Source of the DNA: an uncultured Alphaproteobacteria bacterium
Lineage (GTDB): Bacteria > Pseudomonadota > Alphaproteobacteria > Rs-D84
Length of the DNA stretch: 64,000 bases
Assembly: GCA_944389265.1 (NCBI GenBank)
Contig: CALXLS010000001.1
Coordinates: 151,419-215,418 of the forward strand
Direction: 5' to 3'
Below the pieces are notes generated by a model. That model was not told the DNA's origin. It did not search any database and saw nothing but the letters and a program-made list of their open reading frames with translations. Shown here one piece after another: positions 1-64,000 of the stretch. Each line of letters begins with the position of its first letter. Position 1 is the first letter of the stretch. The translations under genes and the position numbers were made by a program.

Positions 1-939
1 TATGTTGATAAATATTTTTCTGCAGATGCCAAAGAACGTATGCAACAATTAGTTAAAAATCTACAACGCGCATATGCAATCAGAATTAAAAACCTTGATT
101 GGATGTCAAAAGAAACAAAAGAAAAAGCATTAGAAAAACTTGATACATTTAAAGCAAAAATTGGATATCCAGATAAATGGCGCGATTATTCTAAACTAGA
201 AATAAGTGCAGACAAATCGTTATGGGATAATATGGTAAATGTTTCCAAGTTCGAAGACGCCTTTTGGTTGGATAAAATTGGTAAAAAGAAAGACCCAACA
301 ATCTGGTATATGAACGCACATGAAATAAATGCTTATTATGACCCATCTACAAACGAGATTTGCTTTCCTGCCGGGATTCTGCAACCGCCTTTCTTTGATA
401 TGTCTGCAGATGACGCATTCAACTACGGTGCAATTGGAAGCGTAATCGGGCATGAAATGACCCACGGTTTCGATGATTCTGGTCGTCAATTTGATAAAGA
501 CGGAAATTTGAAAGACTGGTGGACTGCAGATGACGCGCGCGGTTTTGAGGTACGTGCAAATGTCTTGAAAGAATTTTTCAACAAAATAGAGATTGCACCA
601 GGCATACATGCAAACGGCGAATTCACACTGGGCGAAAATTTGGCTGACTATGGTGGTGTCACAATATCCTTTACTGCATATAAAAACTTCGGTGTACAGA
701 CCAATGAAGTAGAAGGACTTAGCGCAGACCAAAGATTCTTTATCGCATATGCCGGTGCTTGGGCACAAAATATGCGCGACGAAGAAGTGCTGCGCCTGAC
801 AAAAATGGACGAACATTCGCTGGGCAAATGGCGCGTTAATGGAATATTACCACATATAAGCGCATGGTACGAAGCATTTAATATACAGCCAGATGCAAAG
901 TTATATGTAGCACCAGAAAATCGTATAACCTTATGGTAA
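1..939 (+). CDS. M13 family metallo-endopeptidase (PepO/neprilysin-like), 5'-truncated by window edge
   Basis: Frame is open from base 1 (YVDKYFSADAKERM...). Motifs INAYY, FPAGILQPPFF, HEMTH (HExxH zinc site) and GENLAD. Confidence 0.93.
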   Translation, partial: YVDKYFSADAKERMQQLVKNLQRAYAIRIKNLDWMSKETKEKALEKLDTFKAKIGYPDKWRDYSKLEISADKSLWDNMVNVSKFEDAFWLDKIGKKKDPTIWYMNAHEINAYYDPSTNEICFPAGILQPPFFDMSADDAFNYGAIGSVIGHEMTHGFDDSGRQFDKDGNLKDWWTADDARGFEVRANVLKEFFNKIEIAPGIHANGEFTLGENLADYGGVTISFTAYKNFGVQTNEVEGLSADQRFFIAYAGAWAQNMRDEEVLRLTKMDEHSLGKWRVNGILPHISAWYEAFNIQPDAKLYVAPENRITLW

Positions 940-965
940 AAAAGCCGGCAAATGCCGGTTTTTTT
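940..965. terminator. Intrinsic terminator hairpin
   Basis: aaaagccggca-aa-tgccggtttttt directly after the peptidase stop. Confidence 0.8.
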
Positions 966-1007
966 ATTTCATCACAAGCCCACAAAAAAATAAATCTTGT
1001 CGCTAAT

Positions 1008-1037
1008 AAAAAACACCGGTAAATACCGGTGTTTTTT
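1008..1037. terminator. Bidirectional intrinsic terminator after ihfA
   Basis: aaaaaacaccggt-aaat-accggtgtttttt. Confidence 0.8.
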
Positions 1038-1323
1038 ATTGTTCTGCAACGCGCTTTCTAAATTCGTTACTTGGTCTGAACGACGCTACCCTGCGCGCAC
1101 TAATTACCGCAGGTTCACCTGTTTTAGGATTACGTCCCATTCTTTGTGCCTTGGTTAAAATCTTAAAACTTCCAAAGCCGGCGAATTTAACTTCTTCACC
1201 ATGAATTAACGATTCACGAATTTCATCAAAAACTATATCAACTAATTTATATGCGTCCGCAGTCGTCAAACCAAAACGTTCGCGTAATCGATTTGCAAAA
1301 TCACTTCTTGTTATTGTTGCCAT
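1036..1323 (-). CDS. ihfA: Integration host factor alpha (HU/IHF family)
   Basis: VKFAGFGSF and GRNPKTGE motifs; directly downstream of fabH, as is typical in alphaproteobacteria. Confidence 0.85.
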   Translation of the reverse strand: MATITRSDFANRLRERFGLTTADAYKLVDIVFDEIRESLIHGEEVKFAGFGSFKILTKAQRMGRNPKTGEPAVISARRVASFRPSNEFRKRVAEQ

Positions 1324-1326
1324 TTC

Positions 1327-2265
1327 TTACACCCTTATTAAAGCCGCACCCCATGTCAACCCACTACCAAACGCAGGATACAATATTAATTGACCTTTCT
1401 TTATTATACCGTTATCAAATGCATATGATAAAGCCAAAACCCCAGAAGCACCACTTGTATTTGCATGCCTATCGACAGTTACCAAAATCTTTTCTAATGG
1501 GAATCCCAACCTTTCCGCACCACTTTGAATTATACGCAAATTTGCTTGATGCGGAATAATCCAATCAACATTATCTGCGGTAATACCAGCATGTTCCATT
1601 ATATAATTTGCTGCCTCTGGCATTAATGTCACTGCCTTCTTATATGTTTCTGGTCCATTCATTATAATATGATGATCTGGTGAACCATGCAACATATCAA
1701 ATTCTTTACCATCTGACATAACAACGGTATCTATTATACCAGAGTAACTTGATGTGGAATGTTCAAATATCAATGCACCTGCCCCATCACCAAATAATAC
1801 CGCTGTACTTCTATCTTGCCAGTCAATAAACCTTGTCATTTTTTCTGCACCGATAATCATTATTCGATGATGCATACCCGCTGTAAAAAATGCACGCGCA
1901 CAATGCAAAGCATAAATATACCCAGTACAAGCCCCCCGAACATCAAATGCAGGCGCATTATTTGTCGCACCTAAGCGTCCACAAACTTGCACACCAACTG
2001 ATGGGAAATCTAGTTCCGGTGTTGTAGTCGCAACAATTATCAAATCAATGTCATTTATTGTAAGACCCGCATTATCTAGTGCACGTCGTGCAGCGATAGT
2101 AGCCATGTCCGCAACTGTTTCATCATCACGTGCAAAATGACGTTCATGCATACCCGTACGCTGAACAATCCACTCGTCAGAAGTGTCCATTATTTTTTCA
2201 AAATCTTGATTGGTCATAACCCTTTCAGGCAAATAAGACCCATACCCGATAAGTCTGCTTCCCAT
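1327..2265 (-). CDS. fabH: 3-oxoacyl-ACP synthase III
   Basis: GSYLP, ACTG (catalytic Cys), FGDGAGA, PHQAN, HANTS and FGSGLTWG motifs. Start reassigned to MGSRLIG (2265) behind an AAGGAAGG RBS. Confidence 0.95.
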   Translation of the reverse strand: MGSRLIGYGSYLPERVMTNQDFEKIMDTSDEWIVQRTGMHERHFARDDETVADMATIAARRALDNAGLTINDIDLIIVATTTPELDFPSVGVQVCGRLGATNNAPAFDVRGACTGYIYALHCARAFFTAGMHHRIMIIGAEKMTRFIDWQDRSTAVLFGDGAGALIFEHSTSSYSGIIDTVVMSDGKEFDMLHGSPDHHIIMNGPETYKKAVTLMPEAANYIMEHAGITADNVDWIIPHQANLRIIQSGAERLGFPLEKILVTVDRHANTSGASGVLALSYAFDNGIIKKGQLILYPAFGSGLTWGAALIRV

Positions 2266-2350
2266 ACACCTTCCTTTTTTATCTGGGGTATTATACAAGC
2301 CGAGATTACAACTTGCAATATTAAAATCTATGAATAAAATATAGTTCACT

Positions 2351-2426
2351 GTCCCCATAGTTCAACTGGATAGAATAGAGGTTTCCTAAACCTTTGATAC
2401 AGGTTCGATTCCTGTTGGGGATACCA
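2351..2426 (+). tRNA. tRNA-Arg (anticodon CCT)
   Basis: GTCCCCA/TGGGGAT acceptor stem, anticodon arm gaggt-ttCCTaa-acctt, GGTTCGATTCC T-arm, encoded CCA. A TTGCAA-N17-TAAAAT promoter lies upstream. Confidence 0.93.
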
Positions 2427-2445
2427 AAAAACAAAAGATTTCTTC

Positions 2446-2775
2446 ATGAAAAACAAAGCAATAAAAATAGGAATCATCGCAAGCATACTGCCGCATCTTT
2501 TCTGCTGCGTATTGCCAATAGTTTTATCCGTAGTATCTCTTTTCGCACCAGAATTTGCACATGCAGAATTTATACCTCACTGGTTTGAACCTTGGTTATT
2601 TGTATTCTCTGCTGGAATGCTGGTTTTATCTTGGTACCTTGTACTGCGTGACTGCAAGTGCGAATGTGAACATTGTCACGAAAAAGGTGCTCATAAGACA
2701 CAAAAAATTATTCTGGGAATAATAACCGCAATATTTGTTATAAGTATAGTTTTACATATAATCGCACATCATTAA
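2446..2775 (+). CDS. Small membrane protein, MerC/MerT-like putative metal transporter
   Basis: Three hydrophobic segments, HLFCCVLP in TM1 and a CKCECEHCHEKGAH loop. Confidence 0.55.
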   Translation: MKNKAIKIGIIASILPHLFCCVLPIVLSVVSLFAPEFAHAEFIPHWFEPWLFVFSAGMLVLSWYLVLRDCKCECEHCHEKGAHKTQKIILGIITAIFVISIVLHIIAHH

Positions 2776-2860
2776 AAGCCGGCTTTTACCGGCCTTTTTT
2801 ATTTGTTGAACGACCTTATTTTTAGTTCTAAAATTCATTGTAAAAGGTTAAGGATAAAAA

Positions 2861-3946
2861 ATGAAGATATACGAACAAACAGAATTGGACTTTAAAGATG
2901 TCTTGGTTAAACCAAAGCGTTCTTTTATTAACTCTCGTTCAGAAGTTGATATTATTCGCGAATACAAATTTAAATGGTGTCCACGTAAAATTTCTGGCAC
3001 AGGTATTATTACTTCTAACATGGCAACCGTCGGAACATTCGAAATCGCAAAACACATGATGCAAAATAAAATGTTCTGCTGCCTGCATAAACACTACCCT
3101 ATTGAAGAACTTATTAAATTTATAACAGAAAATGATTGTCGTGATTATGTGTTTCTTTCTATGGGGCTGCGCGATGAAGACTATGAAAAAATAGAAAAAA
3201 TACTTACAGAATATCCTGATAAATGCAGAAATATTTGTATTGATGTTCCAAATGCTTATGTCCCACGCGTAAAAGAATTAGTCGTTAAAATGCGTAATAA
3301 ATTCCCAGATATTTTATTAATGGTCGGGAACGCCGTTACTGCAGAACTTGTAGAAGACCTGATTCTTTCCGGTGCAGATATAGTTAAATGTGGAATCGGC
3401 AGTGGAAGTGCTTGTATCACCCGCAGAATTACTGGTGTCGGTCGTCCACAATTATCAACAATCTTTGAATGTGCTGATACCGCACATGGAATCGGCGGCG
3501 CAATTTGCAGTGATGGAGGCGTAGTATATATTGGCGATATATGCAAAGCATTCGGTGCAGGTGCAGACTTTGTTATGATGGGTGGATTTTACGCAGGTTG
3601 TGAAGAAGCAGCAGGCGATATAATTGAAAAAACTTTTCAAACAAACCAAATCGATCCAGAAACAGGAAAACCAATATTAGAAATAAAAAAGTTCAAAGTT
3701 TTCTATGGAATGTCATCTGAATATGCACAGAACAAACATTATCATGGCATGCCCAAATATCGTGCAAGTGAAGGTCGTGTTGTTGAAGTTCCGTTAAAAG
3801 GTTCGATAGACAAAATGAACCAAGATATTCTTGGTGGGCTTCGTTCTTATATGACATACATCGGGGCACGCAGATTAAAAGATGTATCCAAATGCACAAC
3901 ATTTTATAGAGTAAACACTCAATTAAATACAGTGTTTGGGGATTAA
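2861..3946 (+). CDS. guaC: GMP reductase
   Basis: LDFKDVLVKPKRS, SNMATVGTF, GIGSGSACITR, SDGG, FYGMSS, YRASEG and GGLRSYMTYIGA motifs; no CBS domains. Confidence 0.92.
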   Translation: MKIYEQTELDFKDVLVKPKRSFINSRSEVDIIREYKFKWCPRKISGTGIITSNMATVGTFEIAKHMMQNKMFCCLHKHYPIEELIKFITENDCRDYVFLSMGLRDEDYEKIEKILTEYPDKCRNICIDVPNAYVPRVKELVVKMRNKFPDILLMVGNAVTAELVEDLILSGADIVKCGIGSGSACITRRITGVGRPQLSTIFECADTAHGIGGAICSDGGVVYIGDICKAFGAGADFVMMGGFYAGCEEAAGDIIEKTFQTNQIDPETGKPILEIKKFKVFYGMSSEYAQNKHYHGMPKYRASEGRVVEVPLKGSIDKMNQDILGGLRSYMTYIGARRLKDVSKCTTFYRVNTQLNTVFGD

Positions 3947-3996
3947 ATCTCGTTAAAAAACTCCTTGGGAAAAAACTTTATAGACCGAGGAGTTTT

Positions 3997-5169
3997 TTAT
4001 TTAGAAAATTCATCAACTTTCTGTAATCGTATTACTACTTTTTTCTTGTTTTCTAAATAAGACTTTTCTATTTCTTTATTTATTTTTATGCGACGCAATA
4101 CTCCATAAACAGGTATACTAAAAAGCATAAATTCTTTCATATTTTCTTTAAATTCTTTTTTCCATGCAGCGTTTATCAATTCTGATTTTATCTGCACAAT
4201 AGGTTTATTTTTACCGTTTTTATCTTTATATGGCGTCATAATATTCCAATCATAATAACTATGCCATTTCATCATACCATCTTCTTGCATAGATAATTCC
4301 ATACAAAGAGTGTCTTTTGTAAGCCCACCACACTGCATAGACGGATAAAATATTTTATATCCAAATTTATTTTGTGCCGCCCTGCCAATTCGCATTGTCG
4401 GCCCTTCTTCATGAACGACAATTCTTACATCATTTGCATAACAAACATAGAAATACGGAGAAAACAGCATATTCTGAGGTTCAAATTTTAATGTCACACC
4501 ACGAGATTTAAAGAAATCTGGCAATAAAACTTTTTCCTTTGCCATACCTGAATCTATGCAAGCAGACATAATTACAATTTTAGTTGCATCAAATCTTTTA
4601 TCACTTGCAATACAGGATATTAATTCTTTTACACAATCTGCAATTTTTGGTGAATGATATCTATCAATTGATGTACTTAACCTTAATTGCTTTCCTTTTT
4701 CAGCAAGTCCGTTTTGAATCTGCAACAAATCACCTAATATCTCTTCTTTTTTCGGACCTAACACCCATCTGCAATTAGTCTGCAAACAATACACATCTGT
4801 CTTTGATATATCAAATTCTTTAAATAATTTTAACATATAATGCGGTTCCACATCATATATCAAAGACCATTCACCACCTGTCATATAAACAGTTTTTAAT
4901 CTAGAAAAAGAATTTAAATAATATTTCGCATCTTCAACAGATATATAATTCAAAGCCTGATTTGGGCCACTACACTCAAAACAATGCGCGCAATTCTCGT
5001 CACACTTATTTGTGCAACGAAGCCTTATATCAACAGGTGCCAAATTCCACTTTTTTACAAAACGCTTTTTGGAAAATAAATCCATAAACCCATTGTATAA
5101 AGTTTTAAACAATGGCTCTTTTGCTTCATTTTGCCCCAGTTCAGAAATTTTTATTACTTCATCTTTCAT
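3997..5169 (-). CDS. Radical SAM domain protein
   Basis: CxxxCxxC (CDENCAHC) and TGGE motifs. Start moved to MKDEV (5169) to remove the overlap with the PLD gene; TTGACA lies just upstream. Confidence 0.7.
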   Translation of the reverse strand: MKDEVIKISELGQNEAKEPLFKTLYNGFMDLFSKKRFVKKWNLAPVDIRLRCTNKCDENCAHCFECSGPNQALNYISVEDAKYYLNSFSRLKTVYMTGGEWSLIYDVEPHYMLKLFKEFDISKTDVYCLQTNCRWVLGPKKEEILGDLLQIQNGLAEKGKQLRLSTSIDRYHSPKIADCVKELISCIASDKRFDATKIVIMSACIDSGMAKEKVLLPDFFKSRGVTLKFEPQNMLFSPYFYVCYANDVRIVVHEEGPTMRIGRAAQNKFGYKIFYPSMQCGGLTKDTLCMELSMQEDGMMKWHSYYDWNIMTPYKDKNGKNKPIVQIKSELINAAWKKEFKENMKEFMLFSIPVYGVLRRIKINKEIEKSYLENKKKVVIRLQKVDEFSK

Positions 5170-5215
5170 ATAGACAAAAATATCACACAAAGTATTTTTG
5201 TCAACAAAATTTACA

Positions 5216-6802
5216 TCATACAAACTTCTCTGGAACAAGATTTGTGATATTTTTCCATATACGTCTGAATATTGTTGTATCTGGCGATTTATGATATACA
5301 CGCGGTTTTTTATCACCAGGTCTGCTGCCAGTCCAAACAGGTTCACCGTCTTCCATTGTCACACGCCATGAGGTTTTTGTATCCCTGATAATCATTTCAC
5401 GCAACTTATCTGCAAATTCTTTACTTTCAAATATCGCTACATTTTCTGTGTTATAATATGCGCTTCGTGGATCCAAATTAAAACTACCTATCCAAGATAT
5501 ATCATCATCAAAAACTATCGTTTTACTATGCAAAACAGAAAAACTCGACTGATGACGTTCCCTATCATGCTCTTTGCCACGCAAATTTTCTGCAGACAAC
5601 ATAAATTCATAAACTTCTGCGCCAGATTCTATAAGTTTCTTTCTATATTTTTCCCATTTCGCATAAACAGTCGGTGCATTTGTAGAAGCCAAAGAGTTTG
5701 TCACTATTGTCATATGAACACCAGACTTTTCCTCGTGCAACATATGTTCCAATCCGCCCTGTCCTGGCACAAAGTACGCTGCGGACATATATACAGAATC
5801 ATTCGTTTCCTTCCACAAATGTTGCAAGGCCTTGATTATATCACCGTTATATTCCTCTTTTTCTGCCATGGACATTTCAACCTTGGACGGTGGGTCTGCT
5901 AAAAACTTCCCCCTTCCCCAACTAAAATCAAAATTCTTTTTCTCATACTCACGTTGAACAAGTGATATTATTTTGTTATATTGTTTTATATCTTCTTGAC
6001 TTTTCTTTTCTATTTCCTTGAATTTTTTTTCTAACTTCTTCAGTGCTTTTTTAGATTTTGCCTTTGGGAAAACAGACGCAGGAATAGATAAATGATAATT
6101 CCAATAATCATCAAAACTTGCAGTTGCATATTTTGTCATATCCCCTATAAACAATACGTCTGTATCAGAAAAGTTTGACGCAGTTTCAGGATAAAAATAA
6201 TTGCTTCCTACATTTCTACCACCAGTAATATAAGCGATATTATCCACAATAAATAATTTATTGTGCATCCTTGAATTCAAACGATTGAAGTCCAACAGAA
6301 ACTGGGGATAATACAATAATTTTGAGCGATTAGAAACTGTATTAAAAACTTTCACTTCTATATTAGGATGTTGGTTTAACAACATGACATCTACTATGTC
6401 CGATTTTGTTCCGTAATCATCAAGTAAAATACGAACCTTTACACCCCTATCTGCCGCTTTTTTCAATTCACCAATTAATACCTTGGAAGAAAAATCATTA
6501 CTATAAATATATGTTTGTAAATCAATGGTCTTTGTCGCCATACGTGCGAACGCAGCCCTTATAACAAAAGCAGACAACCCGTCTTCTATTAAAGTCGCCC
6601 CACTTATATCTTCCCCACTTTTTAACTCTTTTTTATAACATTTTGCTATTGGTGTTTGCATAGGGTTATAATTAAAATCTGCCTTTGTCACCTTGGGAAC
6701 ATAATTCTGCAATCTTTCATCCTGCATAGTCGTAGGAACCGTCGTGCACCCCATCAACGGTAAAGTAAAAACAAATAAAGAAACCCTCTTCAACCAAGAC
6801 AA
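5216..6802 (-). CDS. Phospholipase D family protein, ClsC/YmdC-like cardiolipin synthase, probable lipoprotein
   Basis: Two HKD motifs (RMHNKLFIVD, LHSKTIVFD), GGRNVG and GSFNLDPRS; LMGC lipobox. Start is uncertain (TTG at 6802 chosen). Confidence 0.85.
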   Translation of the reverse strand: MSWLKRVSLFVFTLPLMGCTTVPTTMQDERLQNYVPKVTKADFNYNPMQTPIAKCYKKELKSGEDISGATLIEDGLSAFVIRAAFARMATKTIDLQTYIYSNDFSSKVLIGELKKAADRGVKVRILLDDYGTKSDIVDVMLLNQHPNIEVKVFNTVSNRSKLLYYPQFLLDFNRLNSRMHNKLFIVDNIAYITGGRNVGSNYFYPETASNFSDTDVLFIGDMTKYATASFDDYWNYHLSIPASVFPKAKSKKALKKLEKKFKEIEKKSQEDIKQYNKIISLVQREYEKKNFDFSWGRGKFLADPPSKVEMSMAEKEEYNGDIIKALQHLWKETNDSVYMSAAYFVPGQGGLEHMLHEEKSGVHMTIVTNSLASTNAPTVYAKWEKYRKKLIESGAEVYEFMLSAENLRGKEHDRERHQSSFSVLHSKTIVFDDDISWIGSFNLDPRSAYYNTENVAIFESKEFADKLREMIIRDTKTSWRVTMEDGEPVWTGSRPGDKKPRVYHKSPDTTIFRRIWKNITNLVPEKFV

Positions 6803-6940
6803 TTTTTTAACCCTTTTGGCTACGATTATAGTATATCTGAAATCAATTTTACAAGTTAAATTCATTAAAAAACTTAACAATCCGAAAAAATCCCTTTAAA
6901 GCACTCTTTTTTAGTATAATAATCTTACAAAGGAGAAAAT

Positions 6941-7966
6941 ATGTCAAAAAGCAAAATAATAATAACCGGCGGATGTGGTTATATAGGTTCTCATACAGCC
7001 GTTGCGCTGCAACAAGCCGGATTCGAAGTTGTAATAATTGACAATTTAATAAACTCTCAAGAAAATGTTTTAACCAGAATTTCTGAAATTACGGGCTTCA
7101 AACCGCAGTTTGAAAAAGTAGATTGCACAAACCCCATTTCTATGAAAGATATTTTTGCAAAAAATAATGATGCTGTGGGTGTTATACATTTTGCGGCTTT
7201 AAAAGCAGTCGGTGAATCTGTAGCCCAACCGATAAAATACTATAAAAACAACATAAATTCTTTGTTAAATGTATTGGAAAGCATGATAGAATTCAAAATT
7301 CCTAATCTAGTATTTTCTTCTTCTGCGTGCGTATATGGCGAACCAGAAAAACTACCCGTCACCGAACAAACCCCTCTACAACCAGCAACATCACCTTATG
7401 GCGCAACAAAAGTGATGGGAGAAAACATAATAAAAGATACAATTCGTGCCCACCCAGAACTTAATGCAACACTACTCAGATATTTTAACCCCATAGGTGC
7501 GCATCCTTCAGGGAAAATAGGCGAACTGCCAAATGGTATTCCTAATAATCTTATGCCATATATAACACAAACTGCCGCGGGCATAAGAGATAAATTAAGT
7601 ATTTTTGGTAACGACTATTCTACACCAGACGGTTACTGCATACGCGACTACATCGATGTAAACGATGTGGCCGATGCACATATTGCTGCAATACAATATA
7701 TGATAAAAAACAAACCAGGCATAGAAACTTTTAACCTTGGTACAGGTCGTGGTCTATCTGTAATAGAACTAATCAAAGCATTTGAATCCGCAAATAACAT
7801 AAAACTTAATTACATTATCGCAGAGCGTCGCCCCGGTGACGTTCCAGAACTGTGGGCAAATGCCAATTTAGCAAACCAAAAACTCGGTTGGAAAGCAAAA
7901 AGAAGCTTGGAAGACACACTAAAATCCGCTTGGCAATGGCAAAAAAACGTATCCGATTTAAAATAG
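6941..7966 (+). CDS. galE: UDP-glucose 4-epimerase
   Basis: TGGCGYIGSH, HFAALKAVGES, FSSSA, YGATK, LRYFNPIGAH and NNLMPY motifs. Confidence 0.95.
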   Translation: MSKSKIIITGGCGYIGSHTAVALQQAGFEVVIIDNLINSQENVLTRISEITGFKPQFEKVDCTNPISMKDIFAKNNDAVGVIHFAALKAVGESVAQPIKYYKNNINSLLNVLESMIEFKIPNLVFSSSACVYGEPEKLPVTEQTPLQPATSPYGATKVMGENIIKDTIRAHPELNATLLRYFNPIGAHPSGKIGELPNGIPNNLMPYITQTAAGIRDKLSIFGNDYSTPDGYCIRDYIDVNDVADAHIAAIQYMIKNKPGIETFNLGTGRGLSVIELIKAFESANNIKLNYIIAERRPGDVPELWANANLANQKLGWKAKRSLEDTLKSAWQWQKNVSDLK

Positions 7967-8066
7967 GATAAAAAATATATAAAACATACGTTTTTTGTCT
8001 ATTTTTTGTTTGCGAGATTTTAGCGAATGTGATAAAATTAAATGTAATAGAAGGGAAGTTTTCGAT

Positions 8067-10121
8067 ATGAAAAGATTTATTGCAGTATTAAGTAGTCTGT
8101 TGGTCTTACCGGCTTTTGCAGAAGTTGCGCCTGCATATTACTATGAAGAAATCATGGAATATGCTGATGAATATGCCGACCCTGTTGCCGCCGAAGAAGA
8201 AGTTGAAACAGAACAAGAAGAAGAAACAAAGGTAGTAACACCTGTTGTTCCTACTGCAGTAAGCCCACGTAATGCAACAGGGCGTGCTGCCGCATCACGC
8301 GCAGTTACAACTTCCACAACAAATTCAGCCAGAAATGTTGCTACACGAAATACAAATTCTACACCTGCACGCGTTGTGACAACTCGTGCTGCAACAACAT
8401 CAGCATCACGTGCAGTACCATCTCGTAACACGACAACTGCTACAAGCAGCCGTCCGTCCACAACTGCACGCACAACAAATCAAACACCAGGTGTAACAGC
8501 AAGAAAAACATCACAAACTTCGAACGCAAATACAGCACGTGCATCTATTGTACAAACAGATACTGTTACAGTTCCTTTATACACAAGCACTGCATCCAGT
8601 TCTGCTTCCGTAAGGGCAAGAGTTCCAACAATTCGCGTCGGTACAACTTCAACAACGACATCTTCTGAAACTTCATCATCTTCATCAAGCATGTCATTGG
8701 ATGAACTTGCACAATTAACAGATTTCTGTAAAGCCCAGTATACTTCCTGTATGGATAATTTCTGTAATGTATTAGACGACAACCAAGGTCGTTGTAGCTG
8801 TAGCGCAAACTTAAAAAATTACGCAGAAACAGAAGAAGCACTGAAACAGGCAACAGAAGAATTGCAAGATGTCGCACAGAAAATTCAATACATCGGTCTG
8901 ACTGCAGACGAAGTAGAAACCCTGTTTACACAGACCGAAGCAGAATTAGAAATGCAACAAACTACTGATAATACTCAGTTGAAAAATGACCTTGATAAAA
9001 TTAAGGGAATGATTATAGATGTACAATCAGGTTCTGCTTCTACTTCTAGCGGGTTAAGTTTGGATTTATCTGGGTTACTAGACTTTACAATTGACAGCAC
9101 CGGATTTAATTTAAGTTCTTTGCTTGGTACCTCTACAGAAAGTATAAGCAACCAACGTGGCGAACAATTATATAAAACTGCTGCCGCACGCTGCAAAGCA
9201 TCTGTATTAAACAGTTGCGCTGCACAAGGCGTAGACACATCTATTATTACAAACGCTTATGATTTAGAAATAGATAAACAATGTATCGTTTATGAACGCA
9301 GCCTAACAGATTCTAATGACCAAATGGCCGCAACTGTAAGAAACGCAAAAAGTGTACTGCAAAAAGCACGTCTTTTGGTTGCACAGCAGAAAAATTCTTA
9401 CGACCTACGCGGTTGCATAAACGCCTTGGATTCATGCATGCAAGACGACTTTGTCTGCGGTGACGATTACGAAAACTGCCTTGACCCAACCGGGAAATAT
9501 ATCGTAAACGGTGAAGTCGTTGTTGGCAGCCAACCAGGTATGCCTAACGACATAGAAGATGGTGCCCTTTATAAAACTTGGGTTTATGAAACAAATAAAA
9601 ACGCTTGGGGTACAGATGTCGATTCTGGCACATTAAGTGACTATATCGAAAAAACAGTCACAACAACATCCGCCCAGTTACCATCTGTATTAATGTCAGA
9701 ATTCTTGCAAAATAAAATCGGTTACCACGATGACAAAGACGGCAAGAATTACGGTATGTGTATGTCTGTTTTGAACAAATGCCAGGATGTCACATATACT
9801 GGTACAGGTCAGAATTTGAAGTACAATCCAACAAATAATGTAATTAAAGAATTCTTGAACCGCACATTGATTCAAATCAAGTCTGCTCAAGATGAAGTTC
9901 TGTCTGAATACGCTGAAAGTTGCATCATGGATGTATCATCCTGCTTGGCTCAGAACAACTATGACGCAGATGCAGCAAGCGGCTCAACAAAGAACAATAT
10001 CGCCATTAACGCATGTAAATCTGTTATAACTTCTTGTATGAGTGTTAATGGAAATGCAGATGCAAGTTCTAACGAAACCTTGAAAAAATGGGTTGAAGAT
10101 ATGTTCGGAACAGGCAACTAA
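8067..10121 (+). CDS. Secreted hypothetical protein: signal peptide, acidic patch, T/S/R/A low-complexity linker and Cys-rich domain
   Basis: MKRFIAVLSSLLVLPAFA signal peptide; long open frame followed by a terminator at 10132-10157. Confidence 0.8.
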   Translation: MKRFIAVLSSLLVLPAFAEVAPAYYYEEIMEYADEYADPVAAEEEVETEQEEETKVVTPVVPTAVSPRNATGRAAASRAVTTSTTNSARNVATRNTNSTPARVVTTRAATTSASRAVPSRNTTTATSSRPSTTARTTNQTPGVTARKTSQTSNANTARASIVQTDTVTVPLYTSTASSSASVRARVPTIRVGTTSTTTSSETSSSSSSMSLDELAQLTDFCKAQYTSCMDNFCNVLDDNQGRCSCSANLKNYAETEEALKQATEELQDVAQKIQYIGLTADEVETLFTQTEAELEMQQTTDNTQLKNDLDKIKGMIIDVQSGSASTSSGLSLDLSGLLDFTIDSTGFNLSSLLGTSTESISNQRGEQLYKTAAARCKASVLNSCAAQGVDTSIITNAYDLEIDKQCIVYERSLTDSNDQMAATVRNAKSVLQKARLLVAQQKNSYDLRGCINALDSCMQDDFVCGDDYENCLDPTGKYIVNGEVVVGSQPGMPNDIEDGALYKTWVYETNKNAWGTDVDSGTLSDYIEKTVTTTSAQLPSVLMSEFLQNKIGYHDDKDGKNYGMCMSVLNKCQDVTYTGTGQNLKYNPTNNVIKEFLNRTLIQIKSAQDEVLSEYAESCIMDVSSCLAQNNYDADAASGSTKNNIAINACKSVITSCMSVNGNADASSNETLKKWVEDMFGTGN

Positions 10122-10254
10122 AAAAAATATCAAAAAACCGCCATTGGCGGTTTTTTTATTATAATAATATAAAAAACTTTCTTCAAAAAATCAGTACCTG
10201 CAAATGACAAAAGCAGAAAAATTCACAAAAGTTTACAAAATATATATTTTAACT

Positions 10255-10701
10255 TTAAGAAAGAATCAAATTTGGACGCACAGAACGCAAATTATTTAAA
10301 GATTTTTCTTGTGCTTTTTTAAATGCCTCTGGATTCCATATCTGAAAACTGTTACCACGCCCAACAAAAACAGCAGTATCCTTGATACCTGCATGCTTTA
10401 ATAAATCCGCAGGAATAACAATACGCCCAGTCACATCAAAAGATAAAGGCCGAGCATCTGCAAACAGCATAGCCGACAAGTCATCTAATTCACTATCAAA
10501 AACACCCATTTTATCAGTGGCGGCTGCTAATTGCTCCATACGCGACATGGACAAGCCTTCGATACAATTATTTGTAAAAGAACGATACAAAACAACACCG
10601 GCAAATCTTTCATTTGCAACAGAAGCCCGAAAGGAGGCAGGTACAGATATACGCCCCTTGGTATCCAAACGATTTTCATAAGATGAGAGAAACAATGACA
10701 T
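10255..10701 (-). CDS. mraZ: MraZ transcriptional regulator
   Basis: Two AbrB-like repeats (LDTKGRISVPASFR, FDVTGRIVIP) and FVGRGNSFQIWNP. Confidence 0.92.
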   Translation of the reverse strand: MSLFLSSYENRLDTKGRISVPASFRASVANERFAGVVLYRSFTNNCIEGLSMSRMEQLAAATDKMGVFDSELDDLSAMLFADARPLSFDVTGRIVIPADLLKHAGIKDTAVFVGRGNSFQIWNPEAFKKAQEKSLNNLRSVRPNLILS

Positions 10702-10756
10702 TTTTACGGTCTTTGTTTTTGGGCATCTGCCCGTTCCCCTTTCCGACTTCGAACAA

Positions 10757-10820
10757 AATTTAGCACGCCATTTTATGGTTGTCAATGACAATTTATAATT
10801 ATTTTATGGGATTTTATGGT
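10757..10820 (-). promoter_or_regulatory. mraZ promoter with putative MraZ-binding direct repeats
   Basis: Minus-strand TTGACA(10785-10780)-N17-TAAATT. ATTTTATGG(G/T) repeats at 10770, 10801 and 10811. Confidence 0.55.
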
Positions 10821-11084
10821 TTTACAAATAAAATTTAACTTTTTTTAAATAAATTTAAAATAAATACATTTTCCTCTTGACCTGCGATTCGTTTTTGTTC
10901 TAAGATTTAGGTATAGACAAGGAGAAAAGAATATTTTTTCTTAGAAAACCGCTAAAAACCTGGATTTCTGCGAAAAAATAAATCAAAAAAAATAAAAGTT
11001 TTACTTATTTTTGTAAATACACTATGTATATACAATATAAATAAAAATTTTTTTAACAAAGACCCAGAAAGGAGGGAACCGCGC

Positions 11085-11420
11085 ATGTCAAAAAACATTA
11101 AAGAAATCATGATTGCTCTGAATCAAGTTTTAACAACAACAGTTTGGGTCAACGAAGACCGTCAAATAATTTCATTGGCAGATGAACTACAAATAGGCAA
11201 AAATAACGCACCACGTTCTATTGAAGATTTGCCACGCACTTCTTTGGTCGGTGCTTATGTATCATTACAAATTCGCACAGATAATTTTGATGTCGCTGCA
11301 GAAAGTTTGGAAACAAAAACTTTGGCACTGCGCGTAAAAGAAATGGTCTTTGCAGAGGCAAAAAAGATTATGGACGCAGCAGACAAAGAATCTGCACAAA
11401 AAATTGCAAAAGCTGCCTGA
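11085..11420 (+). CDS. Hypothetical protein (111 aa) ending in AKAA
   Basis: Strong GAAAGGAGG RBS, plausible codon usage and a downstream hairpin; no family recognised. Confidence 0.75.
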   Translation: MSKNIKEIMIALNQVLTTTVWVNEDRQIISLADELQIGKNNAPRSIEDLPRTSLVGAYVSLQIRTDNFDVAAESLETKTLALRVKEMVFAEAKKIMDAADKESAQKIAKAA

Positions 11421-11530
11421 TTCCCGCATAAGCGCGGTAGAAAACAGAGCATGCACAAAGTTTCTGGGAAACCAGAAGGAAGGGAGCAGCCGTCGACAAG
11501 CAATTGTCGACGGTTCTGTTTTTACATATA

Positions 11531-14254
11531 TTAAAAACGTACGCTGCCTTTTATCATCCCTGTATAATTACTATACCCATCCCTAAATTTAAAATCGGCC
11601 CCTATTGATAAATTATATAAACTTCCGAACCCCATTTTTAGTTTTATACCTGCCGTCATCTGCCATCTGGGCAACCGTTCAGAAGAAATAGAATATTTAT
11701 TTCCACCTATTTCAACAATTAAATCATCCATATCTGCATGCCAATCATAAGCCCCACCAAATTCTATTTCAGGCGTCAAACTAAAACCATTAGAATACAA
11801 CATTTCATATTCCGCAGAAAGTTTTGCATACGACGTTACGAAATTTAAATCCACAGAAGACAATTCTTGCCCTGCTGTATCCGAAGAATTATTCCTATGC
11901 ATAAACGTATATCTTACACCAATATTCGGAATAAAAAGCATATCATAAACAGGTACTTCATAACCAACATCAGACTGAACACTTGTTGTATAAACATTTA
12001 TATCATCGTATAACTGAAAACCTGCGACATTTTTAGTTTCACTTAAATCACTATAGAAAAAACTTGCAGAATTATTCCAAATAAAACGCCCGTTATTATA
12101 TTTAGTATATATACCACCACCATTAGTCGGTGCATGTATAGTTCTTGCCCAACTTTTCAATCTGTCATACTGATATGTGTATGCCACACCCAATATCCAA
12201 TCGCTTATTTCTATCTCTGCCCCCAATCCCAAACCATAACCGTATATATCAAAGTTTGCATAATTATCGCTTTCTTTTAATCTTCCGCCACCACCCGACG
12301 CAGCACCCCACAATCTTCCTTTACCTAATCGTGTTTCGTGGCGCGAATCTATAGAAAGCAAATTATCAAATTTATCAACATAAGACGCACCTAATATTTG
12401 CATTAATGGGGCTGGCGTGGGCGCCAAGGCAGTTAATGCTTTTATATAACCGACTGCATTTGTTTGAACTAACTCATCAAGAAGTTCATAAACCTGATAC
12501 GATACCTCTCCTTGACCTGCAGGTAAATTTTGCCAACTAATCGCGGTATTTTCGTTATTTATAGAACCACCAGATGTTCTTATCACATCAAGAAACGTAC
12601 TTTCTTGCAGTACTTCATACCAACCGTTTCCTAGTTTTATAAAAGCATAAATATTATTATCTATATCAGGCAGAAAATTATCTGATATCTCCGCAGAACT
12701 ACGTAGCAACTGCACTTGCAAATTTTGCCTGCCTTGCATTGCATCTGTTCCTAAAACAGCGCTTAACGAGGCACCATCAGATATTGTAAATGTATCTGCT
12801 GTTAAATACCCGTAATTATCTGCATCTTGAATATTTAATTTTAATGTAGATTCAGAACTAAATGTTGCAGTATTTACTGTGGTATTCGTAGTTCCTAAAT
12901 CTAAAACCCCACCTGTTACCTGCAAATCGGTTGCCCAAAAAAATTTACCGCTATCACTAACCAGAACTGTTCCTGATGCTATTGTTACATCACCGCTAAA
13001 ACCACTCATATCTTCATTAAGCAATACTGTTCCACCAGTCGGCATAACACTTTCTTCCAACGTATATGGATTATTTATTACTATTGAACCAGAACCCGTT
13101 ATCTTGTCATTGAAAACAATCTGATAATCTGTTGCCGCATTTAAACCTAACATTTCTGAAGTATATATCGCATTAGACTCGCCAGAAGAAGTATTACCTG
13201 AAAATTCCATATCCGAATTCTGTGCAATTAAAAACAATGCATTTAAATTAAAAATTGCACCACCACCATCTGTGGCACTATTATTTGTAAAACTACTATC
13301 TATTATATACGCATCGTCCCAGTTATAAAGCGCCCCACCATATGTTGCGCTATTACCCGTAAATGTAGAATCTTTTACAACAGTATATAAACCATCCCCA
13401 ACAATTCCATAAACACCTATTGCACCTCCTACTTCACCTTTATTATTTTCAAATGTACCGCCATTAATATTCATCATACCTGTTGTATAAACTGCACCTA
13501 CGCTTTCTGTACCTATGTTATCTATGAAAGACACATTATTCATTGTGACTGTATTTGAATTATATATAGCCGCACCGCTTGCCGCAGTATTAGAACTAAA
13601 AACACTATCCGCAACTGTTAAATTCCCATCATTGAATACTACCCCACCATAATTACTTGCAGAATTTTCTTGAAAATAACTCCCATCTATATTTGCTGTC
13701 GTTCTGTACTGATTATAAATTACACCGCCATTACTACGCGTCACACTGTTATTCTGAAATGCGCTATTCGATATATTTAAATTACCGCTGTTAGTCTGAT
13801 AAACTACCCCACCACCATATCGCGAAGAATTATTACTAAATGCCGAATTTTCTATTGTTAAATCACCCCCTGCATTTGAAAACACTGCCCCCTGCCCCGA
13901 CTGATAAAAACCATTAATAGAATTCTCTATCGTTGCACTTTGCCCAGACACACTAAAACTACCACCATTTGCAAAAGATATACTGCTTCCACCTGAAACA
14001 GTAAAACCATTGTAATTATCCCCTATAAAATTATACCCACCTCCATCAATATTTGTAATCACGCTTCCTGCCACACCAACCAAACGATTTGCAGTTATGT
14101 CTGCCGTTATCGTTATATCATTTTGCGCAGTATTTGTTTTGTAAGCATTATAAAAAGAACTAAAATCCCCAACATCTGCCCCATATGCATAAACACCATA
14201 AAAAGCAATTACACAAAAAGGAATTTTTCTAATAAAAAACATTTTTCTCTCCAT
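11531..14254 (-). CDS. Autotransporter with Pmp-like GGA(I/L/V)/FxxN passenger repeats
   Basis: Signal peptide, repeated FxxN...GG(A/V)(I/V) units, and a C-terminal beta-barrel-like region ending in ...GSVRF. Confidence 0.85.
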   Translation of the reverse strand: MERKMFFIRKIPFCVIAFYGVYAYGADVGDFSSFYNAYKTNTAQNDITITADITANRLVGVAGSVITNIDGGGYNFIGDNYNGFTVSGGSSISFANGGSFSVSGQSATIENSINGFYQSGQGAVFSNAGGDLTIENSAFSNNSSRYGGGVVYQTNSGNLNISNSAFQNNSVTRSNGGVIYNQYRTTANIDGSYFQENSASNYGGVVFNDGNLTVADSVFSSNTAASGAAIYNSNTVTMNNVSFIDNIGTESVGAVYTTGMMNINGGTFENNKGEVGGAIGVYGIVGDGLYTVVKDSTFTGNSATYGGALYNWDDAYIIDSSFTNNSATDGGGAIFNLNALFLIAQNSDMEFSGNTSSGESNAIYTSEMLGLNAATDYQIVFNDKITGSGSIVINNPYTLEESVMPTGGTVLLNEDMSGFSGDVTIASGTVLVSDSGKFFWATDLQVTGGVLDLGTTNTTVNTATFSSESTLKLNIQDADNYGYLTADTFTISDGASLSAVLGTDAMQGRQNLQVQLLRSSAEISDNFLPDIDNNIYAFIKLGNGWYEVLQESTFLDVIRTSGGSINNENTAISWQNLPAGQGEVSYQVYELLDELVQTNAVGYIKALTALAPTPAPLMQILGASYVDKFDNLLSIDSRHETRLGKGRLWGAASGGGGRLKESDNYANFDIYGYGLGLGAEIEISDWILGVAYTYQYDRLKSWARTIHAPTNGGGIYTKYNNGRFIWNNSASFFYSDLSETKNVAGFQLYDDINVYTTSVQSDVGYEVPVYDMLFIPNIGVRYTFMHRNNSSDTAGQELSSVDLNFVTSYAKLSAEYEMLYSNGFSLTPEIEFGGAYDWHADMDDLIVEIGGNKYSISSERLPRWQMTAGIKLKMGFGSLYNLSIGADFKFRDGYSNYTGMIKGSVRF

Positions 14255-14349
14255 TGAAATACAATAAAAAAATCGCTTAAAAAGCGATTAATATCAATAT
14301 TCATCTATTCCCATTTATATAATTAAAAACGCCCACAAGGGGCGCTTAT

Positions 14350-15423
14350 TTATTCTGCTTCTTTCTGAGTCAATATTTCTTCACGTATATTCGCAACAGA
14401 ATGCGCACGTGCTTTAATTAAATCGTTCAAATTAGCACCTGTTAAATCTGCTGCATATTTAATAGAATTTGCAAATGCCAGCGCATCACTGTTTCCATGC
14501 GTTTTTACAGAGAATCCATTTAAGCCTAAGAAAGTCGCACCCGCATAAGAACGTGGGTCAATCTTATTTTTTAAACGCTTAAATACATGAACTAAAAAGA
14601 ACGCACCAATAATTGCTAAAATAGATTTCTTTAAGTTATCCACTAATACTCGTTTTATCAATTTAGCGGTACCTTCTACTGTCTTTAAAACGATATTACC
14701 AGTAAAACCGTCCGTCACAACAACTTGAACATTACCACCACCGATATCATTACCTTCTACGAATCCAATATATTCGTATGGCAATTCGTCTTTATGGGCA
14801 CTTAATAACTTATTTAATTTCTGCAGTGTTTCATTACCCTTGGTATCTTCTTCACCAATATTTAAAACCCCAACTTTTGGTCTTGGCATTTTACCGATAA
14901 CTTCCGCATAAACACTGCCCAGAACCGCAAAATCAAACAAATTACCTTCATCACATTGAACGTTAGCACCAAGATCCAAAACAACCACACGAGAATCCCC
15001 ACCACCAGACGGCAACATAGTTGTAATCGCAGGTCTGGAAATCCCGTCAATCGTCTTTAAAGCTAACTTTGATAAGGACATCAATATTCCGGTATTACCT
15101 GCACTTACAACCGCTGCAGATTTACCTTCACGAACATCTTTAATCGCCATATACATAGACGTATCTTGAGCATGACGAATAACATCACGGACTTTATCGG
15201 TTCCTTTTATTGCATTTGGTGCATGAATTACCTCGCAATTACGGGCAACACGAGGATATTTTGCCATTAGCTTTTGCAATACTTTTTCGTTACCAAACAC
15301 TCGGAAAAATACTTTATCTTCACCGTTCTGATACAAGAACTGATTCATGCCACCAAGAACAGCATTAGGCCCCTTGTCCCCACCCATGGCATCAATAGCA
15401 ATAATTTTCTTTTCTGTAGACAT
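14350..15423 (-). CDS. plsX: Phosphate acyltransferase
   Basis: IAIDAMGGD, SAGNTG, LDLGAN, LNIGEE, VTDGFTGN and KTHG motifs. Confidence 0.95.
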   Translation of the reverse strand: MSTEKKIIAIDAMGGDKGPNAVLGGMNQFLYQNGEDKVFFRVFGNEKVLQKLMAKYPRVARNCEVIHAPNAIKGTDKVRDVIRHAQDTSMYMAIKDVREGKSAAVVSAGNTGILMSLSKLALKTIDGISRPAITTMLPSGGGDSRVVVLDLGANVQCDEGNLFDFAVLGSVYAEVIGKMPRPKVGVLNIGEEDTKGNETLQKLNKLLSAHKDELPYEYIGFVEGNDIGGGNVQVVVTDGFTGNIVLKTVEGTAKLIKRVLVDNLKKSILAIIGAFFLVHVFKRLKNKIDPRSYAGATFLGLNGFSVKTHGNSDALAFANSIKYAADLTGANLNDLIKARAHSVANIREEILTQKEAE

Positions 15424-15488
15424 AGTACATTAAAAAGGCAGAAAGGCACATATCGCGCACCAATCTGCCTTCATATCTTTTTTATAAA

Positions 15489-15638
15489 TTATTTCGCACC
15501 ACATGCAGGGCATACATGATGTGGGCGTTTCTTTTCACCACAAGTTTTACATACGCTGCATGGCATTATTGACAATGCATCATGAGAACGACGCTGTGCT
15601 GAACGTGCTTTACTTGTTTTACTTTTTGGCGTTGCCAT
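15489..15638 (-). CDS. rpmF: 50S ribosomal protein L32 (missing from the ORF track)
   Basis: Hand translation MATPKSKTSKARSAQRRSHDALSIMPCSVCKTCGEKKRPHHVCPACGAK; upstream of plsX. Confidence 0.93.
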   Translation of the reverse strand: MATPKSKTSKARSAQRRSHDALSIMPCSVCKTCGEKKRPHHVCPACGAK

Positions 15639-15702
15639 TTTGTTATCCTTTTATTTACAGTTTGTTATTTTATTAAAATCTTGCGCTTTTGCAAGGAAAA
15701 CT

Positions 15703-16101
15703 TTAATCAGATATAACTTGAGCCACAAACATACCATGATTATGCATCAAACCTATTACTGCACTATGGTCGTCCAGCCCCATATAAAACTTATACCCTT
15801 GTTTTTCCAATGCTATTATCGTTGCCAGTTTGTATTCCGCCGTTGTGCCAGGATAATCATGCGGTTTACAGAATATCCGCTTTTTTATATTAGGAAGCAG
15901 ACTATTTATATGCGCCTCTACATTCTGTTGCCCCATAGCCCAACGACCAGTTATAAAAACGATTGTGAAATCCTGCCCTAATGTTTCCAGAACCCTTATC
16001 ATATTTTCATTCGGTTCACCGAAACGGTCATAGTTAGCAATTGCAAACTTCTTGTTTACAACGCCATCTATATCACAAAATATTGCAGGGATTTCTTTCA
16101 T
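15703..16101 (-). CDS. Small HAD-superfamily phosphatase (PNKP phosphatase-like)
   Basis: FCDIDG (motif I), ITGR (motif II), K (motif III) and GLDD (motif IV). Confidence 0.7.
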   Translation of the reverse strand: MKEIPAIFCDIDGVVNKKFAIANYDRFGEPNENMIRVLETLGQDFTIVFITGRWAMGQQNVEAHINSLLPNIKKRIFCKPHDYPGTTAEYKLATIIALEKQGYKFYMGLDDHSAVIGLMHNHGMFVAQVISD

Positions 16102-16174
16102 TTTCTTTAACCCATAACGCCCGACATACTTTACGAACAAAGCATGCCGAGCGTTTATGTTTCAACCTTCTCGA

Positions 16175-19100
16175 TTAGATATCCAACAACTGCTGTTGTG
16201 TACCACCTTCACGAGCAAGTTTTTCTGCTTTTTCTTCCGCTTTCGCAATTTCACGAACACGACGTACATACGCACCTGTTCCAATTGGTATCAAACGACC
16301 AACAATCAAGTTTTCATTAATACCAACCAATTTATCTGTCGCACCGCTAATCGCTGCATCAACCAATACTTTTGTTGTCTGCTGGAACGAAGCATTAGAT
16401 ATAAATGAACGACTTGTCAAAGATGCACGTGTCAACCCAACCAAAACTTGTGACGCTTCTGCTGGTTTACCACCATCATGAACAACACGATCATTTTCTT
16501 CTTCGAAATCAACACGGTCAACAACCTGCCCCATCAAGAACCCTGTATCACCTGGATTCGTGATTTCTACACGACGAGTCATTTCACGTATCAAAATTTC
16601 AATATGCTTATCGTTAATTACCACACCCTGCAGACGGTAAACTTGCTGTATCTGTTCTACCATAAAGGTCGCCAAAGCTTTCTGACCCAAAATACGTAAA
16701 ATATCTTGTGGTACAGGATCACCATCAACCAACTTGTCTGCCTTTCTTACAACGTCACCGCTGCGAACCAACAAGTTCGTACCTTTTGGTACTGCATATT
16801 CTACTGGCGCAGTTCCGTTATCTGGTACAATGCGGATAATTATCTTTGACTTCGCATCTTCTAATTCAATCGTGCCATCTATTTCAGCCAACAATGCCGG
16901 ATTTGCAGGACGGCGAACTTCTAACAATTCGTTTACTCGTGGCAAACCACCAGTAATATCGCTTGTACGTTTAGACTGAACTGGAATTCTTGCTAAAACA
17001 TCCCCCGCTGCAACTGTTGCACCGTTTGCTACGTTCAAGATAGAATACATAGGTAATAAGTATTCAGCAATCTTCTTACCACCCAAAGATAATATTTCAC
17101 CCTTTTCATTTACCAATGTAATCGCAGGGTTCAATGCTTTCTTTGTATTCGCCTTCCAGTTAATTACTTTACGTGAAACGATACCTGTCATAGAATCAAC
17201 TTCTTCCTGATAAGATACGTTTTCAATCAAGTCATTAAACTGAACAATACCGTCTTTTTCGGCGATGATTGTATTTGAATATGGGTCCCATTCAGCAACT
17301 TTCGCGCCTTTTTCTACCTTGTCACCATCGTTTACAATTAACATTGATGCATATGGCAAACTGCTTGTAAATAATGTTTCGCCCTTGTCATCAACAACTG
17401 ATAATTCACCATTTCTTGATAATACTACGATACGACCAGCAGAATTCTTAATTGTATTCACACCAGACAATTTTATAGTACCGGAAACAGGAACTTCGAT
17501 AAAGTGACTTTCTGCACCACCTGCTGCAACACCACCAATGTGGAAGGTACGCAACGTTAACTGAGTACCAGGTTCACCAATGGACTGACCAGCAATAACA
17601 CCAACTGCTTCACCAACATGAACCAGCGCATTACGTGACAAATCCATACCATAACATTTTGCACACAAACCGTCACTGCAACATGTCAGAACACTACGAA
17701 CATCAACACTTGGCAAGCCAGATTCATTTATCTTCTTTGCCGCTGTCTTTGTGATTAATTCGCCTTCTGGTACAATGACTTCTTTTGTTATAGGATGAAC
17801 AATATCATGTGCTGCTGTACGTCCCAAAACTACATCACCCAAAGCAACCGATAATGTGCTGCCTTGATATACAGGTTTTGCAGTTATATATTCTTTCGTA
17901 CCGCAATCATGTTCTGTAATAACAGTGTTCTGAGCCAATTCAACCAAACGACGTGTCAAATAACCAGCGTCAGCCGTCTTCAAAGCGGTATCTGACATAC
18001 CTTTACGAGCACCGTGAGTAGACGTAAAGTATTCTGCCATAGTCAAACCTTCCTTAAAGTTCGAAATAATAGGAACTTCAATAATGGAACCGTCTGGCTT
18101 CTGCATCATACCACGCATACCTGCCAACTGCTGAATCTGACGTTTGGAACCACGTGCACCAGATAAAGCCATCATCAATACGGAATTCCAATTGTCACCT
18201 GTTGTTTTACCCAAAGCAGCGTAAGCCAAGTCACCCAACTTATCGGTTGTTTTCTGCCACAAGTCAATCAACTTGTTATGTCTTTCACCACCAGATAACA
18301 AACCGTTTTGGTACTGTTCTTCAATTTCTTCTGCTGCTTTTTCAGCTTCTTCTATCATTTCTTTCTTTTCTTCTGGAATGACAATGTCATCGAAACCGAT
18401 AGAAATACCACTTCGTGCAGCCTGTTCAAAACCTGTGTTCTTCAAAGCGTCTGCTAATAAAATTGTCGCCTTATCACCGCAACGTTCATATGTTGTTGCA
18501 AGTAATGCTTTGATTTCTTTTACAGGCATAACTTTGTTTACCAAATCGAAAGGCATATTTTCAGACTTTGGCAACAATTCACCCAAAATCATACGCCCTG
18601 CTGTTGTCTTGTATGTTTTACCGTTAATACGAGCAATAATAGGTGTATGTAAAGTGATTGTCTTATTTTCCAAAGCCAACTGTACTTCATCCATATTTGC
18701 AAAACGTGGTGATTTTTCTGTGTGTTCCCCATTAATCAAAGAAATGTAGTAAACACCCAAAACCATGTCTTGTGATGGAACAATCATAGGTTCACCGTTT
18801 GCAGGTGATAAAACGTTATTAGAAGACAACATCAATGTACGTGCTTCCAACTGCGCTTCCAATGAGATAGGAACGTGAACAGACATCTGGTCACCATCGA
18901 AGTCAGCATTAAAGCCTTTACATACCAACGGATGTAAACGAATTGCCTTACCTTCAATCAAAACTGGTTCGAATGCCAACAAAGACAATCTATGCAATGT
19001 AGGCGCACGGTTTAACAATACTGGATGCTGGTAAATAACTTTTTCCAAGATTTCCCAAACAATATCTTCCCCGTTTTCTACCATCTTGCGTGCGGTCTTT

Positions 19101-20284
19101 AATGTATTAGCATAATCACCCGCCAACAATCTTGCATAAACGAATGGTTTGAACAATTCCAATGCCATTGTCTTTGGTAAACCAACCTGATGTAATTTCA
19201 AAGATGGTCCAGACACAATTACAGAACGCCCAGAGTAATCAACACGTTTACCCAACATGTTCATACGGAAACGACCTGATTTTCCACGCAAAGAATCAGA
19301 CAAAGACTTTAATGGACGACGGTTTTGTGAAACCATTGGGCGTGCTTTATGCCCGTTATCGAACAAAGAATCTACTGCTTCTTGCAACATACGCTTTTCA
19401 TTGCGAACAATGATTTCAGGCGCATGCATTTCCATAAATCTTTTCAAACGATTATTACGGATAATTACACGACGATATAAATCATTCAAATCAGACGCTG
19501 CAACATGCCCCGCATCCAATGTGACCAAAGGACGCATATCAGGTGGTATTACTGGAATAACATCTGGCAACATCCATGCTGGGTCCGTCTTAGAATCCAA
19601 AAATGCTTCAACCAGTTTCAACTGTTTGACTAACGCTTTGCGTTTCGCTTCAGATTTAGTTTCTGCTAATTCTGCACGTAAACGAGTACGTTCATCACCC
19701 ATATCTAATTCTGAAATAATTTTTCTGATGCCTTCTGCACCGATACCTACATGAAATGCATCTGCACCGAATTCTTCAACGGCATTTTGATATTCATCTT
19801 CACTTATAACATCGTATTGTTTCAAGTTTGTTAAACCTGGTTCAATAACGATATAAGCATCATAAGAAATAACCTGTTCCAATTTCTTCTGAGGCAAGTT
19901 ATTCAATAATGTTGCAATTTTACCTTCACGCAAAAACCATGTATGCGCAACAGGCATAGCCAACTTAATATGCCCCATACGTTCACGACGAACAGTAGAA
20001 GAACCGACTTCTACACCGCAACGTTCACAAACAACGCCACGGAACTTAATTCTTTTATACTTACCACAAGCACATTCATAATCTTTGACAGGTCCAAAGA
20101 TTTGCTGACAGAACAATCCCTCTGGTTCCGGTTTCAAAGAGTGGTAATTTATAGTTTCTGGCTTTTTTACTTCGCCATGTGACCAAGACAGTATTTCTTC
20201 TGGTGACGCAATGGTGATGCGCAACGCGTCAAACTGTTCCTTGGTTTCAATTTGTCCAAATATCTTCTGCAACATATTGGTCAT
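16175..20284 (-). CDS. rpoC: RNA polymerase beta' subunit
   Basis: NADFDGD, GKRVDYSGRS and the N-terminal Zn finger. Confidence 0.99.
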   Translation of the reverse strand: MTNMLQKIFGQIETKEQFDALRITIASPEEILSWSHGEVKKPETINYHSLKPEPEGLFCQQIFGPVKDYECACGKYKRIKFRGVVCERCGVEVGSSTVRRERMGHIKLAMPVAHTWFLREGKIATLLNNLPQKKLEQVISYDAYIVIEPGLTNLKQYDVISEDEYQNAVEEFGADAFHVGIGAEGIRKIISELDMGDERTRLRAELAETKSEAKRKALVKQLKLVEAFLDSKTDPAWMLPDVIPVIPPDMRPLVTLDAGHVAASDLNDLYRRVIIRNNRLKRFMEMHAPEIIVRNEKRMLQEAVDSLFDNGHKARPMVSQNRRPLKSLSDSLRGKSGRFRMNMLGKRVDYSGRSVIVSGPSLKLHQVGLPKTMALELFKPFVYARLLAGDYANTLKTARKMVENGEDIVWEILEKVIYQHPVLLNRAPTLHRLSLLAFEPVLIEGKAIRLHPLVCKGFNADFDGDQMSVHVPISLEAQLEARTLMLSSNNVLSPANGEPMIVPSQDMVLGVYYISLINGEHTEKSPRFANMDEVQLALENKTITLHTPIIARINGKTYKTTAGRMILGELLPKSENMPFDLVNKVMPVKEIKALLATTYERCGDKATILLADALKNTGFEQAARSGISIGFDDIVIPEEKKEMIEEAEKAAEEIEEQYQNGLLSGGERHNKLIDLWQKTTDKLGDLAYAALGKTTGDNWNSVLMMALSGARGSKRQIQQLAGMRGMMQKPDGSIIEVPIISNFKEGLTMAEYFTSTHGARKGMSDTALKTADAGYLTRRLVELAQNTVITEHDCGTKEYITAKPVYQGSTLSVALGDVVLGRTAAHDIVHPITKEVIVPEGELITKTAAKKINESGLPSVDVRSVLTCCSDGLCAKCYGMDLSRNALVHVGEAVGVIAGQSIGEPGTQLTLRTFHIGGVAAGGAESHFIEVPVSGTIKLSGVNTIKNSAGRIVVLSRNGELSVVDDKGETLFTSSLPYASMLIVNDGDKVEKGAKVAEWDPYSNTIIAEKDGIVQFNDLIENVSYQEEVDSMTGIVSRKVINWKANTKKALNPAITLVNEKGEILSLGGKKIAEYLLPMYSILNVANGATVAAGDVLARIPVQSKRTSDITGGLPRVNELLEVRRPANPALLAEIDGTIELEDAKSKIIIRIVPDNGTAPVEYAVPKGTNLLVRSGDVVRKADKLVDGDPVPQDILRILGQKALATFMVEQIQQVYRLQGVVINDKHIEILIREMTRRVEITNPGDTGFLMGQVVDRVDFEEENDRVVHDGGKPAEASQVLVGLTRASLTSRSFISNASFQQTTKVLVDAAISGATDKLVGINENLIVGRLIPIGTGAYVRRVREIAKAEEKAEKLAREGGTQQQLLDI

Positions 20285-20367
20285 GTATTTTGCTCCTTTC
20301 AGTCGCTAAAAGTACCACGTGGCTGGCGGCATTACCCAACTGGGTAATGATGCACAGCCGCCGCCAC

Positions 20368-23300
20368 TTAATCTATTTTCTTTGGTGTCATCGCCAAGCC
20401 CAAACCACGCAATTCGCGAACGAATACGTTAAAGGCTTCTGGTGTACCCGTCTGGATATCGTTGCTGCCTGATATAATTGATTCATACATCTTCGTACGA
20501 CCAACAATATCGTCAGACTTTACAGTCAACATTTCGCGCAGTAAGTGAGCCGCACCATGTGCTTCTAATGCCCAAACTTCCATTTCACCTAAACGCTGAC
20601 CACCCATGTGAGCCTTACCAGACAACGGCTGCTGCGTTACCAAAGAGTAATTACCAATTGAACGTGCGTGAATCTTTTCATCAACAAAGTGATGCAGTTT
20701 CAGCATGTACATTACACCGACAGTCACAGGACGTGCAAACTTTTCACCTGTCATACCATCATACAAAGTGAACTGTCCTGATTCTGGCAGTTTGGCTAAT
20801 TTCAACATGGAACGAATGTCTTCTGGTGTTGCACCGTCAAATGTCGGTGTTGCCATAGGTACACCGTCTTTCAACAATGCTGCTTCTGCACGAACATCCG
20901 TGTCTGTCATTTTTTCTAACTTTTCGGCAACTTCCTTACCATAAACTTTACCCATAATTGTACGCAAGTCATCTGTCACAGCGCGTTTTTGTTTTACTTC
21001 TTCCAGAACTTCGCCAATCTGCTGACCTAATGTACGTGCCGCCATACCAAGGTGAGTTTCTAATATCTGACCGATATTCATACGACTTGGTACGCCTAAT
21101 GGGTTCAATACGATATCTACTGGTGTACCGTCTTCCATGTACGGCATATCTTCAATTGGGACAACCTTGGATACAATACCCTTGTTCCCGTGACGACCTG
21201 CCATCTTATCACCAGGCTGCAGTTTCATCTTGTGAGCAATATATACTTTTACTTCTTTCAAGACACCTGCATTCAAAGAATTGCTTTCTGTCACTTTTGC
21301 AACTTCTGCATCTGCTTTTTCGTTCAACGCTTTTAGTTTAGCAACATGCTGTTCACGCAATTCATCAATCTTTGCCTGTGCTTCTTTGTTACGTACAACC
21401 AACTTCTTGACGTCAGACGGTTTTATACCTTCAAAAACTTCTTCTGTAAGTTTCTTACCAACAAATGGTTTCAAACTTCCAGTACCTGCGTCAATGATTT
21501 GACCTTCTGCAATTTGGAATACTTGATCTGCAAAACCCTTTTCAATGATAGATGTTTCTTCTTCTCTATCTTTGTTTATCTTTTCAATCTTTTGCAGTTC
21601 AATCATCTGTGTACGTTCGTCTTTCTTTACCCCATGACGAGTCAATACGTTAACACCGATAACTGTTCCTTCTTCGTTTGGTCCAACCTTTAATGAAGAA
21701 TCTTTAACGTTCAGTGCTTTTTCACCAAAGATATTACGCAACAATGCTTCTTCTGGTGTTAACAAAGTTTCTGATTTTGGTGATACACGACCTACCAAAA
21801 TATCACCTTGTTTTACACGCGCACCAACGTAAATAATACCTGATTCGTCCAAGTTCTTTAACGCTTCTTCACTTACATTTGGAATATCACGTGTCAAACT
21901 TTCTGGCCCTAACTGAGTATCACGAACTTTGATTTCTTTTTCTACGATCTTTACAGATGTAAACGCGTCATCACGTGAAATACGTTCAGATATAACAATA
22001 GAATCTTCATAGTTATAACCACGCCATGGAACGAACGCTACCAACACATTGCGTCCCAATGCTAATTCACCATAGTTCATAGAAGAACCGTCCGCAATAA
22101 TATCACCCGCAGATACACGATCACCAACTTTTACCAATGGTTTCTGATGTACCAATGTTTCACTATTACTACGTTCAAATTTTTCTAGGTTATAAATATC
22201 AACACCCGTCACAACATTACGGCTGTTCATACACTTTACCACGATACGATTTGCATCAACAGATTCAACAATACCACTGTGCTTTGCAACCTTACCTGTT
22301 CTGGAGTCACGTGCAACTTCACGTTCAATACCAGTTCCAACAAGTGGTGCCTGAACGCGCAATAATGGAACTGCCTGACGTTGCATGTTTGAACCCATCA
22401 AAGCACGGTTCGCGTCGTCATTTTCAACGAACGGTATCAAACCTGTCGCAATAGATACTACCTGACGTGGTTCAACGTCGATTAAGTCAACTTCTTCTTT
22501 TGGCACCATAGTAAATTCGCCGTCAACACGTGCCGTTACCATGTCTTCTGCCAAAACCCCAGCAGATGTTGTAGGTGTATTACCCTGTGCAATCTTATGA
22601 CCTAATTCTTCATCTGCAGTCAGATAAACCATCTTGTCGGTAATTTTGCTGTTTTCTACAACATAGTATGGTGTTTCAATAAATCCGTATGGATTTACAC
22701 GCGCATATGTTGCCAAGTGGTTAATCAAACCAATGTTCGCACCTTCTGGTGTGTGAATAGGACATAGTCTTCCATAATGTGTCGGATGAACGTCTCGGAC
22801 ATCAATACCTGCACGTTCACGATTCAAACCGCCAGGTCCCAAAGCAGAAATCAAACGTTTGTGTTCGACTTCTGACAATGGATTATACGCATCCATAAAC
22901 TGAGACAACTGTGATGTCCCCAAGAATTCAGAAACCAAAGACATCAATGGTTTTACATTGATAACATCTTGTGGCTGCATGTTCGCAATATTTGGTGAAG
23001 ACAAACTTTCACGAACCAAACGTTCAATACGAACCATACCTGTACGGAAATTCTGTTCTAATAATTCACCAACTGTACGTACACGACGATTAGACAAATT
23101 ATCAATATCATCAACTGTATCTTTATGGTCAATTATATTAGCCAAAGTCTTTAATACAGCCAAGAAATCTGCTTTTGTTAACAAACGTTCATCTTCTGGC
23201 TTTTTGCCGGAATCAATCTTCAAACGTTTGTTCATCTTAAAACGACCAACTGCAGACAAATCATAATATGCAGCATCAAAACCTTGACGCATAAACAAAT

Positions 23301-24504
23301 TAATTGCTGCTTCTAATGTTGGACGTTCACCTGGTCTGATAATATTATAAATTTCAATCAATGCTTCTTCACGATTTGTGGTCTTATCTGCCATCAAAGT
23401 ATTACGCATATGTGCACTGATTGTTGTATTATCAATAGAAATCAAAGAAATATTCTTGATACCCAATTTTTCAATATCTGCTAATACTTCTTCTGTAATT
23501 TCTGTACCTGCAGGGAATAATACATCTTCACCGTTCATAATCGGGTCAAATAAATATTCACCTACTAATGCTTCTGGCATAATACCGTATTCTTTGGAAG
23601 CCGCCATAACCTTTGATAAGCGCTTCGCATTCATACGGTCACCCTTGTTTGCCAAAGGCTTTTTATCTTTCGGATTGATTATATCATAATTCAAACGATA
23701 TTTATCCAAACCTTCGAATACAGATGTTTCACCAATCCACATTTTACCATCAAAAGATAATGGCATACGTTTATAAAATGCACCCAAAATTTCTGCATCA
23801 TCCATACCACGAATTGTCGCTTTACGTGGTTCAGCCTGCCATTTCTTCTCATCTTCTGCGGCCGGTAAGCAACGCAATAATACAGTCGCAGGAACTTTAC
23901 GACGACGGTCAATGCGAACGTATATAACACCCTTGTATTCTTCAAAATCAATCCAGCTACCATGTTCTGGTATAATACGCGCAGTATAAGTAATAGGATT
24001 ACCCGCAACTTTTGCTTCTTTTGTTGTTGCGAAAACAACACCTTGCGCGCGGTGCATCTGAGATACAATAACACGTTCAACACCAGCAGCAATAAAACTG
24101 CCGCGTTCTGTCATTAAAGGCACTTCGCCCATGAATATTTCTTGTTCTTTGATATCACGCAGAGTTTTTTTACCATCTTCTGCGATATCCCATAAAATCA
24201 ATCTCAGCTTCAACTTTAACTTGCTGGAATAAGTCAAATTCCGCAGCATACATTCTTTTACGTTATATACAGGTTTATCCAATGTATATTCTACGAATTC
24301 AAGATCTGCAATACCTGCATAATCTTTAATCGGAAACATTGAAGAAAAGACGTTCTGCAACCCTATGTTTTTTCTGTTCTGTGGGTCAACGTCGTCCTGT
24401 AAGAAATCTCTGTAAGAATTATATTGAATTTCAACTAAATCTGGAAGCGGAGTTTGCAAAAAACTTTTACGAAAAGATTTTCTACGTTTTTGGATAACTG
24501 CCAT
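20368..24504 (-). CDS. rpoB: RNA polymerase beta subunit
   Basis: GDKMAGRHGNKG, RALMGSNMQRQAVP and GQRLGEMEVWALEA motifs. Confidence 0.99.
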   Translation of the reverse strand: MAVIQKRRKSFRKSFLQTPLPDLVEIQYNSYRDFLQDDVDPQNRKNIGLQNVFSSMFPIKDYAGIADLEFVEYTLDKPVYNVKECMLRNLTYSSKLKLKLRLILWDIAEDGKKTLRDIKEQEIFMGEVPLMTERGSFIAAGVERVIVSQMHRAQGVVFATTKEAKVAGNPITYTARIIPEHGSWIDFEEYKGVIYVRIDRRRKVPATVLLRCLPAAEDEKKWQAEPRKATIRGMDDAEILGAFYKRMPLSFDGKMWIGETSVFEGLDKYRLNYDIINPKDKKPLANKGDRMNAKRLSKVMAASKEYGIMPEALVGEYLFDPIMNGEDVLFPAGTEITEEVLADIEKLGIKNISLISIDNTTISAHMRNTLMADKTTNREEALIEIYNIIRPGERPTLEAAINLFMRQGFDAAYYDLSAVGRFKMNKRLKIDSGKKPEDERLLTKADFLAVLKTLANIIDHKDTVDDIDNLSNRRVRTVGELLEQNFRTGMVRIERLVRESLSSPNIANMQPQDVINVKPLMSLVSEFLGTSQLSQFMDAYNPLSEVEHKRLISALGPGGLNRERAGIDVRDVHPTHYGRLCPIHTPEGANIGLINHLATYARVNPYGFIETPYYVVENSKITDKMVYLTADEELGHKIAQGNTPTTSAGVLAEDMVTARVDGEFTMVPKEEVDLIDVEPRQVVSIATGLIPFVENDDANRALMGSNMQRQAVPLLRVQAPLVGTGIEREVARDSRTGKVAKHSGIVESVDANRIVVKCMNSRNVVTGVDIYNLEKFERSNSETLVHQKPLVKVGDRVSAGDIIADGSSMNYGELALGRNVLVAFVPWRGYNYEDSIVISERISRDDAFTSVKIVEKEIKVRDTQLGPESLTRDIPNVSEEALKNLDESGIIYVGARVKQGDILVGRVSPKSETLLTPEEALLRNIFGEKALNVKDSSLKVGPNEEGTVIGVNVLTRHGVKKDERTQMIELQKIEKINKDREEETSIIEKGFADQVFQIAEGQIIDAGTGSLKPFVGKKLTEEVFEGIKPSDVKKLVVRNKEAQAKIDELREQHVAKLKALNEKADAEVAKVTESNSLNAGVLKEVKVYIAHKMKLQPGDKMAGRHGNKGIVSKVVPIEDMPYMEDGTPVDIVLNPLGVPSRMNIGQILETHLGMAARTLGQQIGEVLEEVKQKRAVTDDLRTIMGKVYGKEVAEKLEKMTDTDVRAEAALLKDGVPMATPTFDGATPEDIRSMLKLAKLPESGQFTLYDGMTGEKFARPVTVGVMYMLKLHHFVDEKIHARSIGNYSLVTQQPLSGKAHMGGQRLGEMEVWALEAHGAAHLLREMLTVKSDDIVGRTKMYESIISGSNDIQTGTPEAFNVFVRELRGLGLAMTPKKID

Positions 24505-24675
24505 GGGTCTCAATCCTTTTTTTTGTGTGCGTTTTGCAAACGAGAACGATACTATTTATCGTTATATCTTTTTACGCCTTTGTGCCCACTTGAGGATTTA
24601 TCCCCAAGTGGGCGGCGTTTTGTCGCAATTTGTCGCGACTTATCAGTTCACGGAATCTTGCGATTCCAAGTCAAA

Positions 24676-25041
24676 TTATTTCAATTCAACTTTTGCACCA
24701 GCTGCTTCTAATGTAGCCTTCATTTTGTCAGCTTCATCTTTTGCAACTGCTTCTTTGACAGTCTTTGGTGCAGATTCAACCAAAGCTTTCGCTTCGCTTA
24801 AACCCAAACCTGTGATGTCTTTAACAGCTTTGATAACAGCCAATTTGTTTGCACCAGCTTCTGCTAATACAACATCAAATTCTGTTTTTTCTTCAGCAGC
24901 AGCGGCAGCTGGACCAGCTGCAACAGCAACTGCAGCAGCAGCGCTTACGCCCCATGCTTCTTCTAGCGCTTTGGACAATTCAACTGCTTCCGTAACGCTC
25001 AATTTTGACAATTCTTCAACTAATTTTTGAATATCTGCCAT
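24676..25041 (-). CDS. rplL: 50S ribosomal protein L7/L12
   Basis: [10 protein letters not shown] and [12 protein letters not shown] motifs; Ala-rich hinge. Confidence 0.97.
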
Positions 25042-25088
25042 TTTTTTGCTCCTATACAATATTCAGAGTGTTGCCACCCTGGTATATT

Positions 25089-25565
25089 TTAATTCTTTTT
25101 TCCATACTCTGCTGAAACACGTGCCAAACGTGACGCTGGTTCGACCAATATGCGTGCGATTGTACCACGAATTTCCAACAGGGATGGTAGTTTGGATAAT
25201 TGCACAATGTCGTCTTTACTTAGAACATCTGCATCCATTTTACCACCAATGATTGAGAAATTTGGGTGTTCTTCCGCAAATTTTACCAATACTTTGGTTA
25301 CAGCCAAACCGTCAGTTGCAACAGCAACCGCAGTCGGACGTTTCATCATTTCGGATACAGGTTCAAAGTCAGTGTCTTTCAACGCTAACTTCATCAAACG
25401 GTTTTTAACTACTTTAAAAACAGAAACCAATGGACGTAATTCATTACGCAAAGATTCCATTTCTTTAACAGTCAAACCATGGTTTTCAATAACGAAAACC
25501 CCGTTTGCTTCTTTCAAGGACGACTGCAACGCTGAAATCAAATCTGATTTTTCTTCGCGTCTCAT
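25089..25565 (-). CDS. rplJ: 50S ribosomal protein L10
   Basis: GLTVKEMESLRNEL, VVKNRL and LSKLPS motifs; synteny with rplA and rplL. Confidence 0.95.
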   Translation of the reverse strand: MRREEKSDLISALQSSLKEANGVFVIENHGLTVKEMESLRNELRPLVSVFKVVKNRLMKLALKDTDFEPVSEMMKRPTAVAVATDGLAVTKVLVKFAEEHPNFSIIGGKMDADVLSKDDIVQLSKLPSLLEIRGTIARILVEPASRLARVSAEYGKKN

Positions 25566-25685
25566 ATCTTTACCCTTACTTACAAGATTCCAGAAAATAA
25601 TTTCCCGAAATCCCCTGTTTTGTTAAACTTTCCATTCGATGTTCCCATCGAGTGGGGCCTTCATTCTGCCCCAAAGAATCTTTAT

Positions 25686-25738
25686 CTTTGTCTATGATGG
25701 CAATTAAGTCTTTTCAGGCACCATCAGTCTCGGACAGA
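25686..25738 (-). promoter_or_regulatory. L10 leader (r-protein autoregulatory RNA)
   Basis: Minus strand reads GTCCGAGAC-TGATGG...TTAA-TTGCCATCA-TAGAC between rplA and rplJ, matching the kink-turn layout of L10 leaders. Confidence 0.7.
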
Positions 25739-25782
25739 AATCTCGTTCGCGGCTAGGTAATCTCTTACCTAACCGCATTTCA

Positions 25783-26457
25783 TTATTTTACTTCTACCTT
25801 CAAACCAGGACCTTGAGTCGTAGCAATCGCTGCACCCAAGATATACTGACCTTTTACAGAAGCAGGTTTCACTTTTTTCAACTGGTCAATTAATGCATTT
25901 GCATTTTCTACCAACTTATCTGTCGCAAATGACATTTTACCGATACCAGCATGAATGATACCCTTCTTTTCAGCACGGTATTCAATTTGACCCGCCTTTG
26001 CTGTCGCAACCGCTTCTGCAACATTATTTGTTACAGTACCTAATTTTGGATTCGGCATTAAACCTTTTGGTCCCAAAACGCGTGCAACTTTTGACATCTT
26101 TGGCATCATATCTGGTGTTGCAATAACACGGTCAAAATTAATTTCACCTGCCGCAACTTTTTCAATCAGATCTTCACCACCAACAACATCTGCACCTGCT
26201 TTCTTTGCTTCGTCTACGCTATTTACAGTAAATACTGCAACACGAACCTTTTTACCAGTACCATTTGGCAATGATAACATTCCACGAATGTTTTGATCCG
26301 CCTTTGTAACATCTACACCTAAACGAATTGCAATTTCTAAACTTTCGTCAAACTTTTTAGAACAATATGGACGCAATGCTTCAATAGCATCAGCCAAAGC
26401 ATATACTTTGTCTGTATCCAACTGAGCCCAAGTTTTTTGTCTTTTTGTCAGTTTCAT
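25783..26457 (-). CDS. rplA: 50S ribosomal protein L1
   Basis: KFDES, LPNGTGK and LGPKGLMPNPKLGTVT motifs. Confidence 0.98.
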   Translation of the reverse strand: MKLTKRQKTWAQLDTDKVYALADAIEALRPYCSKKFDESLEIAIRLGVDVTKADQNIRGMLSLPNGTGKKVRVAVFTVNSVDEAKKAGADVVGGEDLIEKVAAGEINFDRVIATPDMMPKMSKVARVLGPKGLMPNPKLGTVTNNVAEAVATAKAGQIEYRAEKKGIIHAGIGKMSFATDKLVENANALIDQLKKVKPASVKGQYILGAAIATTQGPGLKVEVK

Positions 26458-26460
26458 GTC

Positions 26461-26892
26461 TTATTCCTCCACCTTTACGCCCATAGAACGGCATTGACCC
26501 GCAACAATATTCATAGCAGATTCAATGGTAGAGCAATTTAAGTCTGGCATTTTGTTTTCTGCAATTTCTTTAATCTGTGCTTTTGTAATTGTACCTACAA
26601 AGTCACGACCAGGTTTGTGAGAACCGATTTTCAGTTTCAATGCCTTTTTGATATAATAAGATACAGGTGGCAACTTCATAATAAATTCAAAGCTGCGGTC
26701 TGTATAAACTGTGATAATGCAAGGAATTGGCATTCCTGGTTCTTTATCTGCAGTCTTATCATTAAACTGTTTGCAGAATTCTGCGATATTTACACCATTA
26801 GCACCCAACACCGGCCCAATAGGAGGCGCAGGATTTGCTTGTTTTGCAGGGACTACTAATTTAACAATCCCTTTTACTTCTTTTTTTGCCAT
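26461..26892 (-). CDS. rplK: 50S ribosomal protein L11
   Basis: [18 protein letters not shown] and KMPDLN motifs. Confidence 0.98.
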
Positions 26893-26978
26893 TTGTTCAC
26901 TCCATTTTTTGTTGTGTTTGTGGTCCGATATGGCTATCTACCACAAGCGCGCCTTTCACACGCACGTCGGTTACCCGA

Positions 26979-27512
26979 TTAAACCCTTTCAACCTGCGTA
27001 AAGTCTAGCTCTACACTTGTTTCGCGACCAAAGACCAGAATAGTCACTGTCATTTTTTGTTTCAGGTTATCTACTTCTGATACCACACCATTAAAGCCGG
27101 CAAAAGGCCCGTCAATTACATGAACTTCTTGCCCTACTTCATATTCAACATCTTCTGTAACAACAGAACCTTCTTCAACCTGTTTTAATAAACGACGCGC
27201 TTCTTCTTCTGTCACAGCAATAGGCTTGTTCTTTGCACCCAAAAACATAACAACTTGCGGCATTAGTTTAACCAAAGAAAAAGTTTCGTTATTCATAACC
27301 ATCTGAACAACGATATAACCCGGAAAAAACTTTTTCTCAGATTTCACACGTTTACCAGCCTTAACCTCTGTCACTTCACGTGTTGGAACCAAGATTTCAC
27401 CAAAATACGCATTCAAACGACGTTTATCAATCTGTTCGCGCAAGCCGCGTGCAACCTTGTCTTCGCAGCCAGTATGAACATTCACGACGAACCATTGCAT
27501 TTTTTCTTCCAT
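26979..27512 (-). CDS. nusG: Transcription termination/antitermination factor NusG
   Basis: FFPGYIVV, KOW motif VIDGPFAGFNG and VFGRET. Confidence 0.97.
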   Translation of the reverse strand: MEEKMQWFVVNVHTGCEDKVARGLREQIDKRRLNAYFGEILVPTREVTEVKAGKRVKSEKKFFPGYIVVQMVMNNETFSLVKLMPQVVMFLGAKNKPIAVTEEEARRLLKQVEEGSVVTEDVEYEVGQEVHVIDGPFAGFNGVVSEVDNLKQKMTVTILVFGRETSVELDFTQVERV

Positions 27513-27530
27513 ATGCACTTCCTTTGCCCG

Positions 27531-27710
27531 TTAGAAAATCCAACCCACAATCGCGTTTAGCACACTATCAATTACAAAAAAGAATAATGCAGCCAACCCC
27601 GAAAATACTAAAATCATTATAGTTGCACGAATAACACTATCACGTGACGGCCAAACAATCTTGAACCATTCACTGCGAACCGATTTGATATATTCTAGTA
27701 TTTTCTTCAT
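27531..27710 (-). CDS. secE: Preprotein translocase SecE (missing from the ORF track)
   Basis: Hand translation MKKILEYIKSVRSEWFKIVWPSRDSVIRATIMILVFSGLAALFFFVIDSVLNAIVGWIF; lies between tRNA-Trp and nusG. Confidence 0.93.
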   Translation of the reverse strand: MKKILEYIKSVRSEWFKIVWPSRDSVIRATIMILVFSGLAALFFFVIDSVLNAIVGWIF

Positions 27711-27752
27711 AAAATCTTGTCCATGTTTTGACTATACAAAAGCCCAAAAATC

Positions 27753-27826
27753 TGGCAGGGGCAGAAGGAATCGAACCCTCATCCGCGGTTTTGGAGACCG
27801 ATATTCTACCGTTGAACTATGCCCCT
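27753..27826 (-). tRNA. tRNA-Trp (anticodon CCA)
   Basis: Reverse complement AGGGGCATAGTTCAACGGTAGAATATCGGTCTCCAAAACCGCGGATGAGGGTTCGATTCCTTCTGCCCCTGCCA. Confidence 0.95.
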
Positions 27827-28057
27827 ATATTAACACAATTATTACCTGTCTTTTGTACCGCCGAACCCCAATAGTCTGCGATACAATAGCACACTTGTAT
27901 AAAAAATCAAGTGGAAAGTATTATAAGATTTTAATTAAACACAAGCAAGTAAAAAGTAAAAAACTTTTTCATTAATTTATGATTTTAGCGCACTTTTTAC
28001 TTGCACAGACCTCTTGTTTTTTTCTACAATCTTCTTGATATATAGAGAGAGGAACAC

Positions 28058-28738
28058 TTGCAAGACCGCGTAGAACCGCCAATTTTACTATCCAGACTAA
28101 TGACATTCGTCTTTGCAGCAATGTTGGTTGTGCTGGGTGCGATGATTTTTACGTTGTACAACTTGTTCCCGTTAAATAGACCCCAGGTCTTCTTTTTGAT
28201 GACCGTTCCAAAAAATGACTTGCAGGTTGTCTTACGCGAACTTAACCCAACAGATGAAAATCTGGAAAATTATAAAAAAGCATTCATTCGCGAATATATC
28301 AAGGCAAGAAATGAAATCGTACCAAATGCTAACGTTATGCGCACAAAATGGAACAATGATTCAGAAGGTGTGGTTTATACTTGGTCAACGCAAGAAGTTT
28401 ATAACGATTTTATCCAGACTGATATGTGGAATGCATGGATGTCGGACTTGCCAGATTTTGAATTTTCTTGTTCTGTTGAATTTGATACTAACGCAATAGA
28501 ACCAAGAACAGATGATACATACGCGATAACTTTTAGGTACTTCTGTGCAGATAGTAATAGACAGATGGACAAAAAAGAGTATAAAATAAAAGTAAAACTA
28601 GATTTAGAAGATAACACCAAAATAAAATGGGCTGACCGTATAAATAACCCGTTGGGTATTCGGATTTCTGAATACGAAATAGAGTCTGGCAACGGCGACC
28701 CCTTAAACACCGGGTATTTGGCTGATACTGGTGTGTAG
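28058..28738 (+). CDS. VirB8-like type IV secretion inner-membrane protein
   Basis: N-terminal TM, FIREYIKAR, and C-terminal NPLGIRISEY motif; TTG start behind a GAGAGG RBS. Confidence 0.8.
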   Translation: MQDRVEPPILLSRLMTFVFAAMLVVLGAMIFTLYNLFPLNRPQVFFLMTVPKNDLQVVLRELNPTDENLENYKKAFIREYIKARNEIVPNANVMRTKWNNDSEGVVYTWSTQEVYNDFIQTDMWNAWMSDLPDFEFSCSVEFDTNAIEPRTDDTYAITFRYFCADSNRQMDKKEYKIKVKLDLEDNTKIKWADRINNPLGIRISEYEIESGNGDPLNTGYLADTGV

Positions 28739-28765
28739 TAAAATAAAGAAACGGAAGGAAAAGGC

Positions 28766-30304
28766 ATGACGTTCTCGAAAGCAATAAAGTTAAATGTATC
28801 CATATTCTGCATAGTTGCATTGTGTGCTTTGTATAATACCAACGCTTCTGCAACATCTTATGGCGTACAAAGTGCTTGGGACAACCCAAATGCAAACATG
28901 GCCTCTGGCAGCACAAAGCCTGGATACGCACAATTAAGTTGGTCAAAAGGTAGTGTCTTGCCTGTTAAACTTCGTAACGGCATGGTTACAATGATTACAT
29001 TGCCAAATGGCGAGCAAATCGCAGACGCGGTTGTCGGAAATAACGGTCTTTTTACTTTTGAAGCACAACAGGGTGGTAATACTATTCTAATTACCCCAGA
29101 ATCTGGCAATCAAGGTTCTGATACTAACTTTATTGTCACAGGTAAATCAGGCAATCAGTATATATTCTATCTTCGTAGCGAACCTTCCAACTCTAGTGAG
29201 ATTACTTATTCACAAGTAGATGTTGTATTAGATGGAAACGCTTCTTTGCCGGTTTCTTCAGGAACTGCTGTAAATTCTAACGGTTCTTCTTCTATATTTA
29301 AAAAGTCATCATCTTCAAGCAACACAGTTGGGGTTGACGGTGAAGACTATGGTTGGATTAAGTCTATGAAGATAGACCCGTCTGAATTTAGATTTGATTT
29401 AGACATATTTGTTCCAAACCCAGATGATTATGTAATCGCACCTGAACGTGTATGGCGTGACAGAATATTTACTTACATTGACTTTGGTGACAAAGTAATC
29501 GCAATGACACAACGCCCTGTTGTATCACTGCTGGTTGAAGGCGGAGAATCCCCAGTCGGTTTCCGCACAGATGGTGAAGATGGGCGATTGCTGATTGTTG
29601 AAGCGGTCGGTGATATGGTCTTACGTAGTGGGCAACGTATCGTCTGCATAAAGAAACGCGAAAAACCATTCTTGATTGCAGATACTGCATCTGTAATGGC
29701 TTTGGCGGAAGCAAATGTTGCACAAAGCATGATGTCCGGACAGTCATTGAACAATATCGCATATAACGCAGATTTATCTGCGATAAATTCTTCTGTTGGT
29801 AATTACACAACTACACCTATGTTTGTTGGGAATAACGCTATGGGAACGGGCACCTCGGGTTATTATATGCCTGCTGGTTATGGGGTTCCTGCAGCAACTT
29901 ATGGTACAAGCAGCAATACTGCTTTGTCCATGATTCCAACAGAACGGCTGACAGCGGGTTCTTTCTTGCCCCAATCTAATATACCTTTGATAACATCTAA
30001 TCAAACAGGTGTAGCGGTTGAATTAAAGTCAGATACATCTGTAAAAGCACTGGATGATTACTGGGCTAATCTGCTTGCAAAATTTAGTGGCGAAGACGGT
30101 CAAGGAATACTTGCCCCCTATAAAGACATGGTTTTCTTTGCCGTGGATGAACAAGGTGTTGGTGAATTAGGCGCAGAATCTTCTGCGGCACGCTTATACC
30201 GCTTGCGTATAGGGCCACTGTCCGATATAGAAACAGCACAAAAACTTTGTGACCAATTGTTGAAGTTTAGCGGTGCAAGTTGCAATGTTGTTAGAATTCA
30301 ATAG
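28766..30304 (+). CDS. VirB9/TrbG-like T4SS core protein with C-terminal SPOR-like domain
   Basis: Signal peptide; TMITLPNGEQI, TNFIV.G..G..Y.F.L and IAPERVWRDRIFTYIDF (VirB9-like); C-terminal YRLRIGPLSDIETAQKLCDQL...C (SPOR-like). Confidence 0.78.
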   Translation: MTFSKAIKLNVSIFCIVALCALYNTNASATSYGVQSAWDNPNANMASGSTKPGYAQLSWSKGSVLPVKLRNGMVTMITLPNGEQIADAVVGNNGLFTFEAQQGGNTILITPESGNQGSDTNFIVTGKSGNQYIFYLRSEPSNSSEITYSQVDVVLDGNASLPVSSGTAVNSNGSSSIFKKSSSSSNTVGVDGEDYGWIKSMKIDPSEFRFDLDIFVPNPDDYVIAPERVWRDRIFTYIDFGDKVIAMTQRPVVSLLVEGGESPVGFRTDGEDGRLLIVEAVGDMVLRSGQRIVCIKKREKPFLIADTASVMALAEANVAQSMMSGQSLNNIAYNADLSAINSSVGNYTTTPMFVGNNAMGTGTSGYYMPAGYGVPAATYGTSSNTALSMIPTERLTAGSFLPQSNIPLITSNQTGVAVELKSDTSVKALDDYWANLLAKFSGEDGQGILAPYKDMVFFAVDEQGVGELGAESSAARLYRLRIGPLSDIETAQKLCDQLLKFSGASCNVVRIQ

Positions 30305-30325
30305 TTTTATAAGCGCGGATAAGTG

Positions 30326-40539: not shown

Positions 40540-41910
40540 TTAATCTAATGTTCGTAAACTTATTCTATCTTCATCAACTATTACTAACTTACCCTCATTT
40601 ACACCAAATTTTCTTGCAGAATTAAAAGCATCTTTCTTAGCGAACAGGTCTTCATCATAAATAGGAAATACCCCACGTGCTAAGCATAATTGATTTGCAA
40701 TCAAACTTTCACGACAAACTGCAACAATTGGAATATCTGGCTTGCGGCAAGAAATCTGTGTTGCGATATCTGTATCACGCGCAAAAACAACTATTGCAGA
40801 GGCTTTGTTCAAATACGCCATTGATGCGACACTACGCGACCAATCATTTTCTGGTACATTTTCTACACGTGACCAATCATAAGGATTTGCAATCGCATCA
40901 CTATCTGCATATGACAAAATCTTCGTCATAGTTTCAATTACATTTACAGGATTTATACCTATTGTCGTTTCTTCTGATGTCATTGTAGAATCCGCACGCA
41001 AATAAGCGGTATTCGCAACGTCAGTTATTTCTGCACGTGTTGGGAATTCACTATTTACCATAGTCCCCAGCATTTGTGTTGCCATGATAACAGGTTTATT
41101 CATCTTGCGACATTCACGAATTATGTGACGAGAAATCGCAGGCAACTTTTCAAAAGGAACTTCTACTGCCAAATCACCACGTGCAATCATAATACCATCT
41201 GCAACCGCCGCTATTTCTGTTATTCTTTCAACAGCATTTGGACGTTCTATCTTTGCAATTATCTTTACAGGGTGCGAAGTACGCGCAACGATGAAATCGC
41301 GAACTTCTGCAATATCTTCTGGTTTCTGAACAAATGAGATTGCAACCCAATCTGGATTCTTGGTTAATGCATATTCCAAATCTTTTCTATCTTTTTCTGT
41401 TAAAACAGATGTTGCAATTTCTGTATCAGGTAAATTAAAACCACGTCTTGACCAAATTTCTGTTCCACGCAAAACAGTTGCTTCTACTTTACCGCTTTCA
41501 ACAGAATCTACTTTCATTTCTATTTTTCCATCATTTAGTAAGATTCTGTCACCTACTTTTAACGAACCTAAAACATCTGAATCTGGCAACTGAACACGTG
41601 TTGAATTACCTGGTGTAGAATCTGAATCAAAAGTAAATTTTTGACCTATGGTTAAAGGATATTTATCTTCTGTTTCAAAGTTTCCAATACGATGTTTAGG
41701 CCCCTGCAAATCTATAACAATAGCAACAGGCGTATTTAATTCAGCAGATATTTCACGTATCAAATCAATCTTTTTACCCTGAACATCACCTGTATCATGA
41801 CTGAAATTCAAGCGGCACATATTTACACCTGCCTGGATCATCTTTGACAAAGTTTCTTTATCTTCACATTTTGGTCCGATGGACGCTGTAATTTTTGTAA
41901 ATTTATTCAT
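40540..41910 (-). CDS. pyk: Pyruvate kinase
   Basis: RLNFSH, DLQGPK, IAKIE, MIARGDL, ATQML and PTRAE motifs. Confidence 0.95.
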   Translation of the reverse strand: MNKFTKITASIGPKCEDKETLSKMIQAGVNMCRLNFSHDTGDVQGKKIDLIREISAELNTPVAIVIDLQGPKHRIGNFETEDKYPLTIGQKFTFDSDSTPGNSTRVQLPDSDVLGSLKVGDRILLNDGKIEMKVDSVESGKVEATVLRGTEIWSRRGFNLPDTEIATSVLTEKDRKDLEYALTKNPDWVAISFVQKPEDIAEVRDFIVARTSHPVKIIAKIERPNAVERITEIAAVADGIMIARGDLAVEVPFEKLPAISRHIIRECRKMNKPVIMATQMLGTMVNSEFPTRAEITDVANTAYLRADSTMTSEETTIGINPVNVIETMTKILSYADSDAIANPYDWSRVENVPENDWSRSVASMAYLNKASAIVVFARDTDIATQISCRKPDIPIVAVCRESLIANQLCLARGVFPIYDEDLFAKKDAFNSARKFGVNEGKLVIVDEDRISLRTLD

Positions 41911-42001
41911 TTTTTCCTACTTATTTTCTAACTTTGTTTTTCTTGATTTTTGCGATTTATTGTATATCATAAGGTTCAGTAAAAGACAAGGGGAAATCTG
42001 C

Positions 42002-42250
42002 ATGAAAGAAGCAAATCACGGCGCAATTGATAATCAGCAATTGCTTAGCATAATTGAACGTATTGAAAAATTAAACGAAGAAACTGCGGCAATTGCAGCA
42101 GACATCAAAGAAATTTACAGCGAAGCAAAATCTGCTGGTTTTGATCCAAAATATATTCGCCAGATGATACGTCTGCGCAAGATGGATCCAGACGAATTGG
42201 ATGAAGCAGACGAATTAACACAAATGTATAGAACTGCTTTAGGTTTGTAA
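42002..42250 (+). CDS. GapR-like nucleoid-associated protein (DUF2312)
   Basis: QLLSIIERIEKL..E...IAADIKEIYSEAK..GFD...RQMIRLRK; start at MKEAN behind a GGGGA RBS. Confidence 0.88.
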   Translation: MKEANHGAIDNQQLLSIIERIEKLNEETAAIAADIKEIYSEAKSAGFDPKYIRQMIRLRKMDPDELDEADELTQMYRTALGL

Positions 42251-42564
42251 TGAAAAGATTTACAAAAACTATTGAAGATTTTAACTGCGCCCACTGTGGC
42301 GCAGTTGTTCATGGTAACGGTTATACAAACCATTGCCCTAAATGCTTGTGGTCGCGTCATGTCGACGATAATCCTGGTGACAGGGCTTCAAATTGCGGTG
42401 GAATGATGCGCCCTATTTCCATAGAAAAAAGTGGCGAGTCTTTCATAATTACTCACAAATGCGAAATATGCGGTAAAGAAAAGCGTCAACGTACTTCTGA
42501 TGAAGACGACATTGACGCAATAATAAAACTTACCGCAAATTCAGATTTTATTTTCGGCAAATAA
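42250..42564 (+). CDS. RNHCP domain zinc-ribbon protein
   Basis: FNCAHCG...YTNHCPKCLWSRHVD..PGDRA..CGG.M.P. Confidence 0.85.
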   Translation: MKRFTKTIEDFNCAHCGAVVHGNGYTNHCPKCLWSRHVDDNPGDRASNCGGMMRPISIEKSGESFIITHKCEICGKEKRQRTSDEDDIDAIIKLTANSDFIFGK

Positions 42565-42565
42565 T

Positions 42566-44134
42566 TTACTTCTTAGCAGCCGCTGCTATAAAAGCGTTAA
42601 ACATCGGATGCCCTGTAAAAGGACTGGATTGAAATTCAGGATGAAATTGACCTGCCATAAAGAATGGATGGTCTTTCAACTCTATTATCTCGGGCAATCT
42701 GCCGTCGGGACTGCGACCAGATATTACCATACCCTTTTGCGCAAATTTTTCTTCCCAAGATATATCCATCTCGTACCGATGTCTGTGACGTTCTGATATC
42801 TGTTCCTTCCCGTATACCTTTTCAGCCAAAGTACCTGATTTTATTATACAAGGGTACGCCCCCAGTCGAAGCGTTCCGCCCATATTCTCAGAATCATGGT
42901 CTGTCATTATATTTATAACTGGTGTACAATTTTTTGAAAACTCTGTTGAATCCGCATCAGAAATGCCTAAGACATTTCGTGCAAATTCTATTACTGCGAC
43001 CTGCATACCTAAACATATTCCCATATAAGGTATTTTGTTTTCACGCGCATAACCTGCTGCCGCAATCTTTCCACTGACACCGCGCGTACCAAAACCACCA
43101 GGTACTAAAATCCCGTCAAGCCCCGCGCCTTGCTCTGCCGAAAAATCTTCCGCATTTATTTTCTTTAATTTTACATGCACGTTATTCTGAATACCCGCAT
43201 GAAACAGCGCCTCATTTAAAGACTTATAAGCATCAGGAACATCAAAATATTTTCCAACAATACCTATCTTTACTTCTGGTAAGTCCGCAGATAAATACCG
43301 TTCTATCTTTTGAAACTTATCCATATTACCTGTTGCAGGTGGTAAATCAAAATGCTCGGCAATAATATCAAATACATGCTGCGCATCATACGCCAAAGGT
43401 ATCTTATATATATTATCAACATCCATACCACTTATTACATTCTTGGCCGGTAAATTACAGAACATACCTATCTTTGCTCTTTCTTCCGCTGACAACATTC
43501 TGGGGGTACGCACTATCAACATATCTGCCTGAATACCATTTTCTAATAATTCACGTACAGACATCTGGGTCGGTTTCGTCTTTAATTCACCGCTTTTTTC
43601 TAAATAAGGCGCCAAGGTCAAATGCACAAACATTACATTCTTTCGACCGACATCGTTTGCAAACTGACGAATGGATTCTAAAAATATCTTGCCTTCGATA
43701 TCCCCAACCGTTCCGCCTATTTCACATACAACAAAGTCCGTGCCAGTCGGAGCACTTAAATATTCTTTTATCTTATTACTTACATGCGGTATCATCTGAA
43801 CTGTCGCCCCAAGATAATCCCCGTGACGCTCTGCATTTAAAACATCCCAATATATTCGACCACCTGATACAGAATCATTTCTTGATAATCTTATTCCTAA
43901 AAATCTTTCGTAATACCCAAGGTCTAAATCCGTTTCAAAACCGTCATTGGTTACATAAACTTCACCATGCTGAAAAGGTGACATAGTGCCCGGGTCTATA
44001 TTCAAATAAGGATCAAACTTTCGCGCATGAACCGTATAACCACGCGATTGAAGAAGGGCGCCACAACTTGCCGCCGCGACGCCCTTGCCTAAACTCGATA
44101 CAACACCACCGGTGATAAAAATATACTTCGCCAT
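42566..44134 (-). CDS. pyrG: CTP synthase
   Basis: TGGVVSSLGKG, DPYLNIDPGTMSP, GICLGMQ, ERHRHRYE and QFHPE motifs. Confidence 0.98.
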   Translation of the reverse strand: MAKYIFITGGVVSSLGKGVAAASCGALLQSRGYTVHARKFDPYLNIDPGTMSPFQHGEVYVTNDGFETDLDLGYYERFLGIRLSRNDSVSGGRIYWDVLNAERHGDYLGATVQMIPHVSNKIKEYLSAPTGTDFVVCEIGGTVGDIEGKIFLESIRQFANDVGRKNVMFVHLTLAPYLEKSGELKTKPTQMSVRELLENGIQADMLIVRTPRMLSAEERAKIGMFCNLPAKNVISGMDVDNIYKIPLAYDAQHVFDIIAEHFDLPPATGNMDKFQKIERYLSADLPEVKIGIVGKYFDVPDAYKSLNEALFHAGIQNNVHVKLKKINAEDFSAEQGAGLDGILVPGGFGTRGVSGKIAAAGYARENKIPYMGICLGMQVAVIEFARNVLGISDADSTEFSKNCTPVINIMTDHDSENMGGTLRLGAYPCIIKSGTLAEKVYGKEQISERHRHRYEMDISWEEKFAQKGMVISGRSPDGRLPEIIELKDHPFFMAGQFHPEFQSSPFTGHPMFNAFIAAAAKK

Positions 44135-44213
44135 AAGAACCTCCTTCTTATGGACTTCTATCATACGAAATTTTTCGTTGCCTGACAATAAAATAAATTC
44201 CTATACTTTCTGT

Positions 44214-46151
44214 ATGCAAGAATTCTGGCAAAATCAATCATTTAATATGTTCCTGTGGGTACCGTTCTTAATCGCGTTCGGTGCAGGTCTTTATTTCAAC
44301 CTGCCCACAGAACCCAATTTATGTTTTACAACAATTGGTTTGATTCTTTCAGTTGCAACTTTATTTATAACTAAAAGAATCTTTTTACGTGCTATATTCT
44401 TATTCATATTTGGTCTGTGTTACGCATCTATATTTACTCATGTTATCGATACACCTCAACTACCTAGAAATTTACACGACATCGAAGTCACAGGTACAGT
44501 CGAAAAGATAGACTATACCGATGACAAATCCAGAATTTATATAAAGACCAATGCCACAGAAATAAATGCAGATAGCAATAAAACTACTATTATCAGAGTT
44601 TCTGCAAAACCAGAACTAACATTGCCCGACATAGGTGATACGATAAAAGCAAATGTCGGTCTATTTAGACCGTCTGGTCCAGACGCACCGGGAACTTTTG
44701 ATTATGCACGTTGGGCTTATTTTAACCATCTGTCAGCAACAGGTTATATCAATAATTACGAAACTTTATTTTCATCAAAAGAAAGCAGCATAAGCAAATT
44801 ACGTGACCACCTACATAAAACTTCTAAGTCTTTCTTAGCAGATACACTTGTTCTTGGTTATAAAAGCGCAGTTCCAGAGACAGATAATAAAATATGGACC
44901 GCAACTGGTGTCGGTCATGTGTGGTCTATTAGTGGATTTCATATCACTCTGGTTTCTGGTTGGTTATTTGCTATCTTCTATTTTATATTTCGTGCAATTG
45001 CACCTATTACTAAACGCGTTCCAGCAAGAATACCTGCACTCGTCTTCGCTTGGGCAGGATTATTACTTTATCTTTTCTTATCAGGCGTAGATGTTGCAAC
45101 CGTTCGCGCGTTCTTGATGACGACGCTTATATTTGCTGCATTCATATTTGGAAGAAACGCAATTTCTATGCGGAATATTTGTGTTGCTTTCTGCGCTATA
45201 TTCCTTATGAATCCACACTATGTAATGCAACCTGGTTTTCAATTATCTTTCGCAGCTATATTCGGACTTGTTTGGTTATGGAACGATGTAAAACCTAAAA
45301 TACCGAATAATAAAATTTTAAAGATTTTATATACAGCAACCTTAACATCCATAGTTGCAACTGTATTTACTGCACCTTTTGTAATTGCTCACTTTTACAG
45401 TCTTCCTATTTATGGATTGCTTGGTAATTTAATCCTGCTACCTATATTTTCTGTCGCTATTATGCCACTTGTTATTCTTGGTACTTTAACATCAGGTTTT
45501 GGTTGGAATCTACCTTTAAACCTTGCAGAATCCATTTATAATTTTACTTTGGACATTGGTACAAAAATTGCCGAACTTCCTTACTCTACACTCACCCTGC
45601 CTCATATTTCAAATCTTGCACTTATGCTTTTCATAACTGGCTTTATGTGTTTGATATTCATCAGACCTGTAAAAATTAAACTTAACTATATCTTATTTTC
45701 TATTCTGACGCTCGCAGGAATTTCTGTTGTCGCACTTACACCAAAACCTATATTCTATGCAACAAAAGACCATGAGTTAGTTGCTTTTGTAAATAATGGA
45801 AAATTAGAATTTAATAAATCACGCGCTTCTAATCACTATTTTACTTTTGATACATGGAAGCAGTTAAATGGTGAAGCAACAGGTACACCTAACAAACGTT
45901 GCAAGCACGACAAAGGTTTATATTTATATAAAACAGAAAATTTCAATTTGGCTTACATGCAAAAATTTGTACCACTACAAAAGCATATCGCCAAACTATG
46001 TAATGATGATAACATAGACTATATTGTTTCTTACTTTTATATTGATGCACCAAAGTGCAATCATAAAATTTTACGTGACGGCTTTGTTATTTATAAATCT
46101 GGTAAAGTCAGTTATACAACAACTAATCGTCCGTGGCATAATCCGCACTAA
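44214..46151 (+). CDS. comEC: ComEC/Rec2 DNA uptake channel protein
   Basis: OB-like region with FDYAR, GVGHVWSISGFHI, RAFLM and GFQLSFAA; many TM segments; no recognisable MBL HxHxDH motif. Confidence 0.88.
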   Translation: MQEFWQNQSFNMFLWVPFLIAFGAGLYFNLPTEPNLCFTTIGLILSVATLFITKRIFLRAIFLFIFGLCYASIFTHVIDTPQLPRNLHDIEVTGTVEKIDYTDDKSRIYIKTNATEINADSNKTTIIRVSAKPELTLPDIGDTIKANVGLFRPSGPDAPGTFDYARWAYFNHLSATGYINNYETLFSSKESSISKLRDHLHKTSKSFLADTLVLGYKSAVPETDNKIWTATGVGHVWSISGFHITLVSGWLFAIFYFIFRAIAPITKRVPARIPALVFAWAGLLLYLFLSGVDVATVRAFLMTTLIFAAFIFGRNAISMRNICVAFCAIFLMNPHYVMQPGFQLSFAAIFGLVWLWNDVKPKIPNNKILKILYTATLTSIVATVFTAPFVIAHFYSLPIYGLLGNLILLPIFSVAIMPLVILGTLTSGFGWNLPLNLAESIYNFTLDIGTKIAELPYSTLTLPHISNLALMLFITGFMCLIFIRPVKIKLNYILFSILTLAGISVVALTPKPIFYATKDHELVAFVNNGKLEFNKSRASNHYFTFDTWKQLNGEATGTPNKRCKHDKGLYLYKTENFNLAYMQKFVPLQKHIAKLCNDDNIDYIVSYFYIDAPKCNHKILRDGFVIYKSGKVSYTTTNRPWHNPH

Positions 46152-46866
46152 CGAAAAATAATCCAGCGGCGGGCGCAGTAGGTCCTGCTGCACTACGATT
46201 TTTTGCAGCAAAAATTTCATCTATGTCGTATGGTTTTCCAAGTCCGATTTCTACCAAAGTTCCGACCATATTTCTAACCTGATGATGTAAAAAAGACCGC
46301 GCAGAAAATTCAAATTCTATCATGTCGCCATGCTTAGTTATTTTGCATAAATCCAAAGTCTTTATCGGGCTTTTAGCCTGACATTCTGCTGCACGAAAAC
46401 TTGTAAAATCATGATTACCAATTAACTTTTCAGCAGCATTACGCATCGCGCGCATATTTAATTTTCTTGGCACCCACCACACGCGTTTTTTATCCAGCAC
46501 TGCAGGCGCAGAACGATTTAAAACATAGTACTTATAATTACGACGAATACATGAAAAACGTGCATTAAAATCATCCGATACCTTTTCACATTTAAGCACG
46601 CTTACTGGCTTATCTGTTAAATAAAAGTTCATAGCACGCATAACTGTTTCAGGGGTCACGTCAGAATCTAAATCAAAATGCGCAACCATTGCAAACGCAT
46701 GTACACCAGCATCTGTTCTGCCTGCAGCAACAACATCTGGACGCGCGCTACAAAACTTTTCTATAGCGTCTTTTAACAAAGACTGAACAGAATCACCCTG
46801 GCGGTTTTCTTGCCAACCAATCAAATCTGTTCCGTCGTATTCAAGAGTTATTTTATATCTACTCAT
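46123..46866 (-). CDS. truA: tRNA pseudouridine(38-40) synthase
   Basis: EYDG, AGRTDAGVHA, HDFTSFR and SFLHHQVRNMVG motifs. Confidence 0.97.
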   Translation of the reverse strand: MSRYKITLEYDGTDLIGWQENRQGDSVQSLLKDAIEKFCSARPDVVAAGRTDAGVHAFAMVAHFDLDSDVTPETVMRAMNFYLTDKPVSVLKCEKVSDDFNARFSCIRRNYKYYVLNRSAPAVLDKKRVWWVPRKLNMRAMRNAAEKLIGNHDFTSFRAAECQAKSPIKTLDLCKITKHGDMIEFEFSARSFLHHQVRNMVGTLVEIGLGKPYDIDEIFAAKNRSAAGPTAPAAGLFFVSADYATDD

Positions 46867-46872
46867 TACAAT

Positions 46873-47121
46873 TTATCTAGTTTTGTAATTCATACAATTT
46901 TGACATTTTAATTTTTCTACACTCAATTTATCTAATAACAAAGCATAATTTTTACAATATTGGCAATCTAAACCCATACAGCCCAAACAACCACATTTTC
47001 CATAATCATTATATTCTGAAATACAGACATGCGCACCGAAAAAACCGCAATATTTTTTCTCTTCGCTTTCTGGTTTTCTAGAACAACTTTTATTTAAATT
47101 ATCACACGAATTTTGCACCAT
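46873..47121 (-). CDS. Small Cys-rich hypothetical protein (82 aa)
   Basis: AAAGGTGA RBS, several CxxC pairs, ends in KTR; sits in the fmt-truA gap. Confidence 0.55.
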   Translation of the reverse strand: MVQNSCDNLNKSCSRKPESEEKKYCGFFGAHVCISEYNDYGKCGCLGCMGLDCQYCKNYALLLDKLSVEKLKCQNCMNYKTR

Positions 47122-47137
47122 TTATATCACCTTTTTA

Positions 47138-47341
47138 TTAACGAGTTTTCTGATTAGTTTCATATTTTTTATCAAAAACAAACTTTTCACAAGTTCCATC
47201 AAAACTTACAGTTTCTGGACCAAATAAAATAATTTTTAATAAATTTCCCTGCCAACATACATAATGTCTACCATAAGCAGTACAATTTATACAATATTTA
47301 CACCAATGCGGTGGATATGATATTTTTTCTTTTTTTGACAT
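47138..47341 (-). CDS. Small Cys-rich hypothetical protein (67 aa)
   Basis: GAGG RBS, CxxCxxC, ends in QKTR. Confidence 0.55.
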   Translation of the reverse strand: MSKKEKISYPPHWCKYCINCTAYGRHYVCWQGNLLKIILFGPETVSFDGTCEKFVFDKKYETNQKTR

Positions 47342-47349
47342 TTTAACCT

Positions 47350-48156
47350 CTATTTGCCTAATTCTATTTGTGCATCACGCATACCATTTACAAAACTTTT
47401 CCAATCCATTGGTTTCTTTCCACTTGGTTGAACTTTTATAATTTCTAAGTTTCCGTCTTTTATGCGCGTTTCTAAAATCTTTACTTCTATTCCATTTATT
47501 TTTGTCCGCCCTGCGCCCAGCGCACGAATTTGATTATGTATTTGTTCTGGACTTCTTGTCCAATCTATAATCTCATCCGCACCAGTGAACTTTCTTGTAT
47601 ATGTGATTTCACCGGTTTGTGGAACAGGTTTGTACTTTTCTGGTGCAGATAAATAATCAACTACTAAACGCGAACCTATTTCTGATACTTTCTTCTCTAT
47701 CGTTTCATTTGTATCATCTTGTCCGATATCAAATTCTTGGCGTATATAAATATCGCCTGCATCCAATTCTGCCGTCATCTGCATAAGACATACTTCACTT
47801 TTTGTATCGCCATTATATATTGCAGTTCTTATCGGTGACGGCCCACGATAACGTGGTAAATCGCTTGGGTGAATATTTATACAAGGCGCAGAATTCAATA
47901 CATTTTCACGAAGTATTACCCCATAAGATATAACCACAACCATATCTGGTGAAAAATTATAATCACGAATATTTGTATAAACAGGCAGCCCCTTTGATTC
48001 TGCCCAAACATGCACAGGAGAAGGAGTTAAAATTTGCTTACGACCGACTGGTTTCGGGGCACGTGTAAACACCGCCAGAACTTCATGACCCGAATTTAAA
48101 ACCGCATCAAAAATTGGAACAACAAAATCGTTTGTCCCCATTAATACTAACTTCAT
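47350..48156 (-). CDS. fmt: Methionyl-tRNA formyltransferase
   Basis: MGTNDF, NIHPSDLPRYRGPSPI and LDAGD motifs. Confidence 0.93.
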   Translation of the reverse strand: MKLVLMGTNDFVVPIFDAVLNSGHEVLAVFTRAPKPVGRKQILTPSPVHVWAESKGLPVYTNIRDYNFSPDMVVVISYGVILRENVLNSAPCINIHPSDLPRYRGPSPIRTAIYNGDTKSEVCLMQMTAELDAGDIYIRQEFDIGQDDTNETIEKKVSEIGSRLVVDYLSAPEKYKPVPQTGEITYTRKFTGADEIIDWTRSPEQIHNQIRALGAGRTKINGIEVKILETRIKDGNLEIIKVQPSGKKPMDWKSFVNGMRDAQIELGK

Positions 48157-48653
48157 TTGCGTTTGCGCACCTTTCGCATTAACATCTCCCTTTTAACAGG
48201 AGACAAATAATCTATAAACAAAATCCCATCTAAATGATCTGTTTCATGCTGTACAATTCTAGCAGGCAACCCAGACATTTCTGCACGCATTAAATCACCG
48301 TTCTCATTGTTCCATTCAACCTCGACAGACGCAGGCCGCGTGACATTTGCATAAACAGGTAAATTATCATGTCCTAATACAGATAAGCACCCCTCTTCCA
48401 AAACGCAAGTCTCATTACTGCGTGTCAAAATCTTTGGGTTAATCATCTTGAACACTTTGCCACTATCTGGTTCCATCATAACCAAAAAGCGCTTTAATAC
48501 ACCAACCTGAGGTGCAGCCAATCCCACCCCATTCTGTTCGTGCATCATACCTACCATTTCATCCATAATATCTAAAACATCGGGGGTTATTTCTGTCACA
48601 AGTTCGCATTTTTCACGCAAAACTAAATCCCCACAAAGTTTCATTTGCAACAT
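48153..48653 (-). CDS. def: Peptide deformylase
   Basis: GVGLAAPQVG, EGCLS and QHETDHLDG motifs. Confidence 0.97.
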   Translation of the reverse strand: MLQMKLCGDLVLREKCELVTEITPDVLDIMDEMVGMMHEQNGVGLAAPQVGVLKRFLVMMEPDSGKVFKMINPKILTRSNETCVLEEGCLSVLGHDNLPVYANVTRPASVEVEWNNENGDLMRAEMSGLPARIVQHETDHLDGILFIDYLSPVKREMLMRKVRKRK

Positions 48654-48695
48654 TTATAAATCCTTTTATAATTGATTTTATCAAAGGAATCCCAA

Positions 48696-49574
48696 ATGAC
48701 AACTTATATTTTTGTGCTGCTATTCATAATAATAGCACTTTTGCTAATGTTATTATATCGCAAACCTAGTTTCGATATTTCTGCCCTGCGCGAAGATAAT
48801 GCCCGACTTCGTGAACGTCTGGCCGAACGCCTTGGTGCACTTAGCCAAAACGCTATAGAACTTAAAAACATCAGCAGCGATATTGCTAATTTTAAAAATA
48901 TACTTATGGGCAACAAACAAGCCCGTGGAACATTTGGTGAAAAACAACTAGAAGACATTGTTGCAGACATTATGCCACCCGAAAGTTATGAATTTCAATG
49001 CGTTTTGGAAACAGGTGTTCGCCCCGATTGTATAATCCGCCTTCCCTACCCGCCAGGCGACATGATTATAGATAGCAAATTCCCCTTGGAAAGTTATAAC
49101 CGCCTATGTGAAGATAAAAATGACGGCATGGCAAAAAAGCAATTCGAATTAGATGTTCGTAAGCACATCGACGCAATCGCAGACAAATATATAATTCCTG
49201 GTCGCACAGCAGAATCCGCAATGATGTTTATCGCGTCTGAATCTATTTTTGAAACATTGCATCGTGAATTCCCAGGTGCAATAGAATATGCAGCGCGAAG
49301 AAAAGTGTTTATTGTTTCCCCATCAACGCTTTGGGCAACTCTAAACACTATTCGTGCAGTATTATCTGATATAAAAATAAAACGCGTAGCAGACAAAATA
49401 AAAAAAGAGTTGGACTATCTTTTAACCGACTTATCACGCCTGTCAGAGCGTGCTGGGAAAGTACAACAGCATTTTGCCCAAGCATCTAACGACATTGAAC
49501 AACTACAAACATCCGTTAATAAAATTACACCACGTGCAGAAAAATTAAGAGATATGGATTTCGGTGAAGAATAA
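48696..49574 (+). CDS. rmuC: RmuC family DNA recombination protein
   Basis: RGTFGE.QL, RPDC, IDSKFP and MFIASE motifs. Confidence 0.9.
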   Translation: MTTYIFVLLFIIIALLLMLLYRKPSFDISALREDNARLRERLAERLGALSQNAIELKNISSDIANFKNILMGNKQARGTFGEKQLEDIVADIMPPESYEFQCVLETGVRPDCIIRLPYPPGDMIIDSKFPLESYNRLCEDKNDGMAKKQFELDVRKHIDAIADKYIIPGRTAESAMMFIASESIFETLHREFPGAIEYAARRKVFIVSPSTLWATLNTIRAVLSDIKIKRVADKIKKELDYLLTDLSRLSERAGKVQQHFAQASNDIEQLQTSVNKITPRAEKLRDMDFGEE

Positions 49575-49603
49575 AAAAAACGAAGATTTATTTCTTCGTT
49601 TTT

Positions 49604-49846
49604 TTATTTGTTTTTTTTTGACAATACTTTTTCTTCTAAGGCTAGTATTTTATTTTCTTTTTCCTGTATCGTTTCAATCAATTTATCGTTTTCTAAACGC
49701 AAATTCTCTATATCTTTACGATGCAGGACAATTTCATTTGAAAGTCTTTTTGTTTTCTTATGATTAAACAACAACATTATAAGCGCACCAGAAACCGCGC
49801 AAGTTATACCAACTGTTAAATCATATAAAACATCTGTTATTACCAT
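49604..49846 (-). CDS. Small single-TM coiled-coil protein
   Basis: Hydrophobic N-terminus followed by a heptad-like region; TATAAT ends 6 nt before the ATG. Confidence 0.6.
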   Translation of the reverse strand: MVITDVLYDLTVGITCAVSGALIMLLFNHKKTKRLSNEIVLHRKDIENLRLENDKLIETIQEKENKILALEEKVLSKKNK

Positions 49847-49879
49847 GCCTTAATTATATCAAGGCACAATCTGATTTCA

Positions 49880-50482
49880 CTAGGCTTGTTTTCTTAAACC
49901 TGTTTCACGGTCAACCCAAACCTCTTCATCTGCAATTTCCATCATTGGCATATCTGATTTGCTATCTGAATAAGAACGAACAACGTGCGGTATTATTTTA
50001 TTTTCTTTTGCCCATTCATCCATTGCATAAACTTTGTTTTGCCCCCAACATAAAAACTCATGTTTCCATGGTTTCTTTGAATCCATTTTAGAACACAATA
50101 TAGCATCAAATTTCATATCCTTTGCTAATGGCACAACCAAAAATTCTGGACTGGCAGAAATTAAAATAACCTTTCTTCCTGATTTACGTTCATTTTCTAC
50201 TTGCTCTTTTGACCAACCAAAACGCTCACGTTTGTGCTGTTTGATAAATGCAGGTGCAAATTCTTTTACCATTTTCGGTGTAATAAAACGTCTTATATTC
50301 CTACGCCACCACATACCAGAAGGATTTAACCAACAGGATATGTATGCAACACCCATAAGAGGCAAAAACAACCATGGTCTTATTGAATGTTTAAAACAAT
50401 ATTTACCGAATTCTACATTAGAATCTTTGGCAGACAATGTACCATCAAAATCAAAAACGACAACGTCTTCTTTTTTTAACAT
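49880..50482 (-). CDS. HAD-IB family phosphatase
   Basis: FDFDGTL, ISAS, K and YSDSKSD motifs. Confidence 0.85.
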   Translation of the reverse strand: MLKKEDVVVFDFDGTLSAKDSNVEFGKYCFKHSIRPWLFLPLMGVAYISCWLNPSGMWWRRNIRRFITPKMVKEFAPAFIKQHKRERFGWSKEQVENERKSGRKVILISASPEFLVVPLAKDMKFDAILCSKMDSKKPWKHEFLCWGQNKVYAMDEWAKENKIIPHVVRSYSDSKSDMPMMEIADEEVWVDRETGLRKQA

Positions 50483-50529
50483 GTAACTAATCCTTTTATA
50501 ATTTCCGTTGCATTATAACAACCTTTTCC

Positions 50530-50558
50530 TTGCACCGCAATTTTTATATTGTTATGAT
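50530..50558 (+). promoter_or_regulatory. Sigma70-type promoter for the structured leader and the 50778 gene
   Basis: TTGCAC-N17-TATGAT with an extended -10 TG. Confidence 0.65.
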
Positions 50559-50564
50559 AACTTT

Positions 50565-50777
50565 GTTATCAGGTATTCTGATAATGGGGTTTAGCGACCC
50601 GACTTAGACGTATGCAACACAACGTTATGTGATGCGATTTTTTGTATCTCCAACCTCTGGTTGGAGGGTGTGGGAATATATTGAATACCACCGCTATTTC
50701 TAAGATAGTCGCTAACCTCCAACCACCTGATTTTCTGGTGGTTTTTTCATTCATCATGAACGAAAAAGGAGGTTGGA
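50565..50777 (+). ncRNA. Structured leader resembling C4/CI antisense RNA plus upstream target sites and terminator
   Basis: Outer stem 50659-50667/50716-50724 encloses two hairpins; its loop and single-stranded sequences are complementary to upstream sites 50591-50598 and 50603-50608; overlapping terminator at 50721-50747. Confidence 0.6.
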
Positions 50778-51251
50778 ATGAAAAAACTTTTTACTGTACT
50801 TGTGCTTTATAATATTATGTACATCCAATATGCACCTGCTGCACCAAACTGTTGCCCACCATGTTCACTTGAAATAGGCGCAACCAACAATTATGACAGT
50901 AGTTGCACAAATTCAAACATTTGTAATTGCCGTTCAACATCTACTACAAACTCTACCTCGCATGTTATAACTACGACAAACAAATTTTTCTCGACCAAAT
51001 GTATAGGGAATACTGCTTATGCATCTTGCACTTCTTCGCTACCAACATACTCTTGCGAACAAGGATATTATGGTAGACCAACAAGCAGTTTATCAGGTTG
51101 TACACGTTGTCCTTCTTCTGGTGGAGTTTACGGGACGACCGCATCTTCTGGCGCCACCGATATAACAGAATGTTATATTCCTTCTGGAACCAGCGGTTCG
51201 GATTCATCTGGCTCTTTTACTTATACGGGCAACTGTTATTATACAAATTAA
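50778..51251 (+). CDS. Secreted Cys-rich protein (13 Cys) with an ephrin-receptor-like/GCC2-GCC3-like C-terminal motif
   Basis: AAGGAGG RBS, signal-peptide-like N-terminus, CEQGYYG...GCTRCP...T..SGATDITEC; terminator at 51251-51277. Confidence 0.75.
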   Translation: MKKLFTVLVLYNIMYIQYAPAAPNCCPPCSLEIGATNNYDSSCTNSNICNCRSTSTTNSTSHVITTTNKFFSTKCIGNTAYASCTSSLPTYSCEQGYYGRPTSSLSGCTRCPSSGGVYGTTASSGATDITECYIPSGTSGSDSSGSFTYTGNCYYTN

Positions 51252-51275
51252 AAAACGGGGGCACGCCCCGTTTTT

Positions 51276-54200
51276 TTATTTCTTGCGCTTAAAGAATGTG
51301 CGCCCTCTTTCTACAAGGAAGAACAATGCTGGCGTTAAGGTAAATGTCCACACTAAACTTGCGAACATACCACCTATCATAACCGCTGCCATTGCGACTT
51401 TCATACCGTCGGCACTCCATAATTGAGGTATCATACCTGTCATAACCGCAATAGAAGTCATCAATATCATGGACTTTTTATCTTTCAATTCTGCCCATAA
51501 TGCTTCTTTTACATTTTCACCGTTATTTATGCGATTGATAGTTGGTTCCAAAAGCAAAATGTTATTATTTACCACAAGCCCCACTAACATAACAAACGCT
51601 AACATAGCACCAACATTCATGGACGCACCTGACAAGAACAGTAAAACAAATACCCCTGCAAAACTTGTCAAAATAGAAGTCGCAATTGTAAATGGATGTG
51701 CCAACGAGTTCATTATAGCAGCCAACAACATATAAGTCAGAACAATAGCCAAGAAGAACGCACTGCCGATTTCACCAGTTGTTTCATCTTGTATTTCTGA
51801 CATACCACCAAATTCTGCACCGTAACCAGTTTCCCAATCAACTTTTGCTATTGATGCTTCTATTTTCTTTTGGACAGGTCCCATCGTGGACTTACCGATA
51901 TTTATATCGATTTCTGTTATTCTTTCTTTATCCAAACGACGTATATCTGGTGTCGCACGTACAACCTCTATGCTGCCTAATTCAGACAAAGGCACCATAC
52001 CTTTCTGGGAATTTACATAAACACTATCAAACATCGCAGATGTTTTAAAAGGACGTGCAAACTCTAATACTATCGGGTATTCTTCACCCTTTTCTTTATA
52101 CTTATAATCATCATTTCCATACAACGCGGTACGAAGCGTAGAACCTGCGTATGAATTCTTTATCCCCCAGAAATTCATTTTTTCTTCGTCTGGTATAAAA
52201 CGAGTCTCCAACCCTGGTTCCTGCTGTGCAAACACAGCACTTTGTACTTCAGGTATTTGATTTATCATATCTAATACCTGTTTCGCGTATGCTTCTCGCT
52301 TTGCATCATCTTCACCAAATATATTCAGTACGATATCAGAAGATATACCCGCACCAGACATACTTTGACCTGCACGCGCCTGAATCTCTACATCAGGTAT
52401 TTCTGATAATTTCGGTACCATTTCACGAACAAGTTCTTTGTCAGAACGCTTTCTATCTTCTATATCAACTAACTCTACCTTTACAGAAATATTCTGTAAT
52501 CCACGTTCACCAATTTTTACAGAAGTTGACTTTACTTCTTCAAATTCTGACAACTTATCTTCTATCTGTTTTGCTATTGCCTCAGACTTTTCAAAAGTTG
52601 CGCCCATAGGTGCACGCGCAGTTATATTAATCTCGTTCGTATCTGTAGATGGCGCAAATTCATTACCAACAAAACGCATCAACATTGAAGAACCTAATAA
52701 AACCGCAATCGCAATTGCAATCACGCGCCAAGGTTTTGAATACTGAAAATCAAACCATTTACGCAAATTAGACTTTTCTTCATCTTTCTTTGTTGTCTTT
52801 ACAGATTGAACACTCTTTTCTGTTTTCTGTTTCTTATTCTCTGTTAGTCTCAAGAACTTTGCTATCATCATAGGTGTTAATGTAAATGAGAACAATAATG
52901 ATAATAAAGTTAAGTACACAACAGTTAACCCAAACTGAATCATAAATTGCCCAACAATACCCCCCATAAATGCCAATGGCAAGAACACAACAACATTAGT
53001 TCCGACACCCGCTAAAACAGATACCGCAACTTTCTTTGTTCCGTCAATAGCCGCATTTTCTGGGTCTTTACCAGCACGCATTTCTTGCAATGCAGATTCT
53101 ATCAAAATAATAGCATTTGATACCAATGTACCCAGCGCAGAAGAATACGCTAATAATGTCATCGCATTAATTGTAAAGCCACTACCATCCATAAAGAAGA
53201 ACCCAGCAATTAATGACGCAGGAATAACAACACCTGCAATAACTGTTGAACGCCAATTACGAGTAAAAGCAAGCAATACCAAAACTGTGAATATAACACC
53301 TAAAATAATACCGTATATTGTGCTATTTGTTTCATCAGCAACCGCAATGGAAGAATCAGATATAATCTCCATCTGGGCACCTGGGAAACGAGTTTCTAAA
53401 TCTGCTTGCAATTCTGGCAGTTTCTTGCGCAACGCTTCGGATATTTTTATAGCATTTCCGTCAGAAGCTTTTACAACAGACGCTATAACAACTCTTTCAC
53501 CGTTATAACGCGCACCTGTTTCTATGTCTCTTGCTGCATCAACTACAGTTGCAATATCACTTAATTTAAAGTTCTGACCTTCGGCAGTTGTTAAACGTAA
53601 ATTCGCAATTTCTTCAACGTTCTGAAATTCACCAATAAAACGAACATTTGATGAATCTGTACCAGTTTCAATCTTACCACCTGGTACATTTAAGTTATGC
53701 ATACCTAAAGCAGATACTACATCCATAACTGTCACACCACGCGCGGCCATTGATTCTGGATTCATCTCTACACGTACTGCGCGCGTTTCACCACCAAATA
53801 CTGATACACTGGCAACGCCCTTTATCGCGGTAATTTTATTAGACAATGTATTATCTACATATTCTTCTATATCACGCGGATTACCACCACGCAAAACTAC
53901 ATCCACAACAGATTCTTGCAAAGGATTCAGTTTTTCTACAACAGGCTGTTTCAAATCATCTGGGAATTCAGAAGACAACGCGTCAAGTTTAGATTTTATT
54001 TCTGTAGATTTATCGTTTACATTTACCCCCAGATTAAACTCCGCCATAACGAAAGCACCATTTTCAAATGCTTGCGAAGTTATTTTCTTTAACTCAGAAA
54101 CTTCTGATATTGCATCTTCCGCTTTCTTTACAACCTGCGATTCTATTTCTGCAGGTGATGCGCCTGGATAAACGAATGTCGCTGTCACCATAGGAAAATC

Positions 54201-54314
54201 TACAGCAGGTGTACGTTCAATATTCATCTTTGGGAAAGACACAAAACCAAGAACCACCCAGAACAAAACAAACATTAATGTCGTAATCGGTCTGCGAACA
54301 AAAAACTTTAACAT
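51276..54314 (-). CDS. RND efflux transporter permease (AcrB family)
   Basis: FVRRP, YPGASPAEIESQV, GFTINAMTL and GLVVNNNILL motifs; two sets of TM segments. Confidence 0.93.
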   Translation of the reverse strand: MLKFFVRRPITTLMFVLFWVVLGFVSFPKMNIERTPAVDFPMVTATFVYPGASPAEIESQVVKKAEDAISEVSELKKITSQAFENGAFVMAEFNLGVNVNDKSTEIKSKLDALSSEFPDDLKQPVVEKLNPLQESVVDVVLRGGNPRDIEEYVDNTLSNKITAIKGVASVSVFGGETRAVRVEMNPESMAARGVTVMDVVSALGMHNLNVPGGKIETGTDSSNVRFIGEFQNVEEIANLRLTTAEGQNFKLSDIATVVDAARDIETGARYNGERVVIASVVKASDGNAIKISEALRKKLPELQADLETRFPGAQMEIISDSSIAVADETNSTIYGIILGVIFTVLVLLAFTRNWRSTVIAGVVIPASLIAGFFFMDGSGFTINAMTLLAYSSALGTLVSNAIILIESALQEMRAGKDPENAAIDGTKKVAVSVLAGVGTNVVVFLPLAFMGGIVGQFMIQFGLTVVYLTLLSLLFSFTLTPMMIAKFLRLTENKKQKTEKSVQSVKTTKKDEEKSNLRKWFDFQYSKPWRVIAIAIAVLLGSSMLMRFVGNEFAPSTDTNEINITARAPMGATFEKSEAIAKQIEDKLSEFEEVKSTSVKIGERGLQNISVKVELVDIEDRKRSDKELVREMVPKLSEIPDVEIQARAGQSMSGAGISSDIVLNIFGEDDAKREAYAKQVLDMINQIPEVQSAVFAQQEPGLETRFIPDEEKMNFWGIKNSYAGSTLRTALYGNDDYKYKEKGEEYPIVLEFARPFKTSAMFDSVYVNSQKGMVPLSELGSIEVVRATPDIRRLDKERITEIDINIGKSTMGPVQKKIEASIAKVDWETGYGAEFGGMSEIQDETTGEIGSAFFLAIVLTYMLLAAIMNSLAHPFTIATSILTSFAGVFVLLFLSGASMNVGAMLAFVMLVGLVVNNNILLLEPTINRINNGENVKEALWAELKDKKSMILMTSIAVMTGMIPQLWSADGMKVAMAAVMIGGMFASLVWTFTLTPALFFLVERGRTFFKRKK

Positions 54315-54348
54315 ATTTTACCCCCTATACCAAAAAGACCGTTATTTT

Positions 54349-54945
54349 TTATTTTACTTGCACTTTATCGCCTGCATTTACTTTTGACAGAATGACCTTA
54401 TCACCATCTTTTAAGCCTTCTGAAATAAACGCTTTTTCTGAATCCTGACGAATGACTGTCACTTTCCTGAATTCGGCAACACCATTTTCTGCAATCAAAA
54501 CACTATCACCTTTTACTGCATATGCAGGAACGAAATAACCGTTACCTATAAATTCAGCGTATTGCAAACCGTCCGACACACCACGCGTTCTAACAACATG
54601 CATACCAGTATCTAAATCTATACTTGATGAAACAGAGACTATTTCACCGTTTCCTACTTTCTGACCAGAACGCAATTTACCGACGCGTGCGCTTGATACA
54701 TATGCACGATTATTTTTTATACCGATTGGTTCTTTTATTATGTCTTCAGTTTTTGAAACTTCTATAACATCGACTGGCGTACCAATATCTGCAGCCACGC
54801 GCGCCGCATTAAAAACATTTAGCGATTTTTCTGCACCAATTGCAGAGAATCTAAAAACCACCCAGCACAATAAAATTACCCCACAAAATATATATGTATA
54901 TCTTTTCCCTTTTGGCGAAGATACCTTTTCTTTTAATTTTTCCAT
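54349..54945 (-). CDS. Minimal periplasmic adaptor (MFP-like) subunit
   Basis: Located between TolC and RND genes; N-terminal TM, SSSIDLDTG, VPAYAV and ISEGLKDGDKVI membrane-proximal motif. Confidence 0.7.
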   Translation of the reverse strand: MEKLKEKVSSPKGKRYTYIFCGVILLCWVVFRFSAIGAEKSLNVFNAARVAADIGTPVDVIEVSKTEDIIKEPIGIKNNRAYVSSARVGKLRSGQKVGNGEIVSVSSSIDLDTGMHVVRTRGVSDGLQYAEFIGNGYFVPAYAVKGDSVLIAENGVAEFRKVTVIRQDSEKAFISEGLKDGDKVILSKVNAGDKVQVK

Positions 54946-54949
54946 ATCT

Positions 54950-56278
54950 TTATTCCCCCAACTTTTTTACAGATTCTGCCGACATTAAAATATTATATTT
55001 TGCATTTATTAACGCCATATCTAACTGATATAGACCTGCAGAAACCTCGGCTAATTCAATTGCAGAAGTTTGACCTGTTGCAAAACGATCACTCGAAAAT
55101 TCGTACGCTTTTGCAGCCAAATCCCTTGCATTTTCAAGGCTCTTTAAATTACCGCGCAAATGATTATACTTTTCAACCGCACGATTATATTCTTCCGTTG
55201 TCATCTTCTTTGACTTATCTAAGTCCTGACGCGCAGCCTCGGCATTCATTGCTTCAACAGTTGCATTTGCTCTGTGCAAACCACCGCTAAAAATAGGTAC
55301 TTGCAGTGCAATTCCCCAATACGCAGACTGTGTATTATTACGATTAAACATATTTTCAAATTCTGTATCTAACGCTATGTAATTATATGAAGCAGTGGCC
55401 GCAAGCGTAGGATATGCACCAGCACGCTTTGAACGCGCATTACGTTCGTACATTGCAACCTGCTCACTAAGCATTTCCCATTCAGGCGTTGTCTTTAATT
55501 CACCTGCTTGTAAATCATTAAATTCTTTTGGAAATTCGTCTGTAAGATTTAACTCTTCATTCATATCTATACCAGCCAGAATCTTTAACATTCTGTGTGC
55601 GGTATCTCTGTTGAACTCTGCATCCGATAAGTTTATTTCTTTTGTGGCAATATCAGATTCAATCTTTACTAAATTGCTTCTATTTGCACGCCCTGCAGAT
55701 GTAAGACTTTTCTTCGCAGCAATTGCTTGATTCAAATCTTGCTGAGATATCTTTACTATCTCGTCCGTCATTTTTGCTGTCCAGTAAACATTTGCCGCAG
55801 CATACTTTACCTCGCGACGAGTCATTTCACGTCCAGCCTCGGACATCTTTATCGCAGAACGCACACCTTCAACCGCGTTCCCTATTTTACCAAAAGTATA
55901 TATAGGCTGAGTCACAGAAACACCAGCCATAAATATATTATCTGGTATTTCTATATGGCTTATTTCTTTCTGCGCCACCTGTGCGATAAGCCCACCTAAT
56001 TCAGGTGGTAAATCTACCCCGTAAGACTTCGTAGGATTTGCAACATTCACTAAATTCATATATGTTGCACTGCCTTCTATATTAAACCAGCGATTTGCAT
56101 TTGCCGCATCTAACGATGCTTCTGCTTTTTTTACATTCGCTTCCGCTTTTTTCAAATCTTCCGATTGTGCCAAAATCTTTTCTGTCGCCTGACTTAAAGA
56201 CAAATCTAACGCGACAGCATCTTGTGCACAAAATGCCAACAACACCACACCTAAAGACAACACACTTAATTTACGCAT
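54950..56278 (-). CDS. TolC family outer membrane efflux protein
   Basis: Signal peptide, QPIYTFG, YPTL, LQVPIFSGG and RFATGQTS motifs. Confidence 0.9.
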   Translation of the reverse strand: MRKLSVLSLGVVLLAFCAQDAVALDLSLSQATEKILAQSEDLKKAEANVKKAEASLDAANANRWFNIEGSATYMNLVNVANPTKSYGVDLPPELGGLIAQVAQKEISHIEIPDNIFMAGVSVTQPIYTFGKIGNAVEGVRSAIKMSEAGREMTRREVKYAAANVYWTAKMTDEIVKISQQDLNQAIAAKKSLTSAGRANRSNLVKIESDIATKEINLSDAEFNRDTAHRMLKILAGIDMNEELNLTDEFPKEFNDLQAGELKTTPEWEMLSEQVAMYERNARSKRAGAYPTLAATASYNYIALDTEFENMFNRNNTQSAYWGIALQVPIFSGGLHRANATVEAMNAEAARQDLDKSKKMTTEEYNRAVEKYNHLRGNLKSLENARDLAAKAYEFSSDRFATGQTSAIELAEVSAGLYQLDMALINAKYNILMSAESVKKLGE

Positions 56279-56720
56279 TACCTAACTCCATCTTTGTTAA
56301 AATATCATTAATGTTTTTCATTGATTGCGTTATAACCATTTCATCTTTCTGACTAAGATTTTCAAACAATTTTTCAATAGAACTACGAAAAACCTCTAAC
56401 GCTTCAATCGCAAGTTCTTCGCCATGTTTAGTGCACGCATACCAAGTATTGCGCCTGTCCGCTTCATCTATTGTTCTAGCAACCAGACCATCCTTTTCTA
56501 ACTTACGAAAAGTCGCACATAAATTAGGCGTAGATACAAATTCACTGTGGGCAATGTCTTTTAATTTTGCTTTACCCTTTATATATAAACGAACAAGAAC
56601 ACTTATCTGTTGACGTGAATGTCCACATAATTGAGCAGGGTCTTTTTTTAATCTGTCCGCTAATTTATCAAAAATTAATATATTTGATTCAAATAACCGA
56701 ATAAATTCCTTGCGTGCCAC
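56271..56720 (-). CDS. MarR family transcriptional regulator
   Basis: LEKDGLVARTIDEADRR wing motif; first gene of the efflux operon. Confidence 0.88.
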   Translation of the reverse strand: MARKEFIRLFESNILIFDKLADRLKKDPAQLCGHSRQQISVLVRLYIKGKAKLKDIAHSEFVSTPNLCATFRKLEKDGLVARTIDEADRRNTWYACTKHGEELAIEALEVFRSSIEKLFENLSQKDEMVITQSMKNINDILTKMELGNA

Positions 56721-56869
56721 AAAAATCTCCTTTATATTATAAAAAGAAAGACAATTATTAAAAAACTTAATTATTATATGTTTTAATAATTAAAATACAA
56801 GAGAAAAAGTAGAATATTTTTATTTTTTATTGCAAAAAGTATAAAGATATTTATAATTGAGTTTGTTTT

Positions 56870-56943
56870 TGGGGTGTCGTCTAATGGTAGGACAAGAGAT
56901 TTTGGTTCTCTTTATCATGGTTCGAATCCGTGCGCCCCAACCA
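56870..56943 (+). tRNA. tRNA-Gln (anticodon TTG)
   Basis: TGGGGTG/CGCCCCA acceptor stem, anticodon arm agaga-ttTTGgt-tctct, GGTTCGAATCC, encoded CCA. Confidence 0.94.
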
Positions 56944-57343
56944 AAAATTAAATCGCCCTTGTGGCGATTTTATTTTTGGACGCGAGCCACAGTTCGTAAT
57001 CCCGACATTTATGTCGTTGGTTCGAAAATTTGTATATGAAAACAAGTGAAACGAAGTTTGAATAACTACAAATTTGCGCGCAGGGCAATGCCCGAGCGAA
57101 TTAAGTGCGCCCCAACCTCATTTAACAAAACGCCCGTTTGGGCGTTTTTTGTTTATAATCCCAAGGATTATGCGAAAGTTTGTTTTCAGATTTGTATGTT
57201 TTAACCGGCACTTCCGAACCAGTAAAATACGCATAAAAACTTTCGAACTTTGTAAAACACTGAATTTCTAACTAAAATCTACTCAGAAGATATAACCCGT
57301 TCACTGTGGTTGTGGGCGGCGAGCGAAACGAATAATGTTTTGA

Positions 57344-58069
57344 TTAGTTTAACACTCTATCTTTACCTAACATATCGTTTATATGTTCGACATGTCCTGC
57401 TTGTATCTCTGTATTGTTTCCATTATCAACTGCCGCTTTCAAAATCCGCATGACTTCATGTTTGTCAGTATATTCTGCATCTGGGTTGTCAAAAATTTTA
57501 TCCAAAACATCATCCAATCTGTGTGGTTTAATTACAAAAGTTCCGTTTGGAATAAAACTGATGTCGCGTAATTCACATCTGCCATCAAACACAACAACCG
57601 AATACATAGGCAAATTTTCAAACTGTTTGGATTGTTTTTGCAATACTTTTATATGAGATTCATTTTGCAATACAGGGTTATAAAATCTGTATTTATCGTT
57701 TCCGTAATTCAGCACTTGCATCCATTGGTTTTGCTTTCCTTTGCCAAAAATCCATCCGGAATAATCTTTAACCTCAAAAACAATCAATCCGACTTTGGTT
57801 GCAACAACAATATCTACTTGTGAAAAACCGTATTTTCCGTTTTTTACATACAAATCATGAAATATCGCTTTCGGAGATATGCCATAATCCAATAATTTGC
57901 TTATCAGATTTCGTTCAGACCAAGTTCCTCTATCTTCTGATGTTATCTCGTCTAATCTTTCGTCATATCTCTTTAGCCAAAAGGTTGCATTGCGGTCTGT
58001 TGGAAAACCTTTTTTAAAGGCCATAAACAATACGAACATTACCATAAAGATAACAATTAACGCTTCCAT
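57344..58069 (-). CDS. NERD (nuclease-related domain) protein with N-terminal TM
   Basis: RGTWSE, HDLY, SQVDIVV, FEVKDYSGWIFG, FYNPVLQNESHI motifs. Confidence 0.85.
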   Translation of the reverse strand: MEALIVIFMVMFVLFMAFKKGFPTDRNATFWLKRYDERLDEITSEDRGTWSERNLISKLLDYGISPKAIFHDLYVKNGKYGFSQVDIVVATKVGLIVFEVKDYSGWIFGKGKQNQWMQVLNYGNDKYRFYNPVLQNESHIKVLQKQSKQFENLPMYSVVVFDGRCELRDISFIPNGTFVIKPHRLDDVLDKIFDNPDAEYTDKHEVMRILKAAVDNGNNTEIQAGHVEHINDMLGKDRVLN

Positions 58070-58169
58070 AACGTAGATATTATACTTAAACACACAAGAA
58101 ATCAAGCAGGCCTAAATTTAGTTGAAACTTAAAAGTTGTTGATTTAAAATTCTAAAAAAAGAGGAACAC

Positions 58170-58268
58170 ATGAAAAGGCTATTGTTTTTTATTGCATGGC
58201 TGTTTTTTTGGCCATTTATTTTATGGTTTTATGTATTCGGGATAGTTTACGAACGCTGGTTTAAATAA
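58170..58268 (+). CDS. Putative 32-aa hydrophobic micro-protein (missing from the ORF track)
   Basis: MKRLLFFIAWLFFWPFILWFYVFGIVYERWFK; GAGGA RBS and a TTGAAA-N17-TAAAAT promoter (58122-58150). Confidence 0.55.
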   Translation: MKRLLFFIAWLFFWPFILWFYVFGIVYERWFK

Positions 58269-58370
58269 AGGCATTTATCTTTAGCTAATCAAATATATAA
58301 AGGACTCAACCAAAAGTTCGCGTTTCGCCCGCCGCCCACAACCAAAAATTAAATCGCCCTTGTGGCGATT

Positions 58371-64000: not shown

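What the first reader, a model, noticed from the sequence alone, without database searches (positions are those of the whole stretch)
50530..50780. Phage-C4-like multi-state RNA switch in front of a Cys-rich secreted protein, with no phage nearby
Seen in sequence: a promoter (TTGCAC-N17-TATGAT) precedes a leader of about 210 nt. (a) A multi-stem RNA has outer stem GGTTGGAGG 50659-67/CCTCCAACC 50716-24, hairpin CTAT-TTCTAAG-ATAG and an unpaired CGCTAA. (b) Two upstream sites, TTAGCGAC 50591-98 (its first six nt form the loop of GGGT/ACCC) and CTTAGA 50603-08, are antiparallel complements of GTCGCTAA 50708-15 and TCTAAG 50699-704. A hairpin plus U-run follows at about 50613-50643. (c) A competing hairpin CTCCAACC-TCT-GGTTGGAG 50648-66 would disrupt the outer stem. 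(d) A terminator AACCACC/GGTGGTT-TTTT 50721-47 shares bases with the outer stem, so the two compete. (e) TCCAACCTC 50649-57 and AACCTCC 50714-20 are complementary to the gene's SD region GGAGGTTGGA 50768-77. Established: P1/P7 C4 and P4 CI RNAs are processed from their own leader and pair through two short single-stranded segments to repress antirepressor or lytic genes. Inference: this architecture may have been domesticated to switch a surface or secreted protein, possibly with cross-talk among paralogous leaders.
Basis: partly seen in the sequence, partly recalled or inferred. Interest (0 to 1): 0.85.

Follow-up and report, generated by a model that had tools for sequence, protein, structure and literature searches.

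The report
Phage-type RNA switch before surface-protein genes
A 180-base folded RNA, built like the immunity RNAs of phages P1 and P4, sits in many copies before secreted-protein genes of a tiny gut bacterium, each copy with its own matching pair of address sequences.

Summary
It is one member of a large family. This 935-kb genome (Ca. Enterousia, order Rs-D84) holds at least 19 copies. All 24 other genomes of the genus have it, with 1-47 copies each, as do 9 of 16 genomes from other families of the order and 11 of 149 other alphaproteobacterial genomes. All helices covary: 95% of cells are paired, and 0 of 500 shuffles reach the observed score. This includes the two long-range pairings a1:a' and b1:b', which are locus-specific, and the mutually exclusive stems A:B and B:C. 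The element order matches the P1 immI leader piece by piece. No Rfam family reaches its threshold; only sRNA-Xcc1 gives sub-threshold hits. Nearly every copy has its own promoter and terminator and precedes a secreted Cys-rich or envelope gene. No phage genes lie nearby. Best reading: a phage-type seqA-CI / a1b1-C4 RNA module reused as a default-off leader switch. Processing, trans action and direction of control are untested.

The parts
50530..50558 (+). Promoter: -35 TTGCAC, 17-nt spacer, -10 TATGAT. Every paralogue has a -10-like box just 5' of the first hairpin.
   Evidence: upstream 60 nt of 18 copies, read by eye. The scanner did not list it.
50566..50584 (+). P0: 5'-terminal hairpin, 7 bp, loop GUAUU (family consensus GUGUU).
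   Evidence: helix 1: 98% paired, 7 of 7 pairs with changes on both sides. Counterpart of the first hairpin of P1 c4-a1b1.
50587..50600 (+). a1 hairpin: GGG/CCC stem with address a1 (50591-98) in the loop.
   Evidence: Stem: helix 2, 96.5% paired. a1:a': helix 2, 7 of 7 pairs covary. Cognate against non-cognate runs 7.2 vs 3.3 nt.
50603..50608 (+). b1: single-stranded address complementary to the H2 loop (b').
   Evidence: cognate run 6.4 nt vs 3.2 nt, p<5e-5.
50609..50644 (+). Px hairpin plus U-run. The U-run is specific to this copy; most copies have an A-rich linker. It stands where the isrK-type terminator hairpin stands in P1.
50648..50655 (+). A: strand that pairs with B (anti-antiterminator hairpin A:B).
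   Evidence: helix 3: 96% paired, 6 of 8 pairs with changes on both sides, many G-U pairs. MFE state of the 3' half in 36 of 44 copies.
50659..50724 (+). c4/CI-like domain. Outer stem B (50659-67) with C (50716-24). H1 (50670-91, conserved loop GAAUAUAUUGAAUA). H2 (50694-708, loop b' 50699-704). Single-stranded a' (50708-15).
   Evidence: helix 4: 97% paired; the B:C-only pair is GC 34, UA 9, AU 2. Sub-threshold sRNA-Xcc1 hits on this domain in paralogues. Same topology as P1 C4.
50721..50747 (+). Intrinsic terminator AACCACC / GGUGGUU plus U6. It shares AACC with strand C.
   Evidence: helix 6: 97% paired, 6 of 7 pairs covary (A-U to G-C at the R of RCC). Forcing B:C costs 4.3 kcal/mol on average.
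50768..50780 (+). SD GGAGG, spacer and ATG. Complementary to the CCUCC of C and, in part of the family, to a' (an a2-like site).
   Evidence: the a'+CCUCC strand against its own initiation region gives -9.2 vs -7.7 kcal/mol for non-cognates (p=5e-5); 18 of 36 cognates reach -10 or better, against 19% of non-cognates.
50778..51251 (+). Gene for a 157-aa protein with a hydrophobic N-terminus and 13 Cys; 12 paralogues in the genome.
   Evidence: No Pfam family. Weak lead to Ephrin_rec_like (0.78). The signal peptide was judged by eye.
51250..51276 (.). Bidirectional terminator that closes the unit.

Best explanation
The region is one copy of a roughly 180-nt structured leader RNA with its own promoter and its own intrinsic terminator. 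The gene behind it has no visible promoter of its own; about 20-36 nt separate the terminator from the start codon. The gene can therefore be made only by read-through.

The RNA is built like the seqA-CI (P4) or a1b1-C4 (P1/P7) immunity module and is probably descended from it. A 5' domain carries a hairpin, a1 in a hairpin loop, and single-stranded b1. A 3' domain has an outer stem B:C enclosing H1 and H2, with b' in the H2 loop and a' single-stranded. The domains pair with each other through two short, locus-specific addresses.

The strand a'-CCUCC-AACC has several competing partners:
- a1 in the 5' domain;
- B, forming the closed c4-like fold, which removes 4 of the 7 terminator pairs;
- the terminator's 3' strand;
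- the gene's own SD plus spacer.
Strand A competes for B.

Shown: all these helices exist as conserved, covarying alternatives, and the A:B plus terminator state is the more stable one.

Inferred: the default state is off (termination, or SD masking after read-through). Switching to B:C lets polymerase pass and frees the SD. The short RNA, terminated and possibly cut by RNase P at the GGU that starts B, acts on nascent transcripts of the same address, as CI, C4 and IsrK do. The direction of that action (silencing or activation) is not known.
For: Family and covariation:
- At least 19 copies in the genome.
- 49 aligned copies: 95% of cells paired, covariation 0.65 against 0.20 in shuffles, 0 of 500 shuffles as high, and under 50% paired when partners are slid.
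- A:B and B:C both covary, including a pair that only B:C has.
- The G-U pairs fit the RNA strand only.

Addresses:
- a1:a' and b1:b' are cognate-specific: best or tied in 44 of 45 and 41 of 45 rows, p<5e-5.
- Own genome: 15 of 15 cognate pairs match at both sites, against 2 of 210 non-cognate pairs, both from the tandem pair.
- A second genome: 16 of 17 cognate, against 4 of 272 non-cognate.
- In 3 tandem pairs the address columns are better kept than the rest (Fisher p 1.6e-4, 5.5e-3, 2e-2).

Energetics: A:B plus terminator is the MFE of the 3' half in 36 of 44 copies; forcing B:C costs 4.3 kcal/mol on average.

Target: the a'+anti-SD strand fits its own SD and spacer better than those of others.

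Kinship:
- Piece-by-piece match to P1 immI.
- sRNA-Xcc1 hits of 42.5, 37.7, 37.2 and 30.9 bits, E down to 1.4e-6 per genome.
- The best c4-a1b1 hit in the genome, though only E 2.8, lies just upstream of one such copy.
- RNase P RNA and Rho are present.
- The mechanisms of CI/seqA/seqC and IsrK come from sections 12 and 21 of PMC4825925. C4 processing at GGW comes from passages of PMC5320573.
Against: - No Rfam family reaches its gathering score. C4 gives nothing (best E 1.7, elsewhere in the genome); c4-a1b1 and isrK give noise.
- No b2 site was found (p 0.35-0.89). The a2-like signal is present in only about half the copies.
- One tandem group of three copies does not share addresses.
- The address helices vary no more than the P0 stem does, so their diversity could be neutral drift of ordinary intramolecular helices.
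- The 'a' address is shared by 5 of 17 copies in one genome.
- Hfq was not found in a genome that is 97.8% complete.
- There is no transcript evidence. The two RNA-labelled runs held only contigs of the conserved C/terminator part.
- The A3 alignment was fitted to the model's structure, which favours that structure.
- A pairing of GRGG with CCUC that would extend a1:a' shows no compensatory change.
Confidence: 0.55

Rival explanations
1. A purely cis-acting attenuator, either a riboswitch or the target of an RNA-binding protein. In this reading a1:a' and b1:b' are ordinary tertiary or long-range helices of one folded leader. The invariant loops (P0 loop GUGUU, H1 loop GAAUAUAUUGAAUAA) bind a ligand or protein that tips A:B against B:C. 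The likeness to c4 is convergence or a distant relic, with no processing and no trans action.
For: - The terminator and antiterminator overlap, and all helices covary.
- Long unpaired stretches are conserved.
- The address helices vary no more than the P0 stem.
- The family precedes envelope genes in several alphaproteobacterial families, as a regulon under a common signal would.
- Rfam C4-clan models fail.
Against: - Tandem copies keep identical addresses while their other helices diverge, in 3 of 4 groups. A purely intramolecular helix does not need this.
- Orphan copies without a gene exist.
- The nine-part match to P1 immI and the sRNA-Xcc1 hits are hard to get by convergence.
Confidence: 0.28
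2. Free-standing trans-acting c4-like sRNA genes whose real targets lie elsewhere (incoming phages or unlinked mRNAs), like the Group 1 sRNAs of Acinetobacter baumannii. In this reading their position before secreted-protein genes is incidental.
For: - Each copy has its own promoter and terminator.
- Multi-copy chromosomal C4-like sRNAs are known (abstract and passages of PMC5320573).
- Two to three copies have no ORF behind them.
Against: - 10 of the 13 Cys-rich paralogues have a copy directly upstream.
- The downstream genes have no room for a promoter of their own.
- The a'+anti-SD strand fits its own initiation region.
- The same linkage to envelope genes holds in distant families.
Confidence: 0.07
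3. A DNA-level repeat, such as a miniature mobile element or a recombination site, with no RNA function.
For: - The element is multi-copy.
- Assembly contigs break at the conserved C/terminator part.
- A relative lacks the whole promoter-to-terminator unit.
Against: - Compensatory changes occur in every helix, with G-U pairs that fit one strand only.
- The element has a fixed orientation and distance to a promoter and to an SD and ATG.
Confidence: 0.02

Closest known systems
P1/P7 immI leader: c4-a1b1 plus C4 antisense RNA (Rfam RF03163, RF01695, clan CL00128)
   Same: Same order of parts in one transcript:
- promoter, then a 7-bp hairpin;
- a short hairpin with a1 in its loop, then single-stranded b1;
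- a hairpin;
- an outer stem enclosing H1 and H2, with b' in the H2 loop and a' single-stranded 3' of H2;
- CCACC after the stem, and GGU at the start of the stem.
The addresses are two short segments.
   Different: - The Rfam models do not match.
- The outer stem has 9 bp instead of 17.
- H1 has a long conserved loop.
- There is an extra strand A that competes for B.
- An intrinsic terminator overlaps the stem.
- There is no b2 site, and the a2-like site lies in the SD-ATG spacer.
- The context is chromosomal, before secreted-protein genes rather than icd/ant.
P4 immunity: seqA - CI RNA (seqB) - seqC
   Same: An RNA cut out of its own leader pairs with complementary sites upstream and downstream of itself and controls premature termination (section 21 of PMC4825925; passages of PMC3632133). 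Here a1/b1 correspond to seqA, and the SD with its a2-like site loosely to seqC.
   Different: Here the downstream site is partial, and the regulated genes are cellular.
IsrK / STnc1160 of the Salmonella Gifsy-1 prophage
   Same: A leader RNA with its own terminator exists in a short form and a read-through form. An intramolecular helix between the 5' part and a downstream part keeps the long form inactive, and the short form acts in trans on it (abstract and sections 12 and 21 of PMC4825925). The isrK model matches the P1 a1b1 region.
   Different: The isrK model finds only terminator-like noise in this genome. Hfq was not found. Here the short form would carry both partners.
sRNA-Xcc1 (Rfam RF02221)
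   Same: This is the only Rfam family with hits:
- scores of 42.5, 37.7, 37.2 and 30.9 bits on the B..C domain;
- a 9-bp outer stem, H1 with an AUA-AAUA loop, H2, a single-stranded stretch, then RCC;
- known to occur in several copies per genome beside C4 and isrK hits in Xylella (table in PMC12189769).
   Different: All hits are below the gathering score of 53 bits, and most copies give no hit. sRNA-Xcc1 is described as lying on integrons and transposons (title of Chen 2011, seen only in reference lists). It is not described with an a1b1 domain or as a leader.
Group 1 C4-like sRNAs of Acinetobacter baumannii
   Same: A large chromosomal family of C4-like RNAs in one genome, with a variable a' and apparent processing at GGW (abstract and passages of PMC5320573).
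   Different: Those match the Rfam C4 motif and are described as sRNAs. The family here fails that model, lies in Alphaproteobacteria, keeps the upstream a1/b1 domain, and is a leader tied to envelope genes.

Membership tests
C4 antisense RNA (RF01695) | Score of the Rfam covariance model at or above gathering (45 bits) | tested here: not met
   No C4 hit at E<=10 on 50400-50900 or on 12 copies. The best hit in the genome is 15.4 bits, E 1.7, at an unrelated place. P1 itself scores 68.8 bits.
C4 antisense RNA (RF01695) | Outer stem enclosing two hairpins, with b' in the loop of the second and a' single-stranded between it and the 3' strand | tested here: met
   B:C 97% paired, H1 85%, H2 97%, all with compensatory changes. 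Topology compared with the P1 alignment.
C4 antisense RNA (RF01695) | Downstream target sites a2 and b2 at the ribosome binding site of the regulated gene | tested here: inconclusive
   The a'+anti-SD strand fits its own SD and spacer better than those of others (p 5e-5; 18 of 36 strong). b' shows no cognate signal (p 0.35-0.89).
C4 antisense RNA (RF01695) | Cut out of a longer transcript by RNase P at GGW; 3' CCA-like end | not testable with these tools
   B starts with GGU or GGC, and C is followed by ACC or GCC. RNase P RNA is present. There are no usable RNA reads.
C4 antisense RNA (RF01695) | Phage, prophage or plasmid immunity context (antirepressor downstream) | tested here: not met
   The neighbours are fmt, def, rmuC, a HAD hydrolase and acrB. 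The downstream genes are secreted Cys-rich or envelope proteins.
c4-a1b1 (RF03163) | Score of the Rfam model at or above gathering (46.7 bits) | tested here: not met
   The best hit is 10.8 bits, E 2.8, though it lies just upstream of an sRNA-Xcc1-like copy at C2:249671-249762.
c4-a1b1 (RF03163) | A 7-bp hairpin, then a short hairpin with a1 in its loop, then single-stranded b1, both complementary to the RNA encoded downstream | tested here: met
   P0 98% paired, a1 stem 96.5%. a1:a' and b1:b' are cognate-specific. P1 structure.
sRNA-Xcc1 (RF02221) | Score of the Rfam model at or above gathering (53 bits) | tested here: not met
   Scores of 42.5, 37.7, 37.2 and 30.9 bits on 4 copies, E 1.4e-6 to 2.4e-5 per genome for the first three. 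No hit on the window copy.
isrK (RF01394) | Score of the Rfam model at or above gathering (50 bits) | tested here: not met
   The best hit is 23.2 bits at unrelated terminators. 13 of 14 control genomes also give hits.
Transcription attenuator with terminator and antiterminator | An intrinsic terminator that shares bases with an alternative helix, itself opposed by a third strand | tested here: met
   The terminator shares AACC with C. A:B, B:C and the terminator all covary. A:B plus terminator is the MFE in 36 of 44 copies, and B:C costs +4.3 kcal/mol.
Riboswitch | Binding of a small ligand by the conserved core | not testable with these tools
   Conserved unpaired loops exist. No Rfam riboswitch matches.

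The most novel reading that the evidence does not exclude
Each surface-protein gene of these reduced-genome gut bacteria carries a private, RNA-only immunity-type switch derived from phage seqA-CI / a1b1-C4 modules. The short RNA released from a leader acts in trans only on transcripts that bear the same two-part address. Each of the 10-47 paralogous loci would then hold its own heritable on or off state. That would be address-coded, DNA-independent phase or antigenic variation of the cell surface.
Probability: 0.2. Interest if true: 0.9.

Novelty: new variant of a known kind. Interest (0 to 1): 0.76.

Why it matters
RNA modules of the C4/CI type are known as phage and plasmid immunity devices and, in Acinetobacter, as orphan sRNAs. 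Here the whole two-domain module has become the standard leader of envelope and secreted-protein genes across a bacterial order. It occurs up to 47 times in a 1-Mb genome, with a different two-part address at nearly every locus. If it works as proposed, it is a natural set of orthogonal RNA switches. It would also be a route by which host-dependent bacteria with very few protein regulators control or vary their surface. The family is absent from Rfam at curated thresholds, so current annotation misses it.

Tried and rejected
- **Rfam:** the gathering search gave only four tRNAs in the window. The permissive search of the region gave only chance-level hits such as MicF and snoRNAs.
- **b2 site:** b' was tested against the initiation region, the stretch from the terminator to +45, and the first 60 nt of the CDS. 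No cognate signal appeared.
- **a' alone against the 24-nt initiation region:** weak (p 0.008 for Watson-Crick runs, 0.10 with G-U). One search counted one column twice and was redone.
- **GRGG:CCUC extension of a1:a':** compatible, but without compensatory change.
- **Leader peptide and internal promoter:** considered by eye. Neither is conserved across copies.
- **P0 loop pairing with the H1 loop:** 7 nt in the window copy. I did not test it in the other copies.
- **Expression:** of 21 runs listed, two carry an RNA label. Laid as contigs, they covered only the conserved 50704-50752 part or the flanks, so they say nothing about expression of this locus.
- **Proteins:** Pfam found no family for the 10 downstream proteins tested, apart from one chance-level hit. 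The Atlas lead to Ephrin_rec_like scored 0.78, which is a lead only.
- **Prior description:** searches for 'c4-a1b1' / 'c4 antisense RNA', 'Enterousia' / 'Rs-D84', 'sRNA-Xcc1', IsrK terms and 'c4-like' / 'CI RNA' / 'seqA' / 'seqC' found no description of this family. The library does not hold most subscription journals.
- **Supplements:** these were closed. Additional file 1 of PMC2864571, which describes c4 and c4-a1b1, was not seen.
- **Rows left out of counts:** an antisense artefact (L049:1578-1744), a degenerate copy (L093:1752-1911) and a misaligned type-2 copy (L062). L100 was also dropped, and both L100 and L061.
- **Partial census of G013:** only 17 of that genome's 47 copies were examined.
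Full report
**Observation.** These are the promoter (50530-58), a1 (50591-98, in the loop of a GGG/CCC hairpin) and b1 (50603-08). Next come strand A (50648-55), B (50659-67), the hairpin CTAT-TTCTAAG-ATAG (50694-708), a' (50708-15) and C (50716-24). Last are the terminator (50721-47) and the SD and ATG (50768-80). The leader folds at -76.1 kcal/mol against -52.4 +/- 4.2 for shuffles (z -5.6). The minimum-energy fold contains the long-range pairings a1:a' and b1:b', the A:B hairpin and the terminator.

**It is a family.**
- BLAST, a motif scan and a covariance model (R1: 179 positions, 36 pairs, built from 10 copies) find 17 copies in this 935-kb genome at E<=1.7e-5.
- Two further divergent 'type-2' copies bring the total to at least 19.
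- R1 finds the family in 24 of 24 other genomes of the genus, with 1-47 copies each, and in 9 of 16 genomes from other families of the order.
- In a sample of the class it finds full-length matches in 11 of 149 genomes from other families.
- Record titles of near-identical loci and passages of PMC12306168 place the organism in Candidatus Enterousia, order Rs-D84. These are uncultured gut Alphaproteobacteria with genomes under about 1 Mb and a presumed partner-dependent life.

**Structure.**
- On 49 aligned copies, 95% of cells form standard pairs, against 72% in shuffles. The covariation score is 0.65 against 0.20, no shuffle of 500 reaches it, and sliding the partners drops pairing below 50%. 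This alignment was fitted to the model, which favours the model's structure.
- Every helix has compensatory changes: P0 (7 of 7 pairs), a1:a' (7 of 7), A:B (6 of 8), H1, H2 and the terminator (6 of 7).
- The alternative outer stem B:C is 97% paired. Its one pair that A:B lacks switches between G-C (34), U-A (9) and A-U (2).
- The a1 hairpin stem also covaries.
- A:B and B:C therefore both exist and exclude each other. B:C also takes 4 of the 7 terminator pairs.
- Folding the 3' half alone gives A:B plus terminator as the minimum in 36 of 44 copies. Forcing B:C costs 4.3 kcal/mol on average.

**Addresses.**
- a1:a' and b1:b' differ from copy to copy but always match within a copy. The longest Watson-Crick run is 7.2 nt cognate against 3.3 nt non-cognate for a, and 6.4 against 3.2 for b (permutation p<5e-5).
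- In this genome 15 of 15 canonical copies match at both sites. Only 2 of 210 non-cognate ordered pairs do, and both come from one tandem pair.
- In a second genome the figures are 16 of 17 cognate and 4 of 272 non-cognate, with 17 of its 47 copies examined.
- Where 'a' is shared, 'b' differs.
- In three tandem pairs the address columns are better conserved between the two copies than the rest of the RNA (Fisher p 1.6e-4, 5.5e-3, 2e-2). A fourth tandem group, of three copies, does not share addresses.
- The address helices are no more variable than the P0 stem. Their diversity alone therefore does not prove a trans role.

**Context.**
- Each copy has a -10-like box just before P0, often after the terminator of the preceding gene. 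Its own terminator follows, and then, 9-36 nt on, an SD and a start codon.
- Of 18 copies listed, 12 precede an ORF of 124-316 aa with a hydrophobic N-terminus (judged by eye) and 9-30 Cys.
- One copy precedes the next tandem copy, one a 63-aa HTH-like ORF, one a glycosyltransferase-like ORF and one a 466-aa secreted protein. Two had no ORF call.
- Ten of the 13 Cys-rich paralogues have a copy directly upstream.
- In other alphaproteobacterial families the element precedes a porin-like protein, a lipoprotein, a pilin-like Cys-rich protein and a glycosyltransferase.
- The window's neighbours are fmt, def, rmuC, a HAD hydrolase and acrB. No phage gene is near.

**Relation to known RNAs.**
- No Rfam family reaches its threshold.
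- The sRNA-Xcc1 model gives sub-threshold hits on the B..C domain of four copies: 42.5, 37.7, 37.2 and 30.9 bits against a gathering score of 53, with E down to 1.4e-6 per genome. Those alignments cover the outer stem, H1, H2, the single strand and the RCC tail.
- C4, c4-a1b1 and isrK models fail. The best c4-a1b1 hit in the genome is weak, but it lies just upstream of one sRNA-Xcc1-like copy.
- I then read the P1 immI region with its annotation and Rfam alignments. P1 has a promoter, a 7-bp hairpin, a 4-bp hairpin with a1 in its loop, single-stranded b1, and a terminator-like hairpin (the isrK model matches this part). Then comes C4, with its outer stem, H1, H2 with b' in the loop and single-stranded a', followed by CCACC. 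The Enterousia leader has the same parts in the same order at similar distances from the start.
- Published work ties the families together. IsrK and C4 are called structural homologues of P4 seqA and CI (passages of PMC3632133; section 21 of PMC4825925). C4, isrK and sRNA-Xcc1 hits lie side by side in Xylella (table in PMC12189769). A large chromosomal family of C4-like sRNAs processed at GGW exists in Acinetobacter baumannii (abstract and passages of PMC5320573).

**Target.** P1 has a2 and b2 sites downstream of C4. Here b' shows no cognate match downstream. The strand a'+CCUCC, however, pairs better with its own SD and spacer than with those of other copies: -9.2 against -7.7 kcal/mol (p 5e-5). 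Eighteen of 36 cognates reach -10 or better, against 19% of non-cognates. The result holds when each distinct a' is counted once.

**Mechanism.**
- Shown: a promoter-to-terminator leader unit; two mutually exclusive stems around a terminator, with the terminating state the more stable; and locus-specific pairing between a 5' and a 3' domain.
- Inferred: the gene is off by default. The closed c4-like fold (B:C) lets polymerase pass and hides the anti-SD. The short RNA, ended at the terminator and perhaps cut by RNase P at the GGU of B (RNase P RNA is present), acts on nascent transcripts of the same address, as CI, C4 or IsrK do.
- Whether this silences or activates cannot be told from sequence.
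- Rho is present and Hfq was not found.
- The main rival is a purely cis-acting attenuator that senses a ligand or protein through the invariant loops. The tandem-copy result and the orphan copies speak against it but do not exclude it.

**Verdict.** The finding is a new, very abundant branch or look-alike of the seqA-CI / a1b1-C4 kind, reused as the leader of envelope and secreted-protein genes. It is missed by current Rfam thresholds. No transcript evidence could be obtained.

Noticed in passing
window 50529-51272: One contig of a run labelled RNA (12 mismatches in 98 nt, so a related strain) joins 50529 to 51272 with 50 other letters between. That relative lacks the whole unit from promoter through leader and gene to terminator, so the unit behaves as an insertion/deletion cassette.
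   Followed up: no
G000 C2:188230-188424(-), C2:192540-192755(+), C2:249671-249862(-), C1:63589-63819(+): Type-2 variants of the leader have a G+C-richer outer stem (GGUCGGGGAG-type) and a branched H1. They score worst with my model and best with Rfam sRNA-Xcc1.
   Followed up: partly
window 50778-51251 and 12 paralogues: The secreted Cys-rich proteins share a C-terminal module that ends in CYY(S/T)(N/E). A second, unrelated small Cys-rich secreted family also carries the leader (C4:20977, C6:54338, C2:67192). Neither has a Pfam family. The protein atlas gave a weak lead to the Ephrin_rec_like family (0.78).
   Followed up: partly
G000 C4:33406-33797: One leader copy lies next to a tRNA gene end and precedes a 63-aa ORF that looks, by eye, like a small HTH (XRE-type) protein rather than a secreted protein. 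It has no Pfam hit.
   Followed up: no
whole genome G000: No Hfq was found in a genome that is 97.8% complete, while Rho and RNase P RNA are present.
   Followed up: yes
window 50572-50578 and 50683-50689: In the window copy the P0 loop (GGTATTC) is a perfect 7-nt complement of GAATACC in the conserved H1 loop. This could be a third long-range contact. By eye, other copies keep about 4-5 of these pairs.
   Followed up: no
G013 (17 of its 47 copies), and A3: The a address UCGAAAC / GUUUCGA recurs in 5 of 17 copies of one genome and in several genomes. Specificity therefore rests mainly on the b address.
   Followed up: partly
loci L124-L127 (other alphaproteobacterial families): Full-length relatives of the leader stand before a porin-like protein, a lipoprotein, a 462-aa pilin-like protein with 26 Cys, and a family-2-like glycosyltransferase. 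The link to the cell envelope is therefore older than the genus. Protein types were judged by eye.
   Followed up: partly
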